64,000 nt of DNA, from contig JAYQLI010000035.1 in NCBI GenBank assembly GCA_038143065.1, positions 2,176,894 through 2,240,893 of the forward strand, written 5' to 3'. The notes beneath the pieces were generated by a model, which saw only the letters and a list, made by a program, of their open reading frames with translations, did no database searches and was not told the origin of the DNA. The stretch is from Rhodospirillales bacterium (GTDB lineage Bacteria > Pseudomonadota > Alphaproteobacteria > Bin95). The position numbers and the translations under genes are program-made. Shown piece after piece: positions 1 to 64,000 of this stretch (position 1 is its first letter; each line of letters opens with the position of its first letter).

Positions 1-145
1 TAAAACCATTGGTAGCTGTACATTTAATGCGCCCACTCTTATGTTGCGCGTCTTAATGACTCGGCTATGCGCCTAACAATCTGCTGATCTTGTGGGGAAA
101 CAGGTTTCCCAGATAATTGATCTCAGACACCCTGAAAGATAGTGT

Positions 146-2109
146 ATGACGGATTTCGAAGGCGTGGTTCCGGCGCTTCAAAAGGCATTGATAAAGCGCG
201 GATATAAGACCCTGACCTCGGTGCAAAATGCGGTCCTCGCGAAGGAAATGCGTGATGCCGATAGTTTGGTTTCGGCACAGACTGGATCTGGAAAGACGGT
301 GGCTTTTGGGCTGGCTATGGCCCCAACCCTACTGGCGGGTGCTGATATTTTCGGTCCTGCGCGCGCGCCACTAGCGTTGACAGTTGCCCCGACGCGCGAG
401 CTAGCCTTGCAAGTAATGCGGGAACTAGATTGGCTCTATGAGTTCACGGACGCCTGCGTGACCTCCTGCGTTGGTGGTATGGACATGCGAGCTGAGCGAA
501 GAGCTTTGGAACGTGGGGCGCATATCGTTGTAGGTACGCCGGGGCGGCTTCGTGACCATATCGAGCGCGGTTCGCTTGATTTGTCTCGGATCAAGGTGGT
601 TGTTCTGGACGAGGCAGACGAGATGCTTGATCTCGGCTTTCGAGAGGACCTGGAATTCATCCTGCAGGCCGCGCCGGAAAATCGAAGAACCCTTATGTTT
701 TCGGCTACTGTACCCAAGACCATTGCCGCTCTCGCTAAACGCTATCAGCAAGATGCAGTCCGTATCACTACTGCAGGTGAAGAACATCAACACGGCGACA
801 TTGCATATCGTGCGTTGACCTGTGCCCCAACTGATACGGAAAACGCCATCATCAATGTTTTGCGTTACATGGATCCGACCTCGGCTATCGTTTTCTGCGG
901 CACTCGGGCAACGGTTAATCACCTGACCAGCCGTTTCACCAACCGTGGAATTTCTGTGGTGGCCCTATCGGGAGAACCGAATCAGAGCGCGCGATCCCAT
1001 GCCCTTCAGGCGCTGCGGGATGGCCGTGCAAGGGTTTGTGTTGCGACGGACGTCGCAGCCAGGGGCATTGATTTACCAAACCTAGAATTAGTGATCCACG
1101 CCGATCTGCCGAGGAATTCGGAATCATTATTGCATCGTAGCGGACGCACTGGGCGAGCAGGCCGAAAGGGCGTTGCCACTTTGATCGTGCCTTACCCTCG
1201 CCGACGACATACAGAACGATTGTTAAGAAATGCAAATATCGAGGCGATTTGGGCTAAACCCCCTTCAGTTGAACAAATTCAGGAGCAGGATCGTCAGCGA
1301 GTACTGGAAGATGCGGACCTGAGTGGCGACTTTACTCAGGATGAGCGCATGTTTGCGAATGAGCTCTTGAATCGCTTCGATGCAGAAGCAGTTGCCATAG
1401 CTTTCCTGCGAAAGTTCATGGCGGGATTGTCGGCGCCAGAGGAGCTTCTGGACGCTTGGCCGGATGGCGGCCGCAGCGATCGCAAAGACCACACAGGACG
1501 CAGCCAAGGTGATGAGAGCAGCAAACGCGGAAGCGATTTTGAGGATGGGGTCTGGTTGCGACTGTCTGTCGGTCGAAACCACAGAGCCGAGCCACGCTGG
1601 TTGTTACCAATGCTATGCCGTCATGGCAACATAACCAAGACTCAGGTTGGCTCCATCAAGATATTCGACGCTGAAACTCATGTGGAACTTCGCCCCGAAG
1701 CGCTTGACAAGTTCTTGCAGGCAATAGGCCCCAGTCGCAAGCTCGAGAAGACTATCACGGTTGACCGAGTTGTTGGCGATTCTGTTTCTGCCGGCACAAC
1801 CGCGAAGCGCAGAGGTGTTTCAGGGGTGCAACACGCCGAGCACGGCGATCTCACGGAGACAGTCCAAGACAAGAATCTACGTCGAAAGCTTCTCACATCC
1901 AAACTAACGACTTTGATACCAAGCCTGGTGAGGCTGCACCGAACCAGCGTAAACCCAAGAAGCTTAAAAATTCTAAAAAACCCAAAGTACATAAAGGCAA
2001 GATAAAAACGAACTTCAAGGAGGCCAAATCTCGCAAAGCCAAGCCTGGGGAAGAAAAGCGAGGACGGGCCAAGCCTAAGAAGGGGCGCAGCAAGAGCCCG
2101 ACTGGATAG
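146..2109 (+). CDS. deaD: DEAD-box RNA helicase, DeaD/CsdA type; probable frameshift in the C-terminal tail
   Basis: Motifs AQTGSGKT, PTRELA, LDEADEM, SAT, HRSGRTGRAG and a DbpA-like C-terminal domain. ORF 146-2005; an alternative frame gives a Lys-rich tail ending at TAG 2107-2109. Confidence 0.9.
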
Positions 2110-2280
2110 TTTGATCCCGACCCATGGGTACCTTCTGGCGCTTGGTTCCAACACAACATCAGCTGAAAGCCTCTAAGTGAGGCTGCCTTGTATAGATGAT
2201 CGTTGATGCCTAGATCGGACGGGAATTGCTAGCAGTATTGTCCAGATACGTTGATATGAGGGCTGGAGTCTTGAGTAAAA

Positions 2281-2952
2281 CTAGGGATTCCATAATTCTA
2301 AGTCTGCAACGGATGCCCGAATTTTAGTTTTTGTATCGTCGCTATCTGCAGAAATTGCTAAACCAACAAGCGTTGTGATTGGTGAACCAAAAGCAGTTAA
2401 AAAGTCTTGGTCTAAATTTACAGACTCTTGAAACCTTCCCAAGCCAGAGGGGCGTAGGATAATCGTTTTACCCTGATTACCCAGGTACGGCGTTAACAAA
2501 AAATCACCTCGTTTATGAGCTCCTCCAAAAACGTACATTAATACCCTGATGGATTTATTGTCGAGCATTGAAAGCATTGACTTATGTTGCAGGGTTGGTG
2601 CGTCTTTTTCCTCCGCGAATACAAAGTACATTGCAAGATTGCGATCATCGCTTCCTTTAATAGTTAGATCCGTTGGGGGAACAGTTTTAGTTACCTCCCA
2701 TGTCCATGAAGCTTTTTTGGTCGATCCATTTTTGCCCTCTCTCGCAGACCAAATCATCGACACGGTTTTGTCAGATTCAACCAACACCTGGTTCATATTG
2801 GTTATGTATTTATTTGATGAGAACACTGAAAATTTTTGATGGGCCCAGCCATCAAAATTGATCGACTCTGCTAATGCTGGATTGATGATAAATACCAACA
2901 TGGCTAGCAGGCACCGAAGTATCTTCCCCGCTGAAAACAATGAATTATTCAT
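2281..2952 (-). CDS. DUF3047-like exported protein
   Basis: Signal peptide, plus W-x-W, KGSDDR and ISADSDDT motifs as I recall them for DUF3047. Confidence 0.7.
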   Translation of the reverse strand: MNNSLFSAGKILRCLLAMLVFIINPALAESINFDGWAHQKFSVFSSNKYITNMNQVLVESDKTVSMIWSAREGKNGSTKKASWTWEVTKTVPPTDLTIKGSDDRNLAMYFVFAEEKDAPTLQHKSMLSMLDNKSIRVLMYVFGGAHKRGDFLLTPYLGNQGKTIILRPSGLGRFQESVNLDQDFLTAFGSPITTLVGLAISADSDDTKTKIRASVADLELWNP

Positions 2953-3004
2953 TCGCTCTTTATGTTCAACTGCAACTAAAGATTAGTTTTAAGCAAAACA
3001 AAAA

Positions 3005-3772
3005 TCATTCCATCACAAGACCACCATCTACATAAATCGTTTGTCCAGTGATGAAAGCCGACCAGGGTGAAGCTAGAAAAAGTACTGGCCCCGCTATGTC
3101 TTCGGGCTTCGCTATACGTCGCAACGGGGTGGCAGAGATAATATCTTCTTTGATATTTTCTCGCACCCTTTCGCTCGCTTTAGTTGGGTAAACTAACCCA
3201 GGGGCAACAGTGTTGACGCGTATTCCAAGGGGGCCAAGTTCAGCTGCTAGTGTGCGCGTAAACCCTACTAGGGCTGCCTTTGCAGTTGCATAGTCGTGGT
3301 ATGGGACGACGGGTCTCGCAATCAGATCAGTGGCAATGTTAATGATGGATCCGTCGGCGCGGGTTAACATGTTTGGAACCGCTGCTTGCACCATATTATG
3401 AGCGGCCTGCACCGCACCCTCAAATTGGCTCTGGTAATCTTGCCAATCTAGGTCCCAATGAAGTTTCCTGCGCTCTGGGTCAAACTCATATGGTCGAAAA
3501 GCATTGTTAACTAGAACGTCGATCTTCCCAAAGGCTTCAATGGTCTCGGAGACTAAGTTTGTTGCACCGTGTTTATTTGTAACATCAGAGCAGATTGCTA
3601 ATGCTACTCCGCCGTTTGTCTCGCAGGCTGCAACAGTTGCTGCCGCGGTTTCGGCATTGGTTAAATAATTTACACCAACGTTGGCCCCTTCGCGCGCAAA
3701 AGCTTGAGCAATTGCCGCTCCTATCCCGCGACCAGCACCAGTGACGAGGACACTTTTTCCGCTAAAATTCAT
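3005..3772 (-). CDS. Short-chain dehydrogenase/reductase, OarX-like (FabG-like, thiamin-regulon associated)
   Basis: TGAGRGIG, NNA and YATAK catalytic motif. Segment NIATDLIARPVVPYHDYATAKAAL resembles the PRK08642/OarX subfamily (recalled, not searched). Confidence 0.85.
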   Translation of the reverse strand: MNFSGKSVLVTGAGRGIGAAIAQAFAREGANVGVNYLTNAETAAATVAACETNGGVALAICSDVTNKHGATNLVSETIEAFGKIDVLVNNAFRPYEFDPERRKLHWDLDWQDYQSQFEGAVQAAHNMVQAAVPNMLTRADGSIINIATDLIARPVVPYHDYATAKAALVGFTRTLAAELGPLGIRVNTVAPGLVYPTKASERVRENIKEDIISATPLRRIAKPEDIAGPVLFLASPWSAFITGQTIYVDGGLVME

Positions 3773-3777
3773 AGTTA

Positions 3778-4751
3778 TTATTTCGATATGAGATCGCTAA
3801 AGATAACCTTTTTCATCTCTAATTTAGATTTAATTAGTCCTAGTTCTAAGAAAGTGTCAGCGCCTTTTTGCAAGAGCTCGACGTCAAAATGCCCAAGCCC
3901 TTTAGCTTTAGTCGTTTGTGATTGCGCAGAGAGATTTCGGAGTTTGATGATTGCAAGGTTTACCTTTTCGTTTCGCCCGTTAATTGAGCGCGTTATAGCG
4001 ATTTTTGCCGCTTCTTCCGGCTCAGAAATCATCCACGCAGCACTTTTTTGATATGCTTTTAAAAATCGGCGGAGTAGGGGTTTTTGATCCCTGTAATGAT
4101 TCCGACGAACGACAAACATATCGCTTGGTACATTAAGGCTATCTCTGACCTCTATTACATCGACCTCACCAATGCCCTTTAGTTTAGCAACGTAAAGGCC
4201 TGTGTCGGTTGCTGCAGTGGCATCTACTTGGCCTTGCATTACTGGTGCAAAGTTAAGAAGACCAGTTACCTTAATTTTAACATCAGTCTCCTTAAGCCCC
4301 ACCTGATGCAGTAGGACCTGAAGATTTTGCCGAGTTCCGCTGGAAAGGCTGTATACCCCGATAGTCTTCCCTTTTAAGTCTGCAGGTGTCTTGATACCCC
4401 GACCAACCGGTGAAACCACGTTAAAAACATTTTGGGGGTAGATATTGTAAATGGCTACTAAGTCCTCGCCTTTATCGAGAGCTTGATAGAAAGAGGCTGG
4501 ATCTGTGAACGCTACATCCGCTGCTCCTGAGAGCATATTAGCAATTGCGGACCCCCACCTGCGCCTGGGACGTAGCCAAGGTCTATTCCTTCTGCTTTAA
4601 AAAACCCTTTGTCAGGTTCGGCAAGTATATTGGTGATTTCGCTAATTGGTTTACTCCAACCAGCAATACGTACCTTTTCAAGAGTTGCAGACATGGCTGC
4701 AGAGCTGGTGAAAGAGAACGCTAATATCGCTGCCAATAGAGAATGTTTCAT
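3778..4751 (-). CDS. ABC transporter substrate-binding protein, NMT1/THI5 (ThiY/SsuA-like) family; split by a frameshift near 4553
   Basis: Signal peptide MKHSLLAAILAF, GFFKAEGID and DLKGKTIG motifs. ORFs 4512-4751 and 3778-4536 join across a G-run. Confidence 0.88.
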
Positions 4752-5506
4752 TAGAAGGCGCCTTTCTGACGGCTTTGTAAAATCCGCCTCTCAATTACAA
4801 CTATAATTTGATAAAAAAAGAGGCCCATAAGGGTGATCAGGATAAAAAGAGCGAAAATTAAGGTTGTATCCATCATCCCTTGAGCAGCAATGATGCTAGC
4901 TCCTAGCCCCTTGCTGCCTGCAATAAATTCGCCAACCACTGCGCCTACCAAAGCGAGAACTATCGCAACCCGAATTCCAGCTAGAATTACGGGCATGCTG
5001 GTTGGAAGCTTCAGTCGCAATAAGGTCTGAAGTCTGGTCGCACCCAGCATGCGAAAGAGATCTCTTTTCTCCTGCGGAACATTTGATAAACCCGTTATTG
5101 TGTTTTCAAGCAGTGGAAAGAAACAGATTAGAGCTGTGATAATTACCGTAGAGGTCATCCCAAAGCCGAACCAGATTATAAAAATTGGTCCAAGAGCTAG
5201 TTTTGGCACTACCTGGCTGGCAAGCACGTAAGGCCAAAGGAGACGGCGAAGGCGCGGCATTTCAGCAAGTATCGCGCCAATAAGGAAACCGATAACGCAC
5301 CCAAGGACAAATCCCAGCAAAGTCTCAGCACCAGTTACCCAGAGATGTTGCCAAAGAGCACCAGATACAAGGCCATCCCAAAGTGTTTCTGCAACCGCTG
5401 AAGGCGCGGGAAGCACCAGAGGCGAAACTCCGGAGAGCGACACACCCAGCTCCCAGGCGATCAGTACTGCTACGAGCAGAGCAGAGCTGGATATATGCCT
5501 CAACAC
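4751..5506 (-). CDS. ABC transporter permease (SsuC/ThiX-like)
   Basis: LPAPSAV, several TM helices, EAA-like loop FRMLGATRLQ and VVGEFIAGSKGLG. Stop overlaps the next ATG (TAATG). Confidence 0.92.
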   Translation of the reverse strand: MLRHISSSALLVAVLIAWELGVSLSGVSPLVLPAPSAVAETLWDGLVSGALWQHLWVTGAETLLGFVLGCVIGFLIGAILAEMPRLRRLLWPYVLASQVVPKLALGPIFIIWFGFGMTSTVIITALICFFPLLENTITGLSNVPQEKRDLFRMLGATRLQTLLRLKLPTSMPVILAGIRVAIVLALVGAVVGEFIAGSKGLGASIIAAQGMMDTTLIFALFILITLMGLFFYQIIVVIERRILQSRQKGAF

Positions 5507-6266
5507 TGTCCCGCCCCTAATAGCATTGCCGACCTTACTTTCCGGCAGAGTTTGGAAAAGTGGGCTTCATATCGTAAGTCTGAGCCTCGTGGTCTAGGAA
5601 GGTCTATTTCGACTTCGTGTGTAATAAGCCCTCCTTCCATAACTAAGATTTTGTCTCCCAGGTATGCTGCTTCTCCAATATCGTGGGTGCCAAAAATTAC
5701 TGTCGTGGCGCTGGCTTCAACCAGATTGATTAATACGTCTTGGAGATCCTCACGGGTTAATGCATCAAGAGCAGCGAATGGTTCGTCCATCATTAGGACG
5801 GGGGGGGAGGTAACAAGAGATCGGGCAAGCGCTGCCCGGCTTTGTTGCCCGCCCGAAAGTTGTTCTGGATAACGTTGAGCAAGATGCTTGATGCCAGCGA
5901 GTTCCAGCAGTTCGAGCGCAAATTTTTCATCTGATTTATTTACAGAGCCTTTAAGACTTATCGGTAGTAAGACGTTATCAATTACTGTTAACCATTCTAG
6001 AAGGGATGGCGTTTGAAATACAAAACCAACATCTGAAGATGGTCCATCGACAGGGCTATCGCCAATTTTAATTGAGCCGGACGATGGTGCCAGCAGGCCG
6101 GCAGCCACTTTTAAACATGTAGTTTTCCCGCATCCACTTCTGCCAACCAAGCAATAAAACCCGCCTTTGGGAATGTTAAAGTCAATTCCCAAAAGACCTT
6201 TTTTGTTCCATTAGAAAAGGTATAGCTAACTTTTGATAGGGTAATTGAAGTTGAGTTAGTCTGCAT
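5500..6266 (-). CDS. ABC transporter ATP-binding protein (SsuB/ThiZ-like); frameshift in an A-run near 6200
   Basis: Walker A GRSGCGKTT, signature LSGGQ, Walker B MMDEPF. Upstream ATG at 6266 overlaps the end of the luxC-like gene. Confidence 0.9.
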
Positions 6267-7706
6267 AACTGGCCAAATCTTCAGCAGCAGTTTCAGCGCG
6301 AGCCTCTATTTCGGTTATTCTTACTAGGTCAAGCAAATTGAAACGCCCATCGTGGTGCCAGCCGGCTTCTGGTGAGGTCATATCGCCAAGAGCAGTAACC
6401 CGCGTCACCCCGACTTCACCTAACATGGAGGCGAGGTGGAAAAGACGTTCTGGTGTCGCAGAGATTGCCGCCGTTTGGATCAATGTTTTGTAGGGCTTGG
6501 ATAATATTGGCGTTTCTTCAAGGTCGTCGACGGCAACAATTCTGATAGTACGATTAAGACCACTCGGCCTCAGTGCACGGTCTTGCAGTTGAATTGAGAC
6601 AGTCCAATTACCGTTGCATGGTTCTACGACTTTACCACCCAGACGTGTCTCTTCTGCCATACGCCATTCTACTAAGCTGGATGCCTCGGCAAGAGAGAGG
6701 GGGCGCCGTGGGAATTTTCCTCATAACTTGCAAGTGATTGGGCTATGTAAGTTCCAAACGTTTCTGGTGAAATTGCACCACCTTTTTCGACGAAGAAAAC
6801 ATGCGGCGAGTAACATCCCTGCTGGTCATATCGTACAACGTCGTATGCAGCCTTTCTTGCAGTTGAAGAGCCGCGGGAGGGATCAAGGGCTTCTCTCCCA
6901 ATTAGGCCAAAGCTGATTTTATGGCCGTGAGCTAGAAAGCGCGTCGATGCTGGGGCTTGCGCTGCTAATGCTGCGATCGCCGTGTCTCCCCCGTATGCAA
7001 GTGCAACATCTGCTTCCCTAAATAGTCCGGCCTCAAGTTCTGTATTGCCGCCCTGCCACCAGACCAGTGCTATCGTCTTCGCGAGTTCAGGATCGGTTTC
7101 CGCTAAAACGTCATGAAACCACCCTGCAATAAAGGGCTCTGCTGTCGCAACCTTTCCAACGCTTGCGGCCTTCACTAACAGTCCAGCAATCAGTGTCCAA
7201 AGAGGCAGACCAGGAACATTTCCTGCCCAAACATGTGCTAAGAGATCAGGTCCAAAGGCACGACCAAAGCCTCCTTTAACAAGTGGCTGGAATTTGTCGA
7301 GAATACCTGGGTTTGGAAAGTCTTCGGTGATGAAACGCTGAAGTTGCGGTTTTCTGAACGTTTTGAGATAGCCAGTAAGGCCAATCCGCACCATTTCTTC
7401 GTCATAGCCAGTCACTATTGGCAGCAAATGCTCCATTTTTTTTCGAACTGGGTGGCTTCTGTCGAGAAGACGGGCCACTGTCTGGTCAATAGCAGTAAGA
7501 ACCCTATCGACAGGCCAAGTTTTGACACTGTTTCTCGCGTTGAGCCGAACTTTGGAGGCGATGGTTCTCAGATCTGCGGACTGCAAATTTGGCGTTAATG
7601 CAATTAAGCTCTTTTTACCATCTCCGCCATATTGCCTGGGCTCCCAATGAATCCTCTCTGGGTCAAGCCCATGAAGGCGGCCTACGTATTCAACGTCTGT
7701 TGTCAA
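6256..7706 (-). CDS. LuxC-like acyl-CoA/acyl-protein reductase; frameshift near 6714
   Basis: HVWAGNVPGLP, AYGGD and DQQGCYSP (catalytic Cys). Adding one A joins ORFs 6672-7706 and 6256-6660 (...YEEKFPRRPLSLAEASSLVEWRMAEE...). Confidence 0.88.
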
Positions 7707-8784
7707 TTTGCCGCCGCCGATATCAAAAATTCATCGACCGCCATTGAACACCCCTGAGCCTCGGCACCACTAACGCGCCCATGGAGCATGAAACCTTCAT
7801 CCACCTCAACCCCTGCATCTTCTGTCAATATAGTGGTTACTATATTGAAGTGGGCGAGGTCTGTGTGCGCAAGAACACCAGTCGTGCCCTTGGGGAGGGA
7901 TGAGCCTGTGAGAGGGTCAACGACACGTGTTTTTATCCAATGGGGGCCGGATTTAACAGACGGACAAACGGCATTACCATTGTCATAGAATTGGGTGCTG
8001 AGCTCCGTCATTCCATACATATTGATGCAGTTTGCGCGAGAGACCCCAAAAGCATTTTGAAGGGCATCATAAAATGTATCCAACTCTAACTCTCGGGATT
8101 GGCCTTTAAAACCTCCAGTATCGAGAAGGCGGCTGCCAGGCGGTAGTTGGAAGCGTCTTCCTGACGTTCCATTTCATCTAAAACATGGACGAAGCTGAAA
8201 CTGGCGCCCAGCAAACCGTATGATACACCATTTTCCTCTGCATCTTCCAAGCTGCGGAATAAGCGTTCGTACTCGATGCCATTACTCCCAACAAAGTGGG
8301 AGCTTCTCTCGGAGCCAAAGCATTGCTTGGCGAGTTCAAGATAATGGGCGAGTGAGGAATTCGGCATAGCCACAGGTGGCGGAAAAAGGATGCCAATTTT
8401 TAGTTTTTCTCTATTGCCCATGAAACGTTCGAGGAAATTATGGCGCATTGATGCATTATATACGGCCAAGGTTGGATGGTAGCTTTTCCCTCTTTTCCCA
8501 CCCTGTGTTGTGCCACTTGTCATAAAGGTGGCTTCTGCATTTGTTGGAGAGGAGCATGTAAGGTCAAGCGTCTTGAAGGCGCTAATGGGGACAGCGGGAA
8601 TATCTGCCCAGTGTCGCACCGTTTTGGGTGTTTTTCCTCTTGCTAAGCAAAATTTTTTGAACGGCAGATTATGTTCAAATTGATATGCAAAAATTGAAAG
8701 CGCCATCTGATCGAAATCGGCTTCGACAGCATTTTTATTTTCGATGAAGGTTAGGAGTTTGCTAACAACTTCAGCCTCATCCAT
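7703..8784 (-). CDS. LuxE-like acyl-protein synthetase (ANL superfamily); frameshift near 8160
   Basis: P-loop FMTSGTT, DTGGFKG (restored frame), NMYGMTEL, ILTEDAG and C-terminal GRVSGAEAQGCS with the acyl-accepting Cys. Confidence 0.88.
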
Positions 8785-8842
8785 CGCGCTATCTCCACTT
8801 AGAGGATGACACTAGGAGAGGGATAGGCCGCATCTTTAGAGT

Positions 8843-8968
8843 CCCATTCCCTCCGCCGGTATAATCCGGTTCAGGTTCAAAGGGTCATCGTGCTGACACT
8901 CAATTTTAGTCAAAGACCAATGGTGTCTATCGATATCTCAGCCCTTAAAGCAGGGCCCCCCTACGGTA
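8843..8968 (-). promoter_or_regulatory. TPP riboswitch (THI element)
   Basis: Minus strand reads CCGTAGGGGGGCCCTGCTTTAAGGGCTGAGA...ACCCTTTGAACCTGAACCGGATTATACCGGCGGAGGGAATGG, matching the TPP aptamer consensus. It lies about 60 nt upstream of the luxE-like ATG. Confidence 0.95.
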
Positions 8969-9111
8969 AGCTTCAGACGCTAAGTGGAAAACTGCTCTCG
9001 CGTCAAGATTTATATGATATTTTTGCCGGCCTTATTTTCGAGTTTATCGCAAAAGCAAAAAACACATTTTATGGTCGAAGAGTCTAATTGTGCTCTCCTA
9101 TCTCTGGCTTA

Positions 9112-9963
9112 TTAAGCAATTAAAACTCCTTTGGCGTCGTCTGACGCGATTGTACAACGCCAGTGAACACGACGCTCTTCGATGGGATAATCTGCTGTTG
9201 CAGAATGGAGTGTGCAACGATTGTCCCAGGTAACCAGATCACCAACTTCCCACTTGTGTCGATATTCTGCCCCCGGTGCGATTTGGTATTGTTCGAGTTC
9301 TTGAAAAAGATCCTTCGCCTCTTGATCAGATAATCCAACGATCCGCAGTAAATGTGTAGGATTGAAGTAAAGAGTTTTTCGTCCAGTCTCACTATGGGTG
9401 CGAGTTAAAGGATGTCGCACTGGCGGAAGGTTTCTGTCCTCTGGCTCAAGCAGTTCCGAACTTTTTCGAGATACACCTCCATAAACATAATCTGCTTTCA
9501 AGTTTTGAATTCTCGTCTTAAGGGTATTTGGCAAGGTGTTATAAGCCATAGCCATGTTGGCAAAGAGCGTGTCTCCACCTCTTGATGGGATCTCCAAGCC
9601 AAAAAGTTGTGTGGCTTTGCACCCCTTTGGATCCCAAGGACCATCCGTGTGCCATCCGTGTCCGCGCGCATATACCGGTCTATTTACAGTCCCATCAGCA
9701 TTGCGAGCATTTGTGCCCATGACCGTCAATTCGGGATGATTTGGATGACGAGATTTTTTTACTAAGTGTGGAAAAATTTTGCAAAGCGTCGGCCGTAGCT
9801 GAGAAAGTCTTCAATTGTAAGTTCTTGACCACGAATGCAGATCACACCAGCTTCCAGCCAGGCTTCATAGATCAGCTGAAATTCACTGTCGCTTATGCTT
9901 CGAATATCTATATCGGTGACGATTGCTCCACAGCCAGGACTGGCCTTTTCAATATGCACCACC
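9112..9963 (-). CDS. TauD/TfdA family Fe(II)/2-oxoglutarate dioxygenase; frameshift near 9780
   Basis: WHTD, GGDTLFANM and WDNRCTLH. The N-terminal part (GAIVTDIDI...GVICIRGQEL) is in ORF 9762-9998. Confidence 0.88.
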
Positions 9964-9969
9964 CATCTC

Positions 9970-10963
9970 CTAATGCAGCTCGCTTTTGATTTCACCAATC
10001 AGTTCAATTGCTTTGATTACATCCTTTTGGGCCAATCCAGGCCACTGAAGCCTAACTATTAGGTGATTGACCCCAAGTTTTTGGTTAAGCCATTGGATCC
10101 TATCTTTCACCATAGCCTTATCGCCAATAATGAAACGAGCTGCTTGGAAAGCATCAAAAGCCTCTTCGAAAGGTTGCCCTGCAACATTGGCGCTACCCCA
10201 CGATGCGTAAGCTGAATACTTGTAAAGCAAGGGTTTCTTGGCAATAGCAAAAGCCTGTTTAGCCGTAGTAGCGACAAAGCATTCCCGTATCATTGGTTTT
10301 TCAGTGGGAGGGCCAAGATTTTTGCTTCGCGTTCTTCATCATAAATCGCGTAATTGCGTTCCAACTGATCCCAATCAGCAGATGGGCTAACTAGCCAGGC
10401 ATCAGCTATTCGAGCAGCACGACGTATTGCGGGTTCTACGCTTGCTCCGATCCAAAGAGGCAGGAGGATCCATTTTTGGGTCTAACAGAGGCGCCAACGT
10501 CTGTTAGCTGAAAGAACTGGCCCTTATGAGAAATGCGGTCCTCTGACCAGAGGCGTCGAATGACGTTGATTGCTTCTGTCGTCCGAGCGGCACGCTTATT
10601 AAAATTGACTCCAAAGGCCTCGAATTCTGCCTTTCGATATCCTAGGCCGACGGCAAGAATATAACCACCTCTGCAGATCCAATCGAGTGTTGCTGACTCT
10701 TCGGCCACTTGAACAGGGTTAGTCATACCTAGGAGCCATATACCTGGGCCCATTCGCATATTCCCCGCTTCTGCAGCAAGTCGTGCTAACAGAATATTAG
10801 CCTGAAACATCTGAAGAGGCTGCGTCAGGTAGTGGTGTGGTGCTATGATAGAGGAAAAACCACATTCGCGAGCAGTGCGCACCTGAGCCAACAAATTTTC
10901 AGTTGCATCATCTAAAGGCGCGTCATCTGAAAATTGTGGATTTATGTAGAGGCCAAAGTCCAT
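9970..10963 (-). CDS. LLM-class (luciferase-like) flavin-dependent oxidoreductase; frameshifted
   Basis: MDFGLYI, PHHY, NPVQVAEESATLD and LAVGLGYRKAEFEAFG. The C-terminal part is in ORF 9970-10293. Confidence 0.85.
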
Positions 10964-10986
10964 TTGACATCTCTTTCTTGCAGAAA

Positions 10987-12021
10987 TCAGTTTATTTTGT
11001 AGGTGCGAACCGCTGTGTCGTGGAACAGCTGACGTTTTTCGTCGACGCTGTAATCCAGAGTGAGATGCTTGAAAGAATTCCAAAGAGTGTTGTAGCTGCA
11101 ACTGGTCATATCTACAGGAAAGTTTGACTCGAACATGCATCGACTGGTGCCGAAGTGTTCAATGGTATGTTCGTACCAACGTCGAGTTGCCTGCATTAAA
11201 GTTTTGCTAGTTGGTGGTGTGTTATGATACTCCCAGCCAAAGCCGTTGATATCCATATTGATACCACCAAGTTTTGCTAACACATTTTGACAGGTTGCTA
11301 GATCAGCTATTTCTTTCTGCCAGATTGGAAAAATGTCGTCAGCTTTACCCTCATAAGGTCCAATTCCAAGGGGGCCTCCAAAGTGATTTAGAATGATAGT
11401 CGTATCTGGAAATGCCCGTGCTAGTGCTGTCACTTCTTTAAGTTGTGTGTGATAGCACCAGGCTTCAAAAGTCATATTTCTGGGAGCTAATTCGGCAAAC
11501 CCTTCTCTGAATTTTGCATTTGAAAATCGGTCGGGCCCGGATGCATCTTTGGCGCTACGAATCGAATTGTCAGCATCCCACTGGCCCTGGCAGCGAATTC
11601 CACGAAATCGGCCTCCGCCTGCTTGAACATGGGCATCAAGAACTTCGCCAACAGCACTGCCAATATTTAAATTGGCTGAGCCAACGATGGCCGCTGCAAC
11701 CCTGCACTTCCCGTACAAGCCAGAAGCACTCATTGCTGCGATACCATTTACGAACTCTGTTTCTCCAACGCACTTCATGTGCTCTGGACCACTTGCCCTG
11801 TACATCGCTGAGCATTCAATGAACACAGTGCTGAGGATGTTATGACCAGAATTTAAGTCCGACAAAATTTCATCAAGAAGATATTTCGGCGCTACGCGGT
11901 CATGGCGAAACTCCCACAAGTGATGATGAGGATCACAGATCGGCAATTCCGGTTCCAAAGTATCTTCGATGACTTTGTCTAACCATGGTTTATTTTTTGA
12001 AGGAGTCATCATGCCATTCAT
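10987..12021 (-). CDS. Amidohydrolase_2 family metal-dependent hydrolase/lactonase
   Basis: DPHHHLW, LNHFGGP and MFESNFPVD motifs. Confidence 0.9.
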   Translation of the reverse strand: MNGMMTPSKNKPWLDKVIEDTLEPELPICDPHHHLWEFRHDRVAPKYLLDEILSDLNSGHNILSTVFIECSAMYRASGPEHMKCVGETEFVNGIAAMSASGLYGKCRVAAAIVGSANLNIGSAVGEVLDAHVQAGGGRFRGIRCQGQWDADNSIRSAKDASGPDRFSNAKFREGFAELAPRNMTFEAWCYHTQLKEVTALARAFPDTTIILNHFGGPLGIGPYEGKADDIFPIWQKEIADLATCQNVLAKLGGINMDINGFGWEYHNTPPTSKTLMQATRRWYEHTIEHFGTSRCMFESNFPVDMTSCSYNTLWNSFKHLTLDYSVDEKRQLFHDTAVRTYKIN

Positions 12022-12137
12022 TTTGAAAATTCCCGACGTTACAGCGTGCGCTCGTTAGATATTATCCTCAAGTTGTTTGATTGCATTTAATTGCCGCTAT
12101 CCAATAGGCTGTGGTGATAAATTGGGAGAAAATCCTC

Positions 12138-12936
12138 ATGGAAACTACGACTTCAATTCGTGCTGAAGTTCGCTATGTGAATGCTGAATGGAAAGGTCGA
12201 AAAGAAATTCCTCGAATAGGGTCAAGGAAACACGACGGGCTAACACATCCCGTAAGTCGATAGATATTTACGATGCTCGTCCAGGCCTTGCGAATGGCGA
12301 GATCACGCTGGACGGTTCAGGTTTTACGCTCGCAAAGTTTGTGCACGCCGTAGAAGATTTTCGGGATATTGAGGCCACAGCCCGCCGGTACTACCCAGCT
12401 GTTGAAAAGTTGGTGGCCAATCTTTCTGGAGCAAAGGAGGTATTTGTCCGGGATCATTTGGTCCGAACAGAGATTCCGATTGATTTCAATGATGGATACG
12501 CACGATTTGTTCATTGCGACTATAACATGAAGCGATTGAGGGAGATGTCGGAGTCTTTGTTGGAGACTAGGGTATTGAGCCGAATAAAGACTGGACCTAC
12601 GCATGGTTTAACACCTGGCAGCCTTTTGACAACCCAGCCGTCAACAATCCGCTGGCTTTTATAGATTGGCAGTCATTGCCAGAAGATGACGTAATTGACT
12701 ACTTTTATACAGGTCGAAATAGAGAGAGTTTTGTAGCCGCCCCCGTTTATAATCCAGATCACGTTTGGCGCTATGTGCCGTCAATGTCGCCAGATGAAAT
12801 TCTGATTTTTAAACAGATGGACGGAAGGCGTAATGCATCTGTTTATTGCCCTCATACCTCTTTTGATAATCCTGAAGCTCCGGACGATGCTCCTCCGCGT
12901 CGAAGTGTTGAGACACGGTTGCTGGCAGTGTTTTAG
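12138..12936 (+). CDS. CmcJ/NvfI (AsaB-like) family oxidoreductase; frameshifted
   Basis: LDGSGFTL, VHCDY, PHTSF and RRSVETR. ATG at 12138 follows a GGGAG RBS; ORF pieces 12188-12664 and 12676-12936. Confidence 0.78.
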
Positions 12937-13024
12937 AGAGATTAAAGAGAGACATTGCTAAATAAAAAATCTTTAACTTAGGTAAAAATTAGGCGTGGTT
13001 CAGTATGCAGAACTGCCGACTCAT

Positions 13025-14142
13025 TTAACGAATTTGTGAAGAATTCGCAGCATCAATCGCTTCAGGTAGAGCCCTTTCAAATGCGGCCAAGTTTTCTGGG
13101 AGACCTGCACTGACTCGAATACAGCGATCTTGAGGCGCTGCAAACGGCATCCGGACAAAAATACCTCTGGCGACAAGTTCATTCAAAATGGCACGCGCAA
13201 AAGCGCCGTCTCTACCGCAGTCTATGGCGACAAAGTTGGCTGCACTGTCCAGGGGTTGGAGATTATTTGCAGCGGCGATGCGCCCAATCTCAGAGCGGGA
13301 TGTTTCAACTAGTTTTCTTACATTGAGTAGCCAGTTTTGATCCCGCACCGAGGCAAGAGCGCCAGCCTGGGCGATACTGTTCACACCAAAGTGGTTACGT
13401 ACTTTATTGAATGCTAAAGCCAGCCCTGCCTCGGCAATTCCATAGCCTACTCTCGCACCAGCCACACCAAAGGCTTTAGAAAATGTGCGGAACCTAATAA
13501 CCCGCGGGTTGTCTACATCGATGGGAGGCGCCGTTAACTCTGGAGCAAACTCAATGTAGGCTTCATCAAGGCAAAGGATTGAGCCTTCTGGCACTGCGTC
13601 AATCATTGTTTGAACGGAATTTGCGTTATGCGAACTTCCCATTGGGTTATCTGGATTAGCTAGGTAAATTAGTGCTGCAGAGTTTGCCATAGATGCAGCA
13701 AGTAAGGCTTCGAGATCTTCTTTGTCGTCTTTGTAGGGCACTAATTCTAGTCGCCCCCAAAGCCTGCTACGTGATAATTAAAGGTCGGATATGCCCCTAG
13801 CGAAGTTACTACTGGGGTCTGCTCAGAGACCGTCAACCTAACTAGATTTCCCAAAAGAGCATCAATACCCTCGCCAACTACGATGTTATCGGGCCGTACT
13901 CCATGCAACTTGGCCAACTCTTGCTTCAGGTCATAATTCTCAGGGTCGCAATAACGCCAGACTTCTGAAGCAGCTAGCCGCATGGCTTCCAAAGCTTTAG
14001 GTGATGGGCCAAATACGCTTTCATTAGCTCCTATACGAGCTTGAAATGGGTTGCCTATTTGCCGTTCCTGAGTTTCAGGTCCAACGAACGGCACGGTTGA
14101 GGGCAATGATGCAGTCAGTGATGTGAATGGATAGTTTTGCAT
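13025..14142 (-). CDS. PLP-dependent aminotransferase, HisC-like; frameshift near 13755
   Basis: RIGANES, LANPDNPMG, LDEAY and RTFSKAFGVAGARVGY. Confidence 0.88.
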
Positions 14143-14225
14143 CTATGGCCTTAGATTGGCTGAAATTTAGACTGGTTTATCGCAGCCGATAGAGCCGCTA
14201 AACTTTAACCCTAGCTATATCAAAA

Positions 14226-14561
14226 TCATGGCTCACCTGGAGCTGGATCAAAATGTTCTTCTAGTTTGTTTTTAACGTCCACCCAGTCATCCGCATCGGA
14301 GGGACTGTCTCCTTTTCGGGTGATGTTAGGCCAAGACTCTGAGTAGTCTCTGTTAAACTCTACCCATTTCTCTGCCCCTACTTCCGTATCAGGCTTGATA
14401 GCTTCAATCGGACATTCTGGCTCGCACACACCACAGTCAATACATTCGTCGGGATGGATCACAAGCATATTTGCGCCGACGTAGAAGCAGTCTACAGGGC
14501 ATACTTCCACGCAATCCATGTATTTGCACTTAATGCAGTTATCTGTGACGACGTAGGTCAT
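14226..14561 (-). CDS. fdxA: 7Fe ferredoxin
   Basis: [27 protein letters not shown]...[12 protein letters not shown]. Confidence 0.96.
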
Positions 14562-14718
14562 TGGCTGCTAGCTTCCTAAAGTATGAGAATTAACTTTACA
14601 GGCGGTATATCGCGACCAGAACTTGCAATCAATCAAAGTTGCGTCCGAAAAGTTTGGCCATTCAGAAGCAATAAATTATCCTCACGGCGACTCACAAGTC
14701 CATGGAGACAAAATCCCG

Positions 14719-15765
14719 ATGCCAAAAGCTTTCTTGACAACCGTTGTAGGATCAATGCCGAAGCGGCCCTGGCTTATGAGAGATAGAATAGCCTTGGATG
14801 GTAAAAAGGACCATTTTGGCAAGGGCCCCGAGTGGGTTTTGGAGGGCGCAGCACTTTCCGAAGCACAAGATGATGCTGTACGCGTCGTTGTCTCTCAGCA
14901 AGAGCAAGCAGGGATCGATATTATATCCGATGGGGAGCAACGTCGGACTAATTATGTAACGACTGTAGTTAGAGGCTTGGATGGTTTTGACTTCGAATCA
15001 TTAAAGGAAAAAACCATGCGAGCCGGCCGTCGCAAAGTAATGGCTGCTCGCTGCATCGGAGAGATAAAACATACCAGGCCTTTAGTTGTTGACGATGTAA
15101 AATTTCTTAAAAGCGTCACAAATCGTAAAATCAAAGCAACCTTGCCAGCACCCATGACGATTGTGGACAGTATTAATAACGACTTCTACGGTGATCCTAA
15201 GTCTTTCGCTTTTGCATGGGCAGAGGAAATTAATAAAGAGGCAAGGCTTTTAGAGGCGGCTGGTGCCGATGTTATCCAGTTTGATGAGCCAGTTTTCTCT
15301 CGTTATCCGGACGAAGCGGCAGATTGGGGTATTGAAGCGCTTGATCGTTGCGTCGACGGCCTATCTGTAACAACAGCAGTGCATATTTGTTACGGATATC
15401 CCCAACCTGGCTTGGAACGGCCTATACCTGACGCCTATCCAACAGTTGTTGCCGCGCTTGAGCGCTCTAAAATTGATCAACTTGCCTTGGAGTTTGAGGG
15501 TTCAAAACTCAATCCAGAAATTTTGAAATTATGCCCAACAAAGACAGTTTTGTTTGGCTGTGTTTTCAATTCTGATGGAGTGATGGAGACCGCTGAACAT
15601 GTTGCAGACAGACTGTTAAAAGCGGCCGAAGCCTTGTCGCCAGAACAGATCCAGGCGGCTCCTGATTGTGGTCTTGCGCCAATGTCACCTGCTAAGGCTT
15701 TTCAGAAGTTAAAGGTAATGTGTGAAGGAGCAGCGCTTGCTCGGAAGCGTGCAGGTTTGGAATAG
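14719..15765 (+). CDS. Cobalamin-independent methionine synthase II family protein (single-barrel MetE-like)
   Basis: TTVVGSMPK, DGEQRR, QFDEP, and Zn ligands HICYG, E, PDCG. ATG 14719 follows GGAG. Confidence 0.85.
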   Translation: MPKAFLTTVVGSMPKRPWLMRDRIALDGKKDHFGKGPEWVLEGAALSEAQDDAVRVVVSQQEQAGIDIISDGEQRRTNYVTTVVRGLDGFDFESLKEKTMRAGRRKVMAARCIGEIKHTRPLVVDDVKFLKSVTNRKIKATLPAPMTIVDSINNDFYGDPKSFAFAWAEEINKEARLLEAAGADVIQFDEPVFSRYPDEAADWGIEALDRCVDGLSVTTAVHICYGYPQPGLERPIPDAYPTVVAALERSKIDQLALEFEGSKLNPEILKLCPTKTVLFGCVFNSDGVMETAEHVADRLLKAAEALSPEQIQAAPDCGLAPMSPAKAFQKLKVMCEGAALARKRAGLE

Positions 15766-15777
15766 GAGGGTCAAAAG

Positions 15778-16959
15778 TTGCCTATTATAAATCGCATAGC
15801 CGAACTGAAGGAGGAAATGACCGAGTGGCGTCGAGAAATGCATATGCATCCCGAGACAGCTTTTGAAGAGGAGTGGACGAGCGCGTTTATACTCAGACGC
15901 CTAGAGACCTTTGGTATGGACGAAATTCATACTGGCATCGCTAAAACAGGCATTGTCGCAGTTTTGAAGGGTCAAGAAGAGGGACCGGCAATAGGTCTGC
16001 GTGCTGACTTTGATGCGCTTGAAATCCTTGAATTAAATGACGTTTCCTACAAATCAAAAATCCCGGGCAAAATGCATGCATGTGGTCATGATGGCCACAC
16101 TGCGATGCTCCTTAGGGCAGCCAAATACATGGCTGAAACGAGAAATTTTCGGGGAACAGTATATTTCATTTTCCAACCTGCGGAGGAGAATGAGGGCGGC
16201 GGTCGAGTGATGGTGGAGGACGGTCTTTTTGATCGGTTTCCGATGACAGCTGTTTATGGCATGCATAATTCACCAGGTGTGCCGATTGGCCATATCACTA
16301 TGGGATCCGGCCCAATGATGGCAGGGTACGACATATTCGAAATAATAATTGATGGTTATGGTACCCACGCGGCCCGTCCGCATCAGGGCGTTGATCCTGT
16401 GATCATTCAGGCGCAAATTGTTATGGCACTGCAAACGATTGCTTCAAGGCAAACTGATGCATTGGACAGTGTGGTCCTTTCTATTACGCAGGTACACGGA
16501 GGTGACACCTGGAACGTGATACCGCAGCAGGTCATCCTCAGAGGCACGGTGAGGTGTTTTTCCCCCCAGGTCCAAGACCTGGTTGAAGACAAAATGCGAA
16601 AGCAATGTGCGGCAATTGCCCAGGCTTTTGATGCAAATGTCACCGTCAATTATGAACGTCGCTACCCACCAACGATCAATGATCCGGAACAAACAAAATT
16701 TTGTGCTGAGGTGGCTTGTGATCTTGCAGGCCCAGATAACGTGAACACTAATGCTCGACCAGTGATGGGATCAGAGGATTTTTCATTTATGTTACAGGAA
16801 AAGCCTGGGTGTTACATACGTATGGGCAATGGAGGGCCAGGTGAATTTGGATCTGTTGTTGTTCATAATCCACGATATGATTTTAATGACGATGCGTTGC
16901 CGTGGGGGGCTAGCTATTGGGCGCAGCTTGTAGAAAAGGCTCTGCCACGGCAAAAGTAA
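15778..16959 (+). CDS. M20 family amidohydrolase (hippurate hydrolase-like)
   Basis: HMHPE, LRADFDAL, MHACGHDGH, FQPAEE and GSEDF. Confidence 0.93.
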   Translation: MPIINRIAELKEEMTEWRREMHMHPETAFEEEWTSAFILRRLETFGMDEIHTGIAKTGIVAVLKGQEEGPAIGLRADFDALEILELNDVSYKSKIPGKMHACGHDGHTAMLLRAAKYMAETRNFRGTVYFIFQPAEENEGGGRVMVEDGLFDRFPMTAVYGMHNSPGVPIGHITMGSGPMMAGYDIFEIIIDGYGTHAARPHQGVDPVIIQAQIVMALQTIASRQTDALDSVVLSITQVHGGDTWNVIPQQVILRGTVRCFSPQVQDLVEDKMRKQCAAIAQAFDANVTVNYERRYPPTINDPEQTKFCAEVACDLAGPDNVNTNARPVMGSEDFSFMLQEKPGCYIRMGNGGPGEFGSVVVHNPRYDFNDDALPWGASYWAQLVEKALPRQK

Positions 16960-17118
16960 AAAAGCTATCGTCAGCTGAAATTGGTTGATGTTTTCAACCA
17001 AGAAAAAGGTTGGCTTTGTCAGTTAAAATTCGTCGAGGGGATCAAGCTCCGAGTTACCTGCAGCAATAGCCTTAGAATAGAAACCTAGGATAATTAAAAA
17101 GCTTTAAGGGATAAATCA

Positions 17119-17495
17119 ATGCCTATTTCTAAAGAACATCTTGAGTTTGTTGTTCCTGATATGAGCGAAGGTTGGGAGACCCCTGCAGGATATCCCGTGG
17201 GTATCAAACAGAAAATTCTTGCTGGATCTCTCGATGATATAAAGAAATCAGGTAGCCGTACCCGGCTTCTGCGTTTTGATCCAGGTGTTTTCACAACAGA
17301 GCCATTTGTGCATGAACACTGGGAAGAGGTATATGTCCTCTCAGGAGATCTTTGGGTTGGCAATGATCAGCAAGGCAATGGCGGTAGAAAGTGTGATCGA
17401 ATACTTACGCTTGCCGACCGCCAGGAGCTTATCATGGTCCCTTTAAGTCTGAGGGCGGCTGCATGCTTCTTGAAATCCATTATTACGATTCATAG
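17119..17495 (+). CDS. ChrR-like cupin domain protein; frameshift near 17395
   Basis: RTRLLRFDPG and FVHEHWEEVYVLSG. The restored C-terminus YACRPPGAYHGPF ends at TAG 17493-17495. Confidence 0.8.
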
Positions 17496-17537
17496 CCAGT
17501 GCTATGTGAGCTGAGTAAGATGGCACTGAAAAAGAAC

Positions 17538-18740
17538 CTAGAGGCTAAATACGGCGCCTGAATCTAAGCCCTTGCGTATTTCATCATCTGAAAAACCAAA
17601 CTTAGCCAAGATTTCTTCTGTATTTGCCCCCTTAGCAGGGGCTGGGTATCGTGTTTCAGCATAAGCTCCATTCAGTTTTATGGGCGTTCCCATAGCAAGC
17701 GGTGCGTTAGGCGCCATTGTCTCTACTATAGGTAGCCAACTTGTAATTGCAGTGTCAGATGCAACGTCACCAAAGTCATTAATTGGTCCGGCAAGAATGT
17801 CAGCAGCTTGTAGCCTCTCTATCCACTCTTTTGCTGAGGCTGAAGCTAGCATTGGCTCAATTATTTCATCAATTTTCTTCCGATTTGCTACCCGATTAGC
17901 GTTAGTTCGATATCTTGGATCATCAATCAAGGGTTCTAGTCCCATCACACCGCAAAATTTAGCCCAGTGGGAGTCTCTCAGAATAGCTATAGAGATATAT
18001 CGACCATCGCCTGCTCTGTAAGCACCAGCTGGTGCGAGGTTCATATTCGAATTTCCTTGCCTTTTAGGAGGAACGCCAGAAGCAAGGAAACGTGTGTAGC
18101 CTGCGGTCATCATTCCCAGCGCTGCAGCCATAAGGCTTATCTCAATATTTGCACCGCCGTTACCTGATAAGCGATTATAAAGTGCAAGAAGAATTCCCTG
18201 CACGGCAGCATTGCCGGCGGCCATATCTATTAGCGGAAAACCCACTCTTGTAGGAGGGCCATTTGGTTCACCAACCAGGCTCATCAGCCCACTCATAGCC
18301 TGAATAATTGTATCGCTTGCAGGCTGTTGCGCGTAAGGACCTTCCAATCCAAAGCCTGAAATAATGCAATAAATCAAATTAGGATTTATGGATTGGCAGT
18401 TGGAGTAATCGAAACCTAATTTTGCCATCACACCGGGGCGATAATTAGAGATCAAAATATCTGCCTGGCTGATCATACGAGAGAGAATTTTGGCCCCGTC
18501 CGCTGTTCCTGCATTTAGGCCAATATTTCGCTTGTTTCGGTTCAGAGAAATAAACTGTCCATTCTCTTGCCCATCCACTTCGTTGTGGTCTGCAGGGCGG
18601 GACCAATCACCAGCCGGCCTTTCAACCTTAATTACATCGGCTCCCATATCAGCAAGAGCCATGGCGGCATAGGGGCCTGCAACACCCTCTGTCATGTCTA
18701 TGACGGAAATTTTTTCTAGGATTCCGTGGCCTATTTTCAT
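17538..18740 (-). CDS. Class III CoA transferase (CaiB/BaiF)
   Basis: AGPYAAMALADMGADVIKVE, NRNKR, NYRPG and IDMAAG. Confidence 0.93.
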   Translation of the reverse strand: MKIGHGILEKISVIDMTEGVAGPYAAMALADMGADVIKVERPAGDWSRPADHNEVDGQENGQFISLNRNKRNIGLNAGTADGAKILSRMISQADILISNYRPGVMAKLGFDYSNCQSINPNLIYCIISGFGLEGPYAQQPASDTIIQAMSGLMSLVGEPNGPPTRVGFPLIDMAAGNAAVQGILLALYNRLSGNGGANIEISLMAAALGMMTAGYTRFLASGVPPKRQGNSNMNLAPAGAYRAGDGRYISIAILRDSHWAKFCGVMGLEPLIDDPRYRTNANRVANRKKIDEIIEPMLASASAKEWIERLQAADILAGPINDFGDVASDTAITSWLPIVETMAPNAPLAMGTPIKLNGAYAETRYPAPAKGANTEEILAKFGFSDDEIRKGLDSGAVFSL

Positions 18741-18908
18741 TTTATTCTCTCTTTTTAGGGGTGCCAGCTTGAATTTGGCCTAGTATAACACCTAACATAA
18801 GAAGTTAAGAATTTAGGAGTCCGCATACCGTCCACATATCCAGGATAATGGAGGCGTGGGTTTGGGAGCGACAATTGATCAACTGCTAACTAGTTAGGAA
18901 GCAACGGC

Positions 18909-21167
18909 ATGGACGCGGTAACGCAAGATAACAAATGGATTGGTAAAAGCACGATCCGTCCCGACGGCGTCGATAAAGTTACGGGCATGGCCCGTTACGG
19001 TGCAGACGGAGATATGCCCGGTATGGTTTGGGGAAAGGTTCTGCGCAGTCCCCATGCTCACGCAAAAATTAAGTCAATCGACACATCTGCCGCGGAAGCG
19101 ATGAAGGGTGTGTTGGCTGTTATGACTGGTGATGACCTCCCAGTTCTCCCGCTTGATATCCCGCGCCCGATGGGTCCACAGGATCTTCGTTGGGTTTGTC
19201 GCAATACTATTGCTCATGACAAAACCATGTATGTGGGCCATGCTGTGGCGGCAATTGCAGCTACTTCTCAACCAATTGCAGAAGCGGCTCTTGCTGCCAT
19301 AAAGGTAGACTATGAAGTTCTACCTCATGTGGTTGAAATTGAAGACGCCATAAAAGAAGACGCGCCTATCGTACACGATTGGATCCGCACGTCTGGCGTA
19401 GAGCCAGCACCTCAAAAACCGTCAAATATAGCTTCGGTTCTTACAGAGAAGGCAGGCGATGTTGAGGCAGGCTTTGCTGCCGCCGAAGTTATAATTGAGA
19501 GGACTTTCAAAACAGCCGCTGTTCACCAAGCTTACATTGAGCCGCATGCATGCACGGTCCATTACGGAAAGGATGGACAATCGACAATTTGGTCGAGTAG
19601 CCAGGGACAATTCATGGTCCGTTACGTAACTTCTGTGCTAACTGGCATGGCAGTCGGTGACATTAAGGCAATTCCAGCAGAGATCGGTGGTGGTTTCGGT
19701 GGTAAGACCATTGTTTATCTCGAGCCTCTGGCAATGGTGCTCTCAAAGAAGTGTGGGCGCCCTGTGAAGATGCAGATGTCTCGCGAGGAAGTATTCCGTG
19801 CGACTGGTCCAACTTCTGGCTCCGTAAGCCATATTAAGCTGGGCGTTTCTAAAGAGGGAAAGATAACGGCTGTCGAGACCGACTACTATTATCAAGCAGG
19901 AGCTTGGCCTGGGTCTCCAGTAGCCAGAGCAGTGTATTTCCCATATTCCAGTTATAAGATTGATAATGCAGTAGTTCGCGGTTTTGACGTCGTGTCGAAC
20001 CGCCAAAAAGTTAATGCTTACCGTGCTCCAGGAGCGCCTGGGGGCAACTATCCTCTTGAATGCGCGCTTGATGAGGCAGCCGATAAGCTTGGTATAGATC
20101 CTCTCGAATTGCGTAAAAAGAATATGATTGGGGCAGATGAACCAACTTTCTTTGGCGCAAAGATTGGCACTCACGGCATGTTGGAATGTATTGAGGCGAT
20201 TGAGCAACATCCTAATGCCAAGATCCCTCTTGGTCCGAACCAAGGTCGTGGGGTTGCTGTTGGCTACTGGGGTAATGCTGGTGGCGAATCCAGTGCTCAG
20301 CTTCATATCAACGAAGATGGGACAGCCCTTGTTATCTCTGGCCATCCAGATGTAGGTGGTAGCCGGGCATCTATGGTCAATATTGCTGCAGAGCTTTTGG
20401 GGATAGACTACCGCAAAGTTCGAGCTCAGATCGGAGATACCAATGCGGTTGGCATAAGTGCTGTCACCGGCGGAAGTCGCGTAACGTTTGCGTCGGGTAT
20501 GGCTGTCAACCAGGCTACACGTAAAGTCATCGACGTGTTGCGTTCTAGAGCTGCTGCAAAGTGGGGCATTGATGTTGAGGCCGTGGAGTGGGCAGATGGC
20601 GAAGCTCGCCCAGCCGGTCAAAATGCGGGCGAGTTTGATCCTCTTACACTTGAAGATATTGCCGGTGCTGGTGGAGAGCCTATTGCAGCGTCAGTATCGA
20701 TCAATGCAACAGGTCATCAGGGTTCATTCGCAGCCCAAATGGTTGATGTGGAGGTTGATCCAGAAACTGGGCATGTGAAGGTTCTTCGTTTCACCGCCTC
20801 ACAGGATGTGGGACGCGCGATCCATCCGGACTATTGTGCAGGTCAGATCCAGGGCGGAGTTGTTCAAGGTATTGGTTGGGCTCTTAATGAAGAGTACATC
20901 TATGCAAAGAACGGTGATGTCGATAACGCGGGCTTCCTTGATTACCGAATTCCGGTTGCCAGTGATCTTCCTAACATCACCCCAATAATGGTCGAGGTGC
21001 CAAACGATAAGCACCCATACGGCGTTAAGGGTGTTGGTGAAACCACTATCGTACCTCCTCTGGCCGCTATCGCGAATGCGGTTTCGCATGCGATCGGTCG
21101 TCGGATGACGGAGCTTCCAATGGCACCACCTAAAGTTCTGGCGGCCATAAGTGCTTCAGAAGATTAA
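18909..21167 (+). CDS. Xanthine dehydrogenase family molybdopterin-binding (large) subunit
   Basis: KVTGMARY, RSPHAHA, GGGFGGK, YRAPG, GQIQGG and KGVGE. Confidence 0.93.
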   Translation: MDAVTQDNKWIGKSTIRPDGVDKVTGMARYGADGDMPGMVWGKVLRSPHAHAKIKSIDTSAAEAMKGVLAVMTGDDLPVLPLDIPRPMGPQDLRWVCRNTIAHDKTMYVGHAVAAIAATSQPIAEAALAAIKVDYEVLPHVVEIEDAIKEDAPIVHDWIRTSGVEPAPQKPSNIASVLTEKAGDVEAGFAAAEVIIERTFKTAAVHQAYIEPHACTVHYGKDGQSTIWSSSQGQFMVRYVTSVLTGMAVGDIKAIPAEIGGGFGGKTIVYLEPLAMVLSKKCGRPVKMQMSREEVFRATGPTSGSVSHIKLGVSKEGKITAVETDYYYQAGAWPGSPVARAVYFPYSSYKIDNAVVRGFDVVSNRQKVNAYRAPGAPGGNYPLECALDEAADKLGIDPLELRKKNMIGADEPTFFGAKIGTHGMLECIEAIEQHPNAKIPLGPNQGRGVAVGYWGNAGGESSAQLHINEDGTALVISGHPDVGGSRASMVNIAAELLGIDYRKVRAQIGDTNAVGISAVTGGSRVTFASGMAVNQATRKVIDVLRSRAAAKWGIDVEAVEWADGEARPAGQNAGEFDPLTLEDIAGAGGEPIAASVSINATGHQGSFAAQMVDVEVDPETGHVKVLRFTASQDVGRAIHPDYCAGQIQGGVVQGIGWALNEEYIYAKNGDVDNAGFLDYRIPVASDLPNITPIMVEVPNDKHPYGVKGVGETTIVPPLAAIANAVSHAIGRRMTELPMAPPKVLAAISASED

Positions 21168-21193
21168 GACTTAAAAAGATACTAAATTATGCA

Positions 21194-21230
21194 GCGGCAG
21201 CGTCATTATTATGACGCTGCCGTTTTTCTT
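21194..21230 (+). terminator. Rho-independent terminator
   Basis: CGGCAGCGTCAT-tatt-ATGACGCTGCCG hairpin followed by a T-tract, between convergent genes. Confidence 0.85.
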
Positions 21231-21244
21231 TTCTCATCTAAATT

Positions 21245-22011
21245 TTATGTTCTTAGCACCGAGTAGGCGCGGCTTAGGACGCCAACCGAAGCAACTAATG
21301 AGAGATAATAAAAAAGCAATACCCCTACAAATACCAGGTATTGGCTACCTACCGCAGCCCCTAAGGCCGTCAAAGCCATAACAAGTATGGCTCCCAGGAA
21401 TCCTAGAGTTAACCAAGTTACAATTAACGCTTGTGCAATTTGCGCGGTATAACCCTTTACCAAACCCATTGCATCTACAAAACCTGTTTGGTTCCCTAAT
21501 GCAGCGGCCGGCATTGCTAAGCCAAGTTTAGCCCAAATGAAGGCATATCCACTGATCACAAAAACCGCGGTTATAATCATTCCAAATACAGAACTGGCCA
21601 TAAGCACAGGAGCAAAAATCTGGGTTACGATGTTAATGGCCATCATGCAAAGCCATATTGTTATAAGCCTCCCAAGGTACCGCCATTCACGAATATCCCA
21701 TCCAAAAAGGCGCCCATTTTCGCGTTGCACTTCACCAGTTACTAGAAGTCGATGCCAACCAGTAAATGCAGGCACCAGTGCTAACGTGGCGAAGAGTGAA
21801 CCGAAGCTCATGTGACCAATAATTGTCAGCAATTCTGATTCTAAACCTTTGCTGCTCTCCGAGGGGGAACTGCCAATCGAGCCATCACAGCAAAGAGTAC
21901 AAGGACCAGTAGTGAGGGAGTGCAAAGAGTTAGAAGTGTTCCAAAGCGGGTGAATAGATTACTCAGGGCATATCCCATAAGATCTCTTACACTTAGTGTT
22001 TTTTCAGCCAT
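21245..22011 (-). CDS. Hypothetical integral membrane protein; probable frameshift near 21870
   Basis: Several hydrophobic helices and a WHR motif. ATG 22011 follows a GGAAG RBS. Confidence 0.6.
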
Positions 22012-22098
22012 TTAATTAACTCTTCCTTGCTCTTCCACCGGGACGTCCCGCAGCAGAACGTTTATCTTATTTTTATAATGCTGGAGAAAACTTTGAAT

Positions 22099-22929
22099 AT
22101 GTCAAAAGCTGATCCTATCCCTGCAATTGCAGAAGCTGAAGCGACAGGAGAGATTAAGACCTTATATCAGGATATAAAGGAGGTTACAGGAGTTGGCGTA
22201 GTCAATCTTGTGTGGCGCTGCTTGGCAACTGTCCCAGGGGCATTGCCCTATGCCTGGAATATGGTTAGGCCTGCCTATGCGTCAGGTATTATTGCCGCTG
22301 AGGCTCATGCCTTTCGACGTGGGCTTCGACCACTAGATATGGCTCTAATTCCCAAAGCAGCACTTGCCGCTGCAGGGGTCGATAGCCTTGGGCTTTATAA
22401 CATAAGGGCGATTTTAGATTCTTATGACCGGACTAATGCAATGAATTTAGTCGGATTGAGCGCGCTACTTGCATGTTTGGATGGTGATAGTGGAGTAAAA
22501 CCTGTCTTATCCCAGTCGGTAAAAGAGCCAGCCCTCCCGTCTTTACCACCATTGCCATCTTTGGATGTGCTGGATCCTCAACTGCGTAGTCTCATCGAAA
22601 TATTAAATGACCTTGGCGAAACTGATGGTCGTGTCATTGCTAGTATGTATCGTCATCTTGCTTATTGGCCAGGTTATCTTGGCATTATATGGGCACAGCT
22701 TTCGTCATTAGCAGAAGATGGTCGGCTTGGGGCCGCAATTAGTGGCGCTAGAGCAGCCGGTCGTGCTCATGCTAATCAAATTGTTTCAGCTATGCCCGTT
22801 AGCGATAAAAGCCTTGAACCTGCAATTGAGCGTCACCTCAGAGACACTGTAATGCTCTTTACTGAGCATCCAATTGCAAAAATGAGTGCCATCTGTCGTG
22901 CGCTCGCAACTGTTACGCCTGCCCCTTAA
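22099..22929 (+). CDS. Hypothetical protein resembling the DehI (group I haloacid dehalogenase) repeat fold
   Basis: EAEATGEIKTLYQDIK...VVNLVWRCLA...AW and a second repeat IASMYRHLAYWPGYL. Similarity is recalled, not searched. Confidence 0.5.
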   Translation: MSKADPIPAIAEAEATGEIKTLYQDIKEVTGVGVVNLVWRCLATVPGALPYAWNMVRPAYASGIIAAEAHAFRRGLRPLDMALIPKAALAAAGVDSLGLYNIRAILDSYDRTNAMNLVGLSALLACLDGDSGVKPVLSQSVKEPALPSLPPLPSLDVLDPQLRSLIEILNDLGETDGRVIASMYRHLAYWPGYLGIIWAQLSSLAEDGRLGAAISGARAAGRAHANQIVSAMPVSDKSLEPAIERHLRDTVMLFTEHPIAKMSAICRALATVTPAP

Positions 22930-22946
22930 ATTTGCTGGAGAAAAAA

Positions 22947-23801
22947 ATGGAAGTCAGAACGCTAAATTCCGCAGTTGGTGCAGAAATTGTCGATTTGGAT
23001 ATCAACAACATCACTGAGGCCGAATTTGGTTGTCTCGTTGAGGCTTGGGACTCTCATGGCGGCCTTTTATTCCGAGATCAAAGACTTTCAAATGATGCTC
23101 TCGTAGAGTTTGCTGCTCGCTTTGGTGAACTAGAGGCTGCCCCCGTGATGGAAAATGGTCGCACTCCAGTGCCAGGGTACCCGGAAATATACGTCGTCTC
23201 TAATGTTCTTGGGGCAGATGGGAAGCCAATAGGAAGTTTAGGTGCGGGCGAGGCCGTTTGGCATACTGACATGTCTTATTTGGAAAACCCTCCAGATGCA
23301 TCCATGCTTTATGCTCTCGAAGTCCCGCCAACTGGAGGGGATACTTGGCTTGCCGGTATGTCAGCTGCTTACGAAGGTCTTCCGGATCAACTCAAAGTTG
23401 AAATTCGCGGCAAACGAATAAAACACGATGGTACCTTTAACTCCGGTGGGTTCAAGCGCGCGGGCGTAGAGGTTAGAGAGGATCCACGTGAAAGCATTGG
23501 CGCATATCACCCCATAGTTTGTGCGCATCCAAGAACAGGCCAACCAGCGCTGTATCTTGGCCGCCGAAGATTAGCTTATGTTGAAGGGTTGGAGCTTGCA
23601 GATTCCGAAGCTTTATTAGATCAGCTTTGGGCTCATGCGACGAAGCCAGAATATGTATTCTCTCACAGTTGGCGTGTGGGTGATCTTTTGATGTGGGATA
23701 ATCGTGCCACCCTTCATCGACGAGACCCTTTTGATGCTGATGCTCGAAGAATTATGCACCGCACTCAAATCAAGGGTGCCACAGCGCCCCTCGCAGCCTG
23801 A
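22947..23801 (+). CDS. TauD/TfdA family dioxygenase
   Basis: VGAEI, WHTDMSY, GGDT and WDNRATLHRR. Confidence 0.93.
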   Translation: MEVRTLNSAVGAEIVDLDINNITEAEFGCLVEAWDSHGGLLFRDQRLSNDALVEFAARFGELEAAPVMENGRTPVPGYPEIYVVSNVLGADGKPIGSLGAGEAVWHTDMSYLENPPDASMLYALEVPPTGGDTWLAGMSAAYEGLPDQLKVEIRGKRIKHDGTFNSGGFKRAGVEVREDPRESIGAYHPIVCAHPRTGQPALYLGRRRLAYVEGLELADSEALLDQLWAHATKPEYVFSHSWRVGDLLMWDNRATLHRRDPFDADARRIMHRTQIKGATAPLAA

Positions 23802-24001
23802 ATTTAAAGCTGGGTTTAATTTATGAAAAATGAATCTTTTTTCCGTTTCTTAAAATGTGAGTGCTGGTAAAATTTCAGTAGCTCAACAGCAAGTGTGTTT
23901 TCCATTAACTACATGAATATATTTAAAATTTTGATTAATTTTGAGGAATTCTTTGTTCAGGATGGTGTGACGGCTACAATTCAGGCTATAAAACGATTCT
24001 G

Positions 24002-24077
24002 GGGCCTGTAGTTCAGTGGTCAGAACGCGCCGCTCATAACGGCGTTGTCGCAGGTTCGAATCCTGCCGGGCCCACCA
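24002..24077 (+). tRNA. tRNA with CAT anticodon, most likely tRNA-Ile2 (lysidine)
   Basis: 76-nt cloverleaf: acceptor GGGCCTG/CGGGCCC, anticodon arm CGCCG-CTCATAA-CGGCG, GTTCGAATC, encoded CCA. Acceptor stem resembles Ile2, not fMet. Confidence 0.9.
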
Positions 24078-24080
24078 AAT

Positions 24081-25171
24081 TCACGCGCCTTTAGGCGTTG
24101 GCATGCCCAAAGCTGCCGCGTGCCTTGCGTCAAAATCCTGTTCTTTTATGCCGTGGTTATGGCCGCGTATGCCTCCCCGCACGGTTCCGGGAATCGTGGA
24201 CCTATAGAAATCCCCCAACTTTCCGGAAGTTCAGGGCTGTCGGGTGGGGCGATCCATAAACGCCACAAAAGTCGCTTTTTTTCAGGCTCGGCAAAATCCT
24301 CATAGTCGGTGCGACTGTGCAACATGCAGTGGTTATTAAAGATCTGTAAGTCTCCAGGTTGGAGGTTGAGGGTAAGCATGTACTCGGGACGCCGGAGTAT
24401 ATTATCCATCACATCCATTGTTTCGTGCTGTAAGGCAGAAAGCCTTGGCACAGAATCAAACCTTTGGGCGCTTTGGACGCGATTTCGGTTCCACTTTGCA
24501 AAAAGGCGCCCGTCACAAAAGTCGATCAGTGGCTGTCCGTAATATGGACCCTCGTCTTCTGCTTCCTCATTTTGGCGGCTGAAATAAAAGTCAGTTTTTG
24601 CAAGTTCTGCTAGGTCTGGTCGCTCTGCCTCCAATGCGGCGAATGCAGATACGCCACTTGTAAACATTGTTGAGCCCCCTAGCTTTGCCGCATTGTAACA
24701 CCCCAGAGTGGCCATATCCGCGCCATCAACATGAAAATCTAGCTTTGCATTCGACGAGTAGCCTCGGCCTGACGCGGCCCTGTAGTCTACGCCAGCATCT
24801 CTAACAGGTGAGATATACTGGGATGCTTTGCCTTGAGGGCGAGCAACGCCGATATGCAGGCCAATTGCCCAATTCAAAAGTTTAAATTGATCCTCATTCA
24901 TATCTTGTCGAGGTAAATTTTTGACGAGAGCTACGCCCCGTCCATGATGCGCCTGCTTTATCGCTTTTTTTAAGGTTGCTTCAGCTGGCCCAAGTTCAAA
25001 TTCTGAAAGGCTGTATTCGAATAAATCACGATCTGGGTCAAATGCTGCGAGAGTAATATCACGCAGGTGCCGGCTTTCTTTTTCCGTAAGAGGGAATACC
25101 CAGCCTTTATCCGCATCTAGGTCTTTAGTGGTCCAATTTGCGAGTGCTTGTAGTTCGCGAGTGATATTCAT
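24081..25171 (-). CDS. TauD/TfdA (clavaminate synthase-like) dioxygenase; frameshift near 24212
   Basis: FHVDGAD, NNHCMLHSR and RLLWRLW. The restored frame ends at TGA 24081-24083. Confidence 0.85.
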
Positions 25172-25186
25172 TGCGCTTAAATCCGC

Positions 25187-26071
25187 TTAAGTGATTAGCT
25201 TGATAGCCGCATTATTAAAATCTTTGGCATTTTCATACATTGCCCAATGCCCTGCATCCGGAATGACTTCAAATCCAGAGAAGGTTGGCAACTTAGCCAT
25301 AAAATTTCGTCTTTCAGTAAGGTACGGAAAGCTAGTTGAATCAAATTCGCCCCATATTCCAGATATTGAGCATGTTAATTTAGGCAATTTATCGACCAGT
25401 GACGGTAATTGACTAATCCAACGACTTTTCGTGACCGCTCGCGTAGTATTCATCACCTGCATGTGTAGAGCTAGCGAATCCACTGTCTTTGGGTCGCGAA
25501 CCATTAGTAGCTCTAGATTGCGGCGGGCAAGACATCGGATTGCTCTTGGGTCCATGTCTCTTTCAAACCGTGCAAGCGGTAAAAACTCTACCCGGCGAAG
25601 TCCCATGCCACTGGCGCCAACTAGTGTCAGGCTCTTTAGCCGTGGGCCCAAGTATGGGGCTACATATCCACTAATTACTCCTCCAAATGAGAAGCCCATA
25701 AGACGTGCTTGTTCGCTTTTGGGTGTAAGTAGTTCAATGCCATTGGCGATAAGCCGTCCAATTTCATCAGGATTGCGGCGGTCCGGAGGGGCATCACTAT
25801 CTCCCAGGCCAGGAATGTCTCCAGCAAAGACTGTAAAATGGCATGCAAGAGCATCCACATTTCTTATCCAGTGGATCCAAGAGCCATACCCTCCATGAAG
25901 CAGGTACAAACAGGGTTTACCTGAACCTTTTCCCCACGCATGCCAGACCATCTCACCGGTCGGTAGTGGCGTAGTGAGCTTTACCGCTTTTGTTAAAGCA
26001 TGCTTAATTTCTGCTTCTGCTGCAGAAGTTACGGCATCCTGCAAGATAAATAGGTTTTCTACTTTGGGCAC
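25187..26071 (-). CDS. Alpha/beta fold hydrolase
   Basis: LLHGGYGSW, GFSFGG nucleophile elbow and AGHW. Confidence 0.9.
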   Translation of the reverse strand: MPKVENLFILQDAVTSAAEAEIKHALTKAVKLTTPLPTGEMVWHAWGKGSGKPCLYLLHGGYGSWIHWIRNVDALACHFTVFAGDIPGLGDSDAPPDRRNPDEIGRLIANGIELLTPKSEQARLMGFSFGGVISGYVAPYLGPRLKSLTLVGASGMGLRRVEFLPLARFERDMDPRAIRCLARRNLELLMVRDPKTVDSLALHMQVMNTTRAVTKSRWISQLPSLVDKLPKLTCSISGIWGEFDSTSFPYLTERRNFMAKLPTFSGFEVIPDAGHWAMYENAKDFNNAAIKLIT

Positions 26072-26154
26072 CTGCTTCTTTTTCCCTGCTTTTACAAGTT
26101 ATAAAGATTGCGTACCTTGGAGGAGTCAAACCTTCCGCGCCAGAGGAGCCTTTC

Positions 26155-26820
26155 ATGTTTTACGAAGATCCACGCAATCACGGTCTTGCGTATAATCCAT
26201 TCAAAGCCATCATTGCCCCCCGGCCGATTGCCTGGGTTTCCAGTCAGGACACGGAAGGAGTGCTCAACCTCGCGCCATATAGTTTTTTCAATGCTATGGC
26301 GGATTTTCCTCCTACGATTGTTTTCGCGCCTAATAATCCAAGGCCCGGTGGAGGACGTAAGGACACCCTCGCCAATATCGAGGCCACCAATCAGTTTGTT
26401 GTGAATTTATGCCATTATGACCTAAAGGATCAGATGAATACTTCTTCTGCTCATGTTGATCCTGAGGTTGATGAATTTGCGTTGTCAGGTTTAACACCAG
26501 CCCCGTCGGTCAATGTAAAGCCACCTCGCGTCAAAGAAGCTCTGGCCGCGCTTGAGTGCGAATTCATGTTTCGCGTGCGCCTACCGTCAACTAATCCAAA
26601 AGCTGAGAATAATGCTGTTTTTGGAAAAGTAGTGGGTATCCATATTGATGACTCCATCATTGTTGACGGCCGAGTGAAAATGGAGCTCTACCGCCCACTC
26701 TCTCGCCTTGGATATATGGACTACTCCGTAGTTGATAATGTTTTCGCCATAGACCGTCCGGACCAAGATTTAGATAGCTACGATAAGACAGCGCGCAAGC
26801 ATTCAGACAAGGACAAATAA
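26155..26820 (+). CDS. Flavin reductase family protein
   Basis: PRPIAWVS, NLAPYSFFN, KDTLANI and RLG. Confidence 0.9.
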   Translation: MFYEDPRNHGLAYNPFKAIIAPRPIAWVSSQDTEGVLNLAPYSFFNAMADFPPTIVFAPNNPRPGGGRKDTLANIEATNQFVVNLCHYDLKDQMNTSSAHVDPEVDEFALSGLTPAPSVNVKPPRVKEALAALECEFMFRVRLPSTNPKAENNAVFGKVVGIHIDDSIIVDGRVKMELYRPLSRLGYMDYSVVDNVFAIDRPDQDLDSYDKTARKHSDKDK

Positions 26821-26880
26821 ATCTAAAGCGAAGATTACTTTGGTGCGGCGGCCCGTCGCCGTTTAATATTTAAGAGTCAG

Positions 26881-26910
26881 CTTGCGGGCGGGCTAGCCCC
26901 TTCCTATATA
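26881..26910 (+). promoter_or_regulatory. Putative RpoH (sigma-32) promoter of dnaK
   Basis: CTTGCG-N16-CCTATAT matches the alphaproteobacterial RpoH consensus CTTGAA-N16-CCTATAT. Confidence 0.7.
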
Positions 26911-27038
26911 CCTGTGTCTAAGCTCGGCTCTTTGAGTTGAGCAATCAATGTTAATCTCTGGGTAAAGCAAACGGGGGTTCCAAATGGCCGTGCCGGTGCG
27001 GGCGGTCTCACGGAAACCTGCCTTAAAGGGGGGAACTC

Positions 27039-28964
27039 ATGGCCAAAGTTATTGGTATCGATTTAGGAACTACAAATTCTTGCGTTGCTGTAATGGAAGG
27101 CGCAGACGCCCGCGTTATTGAAAACGCTGAGGGTGGGCGGACTACCCCCTCCATGGTAGCATTCATGAAAGATAGTGAGCGGCTTGTTGGTCAAGCTGCA
27201 AAGCGTCAGGCTGTTACAAACCCAGACAATACCCTCTATGCAATTAAAAGACTGATCGGTCGTCGTTTTGATGATCCAATCGTGCAGAAAGAGATTGGAG
27301 TATCACCGTTCAAAATCGTAAAGGGCGACAATGGAGATGCCTGGGTTGAGGCTGCCGGTGAGAAGTATGCACCTAGTCAGATTTCAGCTTTTATTCTGCA
27401 AAAAATGAAAGAAACTGCAGAAGCTTTTACAGGAGATACAATTTCAGAAGCGGTCATTACCGTCCCCGCATACTTCAATGATGCTCAGCGCCAAGCCACT
27501 AAGGATGCGGGAAAGATAGCCGGGTTGGACGTTTTGCGCATCGTGAATGAGCCCACGGCTGCTGCTCTCGCCTACGGGCTTGATAAGCAAAACACTGGGA
27601 TGATCGTTGTATACGACCTTGGAGGTGGTACTTTCGATGTGTCGATCCTTGAAATTGGTGATGGTGTCTTTGAAGTTAAATCCACAAATGGTGACACACA
27701 CTTAGGTGGCGAAGACTTCGATGGCGCAATCATTGAGTATCTCGCTGCAGAATTTAAGAAAGAGCAAGGCATCGACCTGAAACAGGACCGTATGGCTTTA
27801 CAGCGTTTGAAGGAAGCAGCAGAAAAGGCCAAGATAGAGTTATCGTCCTCTACGCAGACCGATGTAAATCTACCATTCATCACGGCAGACCAATCTGGTC
27901 CAAAACATCTTAACATTCATCTTACGCGCGCCAAGCTCGAGGCTTTGGTTGGTGCCTTAGTTGAACGTACACTAGAGCCCTGCAAAAAAGCGCTAAAAGA
28001 CGCAGGTTTGCGGGCAAATGAAATCGACGAGGTTGTTCTCGTTGGCGGTATGACCCGTATGCCTAAGGTTATCGAAACCGTTAAGGGTTTCTTTGGTCGA
28101 GAGCCACACAGGGGTGTTAACCCAGATGAAGTTGTAGCCGTCGGTGCTGCCATACAGGCGGGTGTTCTTAAGGGTGATGTAAAGGACGTTTTACTCTTAG
28201 ACGTAACGCCGTTGTCATTAGGTATTGAGACCCTGGGCGGTGTGTTTACTCGATTGATCGATCGCAACACAACAATCCCAACCAAAAAGAGCAATGTATT
28301 TTCGACAGCCCAAGATAATCAGGATGCAGTTACTATCCGGGTATTCCAGGGTGAGAGAGAAATGGCCCAGGATAATAAGATGCTAGGCCAGTTTGACTTG
28401 GTAGGCATTCCTCCTGCTCCAAGGGGTATTCCTCAAATTGAGGTCACCTTTGACATTGATGCTAACGGAATTGTCCAGGTAGGGGCCAAAGACAAAGCAA
28501 CTAATAAGGAGCAGACAATCCGGATCCAAGCTTCAGGTGGTCTTTCGGACGATGAGATTGATCGCATGGTGAAGGAGGCGGAGGCCAACGCCGCTGAAGA
28601 TAAAGTGCGTCGTGAGCAAGCTGAAGCGGCTAATCAGGCAGATAGTCTTATACAAACCGTTGAGAAGAATCTGGCTGAGCATGGGGATGCACTTGAGGCT
28701 GAGGATAAATCAGCAATCGAAGCTGATCTTCAAGCACTTAAAGATGCAAAAGAGGCAGGTGATCCAGAAGATGTTAAATCAAAGGTTGAAGCTCTTACTC
28801 AGTCATCAATGAAGCTTGGGGAAGCAATGTACAAGGCAAGCCAGGCCGAAGGTATGGATCCCGATATGGGACAGGAGGGTGACAACGCGGCCGACGGTGA
28901 TGACGGTGTCGTTGATGCTGACTTTGAAGAAGTAAAGGACGACGACCAAAAGAAGTCGGCCTAA
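27039..28964 (+). CDS. dnaK: Chaperone DnaK
   Basis: [17 protein letters not shown] and full-length Hsp70 sequence. Confidence 0.99.
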
Positions 28965-28979
28965 TTGATGCATTCCTAA

Positions 28980-29007
28980 GGCGGGCGAGGGAGATGCCTT
29001 CGCCTGC
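28980..29007 (+). other. Stem-loop between dnaK and dnaJ
   Basis: GCGGGCGAGG...CCTTCGCCTGC inverted repeat without a T-tract; possible mRNA stabiliser or attenuator. Confidence 0.5.
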
Positions 29008-29033
29008 TAACGTTGCATTCGGGCGTTAAAACG

Positions 29034-30171
29034 ATGGCTCAAGATTTTTATGAAACCCTTGAGTAGCTCGGGGTGCCAGCGATGCAGACATGAAGTCTGC
29101 ATATCGGAAGCTTGCAATGAAATATCATCCCGATAGGAATCCGGGTGATAAAGAGGCAGAGCAGAAGTTCAAAGAATTAAACGCGGCATATGAAGTTTTG
29201 AAGGATGCTGATAGCCGCTCTGCATATGACCGTCTGGGGCATGAGGCCTTTACTCAGCGCCAAGCGGGAGGCGGAGGCCCTGGCGCTGGTGGCTTCGACT
29301 TCAATTTTACATCATCATTCTCAAATATATTTGATGAAGTCTTTGGTGATATGGGCCGACGTGGTGGTGCGGGTAGACAGAGCCAAAGAGGGGCGGATCT
29401 CAGATATAATTTAGAGATATCTTTAGAGGATGCTTTCGAGGGTTCCAAGGTAGATGTCCGAGTGCCGACCCTTGCGGAATGCGAGAGTTGTCATGGTTCA
29501 GGTGCAGAAGATGGCTCAAAACCTATTGGTTGTCCTACTTGTCAGGGCACAGGGCGTGTAAGAGCTAGCCAGGGTTTTTTCACTGTGGAGCGGACTTGTC
29601 ATAGTTGCAGCGGACAAGGACAGATAATTTCAGACCCTTGTAGGTCTTGTGGTGGCCAGGGCAGGGTACGTCGTGAACGAACTTTGAATGTGAATATACC
29701 AGCTGGTGTCGAGGATGGCACCCGAATTCGACTTTCTGGCGAAGGTGAAGCTGGTTTAAGAGGCGCGCCAGCCGGTGATTTATATATCTTCATTGGCGTA
29801 AGGCCTCACAAGCTTTTCGAGCGTGAGGGAGCAGACATATACTGCCGTGCTCCAATTCCAATGGCGACCGCTGCTATAGGTGGACAGATTGAGTGCCCGA
29901 CTATCGATGGAAGTCGTGCCCGTATCACTATCCCGGTTGGTACGCAGACAGGTAAAGGTTCCGCCTGCGTAGCAAAGGTATGAACATATTGAATCAACGC
30001 AATCGCCGCGGAGATATGATTGTTGAGGCATTTGTTGAAACTCCAGTAAACCTAACTAAGCGTCAGGAGGAGCTTCTCAAAGAGTTTGCAGGCGAAAGCG
30101 ATGGAAATCATCCAGAGACGGAGGGCTTTTTTGCCAAGGCTAAAGCCCTTTGGGATGATTTGCGCGACTAG
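29034..30171 (+). CDS. dnaJ: Chaperone DnaJ; frameshifts near 29060 and 29955
   Basis: HPD motif, G/F region and four CxxCxGxG repeats. ATG 29034 gives MAQDFYETL. Confidence 0.95.
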
Positions 30172-30264
30172 TATTGCAGTCCTTTGAAAGGCTGTGATTG
30201 CTTCTTTGACTTCATACTAATTGGAATTGCGCTCTGCTCTTGATGCTGATCGGATCTTTGGCTG

Positions 30265-30483
30265 TTACTTATGGCGGAATGTAATCCGGCCTTTTGTAAG
30301 ATCGTAAGGAGTCATTTCGACTGAAACTTTGTCTCCCGGCATCACGCGGATACGAAACTTGCGCATCTTGCCTGCGAGACGAGCAATCACTTCATGCTCA
30401 TTCTCGAGTTTTACTCGAAACATTGCATTCGGCAGCTTCTCTACTACCTCCCCGTCGAACTCGATTAGATCTTCTTTTGACAT
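30265..30483 (-). CDS. infA: Translation initiation factor IF-1
   Basis: [28 protein letters not shown]...PYDLTKGRI. Confidence 0.98.
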
Positions 30484-30716
30484 AAATTTTCCGTGTGCTG
30501 TTATAAAAATTTGTGTGACCTTAAGGTCGGTCTTTGGTCTCTTCTACACCTTACGGGTGTATGTGAGAAGGTAGCTAGATAAAACATAAGCTGCGATAAA
30601 CTGCCATCTGTATTACGCGAAGAAAAAAGCGGTGCGTTTACCACTGCGTGAGGTCTTGAGTGATCTGTTAGCTAGCAACAATCCATTATGTGGCCTTCGG
30701 TCACTAAAAATCTTCG

Positions 30717-31955
30717 CTAGGTTCTACGGTGAATAAGAGCGGTTCTATTATCGATGAGACGGTTGATTTCTTCATCATCGTATCCCGCTTCTGAGAGGAT
30801 TGCTCTTGTGTCTTCACCATAGAAAGGCGGCGGTCTTCGGGCACTGCCTGGCGTTCTCGAAAGTTTCGCTTGAACGCCAAGTGCATTGTAGCCGTTGCCA
30901 TCACTAACTTTCATCTGCCTGTGCTGTGTATGAGGATGCTCCATGACTTCAGGTATTGAGTTGACTGGGCCTGCGGGCACTCCCTTTTCCAGTAAATTGG
31001 TAGCAAGGTCATCGCATTTGAAGAGCTTCAGCCTAGCTTCTAATTCCTGCTTGACGGCTACCCTATTTTCCGATCGATTTCGATTGTCTTTAAAGCGAGG
31101 GTCGTTGGCTAGTTCTGAAGCTCCAAGAACCTCTGCAAGCTTTGCCCATTGGCCGTTGTTGCCTACTGCGAGAAAGATTTCTTTATCCATGCACTTAAAG
31201 GTATCGTAGGGGTATATGTTTGGATGGGCATTACCAGTGATGGTGGGAGCCTTTCCGCTCATCAGGTAATTGTTGCCTTGGGGATGAAGCAATGCCACTG
31301 CGCTATCGTAAAGTGTGATATCGAGGAACTGACCTTGGTTAGAGCGTAATCGCTCAACGATCGCCATCAGGATTGCAATCGCGGCGTTAAGCCCTGTCCC
31401 CATGTCTACCATTGGGGTTCCAACCCGAACCGGTCCTGAGTCAGGAGAGCCGTTAACACTTAACATACCACTCATCGCCTGAATTACTGCGTCGTAACCA
31501 GGGAAACCGCCCAAGGGCCCCGTTGATCCAAATCCAGTTACTCTGCAATGAATTAGCCTGGGGTATTTCTTAGAGAGCACGTCATCGTAACCTAGTCCCC
31601 ATTTCTCTAGAGTACCTGGTTTGAAATTCTCTATGAGTACATCAGCACTTTCCAAAAGCCGCGAAAGCACAGATTTCCCTTCCTCCGTTGCTAAATCCAG
31701 GCCGATAGAGCGTTTGTTTCGGTTTACACCTTGGAAATAAGCACTTTCGCCGTCTTCTCTAAACGGAGGCCCCCAGTCGCGGGTTTCATCACCCCGGGGA
31801 GGTTCTACCTTAATAACCGTGGCTCCATGGTCTGCTAAGATCATAGTGCAGTAGGGGCCGCCTAGAACGCGAGTAAGGTCAACAACCTTAATTCCTTGCA
31901 AGGCGCCACCTGATTGGGCTTCCAGCCCGGTTGGGCCGTGCAGCGTATTTGACAT
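30717..31955 (-). CDS. Class III CoA transferase (CaiB/BaiF)
   Basis: DLTRVLGGP, NRNKRS, ENFKPG and GYDAVIQA. Confidence 0.93.
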   Translation of the reverse strand: MSNTLHGPTGLEAQSGGALQGIKVVDLTRVLGGPYCTMILADHGATVIKVEPPRGDETRDWGPPFREDGESAYFQGVNRNKRSIGLDLATEEGKSVLSRLLESADVLIENFKPGTLEKWGLGYDDVLSKKYPRLIHCRVTGFGSTGPLGGFPGYDAVIQAMSGMLSVNGSPDSGPVRVGTPMVDMGTGLNAAIAILMAIVERLRSNQGQFLDITLYDSAVALLHPQGNNYLMSGKAPTITGNAHPNIYPYDTFKCMDKEIFLAVGNNGQWAKLAEVLGASELANDPRFKDNRNRSENRVAVKQELEARLKLFKCDDLATNLLEKGVPAGPVNSIPEVMEHPHTQHRQMKVSDGNGYNALGVQAKLSRTPGSARRPPPFYGEDTRAILSEAGYDDEEINRLIDNRTALIHRRT

Positions 31956-32178
31956 TTATGGAATTTTCCTTGGGCCTTTTCTGAGGTGACAACATAAACT
32001 TTTAGTATCGCAGGCTACAATAAAACGCAGAAATATTTTTTAAAAATATTTTTGCCCTGGAAAAGTGGCCACACCAGCAAAGTTCACTGAATGTAGTAGA
32101 ACTAAACCATGAAAAACGATTTTACGTGCTGTTAATGATAACTTGATACGGCCGGTACATTGCGCCATCTTCATAGGT

Positions 32179-32275
32179 GGAGGGGAATGTCGTCCGGTGG
32201 CGGCCCCGGTCTTCAAAACCGGTGAGGGGGCGTTAGGCGTTTCCTGGCGGGTTCGACTCCCACTCTCCTCCGCCA
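32179..32275 (+). tRNA. selC: tRNA-Sec (UCA)
   Basis: 97 nt. 8-bp acceptor GGAGGGGA/TCTCCTCC, anticodon arm CCGGT-CTTCAAA-ACCGG, long variable arm, GGTTCGACTCC and GCCA end. Confidence 0.95.
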
Positions 32276-32304
32276 TTATGCATTTGCTAATAGCTATTTA
32301 CACT

Positions 32305-33195
32305 TCAGCTGCGCTTATCAAGCGTATTTCTGAAAATTTGGATAGATGTCGCCAGACTTCTGTTCCTATCTGCTGTCGCTCTAGTTTCTTCTCGAAGCGG
32401 TGTTTCATTTAAAAGGTCATAAGCCCAACGGGCGCCCTCGTGGAACTTTGACGTTATTTCGAGACTAGAGAGTGTTCCGGCAATTTCGTCCATTTCCGGT
32501 CCAAAACGATGAGCATCAGCTGCTAGAAAACCAACCCAACGCTGCATTGGGTCGTATAACGAACGGTTGTTTTGCTCGAGTTCATTTAGAAAGGCATCAA
32601 GCAGACCGAGTTTGTCTGCAGCAACTCCCATAGTTGCCATCATAGCCCACATGCCCTTGTTTAAACCGGCGTACATCATCTTGAGAGCTGATGCTTGCCC
32701 AACGTCTGGGCCAAGAGCGATCACCTTCATGTCTGGACGATTCAGTGCTTCTGAAACAAATTTGGCTTTTTCACCTGACAAATAGACCCTTGGGCATCCT
32801 TTGTCTGGCGAAGGGCCGATAATCCCACCGTCCAGGATTTCGACCCCCTCTCCTGACATGGTTTGAGCAATTCTTGCCATGGTAGCTGGGGAAATGGCGT
32901 TTAAATCTGCAAAAAGTGGCTTCTTTGGAATTCTTCTCAACTCTGATGCAGAGGACTTAGCAAATTCTTCAGCGTGGCCAGGTGGCATAACTGATAATAC
33001 TAAGTCTGCCTCCTCTACAGCGGCGCTAAAAGAGCCAGCATCTTCAACACCAGCACGGACTGCATTGGCTTGACTTGCTGCACTTCTTGGAGTGAGGTCA
33101 CTTACAACCCGAAAACCAGCATCCACTAAGGTCCGACCAACGCCGCTGCCCATATCACCGGCTCCAAAAAGAGCAATTGTTTTAATTTTTTCCAT
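32305..33195 (-). CDS. NAD(P)-dependent oxidoreductase (6PGD/3-hydroxyisobutyrate dehydrogenase-like, DUF1932-type C-terminus)
   Basis: GAGDMG, DLNAISP, DGGIIGP and ASALKMMYAGLNKG. Confidence 0.85.
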   Translation of the reverse strand: MEKIKTIALFGAGDMGSGVGRTLVDAGFRVVSDLTPRSAASQANAVRAGVEDAGSFSAAVEEADLVLSVMPPGHAEEFAKSSASELRRIPKKPLFADLNAISPATMARIAQTMSGEGVEILDGGIIGPSPDKGCPRVYLSGEKAKFVSEALNRPDMKVIALGPDVGQASALKMMYAGLNKGMWAMMATMGVAADKLGLLDAFLNELEQNNRSLYDPMQRWVGFLAADAHRFGPEMDEIAGTLSSLEITSKFHEGARWAYDLLNETPLREETRATADRNRSLATSIQIFRNTLDKRS

Positions 33196-33210
33196 TAAGT
33201 GCTTCCTACG

Positions 33211-33618
33211 CTATTTTAAAATTCTATATCCCCGAGGGTCGATCTTTTGATCAAAATGATTCACGATTCTTCTTTCGAGTGGTGGACTCATGCAACACGC
33301 CTTGCTTGCTAAGGCAAAGCTGTGTTTCAAATAGGGGGCAAAGCAAGAATATTGCCTGCCTTCAAGCGCTGCTTTGCACTTTCTCCTCCCCTCTGTCCAA
33401 ACATCGGCATCGCCTTCATTGATAAAACGGACTTGAGTATAAGGGTGGGAAGGCATCGGGGCTACACAACCTGGCTTCGCAACTGGGGCCACAGTCATAA
33501 CTGGTGTGGAGCCGTCTGAAAGTAGTGGCTGGTATTATGCCAGCTGCCCAAAATCTACACGCTCTGCGCTTGAGAAATAGGCGATCTTCGTGCCATTACT
33601 CTCTGGCTTCTATACCAT
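33211..33618 (-). pseudogene. Degraded cupin-domain gene
   Basis: AGGAGA RBS then ATG 33618. In-frame TAG (33610-33612) and TAA (33535-33537). Cupin remnants PGCVAPMPSHPY and, in a shifted frame, LKAGNILALPP. Confidence 0.55.
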
Positions 33619-33672
33619 CTGATTTCTCCTGAGTGGGTATGAGCATTTTATGGAACGAAAGGACAAGTTTCC

Positions 33673-34607
33673 ATGCGGATAGCTGTGATTGGTGCTGGAG
33701 GTGTTGGTGCTCCATTTGGTTCAGCTCTTGCCCGGGCAGGAATAGATGTCTGGTTTGTTGTAAGAGGCGCTCATCTAGAAGCAATGCGAAGGGATGGACT
33801 GTATATTAATGGAGCAAGAGGGAATTTTCATTTAAATCCAGTTCAAGCGACTGACGACCCTAGTCAGATTGGTAAAGTTGATTTTGTACTTTCGACTGTA
33901 AAACTTTGGGATGTTGAGAATTCTGCCTCGGTTATTAAGCCTTTAATTGATGGCCATACGGGTGTTGTAACACTTCAAAATGGTATTGATGCGCCAGAGC
34001 GGCTGGGTCGAATAATTGGGGATGACCCGATCATTGGTGGTGTGGCAATAGTAAATGCTGCAATTTCGTCCCCAGGGCACATAAATCAGATGGGCGAGTA
34101 CCAGAGTTTAACTTTTGGAGAACTTAACGGGTCAATAGAAGGCCGCGTTCAGGGATTAAAGGATGCTTGTGATGCAGCTGGTATTGATGCGCGCGTATCC
34201 CTAATATTATTAAGGATCTCTGGGAAAAGTTTGTTTTTTTGGTAAGCGTCTCGACGCTTACTGCTGCATCTCGCCAACGTCTGGAGTTTATTCGTTCTGA
34301 CTCTGACGCTCGTGCCACTTTAATCCGGTTACTCAATGAAGTTACTACAGTTGGGCAAGCAGCAGGAGTCCCCCTTTCTGATGATTTACCTCAGACCAGG
34401 CTTGCAATGATTGATGGGCAAGGTGGTAACTCAATTGCCTCAATGGCTATTGATTTGTTGCGCGGTAATAGACTCGAGTTGCCCTGGTTAGCCTCAAAGG
34501 CAGTAGAATTGGGACGCCAGTATGATGTTAAAATGCCTGCCTTGCAGGCTTTAGTTGGTGTGCTTCGCCCATTTGAAATGGGATCACCAACCTTGCCTGA
34601 TCTCTGA
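33673..34607 (+). CDS. 2-dehydropantoate 2-reductase (PanE/ApbA family); frameshift near 34200
   Basis: GAGGVG, VKLWD, LQNG, WEK (restored frame) and SMAIDLLRGNRLEL. Confidence 0.85.
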
Positions 34608-34706
34608 TATTTTAAATATGTCATTCATGTCTAACGGCTGATAGATCAATATTTCACGGGCTAGCTATCTGGTATTCATGGCTGCTCCTTTAAGCCTAAA
34701 AAAGGT

Positions 34707-35543
34707 TTGCTTTTAATGGTCCAAATAACAGGCATGACGCGTTTGATTGCACACATTGGCTGGCCCACTGAGCCATTCAAAGCCCCGCTTATATATAATC
34801 CATGGTTCGAGAAAGCAGGTATTGATGCCGTTGTCGTTCCTATGGGCGCAACTGCCCAAGATTACCCAGAATTTTTTAAGTATGTTTTCAGGTTATCTAA
34901 TATTCTAGGCGCCCTGGTAACTATGCCTCATAAACGTACAACAGCCTCATTAGTAGATCGCCAAAGCCGAGCTGTTGCTATTGCTGGAGCCTGTAATGCT
35001 GTTCGTTTAGGAGTTGATGGTAAGCTAGAAGGTGACCTCTTTGATGGTTATGGCTTTGTTTCCGCGATGATGCGTGCTGGAGAAAAAATTAAGAATTTTT
35101 CTGCATTGATCGTTGGAGCTGGTGGGGTTGGTTCAGCAATTGCTGGAGCCTTGGCTGAACATGATGTTGGTCAACTTGGACTTTATGATGTAGTGCCTGG
35201 CTTGTCAGAGCAGCTTAGAGATCGGCTACACACACATTTTAAAAATTTGGAAATTAAAACCGGCAGTAATGACCCAAAAGGTTATGATATTATTGTCAAT
35301 GCAACCCCAATTGGTCTCGCAGCTGGTGACCCAATCTCTGTGGATGTTTCCCGTATTTCGCCAACTGCTTTTGTGGGTGAGGTGGTAATGTCAGACACGC
35401 CGCTTCTGGCTGCAGCCAAGGCGCGTGGGTGTCGTATCCAATCAGGACTCTCGATGAATTATGAGCAAATTCCCGCGTATTTAAACTTTTTTGGATTGCC
35501 ATCCACCGATCCAGAAACGTTGCAAAGTTTTGCAAGGGTCTGA
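34707..35543 (+). CDS. Shikimate dehydrogenase family protein
   Basis: VTMPHK, ACNAV, DGYGF, GAGGVG and NATPIG. Confidence 0.88.
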   Translation: MLLMVQITGMTRLIAHIGWPTEPFKAPLIYNPWFEKAGIDAVVVPMGATAQDYPEFFKYVFRLSNILGALVTMPHKRTTASLVDRQSRAVAIAGACNAVRLGVDGKLEGDLFDGYGFVSAMMRAGEKIKNFSALIVGAGGVGSAIAGALAEHDVGQLGLYDVVPGLSEQLRDRLHTHFKNLEIKTGSNDPKGYDIIVNATPIGLAAGDPISVDVSRISPTAFVGEVVMSDTPLLAAAKARGCRIQSGLSMNYEQIPAYLNFFGLPSTDPETLQSFARV

Positions 35544-35606
35544 AAGAGAGTAAACAACTTATCGCAAGTTAATGGAGCTAGAAAATTAGTCGCTGAGCCC
35601 CAAAAG

Positions 35607-36365
35607 TTATAGTCTCCACCCTCTGTGAAGTGCGACCACACCCTTCGTCATATCTCGCCATGAGACCCGATCAAAACCAGCATCTTCCATAAGTGCAGCA
35701 AGTGTTGGTTGATTGGGAAAGCGTCTGATGCTCTCAACAAGGTATTGGTACGAACTGCGATCTCCCGTCGTGGCTTGGCCTAATGCTGGGATAACGGAAA
35801 AAGAATATTTATCGTAGAGCGATTGCAGAGTTGGCTCCAAGATCTTGCTGAATTCCAGGCAAAAAAAACGTCCTCCTGGTTTCAGAATTCTCCGCATTTC
35901 ACGTAATGCAGATAGTCGATCAGTCACGTTTCTAAGACCAAAGGAAATCGTAACAGCATCAGCACTGCAATCTGGTAATGGTAAACGTTCAGCATCTCCT
36001 GTTAACCAATCCACCCCCGCTATGCCTTTATCTATTGCTCGGTCACGTCCTACAGAAACCATTTGGGCGTTGGCATCTATAACGATAGCTTCAAGCATAC
36101 CTCTGGCATGACTTTGTGCTCGGAAAACAATGTCTCCTGTGCCGCCTGCAACATCAATTACACGTTCGCCCGCAACTGGGTTAAGTTCAGCAATGAGCGC
36201 TGATTTCCAGAAACGGTGTAGACCTCCGCTCATAAGATCGTTCATGAGGTCGTATCTGGATGCAACGGAGTCAAAAACACCTCTAACCCGCTTAGCTTTC
36301 TCGGCGCGAGGTACTTCCATAAAGCCAAAATCAATTATATCAGTAGGTGTCTGATTTTCAGTCAT
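35607..36365 (-). CDS. ubiE: Ubiquinone/menaquinone C-methyltransferase
   Basis: FDSVASRYDLMNDLMSGGLHRFWK, DVAGGTGD and FGLRNV. Confidence 0.96.
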   Translation of the reverse strand: MTENQTPTDIIDFGFMEVPRAEKAKRVRGVFDSVASRYDLMNDLMSGGLHRFWKSALIAELNPVAGERVIDVAGGTGDIVFRAQSHARGMLEAIVIDANAQMVSVGRDRAIDKGIAGVDWLTGDAERLPLPDCSADAVTISFGLRNVTDRLSALREMRRILKPGGRFFCLEFSKILEPTLQSLYDKYSFSVIPALGQATTGDRSSYQYLVESIRRFPNQPTLAALMEDAGFDRVSWRDMTKGVVALHRGWRL

Positions 36366-36413
36366 AGTGTAAATGAAAATAGCGATAATTTCGCAGAGTT
36401 GCTACCAAAACAA

Positions 36414-37235
36414 ATGCCAGAGCTTCCAGAAGTCGAAACCTCAATGCGCGGGCTCGCTAGTGCCATTCAAGGCCGTGAGCTAAAGAGAGTTCGGGCAATG
36501 CGTGCGGATCTTCGTTTCCCCCTGCCGGCAGGATTTAGTGACCGCTTACAGGGCCGCACGGTAGAGGGATTAGAAAGACGTGCAAAGTATATCCTTGTTA
36601 GATTAACCGGAGGTCTAACTTGGCTTATTCACCTCGGAATGTCTGGACGCTTGATCGTAGGCAAGGGACATCTGCCTTCACTGGAAAAACACGATCATGT
36701 CACCATTGAAACCACCTCAGGGTATGTAATTTATCAAGATGCCCGGCGCTTTGGATTCATGGACTTGTTTGAAGCTAGTGCAGAGTTAAGTCATCCTCGT
36801 TTGAAAGATTTAGGTCTTGAGCCTTTGACAGACCTTAGTAGTTCTTCCCTCGCTTCAGTCTTAAAAGGCCGGTCATCGTCTGTGAAGGCAGCTCTTCTTG
36901 ACCAAAGATTGATTGCCGGACTTGGCAACATCTATGCTTCGGAAGCTTTATTTAGAGCAAAAGTTAGGCCAGCGCGCGCGGCTGGAATGTTGACACGGTC
37001 AGAGATCAAGCGACTAGTGAAAGCGATCCCTGAGGTATTAGCCGAAGCAATAAAGGCCGGCGGTTCTTCTTTGCGCGATTATCGCCAGCCGTCAGGCGAA
37101 CTTGGTTATTTTAAAGCATCTTGGGCGGTTTACGGGCGTGAAGGTCAAGCTTGTGTTCATTGCAGAAAAGGTATCGTAGCAAGGGTTGTTCAGTCTGGAC
37201 GGTCGTCCTTCTATTGTCCGAAGTGTCAACGATAG
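36414..37235 (+). CDS. mutM: Formamidopyrimidine-DNA glycosylase
   Basis: MPELPEVE, HLGMSG, GLGNIYASE and C-terminal Zn finger. Confidence 0.97.
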   Translation: MPELPEVETSMRGLASAIQGRELKRVRAMRADLRFPLPAGFSDRLQGRTVEGLERRAKYILVRLTGGLTWLIHLGMSGRLIVGKGHLPSLEKHDHVTIETTSGYVIYQDARRFGFMDLFEASAELSHPRLKDLGLEPLTDLSSSSLASVLKGRSSSVKAALLDQRLIAGLGNIYASEALFRAKVRPARAAGMLTRSEIKRLVKAIPEVLAEAIKAGGSSLRDYRQPSGELGYFKASWAVYGREGQACVHCRKGIVARVVQSGRSSFYCPKCQR

Positions 37236-37282
37236 GCTATTCAGCTGTCAAACAATAAAGGGCTAGCTTGGAGGTTTCATCA

Positions 37283-38058
37283 ATGGCTTTCGATTTTGTT
37301 ATTTCGGAAAAGCGTGGCCGAGTTGGTCTAATTACTCTCAATCGGCCAAAGGCTCTCAACGCTCTATGTGCGCAGCTTGTGGATGAGTTAGCTCAAATTA
37401 TTGATCAATTTGAAGCGAATCCTGAAATAGGTGCGATAGTTCTTACTGGTAGCGACAAAGCTTTCGCTGCAGGCGCTGACATAAAAGAGATGCAGTCCAA
37501 GACTTACATGGATGCATACATGGAAGATTTCATAACGGTTAATTGGGAGCGAATTGCGAGTTGTAGGAAGCCCACCATTGCTGCTGTTGCCGGATATGCT
37601 CTTGGAGGCGGCTGCGAGGTGGCAATGATGTGCGATATGATTATTGCCGCGACCACAGCAAAATTTGGTCAGCCTGAAATCAATCTTGGTGTTATCCCCG
37701 GGGTGGTGGGACTCAACGACTCACTCGAGCTGTTGGGAAATCAAAGGCAATGGAAATGTGCCTAACTGGGAGAATGATGGATGCTGAAGAGGCTGAGCGT
37801 TCTGGCCTAGTGGCTCGAGTGGTCAAGGCTGATGAACTTTTAACCGAGGCAATGAAAACTGGAGCTGAAATTGCGGATAAATCACTTCCAGTTGCGATGA
37901 TTTGTAAAGAATCGATTAACCGAGCTTATGAAGGAACTTTGGCTGAGGGAGTTCGTTTTGAGCGTCGGCTGTTCCACTCCTGCTTTGCTACTGAAGATCA
38001 ATCTGAGGGCATGGCAGCTTTTATTGAGAAGCGGCAGCCAACGTTTGCGCATAAATAG
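37283..38058 (+). CDS. Enoyl-CoA hydratase; frameshift near 37700
   Basis: [27 protein letters not shown] and FGQPE. Confidence 0.92.
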
Positions 38059-38110
38059 CCCCTGGAGAGTATCAATTGGGCTGTTTTCTGTGAGTTGATA
38101 ACGACATCTC

Positions 38111-38140
38111 TTGACGTTAGTAGTGGCATGGCTTTATAGA
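38111..38140 (+). promoter_or_regulatory. Putative sigma-70 promoter of rpsT
   Basis: TTGACG-N18-TATAGA. Confidence 0.55.
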
Positions 38141-38206
38141 CCCACGCTGACGTTTTTAAACGCCCGCCTAATTAATGTTTGTAAATTTAAGTGGAACACA
38201 ACACAG

Positions 38207-38470
38207 ATGGCTAATAGTAAGCAGGCAGAGAAGCGGATCCGCCAGACTCGCCGCCGCACCAGTGTTAACCGGATGCGTGTAAGTCGCTACCGTACATTTG
38301 TGAAAAAAGTTGAGTTGGCAATTGCTGCTGGCGATAAAGATGTTGCATCCGCAGCATTACAAAGCGCCCAGCCAATTATGCATAGTGCTGTTAACAAGGG
38401 CATCATTCATCGCAACACAGTCAATCGGAAACTTTCCAGGTTGGCGCGCCGCGTAAATTTAATGGCCTAA
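38207..38470 (+). CDS. rpsT: 30S ribosomal protein S20
   Basis: [13 protein letters not shown]...[16 protein letters not shown]. Confidence 0.97.
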
Positions 38471-38500
38471 TACTCAATTCAGAGATTTTTGATTTAGATG

Positions 38501-38533
38501 CGCCGGGAAATGTCCCGGCGTTTTTTTTTTTTT
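38501..38533 (+). terminator. Rho-independent terminator of rpsT
   Basis: CGCCGGGA-aatg-TCCCGGCG followed by T13. Confidence 0.9.
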
Positions 38534-38864
38534 GGGGCTCCTGATTTGATGATTCGTAATCGTTCCAAACGCTTGTGGGAGTCCCGACTCCTGGGCCGAG
38601 AGAGTCAAGTCGCTTTTATTGCAAATTTATTAAATCGTTGGATTGCGCGAGGAGACTGGTCTAGTTACTTTTGTCTCATAACAATAAAAAAAGAATCTAA
38701 CTGTTAGAGGTATAAGTAACAAAAACGATTATGCTTACTTTGTTATAAAAAACAGATAACTGATCAGGTTCTTAAATAAAAAATATGTAAAACATAATAA
38801 AAATGTCCCTTATCAGGAGCATTTATTGCAATTGTATTAATAGAGTGAGGCTGAGTGTAGTGTA

Positions 38865-39278
38865 ATGTATGCTGGCGACTTGTCACCAAATGATGCATTA
38901 AAACTTCTCCATGATGATACGTCAGCCCGGCTTGTAGATGTTAGGACTGATGCTGAATGGTCCTATGTCGGAGTCCCGGATCTTTCTACTGCTGCTAGTG
39001 ACCTTGTTTTGCTTAGTTGGCAGCGTTTCCCATCGATGCAGGTTGATCCAGACTTTCTTAGCCAGCTATCAAAAATTGCGCCGAATCTTTCTGCGCCACT
39101 ATTGTTTCTTTGCAGGTCTGGAGTTCGTTCTCAGTCTGCAGCTGTAGCAGCTACCTCGGCAGGTTACACATCGGCCTTTAACGTTGCTGGTGGATTTGAG
39201 GGAGATAAAAATTCTGATGGGCATCGTGGAAAAATAAATGGCTGGAAGGCTCTAGGCTTGCCTTGGGTTCAGGGATAA
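38865..39278 (+). CDS. Single-domain rhodanese-like protein
   Basis: LVDVRT, active loop LCRSGVRS, GGFEG and GW. Confidence 0.9.
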   Translation: MYAGDLSPNDALKLLHDDTSARLVDVRTDAEWSYVGVPDLSTAASDLVLLSWQRFPSMQVDPDFLSQLSKIAPNLSAPLLFLCRSGVRSQSAAVAATSAGYTSAFNVAGGFEGDKNSDGHRGKINGWKALGLPWVQG

Positions 39279-39283
39279 AGGCG

Positions 39284-40647
39284 ATGGTTAGTATGGAAGA
39301 GCAGCGTAATGCTGAATGGGCTCGTCTGAGGGGGCGTCTTCGCGCAGAATTTGGTGATGGAGTGTTTCGAAGCTGGCTTCAGCCACTGACTTTGATTTCA
39401 GTTGAGAACAACAAGGTTGTTCTTGGAGTGCCAACTCGATTCGTTCGTGATCGTGTTGTGGCGTTATATGGGTCACGTCTCAGAGAACTATGGCGTGAGG
39501 AAGATAACGAAGTTGGCCAAATTAACTTTGTGATTGATGCTAATATTGCTGGCCGCAAGCCCAGTGTGGTGGCTCCCCCCGAGCCTGATCCTCCGGAGTT
39601 TGATCTTGATGGATGGGCGGAAGGTGTATCGTCGCCTCTTGATCAGCGCTTGTCCTTTGAGAATTTTGTTGTTGGTAATCCCAATGAATTTGCGTTTGCA
39701 GCGTGTATGCGAGCCGTGGAAAACGAGACTCCAGCATACAACCCGCTTTTTCTCTATGGAGGAGTGGGTTTAGGCAAAACACATCTTATGCATTCCACGG
39801 CGGCCGCTCTTCAGGCGAAATATCCTAAGAAGCGAGTCCTTTATTTAACAGCTGAGAAATTTCTTTATCAATTTATTAGAGCTCTTCGGGCGCAAGAAAC
39901 TGTTCCTTTCAAGGAGCTATTTAGGTCAGTCGATGTTCTACTAGTTGATGACATTCAGTTTTTGTGTGGCCGAGACGCAACCCAAGAGGAATTTTTTCAT
40001 ACCTTTAATGCGTTAGTTGAACAGGGACGTCAGGTCATTGTATCTGCTGATGCTTCTCCAAGCGATATAGAGGGTATGGAGGACCGCCTTAAATCCCGCC
40101 TGGGATGGGGATTAGTAGTGGAGTTGAGCCCAACAAATTACGAATTACGTTTCGCAATTCTTGAGAAGAAGGCGAAAGAAAAAGGGCTAGAGTTAGACCC
40201 CCGTATTTTGGAATTTGTAGCTCAGCGAATTGCCACTAATGTGCGCTAGCTATAGGGAGCGTTGAATAGGCTTGTGGCTCATAGTCAGCTATCTGGTCGA
40301 GCAATAACACTCGATTCAGCTCAAAGTGCTCTTCGTGATCTACTTAGGGCGAGTGAGCGTCGGGTATCTATTGAAGAGATCCAGAAACAAGTCGCAGAAC
40401 ACTTCAACATTCGCCTCGCAGATATGAGCTCTCCTCGTCGGGCACGTGCCGTAGCTAGGCCGCGCCAAGTAGCAATGTATCTAGCCAAGCATTTGACGTC
40501 TCGGTCACTGCCTGAGATTGGACGGAGGTTTGGGGGCGTGATCACACAACAGTGATGCATGCGATCCGAAAAATCGAAGAATTGTCATCGGGTGACGCTG
40601 TCCTATCGGAGGATATTAGGCTTATTCGTCGTTCTCTGGAAAATTGA
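39284..40647 (+). CDS. dnaA: Chromosomal replication initiator DnaA; two in-frame TAG (40247, 40253) and a frameshift near 40532
   Basis: [40 protein letters not shown] and [10 protein letters not shown] (restored frame). Confidence 0.96.
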
Positions 40648-40761
40648 GACTGCTTCTAACGGGTTTTGCGCTCTATCGCGCCTGCGTCGATGGGACGGTT
40701 CCATGAATCAGTATTACGCGCTATTGAAGCGGCGAAGCCAATTTCATCCAAGTCGTAGCCT

Positions 40762-41934
40762 ATGAGTGATCCCCTGCCACATTCTGGCCTCTTGCCGACT
40801 GGTCTTATTGATGCGCTGCCTCCAGACGCGGAGCGCGACAGTTTAGCTGCTGAACGCGCTTTGAATTTATTAGCTGCTTATGGGTATCAGCAGGTTTCTC
40901 CACCTTTACTTGAATTCGAGGAGAGTTTTCTTTCAGGAGCTGGAGAGCCGCTAGCTCGTGAAACCTTTAGGATCATGGATCCCGCATCTCAGCGCATGCT
41001 CGTTCTTCGATCAGATATGACCCCCCAAATCTCTCGCATTGCAGCAAGTCGATTGGGTAACGTGCCCCGTCCTCTTCGTCTATGTTATATTGGGCAAGTT
41101 CTGCGTGTTTCTGGTGGACGACCAGGAGCTGAACGGCAATTGCGGCAAGCAGGGGCAGAGCTGATAGGTTCTTCGCGTCCAGAAGCAGATGCTGAAATTA
41201 TTTTACTTGCTGCTGCAGCACTTCGGGCCATCGGCGGTGAACGTGTGACTGTCGACTTGAACGTGCCACACATGGCGAGTAGGGCAGCTGTGGCTGCGGG
41301 TTTGATTGATTGTGTTACTCAAGAATTCCTGGATGCACTGGACCGAAAGGATATCTCGGAAATTGGTAGGGTTGCTCCTAACGCGGCAGATCTTCTCGGT
41401 AAGTTAATAGATGCTGGGGGTGACGCGGACTCTGCTTTATCATTAATTGATAAACTTCAACTTGATGATGGCTCAGCAAAACGCGTTAACAAATTGAGGA
41501 CCATCGTTGACTTAGTTCGGCGAGAGACTCCTGACTTGTCATTAACGATTGATTATGTCGAGCATCGTGGTTTTGACTACTATTCCGATGTAGCTTTCTC
41601 TCTGTTTGCTAAAGGGCGATTGGGCGAGCTTGGAAGGGGAGGGCGCTATCAGGCGCCTGTTCGAGAAGGTGGAGATCCCCATGGCGAACCGGCAGTAGGG
41701 TTTAGCTTATTTATGTCTGCAGTAGGTCAGGCAGCTGAACATCAAGTACCTCCAAGCCGTGTTTTTCTTCCCTATGGTGTCAATATGATGAAGGCTAGAC
41801 ATGAAATTCGGCTGGCTGGCTGCGTTGCTGTTTCAGGCTTAGACCCCAACCTAGATCCATATCAGGAAGCAAAACGACTTGAATGTCAGGGCCTCTGGCA
41901 TGGTGGAAAAATCGAATTCTTTAAGGAAGGTTAG
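40762..41934 (+). CDS. hisZ: ATP phosphoribosyltransferase regulatory subunit
   Basis: LPTGLIDALP, LRSDMTPQISR, QAGAELIG and GGRY; upstream of purA. Confidence 0.92.
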   Translation: MSDPLPHSGLLPTGLIDALPPDAERDSLAAERALNLLAAYGYQQVSPPLLEFEESFLSGAGEPLARETFRIMDPASQRMLVLRSDMTPQISRIAASRLGNVPRPLRLCYIGQVLRVSGGRPGAERQLRQAGAELIGSSRPEADAEIILLAAAALRAIGGERVTVDLNVPHMASRAAVAAGLIDCVTQEFLDALDRKDISEIGRVAPNAADLLGKLIDAGGDADSALSLIDKLQLDDGSAKRVNKLRTIVDLVRRETPDLSLTIDYVEHRGFDYYSDVAFSLFAKGRLGELGRGGRYQAPVREGGDPHGEPAVGFSLFMSAVGQAAEHQVPPSRVFLPYGVNMMKARHEIRLAGCVAVSGLDPNLDPYQEAKRLECQGLWHGGKIEFFKEG

Positions 41935-41940
41935 CCGATC

Positions 41941-43233
41941 ATGACTAGTGTGGTGGTCGTTGGCTCCCAGTGGGGCGATGAAGGCAAAGGGAAAATTGTT
42001 GATTGGTTAGCCGATCGAGCGGAATTAGTTGTTCGCTTTCAGGGTGGGCATAATGCTGGTCATACCATCCAAACGGGAGGGCAGACCTATAAACTCAGCT
42101 TGCTTCCCTCTGGTGTGACACGTGGATCTCTGTCTGTTATTGGAAATGGAGTGGTTATTGACCCTTGGGCTCTTTTTGAGGAAATCGATCGAGTGTCCGC
42201 TCAGGGTCTAAGCATAACTCCAGAAGTGCTGCGAATTGCTGACAATGCAACCGTCATTTTGCCCTTTTATGCGGATTTAGATAAAGCGCGGGAATTAGCT
42301 CGAGGAAAATCTGCAATCGGTACCACTGGCCGGGGCATTGGTATCGCTTACGAAGATAAGGTAGCACGTCGTTCAATACGAGTGATTGATCTGATGGAAC
42401 CAGAAACGCTAGAATTAAAGGTTCCTCCCCTATTAGATCATCACAACGCTCTAATGCGCGGCTTGGGGCAAGAAGAGATTTCAGGAACTAATCTGAAACG
42501 GCAGCTTCTGGAAGTGGGTGCTCGATTAGCTCCTTATGTGGAGGCAACATGGGATCGCGTAGAGCATTCAGCCCGGCAAGGTAAACGCATGTTGTTTGAA
42601 GGTGCCCAGGGTGCTCTTTTAGACGTTGATCATGGCACATATCCTTTTGTTACGTCCTCTAATACGGTGGCTGGAGCAGCTGCGGTTGGTTCTGGTCTTG
42701 GTCCAGGATCTGTTGGATATATTCTCGGTATTACAAAGGCCTACACGACCAGAGTTGGCTCTGGCCCGTTTCCGACTGAGCTGACCGATGATATTGGCCG
42801 CGGCTTAGGAGAGAGGGGTCGTGAGTTTGGAACGGTCACAAGCCGCGCGCGGCGATGTGGTTGGTTTGACGCCGTTCTGGTTCGACAAACTAGTAGGATA
42901 GGTGGAATCGACGGCATGGCTCTTACAAAATTAGATGTCCTTGACGGTCTTGATGAAGTAAAGATTTGCATCGCGTATGAAGATGCTTCAGGCAAACGCC
43001 ATGACAGATTGCCAGCGTCCATGAAATTACAAGCAGAGTGCCACCCTATCTATGAGACACTCAAGGGATGGAGTGCAAGTACGCAAGGTGCTCGAAGTTG
43101 GTTAGATCTTCCTGCTGAAGCAATAAAATATGTTCGTAGGATTGAAGAGCTAGTCGGAATTCCCGTTGCGTTGCTTTCGACGAGCCCTGACAGGGACGAT
43201 ACCATCATGGTCCGCGACCCCTACGAAAATTGA
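41941..43233 (+). CDS. purA: Adenylosuccinate synthetase
   Basis: [22 protein letters not shown] and TKLDVL. Confidence 0.98.
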
Positions 43234-43289
43234 GACTTATTAAAACAGTCTCAATTTTTTCAGCATATAACTGGGAATACTCTCAACGG

Positions 43290-44909
43290 TCACGCAGAGA
43301 GTTCAAATCCCTCGTATCCGGCCTCAGCAACCTCATCACACTTCTTTTTATAAGTATGAACCCCGCCGACATATGGCATAAATATTCTTGGTTTTCCCGG
43401 TATATTTGATCCCATGTACCAAGAATTGGCCATGGGGTAGAGAGTTTGGTCGGCAACCCAATTATTGTGAGCAACCCAACCTTTCTCGGCTTCCTGGGTA
43501 GCAGTAATGCGACGATAGTTACTGCTTCGGAGGTGAACCAAACAGTTTGCAATCCAATCTACATGTTGTTCGCAAGACAAAATCATTTGGCTTTTAACAC
43601 CTGGGCTCTGAGGTCCTGTCACCATGAACAGATTAGGGAAGTCAGCCATCATAATGCCTAAATAAGTGGCCGGTCCATCTTGCCACTTGGTGTGAATATC
43701 CGCTCCCAAATCAGTACGAATATCAATCTCTTTCATCGCGCCTGTCATGGCATCAAAGCCTGTGGCAAAGATGATTGCATCCAGAATGTACTCTTTAGAG
43801 CCCGTTTTAATGCCAGTCTTTGTAATTGCCTGGATAGGATCCTTACGAATATTCACAAGATCTACATTTGGGCGGTTGTAGGTCTCATAGTAATTGGTGT
43901 CTAGGATAAGCCGTTTTGTCCCAATCGGGTGGTCATTGGGGCATAAGGCTTCAGCAGTTTCTTGATCTTTAACAGTTGTACGTATTTTGTTTCGAACGAA
44001 GTCTGACGCTGTATCGTTAGCTTCTTCATTTGTCAGGAGGTCTGTGAAGGAATACAGGAAGCTTATGCTGCCCCCCTCTTGCCATTTAGCTTCATAGATT
44101 GCGTTCCGCTCATCTTCTGAAACTTCCAATGCTGATTTTGTCGGTGGCGGATATCCGGCTATACCAAAAGGGGTATCATATGCTGCTTCTCGACGTTCCC
44201 GATTCGTGGCCTTATGGGGTTGTTCGCGGGCATCGGTCATTGGTTCATTGCGAGCAGGAAGGCTGAAATTAGCTGTCCTCTGAAACACGTAAAGATGTTC
44301 CGCCTGGGAAGCAATTATTGGAATTGATTGAACGCCTGACGATCCCGTCCCAATAATTCCAACACGTTTATTTTTAAAATCCACTCCTTCATGTGGCCAT
44401 AATCCAGTGTGGAACCATTCTCCTTCAAAATCATCGATGCCTTGAATGGACGGCTTTCTAGGCGTGGAAAGGTTACCTGTTGCCATGATGCAGTATGGTG
44501 CAGTTATGATCTCGTCCTTGTCTGTTTTAACCGTCCAGAGTCCTGTTTTGTCCTCAAACTGGGCCGATATCACTCGTGTTTTAAACTGAATATTACGACG
44601 TAGGTCAAAACGGTCAGCTACATGATTTACGTATTCTAGGATTTCTCCCTGATTGCCGTAGCGCTCTGGCCAATGCCAATCTTGTTCTAGCTCTGGATCA
44701 AATGAAAACGAATATTCGAGACTTTCAACGTCACAACGGCAGCCTGGATATCGGTTCCAGTACCATGTTCCTCCAACACCATCACCTGCCTCAAACGCTT
44801 TCACCTCAAAACCGAGGCCACGAAGTTTATGAATTGCATAAAGGCCAGCGACGCCTGCTCCTACGATGATGACGTCTAGGTTTTTTGTCGTTTGCTTCAT
44901 AATTTTCAC
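43290..44909 (-). CDS. Type I Baeyer-Villiger monooxygenase
   Basis: GAGVAG, GGTWYWNRYPG, fingerprint FEGEWFHTGLWP and GTGSSG. Confidence 0.95.
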   Translation of the reverse strand: MKIMKQTTKNLDVIIVGAGVAGLYAIHKLRGLGFEVKAFEAGDGVGGTWYWNRYPGCRCDVESLEYSFSFDPELEQDWHWPERYGNQGEILEYVNHVADRFDLRRNIQFKTRVISAQFEDKTGLWTVKTDKDEIITAPYCIMATGNLSTPRKPSIQGIDDFEGEWFHTGLWPHEGVDFKNKRVGIIGTGSSGVQSIPIIASQAEHLYVFQRTANFSLPARNEPMTDAREQPHKATNRERREAAYDTPFGIAGYPPPTKSALEVSEDERNAIYEAKWQEGGSISFLYSFTDLLTNEEANDTASDFVRNKIRTTVKDQETAEALCPNDHPIGTKRLILDTNYYETYNRPNVDLVNIRKDPIQAITKTGIKTGSKEYILDAIIFATGFDAMTGAMKEIDIRTDLGADIHTKWQDGPATYLGIMMADFPNLFMVTGPQSPGVKSQMILSCEQHVDWIANCLVHLRSSNYRRITATQEAEKGWVAHNNWVADQTLYPMANSWYMGSNIPGKPRIFMPYVGGVHTYKKKCDEVAEAGYEGFELSA

Positions 44910-45048
44910 TCCTATCCTGAGAGCGCATTATTAGTTGATGCTTTAAATAATACCTTGTCCAGCAAAATAGGATGCTCGATTCCAAACATGTCACAGATTT
45001 CTGTACGGATCATTCTTTGCCTCTATTCGACATGATTTGAAATGAATC

Positions 45049-45474
45049 TTAAGAGATTACTCCATCACGAAGTGCTTGCTGACGCTCTAATTGAGGGCCT
45101 TTTCCTGGCATAACCATTTGCGTTTGGCTGACTACGGCTAACTTTTTACCTTCAGTATTGGTAATAACGGTTTGCCAAACTTGAGTGGTACGGCCCACAT
45201 GAATGGGTAGCGACTCCCCTATTAGTTTTCCTAGGGTTGCTCCTCGTAGGAAGTTTGTTTTTGATTCCAGGGTGGATGTTACACAACCATCCGGCAGATT
45301 CATAATAGCTCCGCGCGCTCCCAGTGTATCAGCAAAGGCCATGTATATGCCGCCATGGACGACCCCATTGCCATTGGAATGTTCATCGCCGGTAAGCATT
45401 TCGGCCAAAATACGAGATTTTGACGTTTCTATCCAATCGATTTTCAATGCCTCAATAAAACTTGTGTAGCTCAA
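45049..45474 (-). CDS. PaaI family thioesterase
   Basis: NGNGVVHGG and TLESKTNFL. Confidence 0.9.
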   Translation of the reverse strand: MSYTSFIEALKIDWIETSKSRILAEMLTGDEHSNGNGVVHGGIYMAFADTLGARGAIMNLPDGCVTSTLESKTNFLRGATLGKLIGESLPIHVGRTTQVWQTVITNTEGKKLAVVSQTQMVMPGKGPQLERQQALRDGVIS

Positions 45475-45542
45475 AACAAAACATCCTTTAAATTAAATGG
45501 TGGTTGTCCAAGAGTAAGCCTTTAAAATCGATGGACGAGTTA

Positions 45543-46895
45543 TTAAGCGCGCCCAATCAAGAGGCTCGGATCTGGTGCATTTGGAAGCTGTGCTGAAGGT
45601 ATGTAATTCGGCCGTTTCCACTCTAGACTGTCAAAAGCCCCTGCTGGACTTATAGCAGACCAATTAATCGCCACTGTTCCTGTTTCACGGCAAACCCACG
45701 CAGGGTCTGGGGCCGATATGGAGGCTTGTGCCATCCAGCTGCTTGCAGCAGTACTATTCCCGTCAGCTTTCAGCTCGATATCAGCCATTAAACGGCAAAC
45801 GCGAGCATCAGTATCACTTTCACTTAATTGGCGAATGTGGCTTCGTGCTTCTTCAAAGTGCCCAAACCTCACAGCCTCTCGAGCTAGCATTATCCGAGAT
45901 TCAGGGTGATCCATGTTTGTTGATGCAAGTGCTTTGAACTTAGCGAATTGTTTTTCAGATCGGTGTACCTCAATAGCGGCCTCAAAAATGGGAAGTAAAT
46001 TAGGATGTGGCGATAAATGCCAAGCTGAAGAAATAGCCTTTTCAGCTTTGCCAACTCTCCCAAAACGGATCTCCATTTCTGCATATTGTATAACAGCCGG
46101 TATGAAATTTGGCTCAGCGTTGTATGCCTCTTTCCCAAACAAAAGAGCCCGTTTTTCATCATTTTGAGCGGCACATTCGCGACTTGCTTCTATATCTACT
46201 ACAGCGCGCCAATGCTTCGCTTGTTGACTGTTTACTAATTTCTTACGTTCTAGCTGTCGCAGACTCTCTCGAGCTTTAATCCAATGCCTAGCAAGAGCTT
46301 GGACGCGAAAGAGTGACTCCAGAACCCAAGGTGTGCTGGGGTTCGTCTTATTTGCATTATCTAGCAAAGCTAAAGCCCGGCTGATATCCCCGTCACGCCG
46401 AGCTTGGTTGTAAAGTCCTTGCAAGCCTAGAAGCCTAGCCTCGTCAATTTCTGTCATCTCTTCAAAGAGATTAACAGCGATGGCAAACTCACCATTTTTT
46501 TCAGCTATTTGAGCAGCAAGCATTTTATTGAGTGCCTGATTGGGAGGTAAGCGAGCCTCCGCACGAATTTGCTGTTTTGACGCTTCTTTCATATCGCCCG
46601 TGGACAGAGCTACCATGCCGCGGGTCAGAGCTTTAAAGCCTTCTTCGTGCCGCCGCTGTCTTAAATTGCCTATTATTGCACGGGGCTTTTGCCACAGTGC
46701 CCAAATACCAAAATTCCATAGAATTAAAAAAATCAACAAAAGGCATGTTGCAGCGACGGCTACCTCATCAGGTGCATAGGGACCTACAATCCAGTTGCCC
46801 CAGGTCAATTCTATTTGAGTTGGTGCAGCGCTGAGAATTTGTACTGCCCAAATAAGTCCTGCCGTAACGGCAAAAAAAGCTAACGTTCCAACCAT
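45543..46895 (-). CDS. hemY: HemY N-terminal/TPR protein (alphaproteobacterial heme-cluster HemY)
   Basis: Two N-terminal TM segments, GFKALTRGMVAL, TPRs and C-terminal PDPAWVC...WSAISP...FDSLEWK. Confidence 0.85.
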   Translation of the reverse strand: MVGTLAFFAVTAGLIWAVQILSAAPTQIELTWGNWIVGPYAPDEVAVAATCLLLIFLILWNFGIWALWQKPRAIIGNLRQRRHEEGFKALTRGMVALSTGDMKEASKQQIRAEARLPPNQALNKMLAAQIAEKNGEFAIAVNLFEEMTEIDEARLLGLQGLYNQARRDGDISRALALLDNANKTNPSTPWVLESLFRVQALARHWIKARESLRQLERKKLVNSQQAKHWRAVVDIEASRECAAQNDEKRALLFGKEAYNAEPNFIPAVIQYAEMEIRFGRVGKAEKAISSAWHLSPHPNLLPIFEAAIEVHRSEKQFAKFKALASTNMDHPESRIMLAREAVRFGHFEEARSHIRQLSESDTDARVCRLMADIELKADGNSTAASSWMAQASISAPDPAWVCRETGTVAINWSAISPAGAFDSLEWKRPNYIPSAQLPNAPDPSLLIGRA

Positions 46896-46898
46896 GAC

Positions 46899-48301
46899 CT
46901 AAGTTTCCCCTACCGCTGTCATGATAGCTTTTTCCAGGCCTCTGATGTCTTGAATTGCACTATGATTTGCCTGTGCCTTAGTCAGCCATTCACTAAAATA
47001 TGAAGCGTCGATGCCGTTTAGAATAGAAACTTCCTGTACAGCTTTTACGACATTACCTTTTTGCAGAGCTGCTTCCGCCCTTGAGGCAACGGCAGCAGGA
47101 CCATTCCCCAGTGTGGTTGGGCTTACCTGCCGGATCTTAAGTCGGTACACGACCTTTGATACCAACCAAGAAATCCATGACTCGTTTGGGTTTTTGGCAG
47201 TTTTTTGCCTACTACGACGAATTTTTTGAGCCACTTCCGCCATACCATCCTTTAATTGTGACGCGTTTGGCAGGCCTGAGGATGCAAATATTATCCATGA
47301 ACCAGTACGCAGAACTTCAGCGTTGGGAAGGGCTTTCTGCGCGCGCTCAAGCGCTGAATTAAAAGGCTGGCCTGTCTCTGCTGTTCTTCTAAGATCATTT
47401 AGAGCTAACAAGGCACGAATAGTCGGTTGTAAGATGGAAGATCCAGATTGAGGACCTAATTCAGCAGTTTTAACGTTCTCTTTTTCAAGCGCTGAATTGG
47501 AAATTTCCACCTCACCAGTAATGGATGGGTTGCTTCGGTCTAGTATTTTTTGAGCAGTTTTCGTTGAGTCAGCTGTATCTTGCTGGCTCTCTATAATAAC
47601 CATACGCTCTTCTATCGACTGAAGTGCTTTCCTGGCATCGTCCAGCGACTTGATAAAAGAAGAGGCAGTTTCATCTATTCGGGTTGCATTCAAGTTGGCT
47701 GTTTCTTGCGCCGATTTACTTGCCTTAAGTGCTTCATCCGCCTTTGGAGATTCTTGAACATGAATGGCAGTTTCCCGCTTCAGCTGTTCTACATCCACAA
47801 CCAGACCATCTAACTGTGATGTCCGGTTAGCTTTTGCATCGTTCATGGCAGCTTTTAAAGCTGCAACAGAGGCTTCTGTTTCCTTAAGTTTTGATTTTGT
47901 GGATGCTTGGTTAAGTTCAATAGCTTTAACTGCTGAGAAATTTTCCGATGATAGCTTTTCTGCGGCCGCTGCTTTATCCAAGCCAGCTTTTATGGGAGGG
48001 GCATCGCTCAACGATAACTGGTTCCTAAGAACCGATGGGTCAATTATTGAAATGTAAACAAGGGAACCAAAACCCAAAGTTAAAAACAGTAGCCATAGAA
48101 ATGTTACAGGACGCAATTTTTTGTGTTTTGGTTTTAATTTTGGGGTTGAATGGTCTTTGGAAACTTCTTGAAAGTTAGATTTGTTTTCGCCTTGATTTGA
48201 TGCCGTATTCTGGGAATCCTCCTTCTTGGGATATCCTCAAATTCAGTCTCGACCGGTGCCAATAGTAGATTGCTTTTTGGATCGACAGTATCGCTGTTCA
48301 T
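46899..48301 (-). CDS. Mitofilin/Mic60-like (COG4223) membrane-anchored coiled-coil protein; frameshift near 48230
   Basis: TM segment, long coiled coil and C-terminal ASRAEAALQKGNVVKAVQEV...WL. Located between hemD and hemY; ATG 48301 overlaps the hemD stop. Confidence 0.78.
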
Positions 48302-49059
48302 TATACTTCCTCAGCTCCATCCAATTCTCCTAAATTAACCGAATTTTCGGTAATCAATTTCGTAATTTCTGACGCTATGGGCTGCTTTGCTATCAGTATT
48401 TTGTGCCATGGCAGTATAGCTAAAGGCTCGGCCGCTCTCGGGCTTATAGCAACAGCAATAGTGTGGGTGATGGAATGCATAAGTGATGCTTTAGCAACCA
48501 GTTGAACAAATGTCTTGCTACTTTGTGACGAGAAGAAAGTTGCATAGGAAATGCTTCCAGATGCAAGGCCTGCTGCGCAAGAAGTTGGAAGAGATTTAGC
48601 AGGAGTAACTTTATAAAGACTTATGTGCTCGACATTAAAACCAGATTTTGTGAGTGGTTTTGTCAAATTGAAGCCTACTTGAACCCCGCTCACATGTAGC
48701 AGATTGCCCAAACTTGGACTCAGTTTAGTGATTATTAATTGGAGCAGATCTTCTCCGCTGCCATTCGCATTCTCAATGTTTTTGAACCCTAGTTTCTGGG
48801 CAGTATCAGCGGTCCTGGAACCGACTGCAAACAATGGAGTGGAGCGTATATCAGTTTGGTTTGCTAGCGCTCGCACCCCATTTGCGCTGGTCAATAAAAA
48901 AGCCTGAAAATTGCGGAAATTTGCATTTGGTTTTGGGGTAAATTCAACTGAAGAAAGCGACTCTACGAGAGGTTGGAAGCCAGCTCTGATAATTTTCCTT
49001 GCAAAATCGCTGGCGCCAGGCTCTGGCCGAGTTATCAAAATGACAGGAAGTTTACTCAC
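48301..49059 (-). CDS. hemD: Uroporphyrinogen-III synthase
   Basis: LITRPEP, TSANGV, AVGSRTA and FFSS. Confidence 0.92.
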   Translation of the reverse strand: MSKLPVILITRPEPGASDFARKIIRAGFQPLVESLSSVEFTPKPNANFRNFQAFLLTSANGVRALANQTDIRSTPLFAVGSRTADTAQKLGFKNIENANGSGEDLLQLIITKLSPSLGNLLHVSGVQVGFNLTKPLTKSGFNVEHISLYKVTPAKSLPTSCAAGLASGSISYATFFSSQSSKTFVQLVAKASLMHSITHTIAVAISPRAAEPLAILPWHKILIAKQPIASEITKLITENSVNLGELDGAEEV

Positions 49060-50000
49060 GGAAGGAATAAGGCCGCTTCGCCATTGGCCCGAAGTTCCGC
49101 GCCTGCGTCTTGGCCAAGAGCAATACTGTCGCTAGAAGACCCGAAGCGCTCAACTCTCCAGCTTTTCATTCCGTCTTCGCGGGCGAGCATAGCAGATAGC
49201 CGAAGGCCTCCGTTTTGATCAAGTTCTGCATGAGCTCCAATTGGAGTCCTGCAAGATCCGTCAAGTTCAGCTAAAAGTGCACGCTCTGTTTCTACAACAA
49301 TGGTTGATTCTGGGCATCCTATTTCAGCTAACATTTGACCAACAGCCTCATCATCTTGTCTTGCTTCTATACCAATGGCACCTTGTGCTGCCGCGGGTAT
49401 CATTAACGATGGTGATAAAATTTCCGTGATCACTTCCGGTTGCTTTAGCCGGTCAAGCCCAGCTTTAGCTAACAAAGTTGCTTCTGCTTCTCCTTTGGCC
49501 AACTTAGCCAAGCGCGTCCCAACATTACCGCGAAATGGAATGACGTTGAGGTCTGGTCGCACTGAAAGGATCTGTGCTTTTCGGCGCAGTGAAGATGTTC
49601 CTACTCGCGCACCTTTTGGCAAGTCCATTAAGCCCTTTCCACTATTGGAAATGAGCGCGTCCCTAGGGTCTGCTCGCTTTAGCACAGAAACGATTGCAAA
49701 GCCTTTAGGAAGTATAGTTTCCACATCCTTCATAGAGTGAACGGCAATATCTATTTTGTTAGCAGCCAAGGCTTCTTGAATTTCCTTGGCAAATAATCCC
49801 TTGCCACCAATATCTGCCAGCGGGCGATCCTGAATTTTATCACCAGCAGTCAGTATTTTGACTATTTCGATGCTGTTAGGTTCTGAAAACTCCGGGAACT
49901 TAGAGCGCAGTTCTTGGGCCACATGATTCGCTTGCCAAAGTGCTAATGGCGAACCTCGGGAGCCGATTCGAAGAGGGTTTTTAACGTCGAAAACTTTCAT
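49056..50000 (-). CDS. hemC: Hydroxymethylbilane synthase
   Basis: GSRGSPLALWQA, GGKGLF, HSMKD, GTSSLRR and GSCRTPI. Confidence 0.98.
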   Translation of the reverse strand: MKVFDVKNPLRIGSRGSPLALWQANHVAQELRSKFPEFSEPNSIEIVKILTAGDKIQDRPLADIGGKGLFAKEIQEALAANKIDIAVHSMKDVETILPKGFAIVSVLKRADPRDALISNSGKGLMDLPKGARVGTSSLRRKAQILSVRPDLNVIPFRGNVGTRLAKLAKGEAEATLLAKAGLDRLKQPEVITEILSPSLMIPAAAQGAIGIEARQDDEAVGQMLAEIGCPESTIVVETERALLAELDGSCRTPIGAHAELDQNGGLRLSAMLAREDGMKSWRVERFGSSSDSIALGQDAGAELRANGEAALFLP

Positions 50001-50094
50001 CTTGAGTGTTGGTATACCTGTCGTGCAGGACTTGCGGAAGTGATGAAGCTTGAGGAGAATTATAGTTTCTAAAAGAGCGTCGAGGAATTCTCAT

Positions 50095-51309
50095 ATGTCG
50101 GGCCAAATTTTTGAGGGATTAAAGGTTATTGATTGCGCTAGTTTTATAGCTGCTCCAGTCGCCGCAACGTTTATGGCCGACTTTGGTGCAGATGTTGTTA
50201 AGATAGAAGCTCCTGGGGGTGACCCTTACAGGTCGTTGTATCAAGGCCCAGGAATGCCGGTTGCTGATTTTGACTATGCATGGTTTGCTGACAATCGTTC
50301 AAAACGCGGTATTTGTCTTGATCTCAAGCAGGTTAGCGCACGTGAGATTCTTTTAAAGCTTGTTGCCGAAGCAGATGTCTTCGTTACTAATTTTCCCTTT
50401 CCCGTTAGGGAAAAATTAAAACTTCGTTATGAAGACCTTATAAGCGCCAACCCAAAATTAATTTATGCGTCACTTACAGCATATGGGGAAGAAGGCGAGG
50501 AGGCTAATAAGACAGGTTTCGACTCTACCGCACTATGGGCGCGATCCGGTTTAATGGACATGATAAAATCTTCGCCTGACGAAGCCCCAGCTCGCTCCGC
50601 TCCCGGGATGGGTGATCATCCTACCGGCACAGCCCTTTTCGCAGGAATTGCTATGGCCCTATACCAAAGGGAGAAGACAGGTGAGGGCTCCTACGTATCG
50701 AGTTCGTTAGTTGCTAATGGGGCCTGGTGGAATTCATTTTATTTACAGGCAGCGCTCAGTGGTGCCGAAATTCCAGTGAGGCCGCATCGGGATGAGTGGT
50801 TCAATGCATTATCAAATCACTACCGATGTAAGGATGGGCGTTGGTTCATTTTGGCATTGGTGAATGAAATGCGACAGATTGATTGGTTTATTAAAGCAAT
50901 TGATAGACCTGATATTATTGAGGACCCACGTTTCAAGACACTAGAACTTCGCAAAAAAAATGCAAAAGCTCTGACCAAAATTTTGGATGATGTTTTTATC
51001 AAGAAGGACTGGGAAGAGTGGCGTCAGATTCTGGGCAATCATGGAATAACCTTTGGTGTTGTTCGTAAAACGTCAGATATTCCAAAGGACCAAACATTTG
51101 AGGATGCTGGAGCGGTGATTGACGCCGGAGTTGGGAACCCCGCAACTAAAACCATTGGCACACCCGTTTTCATGCGAGGTCATTAAAAAGCACCTGTTCG
51201 ACCAGCTCCTTCGGTGGGGCAACATAATAATGAGATTTTGGCAGAGCTAGGTTATTCTGCCAACGAAATAGCCAACCTCCGTGCGGGGGGCGCAATTCAA
51301 GATGGGTAG
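50095..51309 (+). CDS. Class III CoA transferase; in-frame TAA at 51184
   Basis: ADFGADVVKIE, NRSKR and GDHPTG. The same frame continues APSVGQHNNEILAELGY to TAG 51307-51309. Confidence 0.88.
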
Positions 51310-51312
51310 TAT

Positions 51313-52020
51313 TTGAGCATGAAGAATGATTTGGACCTTCAGAATGCGCTGAAAACTGTTTTCGATTCTGATTCCGCTCTTTATCAAAACAGAGGTTTTC
51401 AGAGACGCATCGGTTATGGCACAAGACCTGCAGTTGTGAATATTGACCTTGCCAATGCTTGGACGCGTCCTGGTCATGCCTTCACTTGTGCGAATTGTGA
51501 TGAAATCATTGAGGCAACCAATCGCGTTTTGAAGCCCGCACGTGACCTGAAAATTCCCATCATTTTCACAACAACAGCCTATGCTGTCACAGAGGGTCCA
51601 AATACGGACATGGGAATGTGGGGGCGGAAAATTCCTTGCGAGACTCTCAAGATAGGAAGCGAGGCAGTAGAAATCGATAGTCGTCTCAATGTGCGGTTGG
51701 ATGAGCATATCATAATTAAAAAGCGAGCAAGTGCATTCCATGGCACCATGCTAGCGGGTTTGCTGAGAGCCGCAGACGTGGACACCGTTATTATCACAGG
51801 AACTACTGCAAGCGCGTGCGTACGAAACACCGTCGAAGACGCTATCGCTGAGGGTTTTCGCCCCATCGTGCCGCGTGAGACGATAGGAGATCGTATTGCT
51901 GGTGCTATTGAATGGAACTTATTTGATATAGATGCAAAATTCGGAGATGTAGAGCCTGTTGAAAACGTGGTTCGTTATCTTGAGGGTTTGAATGGTGCTC
52001 CCAGGAAAGCCGTCGAATAA
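51313..52020 (+). CDS. Isochorismatase family cysteine hydrolase (NicF/N-carbamoylsarcosine amidase-like)
   Basis: VNID, KKRASAF and GTTASACVRNT. Confidence 0.88.
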   Translation: MSMKNDLDLQNALKTVFDSDSALYQNRGFQRRIGYGTRPAVVNIDLANAWTRPGHAFTCANCDEIIEATNRVLKPARDLKIPIIFTTTAYAVTEGPNTDMGMWGRKIPCETLKIGSEAVEIDSRLNVRLDEHIIIKKRASAFHGTMLAGLLRAADVDTVIITGTTASACVRNTVEDAIAEGFRPIVPRETIGDRIAGAIEWNLFDIDAKFGDVEPVENVVRYLEGLNGAPRKAVE

Positions 52021-52033
52021 GGAATTATGAAAA

Positions 52034-53968
52034 TTGACGCAATTTCCCAATTTATTCAGTGAGATAACATTAGCGAGTTCTCGACTTCGGAATCGTATAG
52101 CGTTGCCGGCGACAGTCACTAATCTGGCTAAAAGCAACCGTATAACGGAAGCTTACAAAAATTTCTTGATCGAGAGGGCGAAAGGCGGAGCTGCCATGTT
52201 AATCACGGAAGTGATTGCAGTAGACCCAAATGCCATTGCACAACCAGCTATCGTTACAGGTTTCGACGAGTCTAATGATGAGGATTTTGCTGATCTAGCT
52301 TCTCGCGTGAATGCTGAAGGCGCAATTTTGATTGGCCAACTATGGCACCCCGGCAAACAGCAATTATGGGGAGCCACTTCCTCCCCTATGGGTGTATCCG
52401 ATCAGCCAGACGCTTATAGTTGGACTGTACCCAGAGTCATGACCCATGGGGAGATTGAAGGTGTCATTTCAGCCTATATAAATGTCGCCGTTAAGCTTTC
52501 TAAATTAGGTTACAACGGCGTCGAATTACATGGTGCTCATGGTTACCTAATTAATCAGTTTCTATCTCCATGGTCGAATTTTAGGGAAGACCGATGGGGA
52601 GGTTCTGTCGAGAATAGAATGCGTTTTGCTTGTCAAATTGCGACCGGTATCAAGGCTGAAGCGGGACATAATTTTATTGTTGGTTTAAAGATGCCTGGGA
52701 CAGAAGAGGTCGAGGGTGGAATTGATCCGCATGAGGCTGAAAAACTGACACGGGCACTTTCTGAGACAGGTGTTTTTGATTATTTCGCCTACGGTCAGGG
52801 CAATTTCTCATTGAGTCTCGAAAGCCACGTGCCTGATATTAATTATCGACCAGGCCATTTTCTTGAAATTCATAAAAGGATGAAGCAAGCAGCAGGCGAT
52901 GTAGCTGTGATGGCACTTGGCCGAATAGGGCATCCAGAAGAGGCTGAAAATGCTTTGTTGTCTGGGCAAGGTGATTTAATCGGAATGACTAGAGCCCTTA
53001 TAGCTGACCCGGATTGGGCTAAAAAAGCTGAAGCAGGAAAAACTCGATACATACGACCAACTACATTTGATAACGTTGCTTGGGGGCTAGTCCATCAAGG
53101 AAAACCTCTGCTGGATCACCTAAATCCACTTATTGGGATTTCAGGAGAGAGTGGTTGGGAACCTCTGCCTAGCCAACAGCCTAAGACTGTCGCAGTAGTG
53201 GGTGCAGGACCCGCGGGTTTACAAGCCGCTTGGGTTGCGGCAAGGCGAGGGCATGATGTTGTCCTATTTGGTCGTCGCTTAGGTGGCGCACTGGATATGG
53301 AAGCTAAGTTGCCGGGGCGCTCAGATATGGGGCGCATAATAACCTGGCAAAAATTGATGGCTGAAGATGCAGGCGTGAATTTTCGATTGGGTAAGCTCGC
53401 GTCAGTAGATGAAGTGCGCCAGGTAACGGATACAATAATTCTGGCTTCTGGTGCAGATCAGCGTTGGCCAGATTCTCTTGCACCCACAAAGGAGCCTGTT
53501 TTTGCCGCTCGTTCATTTGATTTTGCAAAATGGAACGGTGGTCGTCGAAGAGCAGTCCTCTTTGATCACGATCAAACAGCTGCGGTTTATGGGTTTGCTG
53601 ATCTACTTGCAGAACATTTTGAAGAATTGATTTTGATGACGCCGCGCCCACAATTTGCAGAGGGAGTAAATTACTGCAGTTCCATCGGAGTTTTTCGAAG
53701 ACTCTATAGTGCTGGAGTTAAGCTTTTGCCGGCGGCAGTCCCTGTTTCTTTCGAAAACAGAAAAGTCTCTTCGTCAAATCCTTACAGTAGGGAGATACAA
53801 AACATCGAAGATGTTGATCTTCTTATCTACGCAACACCGAGGTCACCTAATTTGTCGCTAGCGGATAAATTGGAGGACCTAAATCCTATTCGAATAGGAG
53901 ATTGTCAGAGCCCGCGCCCACTCATTGGAGCCATTCATTCGGGACAGGCTGCTGGGCTTCAAGTTTAA
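52034..53968 (+). CDS. NADH:flavin oxidoreductase (OYE TIM barrel plus FAD domain)
   Basis: RAKGG, ELHGAHGYLINQFLSP and VVGAGPAG. Confidence 0.9.
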   Translation: MTQFPNLFSEITLASSRLRNRIALPATVTNLAKSNRITEAYKNFLIERAKGGAAMLITEVIAVDPNAIAQPAIVTGFDESNDEDFADLASRVNAEGAILIGQLWHPGKQQLWGATSSPMGVSDQPDAYSWTVPRVMTHGEIEGVISAYINVAVKLSKLGYNGVELHGAHGYLINQFLSPWSNFREDRWGGSVENRMRFACQIATGIKAEAGHNFIVGLKMPGTEEVEGGIDPHEAEKLTRALSETGVFDYFAYGQGNFSLSLESHVPDINYRPGHFLEIHKRMKQAAGDVAVMALGRIGHPEEAENALLSGQGDLIGMTRALIADPDWAKKAEAGKTRYIRPTTFDNVAWGLVHQGKPLLDHLNPLIGISGESGWEPLPSQQPKTVAVVGAGPAGLQAAWVAARRGHDVVLFGRRLGGALDMEAKLPGRSDMGRIITWQKLMAEDAGVNFRLGKLASVDEVRQVTDTIILASGADQRWPDSLAPTKEPVFAARSFDFAKWNGGRRRAVLFDHDQTAAVYGFADLLAEHFEELILMTPRPQFAEGVNYCSSIGVFRRLYSAGVKLLPAAVPVSFENRKVSSSNPYSREIQNIEDVDLLIYATPRSPNLSLADKLEDLNPIRIGDCQSPRPLIGAIHSGQAAGLQV

Positions 53969-54002
53969 TTTAGTGTTCCTGACATATTCAAATTAGCGCA
54001 GG

Positions 54003-54434
54003 CTACAGGGGGATAACGTCCTCGAAATCCACGTCAAGCGCCATTGCAAGCATCTGACAGATTTCCACTGAAGGAGTAATTGCTCCTGTTTCAAACGCTT
54101 CAATATCGTCTTCTTGAAAACCAATGAATCCTGCTAGAGCTTCTTGGGTGAGTTCTCTCTCTTCTCTCCATACAAGGATTGGATTTTCTCCCGCATCTAT
54201 GCGGGTTTTTACAGCTTCTGGAATTGGCCCTCTTGGGGGACGTGGAGGTGGCGGTGGCATTTCAAACTCTGAACCAAAGCCTGGAGGCAACTCAGGAGGC
54301 TCTTGATCAATATGATTTGAAGACCCTGCGCGGCGCGCTTCTAAAAGGCCATAATACTCACTGATGGGTAATACAGCGTATGCAGGTCGGCCGTCAGGAC
54401 CCGCAATAAATTGAACATTGATTGTTTGGGACAT
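54003..54434 (-). CDS. XRE-family helix-turn-helix protein (HigA-like)
   Basis: N-terminal GRPAYAVLPISEY and C-terminal WREERELTQEALA...ETG. Confidence 0.8.
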   Translation of the reverse strand: MSQTINVQFIAGPDGRPAYAVLPISEYYGLLEARRAGSSNHIDQEPPELPPGFGSEFEMPPPPPRPPRGPIPEAVKTRIDAGENPILVWREERELTQEALAGFIGFQEDDIEAFETGAITPSVEICQMLAMALDVDFEDVIPL

Positions 54435-54444
54435 GGTATAACCT

Positions 54445-54885
54445 TCAAGTTTTCTCAGAGAATTTTGGTTGGATCCACTTGGCGAATATGGATCGTGGTT
54501 CTTCTGTCCAATCTATGCTTTCGTAAAACCCAATTACTTTTTGATTGTTGGGTCTGACCAAAAGCTGTGCCTTACGCAAACCCCTCCCTGAAAACCAGGC
54601 AGACGCCGCGTTCATCATTTCGCGACCGAGCCCTTGCCCTTTCCGTGAAGGGTCGACTCCAAAATAGTAGACCCATCCTCTATGCCCATCGTCCCCAACC
54701 ATGCAGGCAGCAACAATTTTATTATCTTCTTCTCCAACAAGTACTGCTGACTGTGGTTGCGAGAGTGCACGGTCGAAGTCCTCGTGTGGTGGGTTGTGGT
54801 CGACCAAGAGGCCGGCGGATCGCCAGAGAGCGACGACTTGATCACGGTCAGACTGTGTGGCGTCACGAAGATACATCAGGGACAA
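54445..54885 (-). CDS. GNAT acetyltransferase (YpeA-like)
   Basis: MVGDDGHRGWVYY, RKGQGLGR and FYE. Confidence 0.88.
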   Translation of the reverse strand: MSLMYLRDATQSDRDQVVALWRSAGLLVDHNPPHEDFDRALSQPQSAVLVGEEDNKIVAACMVGDDGHRGWVYYFGVDPSRKGQGLGREMMNAASAWFSGRGLRKAQLLVRPNNQKVIGFYESIDWTEEPRSIFAKWIQPKFSEKT

Positions 54886-55607
54886 CCGAGTTTGTCAGCG
54901 AGATCAATGAAAGATATTGCAGAAATGTCGATAGACGGATCTGGAGTTAGATCTTTGATTTGCCTGGGACCATGTTCAGTTGGGCGAGGCACAAATGCAG
55001 TTCTGAGACCGCAACGTGCTGCTGCATTGAGATCGTCATTGTGAGCTGCAGTCATTATCACTTCTGAGGGAGCTAAGCCAAGCAAGTCGCAAGCACGCAA
55101 GTAGCTCTCGGGCATTGGCTTATACGCTTGGCAAACTTCAGCCCCCAAAATGGTGTCCCAGGGTAAGCCCGCGTGTTTGGCCATGTTAACCATAAGGGCC
55201 ACATTTCCATTTGATTGGGTAGCAATAATGAATTTCTTTTTGAGACGCGTTAACCCCAGAGGGGAATCGTCCCATGGGCTAAGGCGGTGCCAAGCGCGGT
55301 TCAAGTGATCTAGTTCTAAATCGGAAAGCCCAGAGATGCCAAACTCTGGCAGGATATTCTCTAGGTTCTCTCGGTGTAGGATATCTAGTTTAGTAAACGG
55401 ACGCGTGCCTGAACGAACTTCTTCCATAGCTGGTTGATACCGGCGCCGCCAGGCATCTGCGAAGGCATGCCAATCAAGGTCATAACCTTTAGGTTGCAGC
55501 ATATTCGCCGCCTCTTTGGCTATGGAGGTACGCCAATCGACAACAGTGCCAAAGACATCAAATATTAAGGCTTTCGCGTTATCTAAGCTCATATCTGCAC
55601 TTTTCAT
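54876..55607 (-). CDS. Haloacid dehalogenase type II (HAD)
   Basis: FDVFGTVVDWR, SNGN, YKP and AAHNDDL. Confidence 0.9.
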   Translation of the reverse strand: MKSADMSLDNAKALIFDVFGTVVDWRTSIAKEAANMLQPKGYDLDWHAFADAWRRRYQPAMEEVRSGTRPFTKLDILHRENLENILPEFGISGLSDLELDHLNRAWHRLSPWDDSPLGLTRLKKKFIIATQSNGNVALMVNMAKHAGLPWDTILGAEVCQAYKPMPESYLRACDLLGLAPSEVIMTAAHNDDLNAAARCGLRTAFVPRPTEHGPRQIKDLTPDPSIDISAISFIDLADKLGCP

Positions 55608-55804
55608 TTTTAATCGTCTGAGCGTTTATTAGCGCTTTAACTTTGGTTTATCCAAGCTCTTATTTTGCTCTAACAATGCTGCACTCATTTCAACTCCGTA
55701 AAAGATTTGAGATCTATTTTCGATGGGGTTATCGGCACAGACGGTACTAGTGGTAATAGATCACTCGCTTATTCTCCACACCAAAATATTGAGGAGCCAA
55801 GATA

Positions 55805-57148
55805 ATGGCCACGGCACCAATCGATAGCAAACTTTTCCGTGACATGTTTGGAACGGAGGCGATGCGCGAGATTTTTGATGAAACTACAACTTTACAAAGG
55901 TACCTAGATGTAGAAGCAGCTCTTGCCAGAGTGCAAGCGAAGCTCGGTATTATACCAAACGAAGCCGCCTCAGAGATCTCTTCCAAATGTCTGGTGGAAT
56001 TAATGGATCAGGAGGCAATCGCCAAAGAAACGATCATAGTTGGCTACCCTATATTAGCTCTCGTAAGAGGAATAGTGTCAGCGTGCGACAATAATCTGGG
56101 CGAGTATGCCCATTGGGGAGCAACCACCCAAGACATTATGGATTCGGGTTTGGTTCTCCAGATACGTGATGCGATCAATTTATTAGATTCTGAATTAGAG
56201 GAACTTTGTAAAACACTTGCTCGCCTCACTGATGAATATCGTCACGCAACTATGGCAGGTAGAACGCACCTCCAGCATGCTTTGCCTGTCACATTTGGTC
56301 TAAAATCAGCCGTGTGGTTAGCCTCATTGCTGAGGATGCGAGAGCGTTTAAATCAGCTTCGGCCCCGCGTTTTGGTTGGTCAATTTGCTGGTGCCTCTGG
56401 CACGCTTGCCTCCCTCGGTGAGAGAGGCATGGAAGTTTCAGATGGGTTGATGGATGAGCTTGGTCTTGGCAGGGCCCTTGCTCCTTGGCATGTCTCCCGA
56501 GATGCAGTTGCCGAAACTATTTGTTTTCTGGCTCTGTTAAACGGTGCTCTTTCTAAGATAGCTACTGACGTGATGCTTCTAATGACGACCGAGCTTCAAG
56601 AAGCCTTTGAGCCGTTCGTTAAAGGGCGTGGAGCTTCCTCAACGATGCCTCAGAAGCGAAACCCAATTTCCTGCGAGATTATAAGGGGTAGTGCTCGGCT
56701 TGTTCGCTCTCATGCATCGGCTTGCCTGGATGCAATGGAGGCCGATTTTGAGCGCGCAACCGGGCCCTGGCACGTTGAATGGATAGCTGTTCCAGAAGCT
56801 TTTGTGTTGACGTCAGGAGCCCTTAGTCAAGCAAATTTTATGCTCGCAGGACTTGAGGTGGATACAGACAGAATGCGCCGTAATCTGGAAGCTTCCAATG
56901 GATTAATAATGGCAGAAGCTGTGATGATGGGGCTTGCACCTGTGGTTGGCCGCACAACTGCTCATGATAAAGTATATGAAGCCTGCAGAAGGGCCATTGC
57001 AGAAGGGGTCCATCTACGCGATGCCCTTTTGGCTGATAGCGAAATTTTCACTCAATTAGGGCCAAAGGAAATTGAACGCCTTATGGAGCCAGCAAATTAC
57101 CTTGGAGCTACTCAACAAATGATAGACCGCGTTCTAAATGCTGTTTAG
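55805..57148 (+). CDS. PcaB/adenylosuccinate lyase family protein
   Basis: HWGATTQD, GRTHLQHA and SSTMPQKRNP. Confidence 0.88.
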   Translation: MATAPIDSKLFRDMFGTEAMREIFDETTTLQRYLDVEAALARVQAKLGIIPNEAASEISSKCLVELMDQEAIAKETIIVGYPILALVRGIVSACDNNLGEYAHWGATTQDIMDSGLVLQIRDAINLLDSELEELCKTLARLTDEYRHATMAGRTHLQHALPVTFGLKSAVWLASLLRMRERLNQLRPRVLVGQFAGASGTLASLGERGMEVSDGLMDELGLGRALAPWHVSRDAVAETICFLALLNGALSKIATDVMLLMTTELQEAFEPFVKGRGASSTMPQKRNPISCEIIRGSARLVRSHASACLDAMEADFERATGPWHVEWIAVPEAFVLTSGALSQANFMLAGLEVDTDRMRRNLEASNGLIMAEAVMMGLAPVVGRTTAHDKVYEACRRAIAEGVHLRDALLADSEIFTQLGPKEIERLMEPANYLGATQQMIDRVLNAV

Positions 57149-57247
57149 CCAGTCGCTTCAATGCTTTTTGTTAGCAGCCCATCGCTTACTTGAGACAGAA
57201 GCTTTGTTATTCTATTCCTGAAAATTATTTAAGTGAGAACCTAAGCC

Positions 57248-58015
57248 ATGCCCGTAGAGCTGAGTCGCATTGATGAATTTGCCTTAATTACTCTGAACCG
57301 ACCCGAAGCTCTAAATGCTCTTAGTTTTCAGATTGTGCGAGAAATTGGAGAGGCCATTGATGAAGTGGCTCGTTCTGATGCGCGTGCTCTTCTCTTTACC
57401 GGCACCGGCGACAAGGCTTTTTGTGCAGGTGCAGATATTTCTGAGCTTATGGGCCGCTCTGTTTCTGATATTCGTGAGGGAGCACGACGGGGACAATGTA
57501 CCTTCAGCAAGCTTGATGAATTATCTATCCCTTCAATCGCTGTCATTAATGGTTTTGCGTTGGGAGGCGGTCTAGAATTGGCTCTTGCCTGTACGTTCCG
57601 TGTTGCATCGCCAAACGCACGGATGGGCTTACCAGAGGTAAAGCTTGGTTTAATCCCTGGGTATGGTGGAACCCAACGCCTCCCTCGTCATATTGGGGAG
57701 GCTAAGGCAATGGAATTGATACTGACCGGGCGCTTTATACAAGTCGCAGAAGCTGAGCGGGTTGGCCTTATTCAGACAACTATTGATGGAGATTTGATGG
57801 CTGGAGCATTGGAATTTGCCCGTACTTTCAGCGGATATAGCCTTGCGACTTTGAAATTGGCGCGAGAGGCAACACGAAGAGCCCTTGACGTTAACTTAGA
57901 TGAAGGTCTCAAAATTGAGGCTGATTTGAATTCTCTCTCTTTTTTACTGGATGACGCTAAGATTGGAACAGAAGCGTTCCTGTCTAAGAGCGAACCAAAA
58001 TTTGTGGACCGTTAA
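57248..58015 (+). CDS. Enoyl-CoA hydratase/crotonase
   Basis: [21 protein letters not shown] and GLPE. Confidence 0.92.
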
Positions 58016-58018
58016 TCT

Positions 58019-58764
58019 ATGAATGAAAAATCGCGTGTTGCTATTGTTACGGGGGCAAGCAGAGGAATTGGATCTGTAACAGCCGCAGCGTTGGCAGCTA
58101 AGGGATTTCGCGTGGCTAACCTGTCAAGAAAGGGTATAGGCCCCGAGGACCGCGTTCGTGGAACAGAGGAAGCCCGGGTATCGGTTGATTTTGCTTGTGA
58201 TATCACCGACGACCAAGCAATTCAGTCCACTTTTAAGGCGGTTGAGGCCCATTTTGGGCAGATTGATGTTCTAGTTAACAATGCCGGACAGCATGATGAA
58301 GGTAAAAGTTCTGAGTATAGTACTGATGCTTTCGACGCACTTATGCGAGTAAATTCAACTGCAGTTTTTGTTGCTTGTCGGGAGGCCTTTCCATATTTGG
58401 CTGAGACCCGGGGTTTGATCATCAATATGGGTAGCTATTACGATAAATTAGGGTCCGTTTTCACGCAGCTTATTGTGCGTCAAAGGCAGCTGTTGCGGCT
58501 GTGAGCCGTTGCCTGGCTGTAGAATGGGCCAAATCAGGAGTGCGGGTTCTCACAATAGCGCCCGGTTTTATCGGTACAGACCTAAATCAATCACACATGT
58601 CTAACGATCGTTTTCGAGATTTTATTACTCGCCGAATTCCCTCGGGAGTTATTGGAAAACCTGAAGAAGTAGGAGCGCTTATTGCTGCGATAGCTTCTGA
58701 AAACCTGCACTTTTTAAATGGCGAGACTATTTATTTAGATGGTGGTCAAGGAATGAATCATTGA
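58019..58764 (+). CDS. SDR oxidoreductase; frameshift near 58452
   Basis: TGASRGIG, NNAG and YCASK (restored frame). Confidence 0.88.
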
Positions 58765-59453
58765 GATTTATCCAAATTATTTTTGGATAAATCAGCAAGT
58801 GCCATATCAAACAAGGGCATGAAATATTCTGGTTCTTGAGCACCAGAGATAGCAAAACGTTTTTCAATGACAAAACAGGGCACGCCCTGAACGCCCATCT
58901 GCCTGGCCTTCGTGTCTTCTGAACGAATGGTATCTCTATCTTCGTCGCTTGAAAGATACTTATGGACTTCTTTGGGGTTGAGACCTTCAGTCCTAGCTAT
59001 CTCAGTAAGTGTTGTGGCTTCACTAATATCCTCACCGTTTTGAAAATAAGCCTCAAAAATCGCTTGTACGACTGCATTCTGGCAGTTTGTGCCACCCACA
59101 AGCCTTGCCCACTTAATAAGTCGATGAGCATCAAGTGTATTTGGGGTCCGGGTAATCTTATCAAAGTTAAATTCAATCCCATCGGCATGGCTTGATTGAC
59201 GTAAATTGTCATAGATTCGGCCGGCGTCTGCGGCACCAAATTTAGCCGTTATGTAGGCATCGCGGTTCATGCCCTCGGCGGGCATCCAGGGGTTTAGTTG
59301 AAATGGTTTCCAGATCAATTCAATGCTTGTGTCAGGCCTCATAGCCTTAGCTTTTTCAAGTCGGGTCTTCCCGATGTAACACCACGGACAAACCGTATCA
59401 GCATAAACTTCAATAAGCATTTGCTCCTGAATTTCCTTTCCCAGGACAGCCAT
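58758..59453 (-). CDS. DsbA/FrnE family oxidoreductase
   Basis: DTVCPWCYIG, GVPCF and ISGAQ. Confidence 0.92.
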   Translation of the reverse strand: MAVLGKEIQEQMLIEVYADTVCPWCYIGKTRLEKAKAMRPDTSIELIWKPFQLNPWMPAEGMNRDAYITAKFGAADAGRIYDNLRQSSHADGIEFNFDKITRTPNTLDAHRLIKWARLVGGTNCQNAVVQAIFEAYFQNGEDISEATTLTEIARTEGLNPKEVHKYLSSDEDRDTIRSEDTKARQMGVQGVPCFVIEKRFAISGAQEPEYFMPLFDMALADLSKNNLDKSQ

Positions 59454-59574
59454 AGCTTGCTCACGTCACCTGTTAACACCTTGGCGTTTTTATAATCGCC
59501 AGATCCAGGACGCTTTTCCTAATGGGATACAATACTGCGTATCCGATGGTGCGTAGAAATGTTTCTAAGGAATT

Positions 59575-60914
59575 TTATGTCTCAATATAATCTGTTTTTA
59601 TTAACTTTAAGGTGCGAGACATAGATCCTGATTCTTCAAAACTACTTAAGCAATCAAACAGCTCTTCCGTATTTTGACCTAATTTTGGCCGGACAAGAGG
59701 TTCAAACTTGTTCCACATATCTTCGATTGACATCGGATTTTTGGGATTGCCGAGAGCAACAGGAACCTCCGCTACGAGAGAAGTTCCTTCCTCAAATTCC
59801 ACCTCAATGCGAGAGGATGTATCCACGAGGGAGGCGTCAGATATTAATTTAACCTTATGTAATATTTTCCTTAATTCTGGGTCCGCCATACGAGTCTCGA
59901 CAAAATCGGTTTCTGATGCGGCATAACCTTTCAAGCCAAGAGCAGCGCAGAAGGCGAGGCTAAATTTTCCTTGTAGGGGAGTTACTGGCTCATCAATTCC
60001 AGCGAGGCGAATAGCCGGCTCGCCTACATATAATTTGACTCTCTTGAAGTCGTTATTCACCAACTTTGGTGCGAGCTGGCGAGCACCGTCTATGACCGCA
60101 TGGGTCAAAAGGCATGCAGCATAGGGTTTGAAGGTATTCTGTGTTATTTCCCAGCCATTCTCAAAACTGATTTCAGCTATGCTCGTGGACCTGTCTGGAA
60201 ATAGAGCTTGGCTTAGACCGCCCTCAGGCTCTATCAGATCCTTGCGCGCATCAAATCCGGCGAACGCCATTTCAGCTGATAGGACACCGTTAAAGGCGGC
60301 TTTGCCTGCATGAAATGGTTTTGACATGGAGCCAAATGAAGCAGTCAATCCGCTAACCTGAGTCGCTGCTAGGCCTATGGCATTGAGGATTTCTGTTTGA
60401 TTTAATTTAGTCAGTACGCTTGCTGCTGCAGTGGCGCCAAAACTGCCAAAAATACCAGTAGCATGAAAACCTCTCATGTTTGTTGGTTGGCCAAGTCTAT
60501 TCCCAATTCGAGCAGCAATTTCATAGCCTGCTATGATTGCAGAAATTATCTCTGGCTCTGTTAGTCCCCTATCGCTAGCAAGTGCCATGGTGGCTGCAAT
60601 AGTAGGGCCCCCGATATGTGTAACCGCTCCTACATGTGTGTCATCAAAATCGAGAGCGTGTGCTGCAGTTCCATTTATTAATGCAGCAGCAGCAGCTGAA
60701 GTCGTATGCGCACCCGATAATAAAAATGCTCGACCAGGGCCAGCCCAGTTTTTAGTGGCTTTGGCTGTCGATTGTGTGACTGGTTCAGTTGAACCCCGAT
60801 GGCGACACAAAACCAGTCAATTAATGCTCGTTTTGCGGCGTCTATGACCTCCAGCGGGAAATTAGATGCCTCTGCGCCTTCTATGAATTCAGCAATCTTA
60901 GTGGCATTTTTCAT
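59575..60914 (-). CDS. MmgE/PrpD family protein; frameshift near 60795
   Basis: NGTAAHALDFDDTH, GFHAT, KPFHAG and KPYAAC. The N-terminus is in ORF 60678-60914. Confidence 0.9.
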
Positions 60915-61018
60915 TTTTTCTTAGGCCTGTTTTCGATATTACGATTAATTTTCCATCAACAGCTGACCTCAAGTGACACTAGTTATGTTCAATTTGAAGT
61001 CTTTTCTATCAAGGGATA

Positions 61019-61807
61019 TCAATCGTCTATAATTGCTACTGCACGGGTCCAGCCAGCGGATGCCTGGTGAATTTTTACGGGGAAGCAAACCACTTCGAAC
61101 CCGGTTGCTGGTAGGACTTCTAAATTATGTAATTTCTCTATGTGACTGTAGCCAATGTCTCTGCCAGCCCGGTGCCCTTCCCAAATCAGCTCTGCAGACC
61201 CGCCTGCTTCAATACGCTTTTTTGTGAAGCTGAAAGGAGGATCCCAAGACCAGCCGTCAGTGCCAACAACTCTGATTCCTTGTTCTAACATCCATAGTGT
61301 TGCGGCTTTTGACATTCCGCACCCAGAGTCGACATAGTCATCGTGGCCATACCTAGAGCCCGCTCTGGTATTTATTAACACGATTTCCATTGGCGAAAGG
61401 ATGTGGCCGATGCGTTTTAATTCGGCTTCAACGTCCTCTGGCTGGACAATATAACCATCCTCAAAGTGTCTAAAATCAAGTTTCACGCCTTGATTGTGAA
61501 ACCACTCAAGGGGCAGTTCATCTATTTTTTGCGAGGGTCTTCCCCCAGGGGTAAGCTGTTCGTCCTGCCGTGAAAAATAGTGGTATGGCGCGTCAACATG
61601 AGTGCCGTTGTGGGTGGAAATTTTTACCCTTTCAATGGCGGCGTACTCTTGGTTGGGGAGATCGTCTACAGAGACTCCCATATATTCTGCCATGCCTAGA
61701 GCAGTTTGTTTATGGTCAAGGTACTCAATTTCTGGAAGCGCATGCGGTGGATCTGATTTGATTCCCGCAGTGAGGGCTACGGACAAGTCAATATAACGTC
61801 TCGGCAT
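61019..61807 (-). CDS. Cyclase family (KynB-like) metal hydrolase
   Basis: HNGTHVDAPYH, GTD, HIEKL and RAVA. Confidence 0.9.
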   Translation of the reverse strand: MPRRYIDLSVALTAGIKSDPPHALPEIEYLDHKQTALGMAEYMGVSVDDLPNQEYAAIERVKISTHNGTHVDAPYHYFSRQDEQLTPGGRPSQKIDELPLEWFHNQGVKLDFRHFEDGYIVQPEDVEAELKRIGHILSPMEIVLINTRAGSRYGHDDYVDSGCGMSKAATLWMLEQGIRVVGTDGWSWDPPFSFTKKRIEAGGSAELIWEGHRAGRDIGYSHIEKLHNLEVLPATGFEVVCFPVKIHQASAGWTRAVAIIDD

Positions 61808-61827
61808 AGTTTTTATTTCTTTCGGGC

Positions 61828-62635
61828 TTAAAGAGGATTGTCGAGGTCAAAATTTGGCGGGCGTTTTTCTCTGTGAGATGCTAAGCCTTCTTTGGCTTCC
61901 TCGCCGGCAAACCCAAGAAATTCGTAAGCTGTTGATGCGTCAAATGTTGGCCCAGCCATCCGAAGCCAATTATTTAGAGAATATTTTGTAAGTCGGATGG
62001 CGGCAGGTGCCCCTTGGCTAGGCGCTCTGCAACTTCCATGGCTTTATCTTGGAGTTCCTCAGCTTTAACGGATAAAGATACGAGGCCCATTCTTTCTGCT
62101 TCTTCACCTGTCATAGGTTCGCATAGAAGTAGGTGATACTTAGCTTTTGCCATGCCACAAAGTAGGGGCCAAATAATCGCTGCAACATCACCTGCGGCGA
62201 CCCCGAGCCTGGTATGACCATCAATAATCCGGGCGTCTTTGGCTGCAATCGAGACATCAGATAAGACCCCGGCAACAAGACCGGCACCAACTGCGGGACC
62301 ATGAATGGCTGAGACAATTGGTTTTGAACAGTTAATAATGTTGTAAACTAAGTCGCGCGCTTCCTTGAGGGCGCGCCATCTATATTTTGAATCGGCGATA
62401 ATGTTATCGATCATGTCAAAGTCACCGCCGGCAGAAAAGCTCTTCCAATACCGCGCAAGAGAACTGCATTAACGCTGTCATCGCGATCTATATCGCGCCA
62501 GATATCACAAAGCTCCTGATGCCCCTTCGCATCTACAGCATTTAGACGCTCGGGCCGATTGAATGTGATTCGCAAAATTCGTTCCGATGGACGATCAATC
62601 TCAAGCTGTTCATACTTAGAATACAGATCAGACAT
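61828..62635 (-). CDS. Enoyl-CoA hydratase/isomerase family; frameshifts near 62440 and 62010
   Basis: [17 protein letters not shown] and [12 protein letters not shown]. The restored frame ends at TAA 61828-61830. Confidence 0.88.
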
Positions 62636-62735
62636 AGTTTGCCTCTGCTAAAGAATAGTCAGTTTGATTCTAAGCTTGACACGAAGCCCAGTTCTTTCCC
62701 AGAGCAGTGCTTCACTTTGAAAAAGTGAGAGGAGA

Positions 62736-64000
62736 ATGAAAAATTTGGGATGAAATAGTTATAGGGGCAGGTTCTACAGGAGCCGTCATTGCCAGTCGAT
62801 TGGCTGAAGATAGTCATAGACAAGTGCTTCTCATAGAAGCTGGGCCAGACTATTCCAGCACTGAAAGCACTCCCTCTTCTATATTGAGTGCAAAAAAACC
62901 AGCTCTAGACCATGATTGGGGCTTTGACGCAGAGATGACGCCTGGCAGGAGGTTTGGTTATGCCCGTGGGCGGGTCGTAGGTGGATCATCAGCCGTTAAT
63001 GCCTGCCTTGCTTTGCGAGGCATTCCTTCTGACTATGATGAATGGCGTGAATTCGGTCTTGAAGATTGGTCTTGGACTGATGTGCTGCCTGTTTTCCGCT
63101 CAATTGAAAATGACATAGACGTCTCAAATGAATATCATGGCCAGGGAGGCTCTATAGAGGTTCGTAGGCATCAGCTACAAAACCTTACGCCTGGCCAAGC
63201 TGCTTTTTATTCAACATGTCTGGACTTAGGCTTTCCTGAAGCAGCTGATCACAACAATCCAGAGTCTACCGGTGTTGGGACAGGGCCTTGGAATATAGAC
63301 GAAAATGGTAGGCGTATTTCCACTGCAATGGCTTATCTAGAAAGAGTAAGGAGCCGAAAAAATTTAAAAATCTTAGGTGATTATCTTGTCGATAAGCTTG
63401 TGATCAAAAATGGTAGAGCAGTCGGTGTTGAGATTCTTGGGCCTGAGGGTCGGGTGCGGATTGATGGAAGACGTATAAGTGTATGTGCTGGTGCTATTGG
63501 TACCCCAGCGATACTAATGCGCTCTGGTATTGGCGATCCGGCAGAATTAAAACGCCATGGTATAACTCCAATTGTAGATCGCCGCGGCGTTGGCTGTAAC
63601 TTAATTGATCATGCGCGTGTTGGAGTTGGGTGGCGAGGGATGCCTGGTTTTGTCAGAAAAGACTCCCCATATCTAGAAGCTCTCCTCAGATATACCTCGA
63701 CTGCTTCTACTCATGTGAACGATATGCAAATGATGTTGTTTCAGATGTTACCTGAACCTTCATTAAGCATCAGAACTCAATTGATGAAGCCTTTATCCCG
63801 AGGACGTCTCTATTTGAACGGGTCTGATCCGTTGACTCAGCCAGATATTCGCCTGGACTTGATTGTGGATCCCGAAGATATGAGGCGAATAATAGATGGA
63901 CTCCAGCTTGTCGCCCGTTTTGTTACGAATCCACGGATTGCTCAAATTGGAGCAACGGAACTTATTTTGGATGATTCGTCCGATATGGATGCGATGACAT
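62736..64000 (+). CDS. GMC family oxidoreductase (partial, runs off the window); frameshift just after the start
   Basis: Read directly from the DNA: VIGAGSTG, LLIEAG, GRVVGGSSAVN, GAIGTPAILMRSGIG and NLIDH. Confidence 0.9.

Follow-up and report, generated by a model that had tools for sequence, protein, structure and literature searches.

A TPP riboswitch was identified directly ahead of genes for a LuxE-like synthetase, a LuxC-like reductase, an ABC importer and an SDR in a 64 000-nucleotide stretch of DNA from a Rhodospirillales bacterium (the window), and sequence comparison indicates that the cassette probably serves carboxylate-reducing thiamine salvage of some kind. By a small preference, the unit is read as one that would be switched on when TPP is scarce, import a thiamine-related acid and reduce it to an alcohol that re-enters thiamine synthesis. 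A pyrimidine acid, giving HMP, is tentatively put forward as the substrate. If this is true, an oxidised fragment of vitamin B1 is recycled by a riboswitch-controlled importer and three enzymes.

The six genes follow the riboswitch on the minus strand in the order LuxE-like, LuxC-like, ABC ATPase, permease, NMT1/ThiY-like binding protein and SDR, and are read as ten ORFs in the present assembly. The LuxE-like acyl-protein synthetase (adenylating, with a C-terminal Cys) occupies 7703..8784 as ORFs 8784-8086 (232 aa) and 8083-7703 (126 aa), and the LuxC-like acyl-thioester reductase of the ALDH superfamily occupies 6256..7706 as ORFs 7706-6672 (344 aa) and 6660-6256 (134 aa). These are followed by a ThiZ-like ABC transporter ATPase at 5500..6266 (ABC_tran, 101 bits; 5' end broken), a ThiX-like permease at 4751..5506 (BPD_transp_1, 103.9 bits) and a periplasmic NMT1/THI5-like binding protein of the ThiY type at 3778..4751 (PF09084, 120.7 bits), the last read as ORFs 4751-4512 (79 aa) and 4536-3778 (252 aa). 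The final gene, at 3005..3772, is intact and encodes an OarX-like SDR (adh_short_C2, 197.9 bits). All junctions claimed in a first-pass annotation of this DNA were found, namely TTGA at 7706-7703, the ATPase ATG at 6266, which overlaps luxC by 11 nt, TAATG at 4751 and 5 nt separating the SDR from the gene before it, as were the motifs YDQQGC in the LuxC-like protein and TSGTT and the C-terminal GCS in the LuxE-like protein.

Four of the six operon genes are interrupted by homopolymer indels of 1–2 bases. Locus L001, which is 96.3% identical and has intact genes of 360, 483, 254, 251, 324 and 255 aa, served for comparison. Over 17.7 kb, 26 indel events separate the window from L001, of which 18 are 1-nt gaps on the window side, chiefly within homopolymers; all genes are affected, as are flanking genes and intergenic DNA. 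Four fall in operon coding sequence (4556, 6203, 6718 and 8161): 1-nt gaps near 8161, 6718 and 4556 split luxE, luxC and the binding protein gene, respectively, and two extra T near 6203 shift the frame in the 5' part of the ATPase gene. Many unrelated SDR genes elsewhere in the same genome are likewise split in two. As the indels are spread over the whole assembly and SDR genes elsewhere are split too, the frameshifts are very probably assembly errors and not decay of the operon. A decaying pseudogene cluster, in which the four frameshifts are real in the present genome, would be consistent with the number of interrupted genes and with the apparent loss of ThiC, ThiG, ThiM and TenA, none of which was found in the same genome. 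This is improbable, however, given the even distribution of 1–2-nt homopolymer changes, the similarly split SDR genes, the 2.86-Mb contig, which suggests long-read assembly, the intact genes of L001, and the finding of neither stop codons nor larger deletions.

The riboswitch had been placed directly before six co-oriented genes, and this was borne out. The aptamer (THI element, Rfam RF00059) lies at 8831..8972 on the minus strand, with the genes downstream on the same strand; the match, at 65 bits, exceeds the gathering score of 54.3 (E 1.7e-10) and covers the full model, positions 1–105. With a purpose-built riboswitch model, R1, the same aptamer scored 111.7 bits. No terminator-like hairpin was found in the stretch separating the aptamer from the start of luxE; in the MFE fold, the start-codon region is paired with an upstream CAUCCUC. 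The TPP-bound aptamer would block expression, probably by translational control. A weak sigma-70-like promoter candidate, TCGAAA-16-TATCAT (9 of 12 consensus positions), lies at 9014..9041 on the minus strand, about 40 nt upstream of the aptamer; it is no more than a candidate, as the region holds 11 such promoter-like sites compared with 8.5 expected from shuffles.

Conservation was examined in several samples. In seven diverse loci, drawn from Pantoea, Azospirillum, Bosea, Roseovarius, Polaromonas and MAGs, Rfam placed the riboswitch in the same position before the luxC relative every time, a degree of conservation that excludes chance. Model R1 found it at 74 of 80 genome loci and, since two of the six misses are without upstream DNA, at 74 of 78 testable ones. 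In an independent sample of operons recovered via the SDR family, R1 found the riboswitch before luxE in 8 of 8, only three of which attain the Rfam gathering score, and among main-clade metagenome loci it was found in 53 of 55 testable cases. A partial aptamer (45 bits, clipped at the contig start) also precedes a 41–44% identical pair in a sample from another phylum. At six loci with sufficient DNA (L004, L011, L028, L041, L171 and L205) a riboswitch was not found. The suggestion that luxE–luxC operons might generally lack a TPP riboswitch, named in the first-pass annotation as contrary evidence, thus fails in all three samples. The full architecture luxE–luxC–ATPase–permease–binding protein–SDR was seen in 54 of the 80 loci and luxE–luxC–SDR, with no importer, in 16; two of the remainder are without a detectable luxE and eight are cut by a contig end. 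In all 72 loci with sufficient downstream DNA the operon ends with the SDR, which is the obligatory third enzyme.

The best and only solved relative of both Lux-like proteins is the P. phosphoreum LuxC–LuxE complex (PDB 7xc6; PMC9157457), although the kinship is remote: by phmmer, the intact L001 LuxE homologue (360 aa) matched LuxE with E 1.6e-17 and the LuxC-like protein matched LuxC with E 2.3e-15. Pfam LuxC (PF05893) gave 192 and 68 bits on the two luxC fragments (cut-off 21), and the LuxE fragments fell under the Pfam cut-off. As in luminous bacteria, the two genes are adjacent and overlapping, and the proteins share the Lys/Arg pair and C-terminal G-C motif of LuxE and the AGNVP motif and YDQQxC Cys of LuxC. 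All 77 members of the LuxE-like family carry FMTSGTT, DTGGFKG, YGMTE, R337 and G-C346-S without change; K227, R337 and C346, likewise invariant in 77 of 77 sequences, correspond to LuxE Lys238, Arg355 and Cys364, the first via alignment to 7xc6 and the others via motif and spacing only. In the LuxC-like family, whose full-length relatives have 479–483 aa, all 15 homologues aligned keep AGNVP and the YDQQGC cysteine unchanged. Judged by homology and these catalytic residues, the LuxE-like protein would adenylate the acid with ATP and bind it through a thioester to its C-terminal Cys, and the acyl group would then pass to the Cys of the LuxC-like protein and be reduced with NADPH to the aldehyde.

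A true lux function is opposed by the NCBIfam equivalog scores, which are far below cut-off (29.5 of 550 for LuxE and 64.2 of 750 for LuxC), and by the absence of luxD. The statement in the first-pass annotation that luxD and luxAB are missing holds for the unit itself, which differs in this and in its TPP riboswitch control from lux of luminous bacteria; a split luciferase-like monooxygenase gene does lie at 10436-12021, about 1.5 kb upstream of the riboswitch and beyond its control. The cassette might also serve an end other than thiamine salvage, either as a TPP-sparing bypass to an aldehyde or alcohol that a TPP-dependent enzyme would normally supply or as an ordinary fatty-acid-to-fatty-alcohol reductase behind the switch. 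There is an analogy in B12 riboswitches, which control B12-independent isozymes. In addition, fatty acid reduction is the role for which LuxC and LuxE are best known (PMC9157457). Such a role is nevertheless very unlikely in view of the ThiY-type importer, the thiD, cytX-like and thiGH genes within some units, and the sister relationship of the luxEC-linked SDRs to OarX.

The window SDR was best matched by NCBIfam NF006393 at 278.5 bits, just under the cut-off of 292; the next-best SDR in the same genome scored 139.4 bits, and among 14 control genomes only C. glutamicum matched at E<=1e-65. In a tree, the luxEC-linked SDRs formed their own clade (SH-aLRT 97), sister to the NF006393 clade, and they are 41–46% identical to NF006393 members L097–L101. 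OarX is also a FabG-like SDR found behind a TPP riboswitch and beside thiamine genes, with NF006393 as its best model. Its status as an orphan within the TPP regulon has been noted since 2002 (Rodionov et al. 2002, cited in PMC11223231), and carboxyl reduction from acid to aldehyde to alcohol was proposed for it in 2024 by Oliveira-Filho, Rodionov and Hanson (PMC11223231, main text). The present proposal matches that published hypothesis, in which reduction follows activation of the carboxyl group, so the acid-to-alcohol idea of the first-pass annotation was already in print, and its aldehyde reductase is now refined to a member of a sister clade of OarX. Unlike OarX, the luxEC-linked SDRs invariably accompany LuxE-like and LuxC-like genes, and FmnO is no part of the unit; neither 'Lux' nor 'acyl-protein' occurs in the main text of PMC11223231. 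The OarX-like SDR would turn the aldehyde into the alcohol. According to the same main text, C. glutamicum ATCC 14067 (thiC-minus, oarX-fmnO) could not use PCA for growth, and none of MTA, thiamine acetic acid, oxo-HET and oxo-thiamine rescued its thiG mutant; as no LuxE/LuxC is named there for the strain, it may simply miss the activating steps.

The importer consists of the same three components as the ThiXYZ pyrimidine-precursor importer, likewise behind a TPP riboswitch, and would bring in the acid. Its binding protein has a hydrophobic, signal-like N-terminal segment, read by eye from the translation, and matched PDB entries 3qsl (6e-14), 4nmy (9e-12), ThiY of Bacillus halodurans (3ix1, 2e-7), SsuA (2x26) and THI5. 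The ATPase is 37% identical to that of a plain riboswitch–ATPase–permease–NMT1 operon in genome G273, and ATPase and permease share 35–37% identity with their counterparts in a plain ThiZXY-type operon linked to a riboswitch; the permease came closest to the NCBIfam models for SaoP, SsuC and TauC permeases without reaching any of their cut-offs. In contrast to ThiXYZ, the binding protein is closer to 3qsl and 4nmy, with only 22% identity to the canonical riboswitch-linked ThiY-type protein of the same genome, and the importer genes lie between two reductases and are dispensable in 16 of 72 operons.

Co-occurrence with thiamine genes, proposed in the first-pass annotation, was found within some versions of the unit. 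The order riboswitch–thiD–luxE–luxC–ABC–SDR occurs in 5 of 168 loci (L105, L178, L193, L198 and L202), a CytX-like NCS1 permease (cytosine/purine/thiamine type) stands between riboswitch and luxE in two, SDR–riboswitch–NCS1 was seen in four, and one lineage (L139, L140) has riboswitch–thiG–thiH–luxE. Fifty carrier genomes, many of them MAGs, were chosen among the 80 with preference for long contigs and isolates; 49 proved to have ThiD, only 17 ThiM and two TPK. The thiD and CytX-like genes in some units, together with the absence of ThiM from 33 of the 50 carriers, favour conversion of a pyrimidine acid to HMP, and the NMT1/ThiY-family binding protein is a further pointer. The likeliest substrate would be 4-amino-2-methylpyrimidine-5-carboxylic acid (PCA), with ThiD then phosphorylating the HMP formed. 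Eleven carriers have ThiG and no ThiC, all of them without ThiM, and in two of these (G259 and G260) the only TPP riboswitches are those of the thiazole-synthesis operon and the cassette. Against the proposed salvage by this cassette count the C. glutamicum growth negatives, the clustering of OarX with thiazole genes, the thiG–thiH–luxE lineage and the presence of ThiC in 29 of 50 carriers versus 78 of 251 evenly drawn alphaproteobacterial genomes, so that ThiC loss is not enriched; the importer-less operons, the six riboswitch-less loci, the low identity to ThiY and the weak LuxE and LuxC model scores also count against it. Vitamin salvage as such gains from the riboswitch link, the SDR, the thiamine genes and the invariant catalytic residues.

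The first reading had left three candidate acids, of which the pyrimidine acid fits the genomic context better than the other two. Equal chemistry on 4-methylthiazole-5-acetic acid, giving HET, or on thiamine acetic acid, giving thiamine, would suit OarX proper, which clusters mainly with the thiazole genes thiOSGF, tenI and thiM and also lies near the thiamine transporters thiV and ykoCDE (PMC11223231, main text), as well as locus L101, where an NF006393 member stands inside riboswitch–thiM–thiE–thiD–SDR, and the thiG–thiH pair directly ahead of luxE. Moreover, ThiC, ThiG and ThiM are all missing from the window's genome and from 8 of the 50 carriers, so that HMP alone could not yield thiamine there and more than HMP is needed. 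These substrates are nonetheless unlikely: HET is useless without ThiM, thiamine needs the rare TPK or a thiamine kinase, thiM was never found inside the cassette's own unit in the 168 loci, and the ThiY/NMT1 family of the binding protein and the unrescued thiG mutant speak against them too.

An uncatalogued thiamine-related carboxylate is a somewhat slighter prospect, as is the variant in which the cell uses the aldehyde rather than the alcohol and the SDR works on some other group. The main text of PMC11223231 closes by proposing derivatives of its five test compounds, the binding protein is unlike canonical ThiY, and the importer-less operons suggest an acid formed internally. In the LuxC-like family, an invariant Lys115 and a conserved Arg118 stand opposite two cleft positions that are hydrophobic in LuxC, a weak hint from a partial, low-confidence alignment to 7xc6. 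No particular other compound is indicated, however, and partners such as thiD and the CytX-like gene are in keeping with HMP itself.

A complete TPP riboswitch aptamer was located at window positions 8831-8972 on the minus strand (RF00059, model positions 1-105, 65 bits against a gathering score of 54.3, E 1.7e-10), on the same strand as the six genes that follow it down to position 3005. The aptamer is predicted to bind TPP and to repress the genes downstream, and the ATG of the first of these, luxE, lies 46 nt past its end. Both the riboswitch and the tight gene packing reported in the first-pass annotation were recovered, all of the claimed junctions being found on reading the sequence: TTGA at 7706-7703 is common to the luxE stop and the luxC start, the ATPase gene starts with the ATG at 6266, 11 nt within luxC, TAATG at 4751 both ends the permease gene and starts the binding-protein gene, and five bases separate the binding-protein gene from the SDR gene.

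Four of the six operon genes are broken in the window assembly, and these breaks are very probably assembly errors. In the closest public relative, a Rhodospirillales MAG locus (L001) with 96.3% identity over 15.5 kb, all six genes are unbroken and encode proteins of 360, 483, 254, 251, 324 and 255 aa. Comparison with L001 gave 26 indel events in 17.7 kb, of which 18 were single-base gaps in the window, mostly in homopolymer runs. The events were scattered across the operon, the flanking genes and intergenic DNA, and four of them fell in operon coding sequence (at 4556, 6203, 6718 and 8161). Single-base homopolymer deletions relative to L001 occur about every 700-1000 bases (for example at 4556, 6718, 8161, 9782 and 10319), further ones lie at 10464, 12227, 12570 and 13753, and many genes of the window are split. 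A scan of the source genome with one SDR model showed many other SDR genes in two adjacent pieces. The assembly, in which the window contig measures 2.86 Mb, appears to carry systematic indel errors, and the operon genes were treated as presumably functional in the organism.

Relatives of the LuxC-like protein of 479-483 aa number in the thousands; of the candidates scored, 2009 reached E<=1e-10. A one-genome-per-species scan with this protein gave 520 loci, of which the best 80 were taken for analysis. Seven diverse loci (from Pantoea, Azospirillum, Bosea, Roseovarius, Polaromonas and two MAGs) each had an Rfam TPP aptamer approximately 1.2 kb ahead of the luxC match, and six of these aptamers were used to build a covariance model of the cassette aptamer, R1. 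With R1 the aptamer was found in 74 of the 80 genome loci. Two of the six misses had no upstream DNA; the other four (L004, L011, L028 and L041) had upstream DNA in which an aptamer was detected neither by Rfam nor by R1 at E<=1, and the aptamer core motifs were absent within 700 nt of luxE. A second sample, 400 Pseudomonadota genomes searched with the best NCBIfam model of the SDR (NF006393), gave eight further full operons, three of them with an aptamer reaching the Rfam gathering score, and a further 80 loci came from metagenomes, scanned with a distant homologue as seed. The proposal that RF00059 aptamers would be found upstream of luxE/luxC homologues thus held in 74 of the 78 testable genome loci, where the placement ahead of luxE is equivalent to that in the window, in 8/8 second-sample operons (by R1) and in 53 of the 55 metagenome main-clade loci that extend 250 nt or more ahead of luxE. 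Among 400 genomes sampled from another phylum (around G678), one carried a luxE-luxC pair with 41-44% identity on a 3-kb contig, preceded by a partial aptamer of 45 bits that is below the gathering score and truncated by the contig start. The cassette is rare, an even draw of 250 alphaproteobacterial genomes having yielded two carriers; cultivable carriers are Pantoea dispersa, Azospirillum, Bosea, Polaromonas and Roseovarius litoreus.

Gene architecture was determined by tblastn in the 80 genome loci, using the six L001 proteins as queries. The order luxE-luxC-ATPase-permease-SBP-SDR (SBP, the NMT1/THI5-like binding protein) was found in 54 loci and luxE-luxC-SDR with the importer absent in 16, the Pantoea loci among them; two loci had no detectable luxE, one being truncated at its 5' end, and in eight the contig ended less than 3 kb past luxC. 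Since the SDR gene was present in 72/72 loci extending far enough and the importer was absent in 16, the unit has an invariant core of riboswitch, luxE, luxC and SDR, into which the importer is optionally inserted. The riboswitch-luxE-luxC-SDR cassette is real and conserved. Polaromonas genes lying past the SDR (TsaD, a binding protein, an aminotransferase and S15) were considered as members of the unit and set aside as housekeeping genes. An 883-aa open frame in L126 had pointed to a fusion of LuxE with LuxC, which was also rejected: tblastn places the two in different frames there, and the long frame is therefore a high-GC artefact.

The two LuxE-like fragments of the window scored 22.1 and 20.2 bits against Pfam PF04443 (cut-off 24.9) and 29.5 and 24.9 bits against the NCBIfam equivalog NF052244 (cut-off 550), and the LuxC-like fragments scored 192 and 68.1 bits against PF05893 (cut-off 21) and 64.2 bits against the equivalog NF052251 (cut-off 750). 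The only solved relatives of these first two proteins are the LuxE and LuxC of the Photobacterium phosphoreum complex (PDB 7xc6), matched by the intact L001 LuxE-like protein at E 1.6e-17 (7xc6_E) and by the LuxC-like protein at E 2.3e-15. By these scores the cassette proteins are classed as members of the wider families and not as lux enzymes. In the P. phosphoreum LuxE, as described in PMC9157457, the Lys238/Arg355 pair serves both adenylation and thioesterification, and the C-terminal domain usual in ANL enzymes is replaced by a short motif at the C-terminus that carries the acylated Cys364; in the partner LuxC the catalytic cysteine is Cys296. The adenylation loop and C-terminal cysteine noted earlier in the LuxE-like protein are kept throughout: FMTSGTT, DTGGFKG, YGMTE, K227, R337 and G345-C346-S347 were invariant in 77/77 LuxE-like sequences from the loci, and the chain ends 14 residues beyond Cys346. 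K227, within DTGGFKG, was aligned to Lys238 of the 7xc6 LuxE, and the match of R337 and C346 to Arg355 and Cys364 was made, without alignment, from the motif and from a spacing of nine residues that is the same in both. The DQQGC motif noted in the LuxC-like protein was likewise upheld, the cysteine of YDQQGC aligning with that of YDQQAC in 7xc6_A and being invariant, together with AGNVP, in 15/15 sequences. Mapping of the cleft on the 7xc6 LuxC alignment, where posterior probabilities are low, placed an invariant Lys115 and a conserved Arg118 opposite the hydrophobic Met114 and Ser118 of LuxC, a weak hint of a cleft difference. The LuxE-like and LuxC-like proteins are predicted to supply the activating and first reducing enzymes of a carboxyl reduction.

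The SDR of the window matched adh_short_C2 at 197.9 bits and NF006393 (PRK08642) at 278.5 bits, below the cut-off of 292; the next-best SDR of the source genome on NF006393 scored 139.4 bits. At E<=1e-65, Corynebacterium glutamicum was the sole match to NF006393 among 14 control genomes, an indirect pointer to a possible orthology of the cassette SDR with the oarX gene of that species. Higher-scoring NF006393 members occurred without luxEC in five Pseudomonadota genomes, one of them in the arrangement riboswitch-thiM-thiE-thiD-SDR (L101), which is the classic oarX setting. A quick maximum-likelihood tree was computed from 48 rows, comprising 33 luxEC-linked SDRs (every third SDR among the 72, together with all eight second-sample SDRs and that of the window), five NF006393 members and 10 paralogues from the source genome. 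The luxEC-linked SDRs formed one clade (SH-aLRT 97) and the NF006393 members another (99), and the two stood jointly apart from the 10 paralogues with support of 99; the luxEC-linked SDRs are thus a sister group of the NF006393 clade and not nested in it.

The SDR ties the cassette to a known open problem. OarX, a FabG-like SDR behind TPP riboswitches, was flagged in 2002, and according to the main text of Oliveira-Filho, Rodionov and Hanson 2024 (PMC11223231) oarX occurs in 87 genomes, beside thiOSGF, tenI, thiM, thiD, thiE, thiV, ykoCDE and occasionally an acyl-CoA synthetase gene. OarX is proposed there to reduce an activated carboxyl derivative of thiamine or of its moieties. A genetic test of this idea in C. 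glutamicum, reported in the same text, was negative: strain ATCC 14067, which is thiC-minus and has oarX-fmnO, could not use 4-amino-2-methylpyrimidine-5-carboxylic acid (the pyrimidine acid), and for its thiG mutant the same held of thiamine acetic acid, 4-methylthiazole-5-acetic acid (the thiazole acid), oxo-HET and oxo-thiamine. Lux and acyl-protein synthetase are never named in that main text, and no LuxE or LuxC partner is given there for OarX; the cassette SDR comes with genes for both a LuxE-like and a LuxC-like protein. In the literature searched, TPP riboswitches or thiamine were never joined in this sense with LuxE, LuxC, acyl-protein synthetase or acyl-CoA reductase, and oarX together with thiamin was found in PMC11223231 alone, of which the main text was covered. 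The cassette is undescribed in the literature searched.

Evidence on the substrate was sought in the importer and in the thiamine genes of carriers. By Pfam and NCBIfam the importer genes encode an ABC ATPase, a BPD_transp_1 permease and an NMT1/THI5-like binding protein, the larger fragment of which scored 120.7 bits against PF09084 (cut-off 20.5), the 79-aa fragment falling below the cut-off at 19.3. The binding protein belongs on this basis to the ThiY/THI5 family, for which binding of a thiamine pyrimidine (FAMP or HMP) is here a prediction. A cassette SBP shares this Pfam family with ThiY of ThiXYZ, at only 22% identity to a canonical riboswitch-linked ThiY-type protein of the same genome.

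Thiamine genes were searched in 50 of the 80 carrier genomes, chosen by us in favour of long contigs and isolates and including many MAGs. ThiC was found in 29, ThiG in 40, ThiM in 17, TPK in two and ThiD in 49, the sole miss for ThiD being a 2.6-Mb MAG. Eleven carriers had ThiG and no ThiC, and ThiM was found in none of these 11; HET as a product would be useless to them, and HMP is precisely what is missing. Two of the 11 (G259, which contains the Roseovarius litoreus locus L015, and G260) have as their sole TPP riboswitches those of the thiazole-synthesis operon and of the cassette. Co-occurrence with thiamine genes, put forward in the first-pass annotation as a check, was borne out in part: thiD lies between riboswitch and luxE in 5 of 168 loci (L105, L178, L193, L198 and L202) and thiG-thiH lies within the unit in one lineage (riboswitch-thiG-thiH-luxE; L139 and L140), and thiM was never found within the cassette's own unit (0/168 loci). 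A CytX-like NCS1 permease, of the cytosine/purine/thiamine type, lies between riboswitch and luxE in 2/168 loci (L187 and L188) and after the SDR with a separate riboswitch in four (L128-L130 and L135). In L128 and L129, of a divergent clade, MoeA-type molybdopterin genes follow the riboswitch-controlled CytX-like permease, and in L128 an aldehyde dehydrogenase gene comes next. Metagenome contig L139 carries at 4278-14700 a compact thiamine supercluster, riboswitch-thiM-thiE-thiD followed by riboswitch-thiG-thiH-luxE-luxC-ATPase-permease-SBP-SDR.

These data favour the pyrimidine acid, and four points count against it. One is the thiG-thiH lineage and another the 22% identity of the binding protein. 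The third is a failed control: enrichment of ThiC loss was expected in carriers and the opposite was obtained, ThiC being present in 29/50 carriers versus 78/251 evenly drawn alphaproteobacterial genomes (a tally that takes in one unpublished genome, G207). The fourth is that OarX proper leans to thiazole genes in the main text of PMC11223231.

From homology and genomic context we infer the following mechanism. Soil and marine bacteria would take up the pyrimidine acid through ThiXYZ-like or CytX-like carriers, and the OarX-like SDR would act as aldehyde reductase in the final step to HMP. We consider it plausible, if somewhat short of an even chance, that the LuxE-like and LuxC-like proteins act with the OarX-like SDR as a dedicated ATP- and NADPH-driven reductase that takes this 'dead' oxidation product to HMP in three steps. 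Most aquatic bacteria are without B1 synthesis and depend on B1 fragments, and a coastal study found as many as 78% of taxa to be auxotrophs (PMC10881298); the fragments listed as usable are HMP, AmMP, FAMP, HET and cHET, with no oxidised acid among them. If the reading is true, the pyrimidine acid is a previously unrecognised vitamin B1 vitamer, the two-decade-old orphan OarX, an open problem since 2002, is explained as the aldehyde reductase of the route, and the bioluminescence fatty-acid reductase is a specialised branch within a broader small-acid reductase family. Confirmation would extend the B1 cycle by a salvage route and a vitamer, both new, and give the LuxC/LuxE pair a non-luminous, ancestral-type role. 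The pathway is directly testable, the three candidate acids being commercially available.

The source genome, of 4.63 Mb and 97.6% completeness, encodes ThiD, ThiE and ThiL. The genome search found no ThiC, ThiM, TenA or TPK, and ThiG gave only 30-bit partial matches; 8 of the 50 carriers similarly have no ThiC, ThiG or ThiM. Two TPP riboswitches were found, that of the cassette and one outside the window (G000:C35:2015783-2015886) before a Liv/HAAT-type ABC importer, and the presence of importers at both riboswitch loci fits an organism living on imported precursors. The Liv/HAAT-type unit encodes a Peripla_BP_6 binding protein of approximately 375 aa, permeases and ATPases. To our knowledge, no thiamine-related substrate has been assigned to transporters of this type. 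The riboswitch of this unit was also seen in L003 (19455-19542), L007 (19461-19571), L012 (19387-19497), L167 (19101-19211) and L196 (19111-19221), in all of which the unit is convergent with the luxEC cassette and approximately 8 kb downstream of it; in L167 and L196 it was seen as riboswitch and ATPase match only.

Directly upstream of the cassette riboswitch, as in L001, lie two split genes on the minus strand, for a TauD-family dioxygenase (9112-9998) and a luciferase-like flavin monooxygenase (10436-12021). Flanking genes of the L001 type were found in 3/80 loci for TauD and 2/80 for the monooxygenase, and a different luciferase-like family is divergent from the riboswitch in four loci (L014, L018, L020 and L024). 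Both proteins were considered as FmnO-like partners and rejected, being outside the switch-controlled unit and too sparse among the 80 loci; these neighbours are possibly an echo of the oarX-fmnO pairing. On the other side, 52 nt past the SDR, the minus strand encodes a DUF3047 protein with a signal-like N-terminus (2281-2952), which is present in L001 and is not a conserved cassette component. Elsewhere in the window, an ordinary tRNA (24002-24074) and a selenocysteine tRNA (32179-32271; RF01852, 71.5 bits) lie on the plus strand, and on the evidence of the latter the host probably makes selenoproteins. At L110 (G297:C88:1914-2046, minus strand) a TPP riboswitch of 73.9 bits is followed approximately 200 nt on by a glutathione S-transferase-like gene encoding 240 aa, an unusual member of the TPP regulon.
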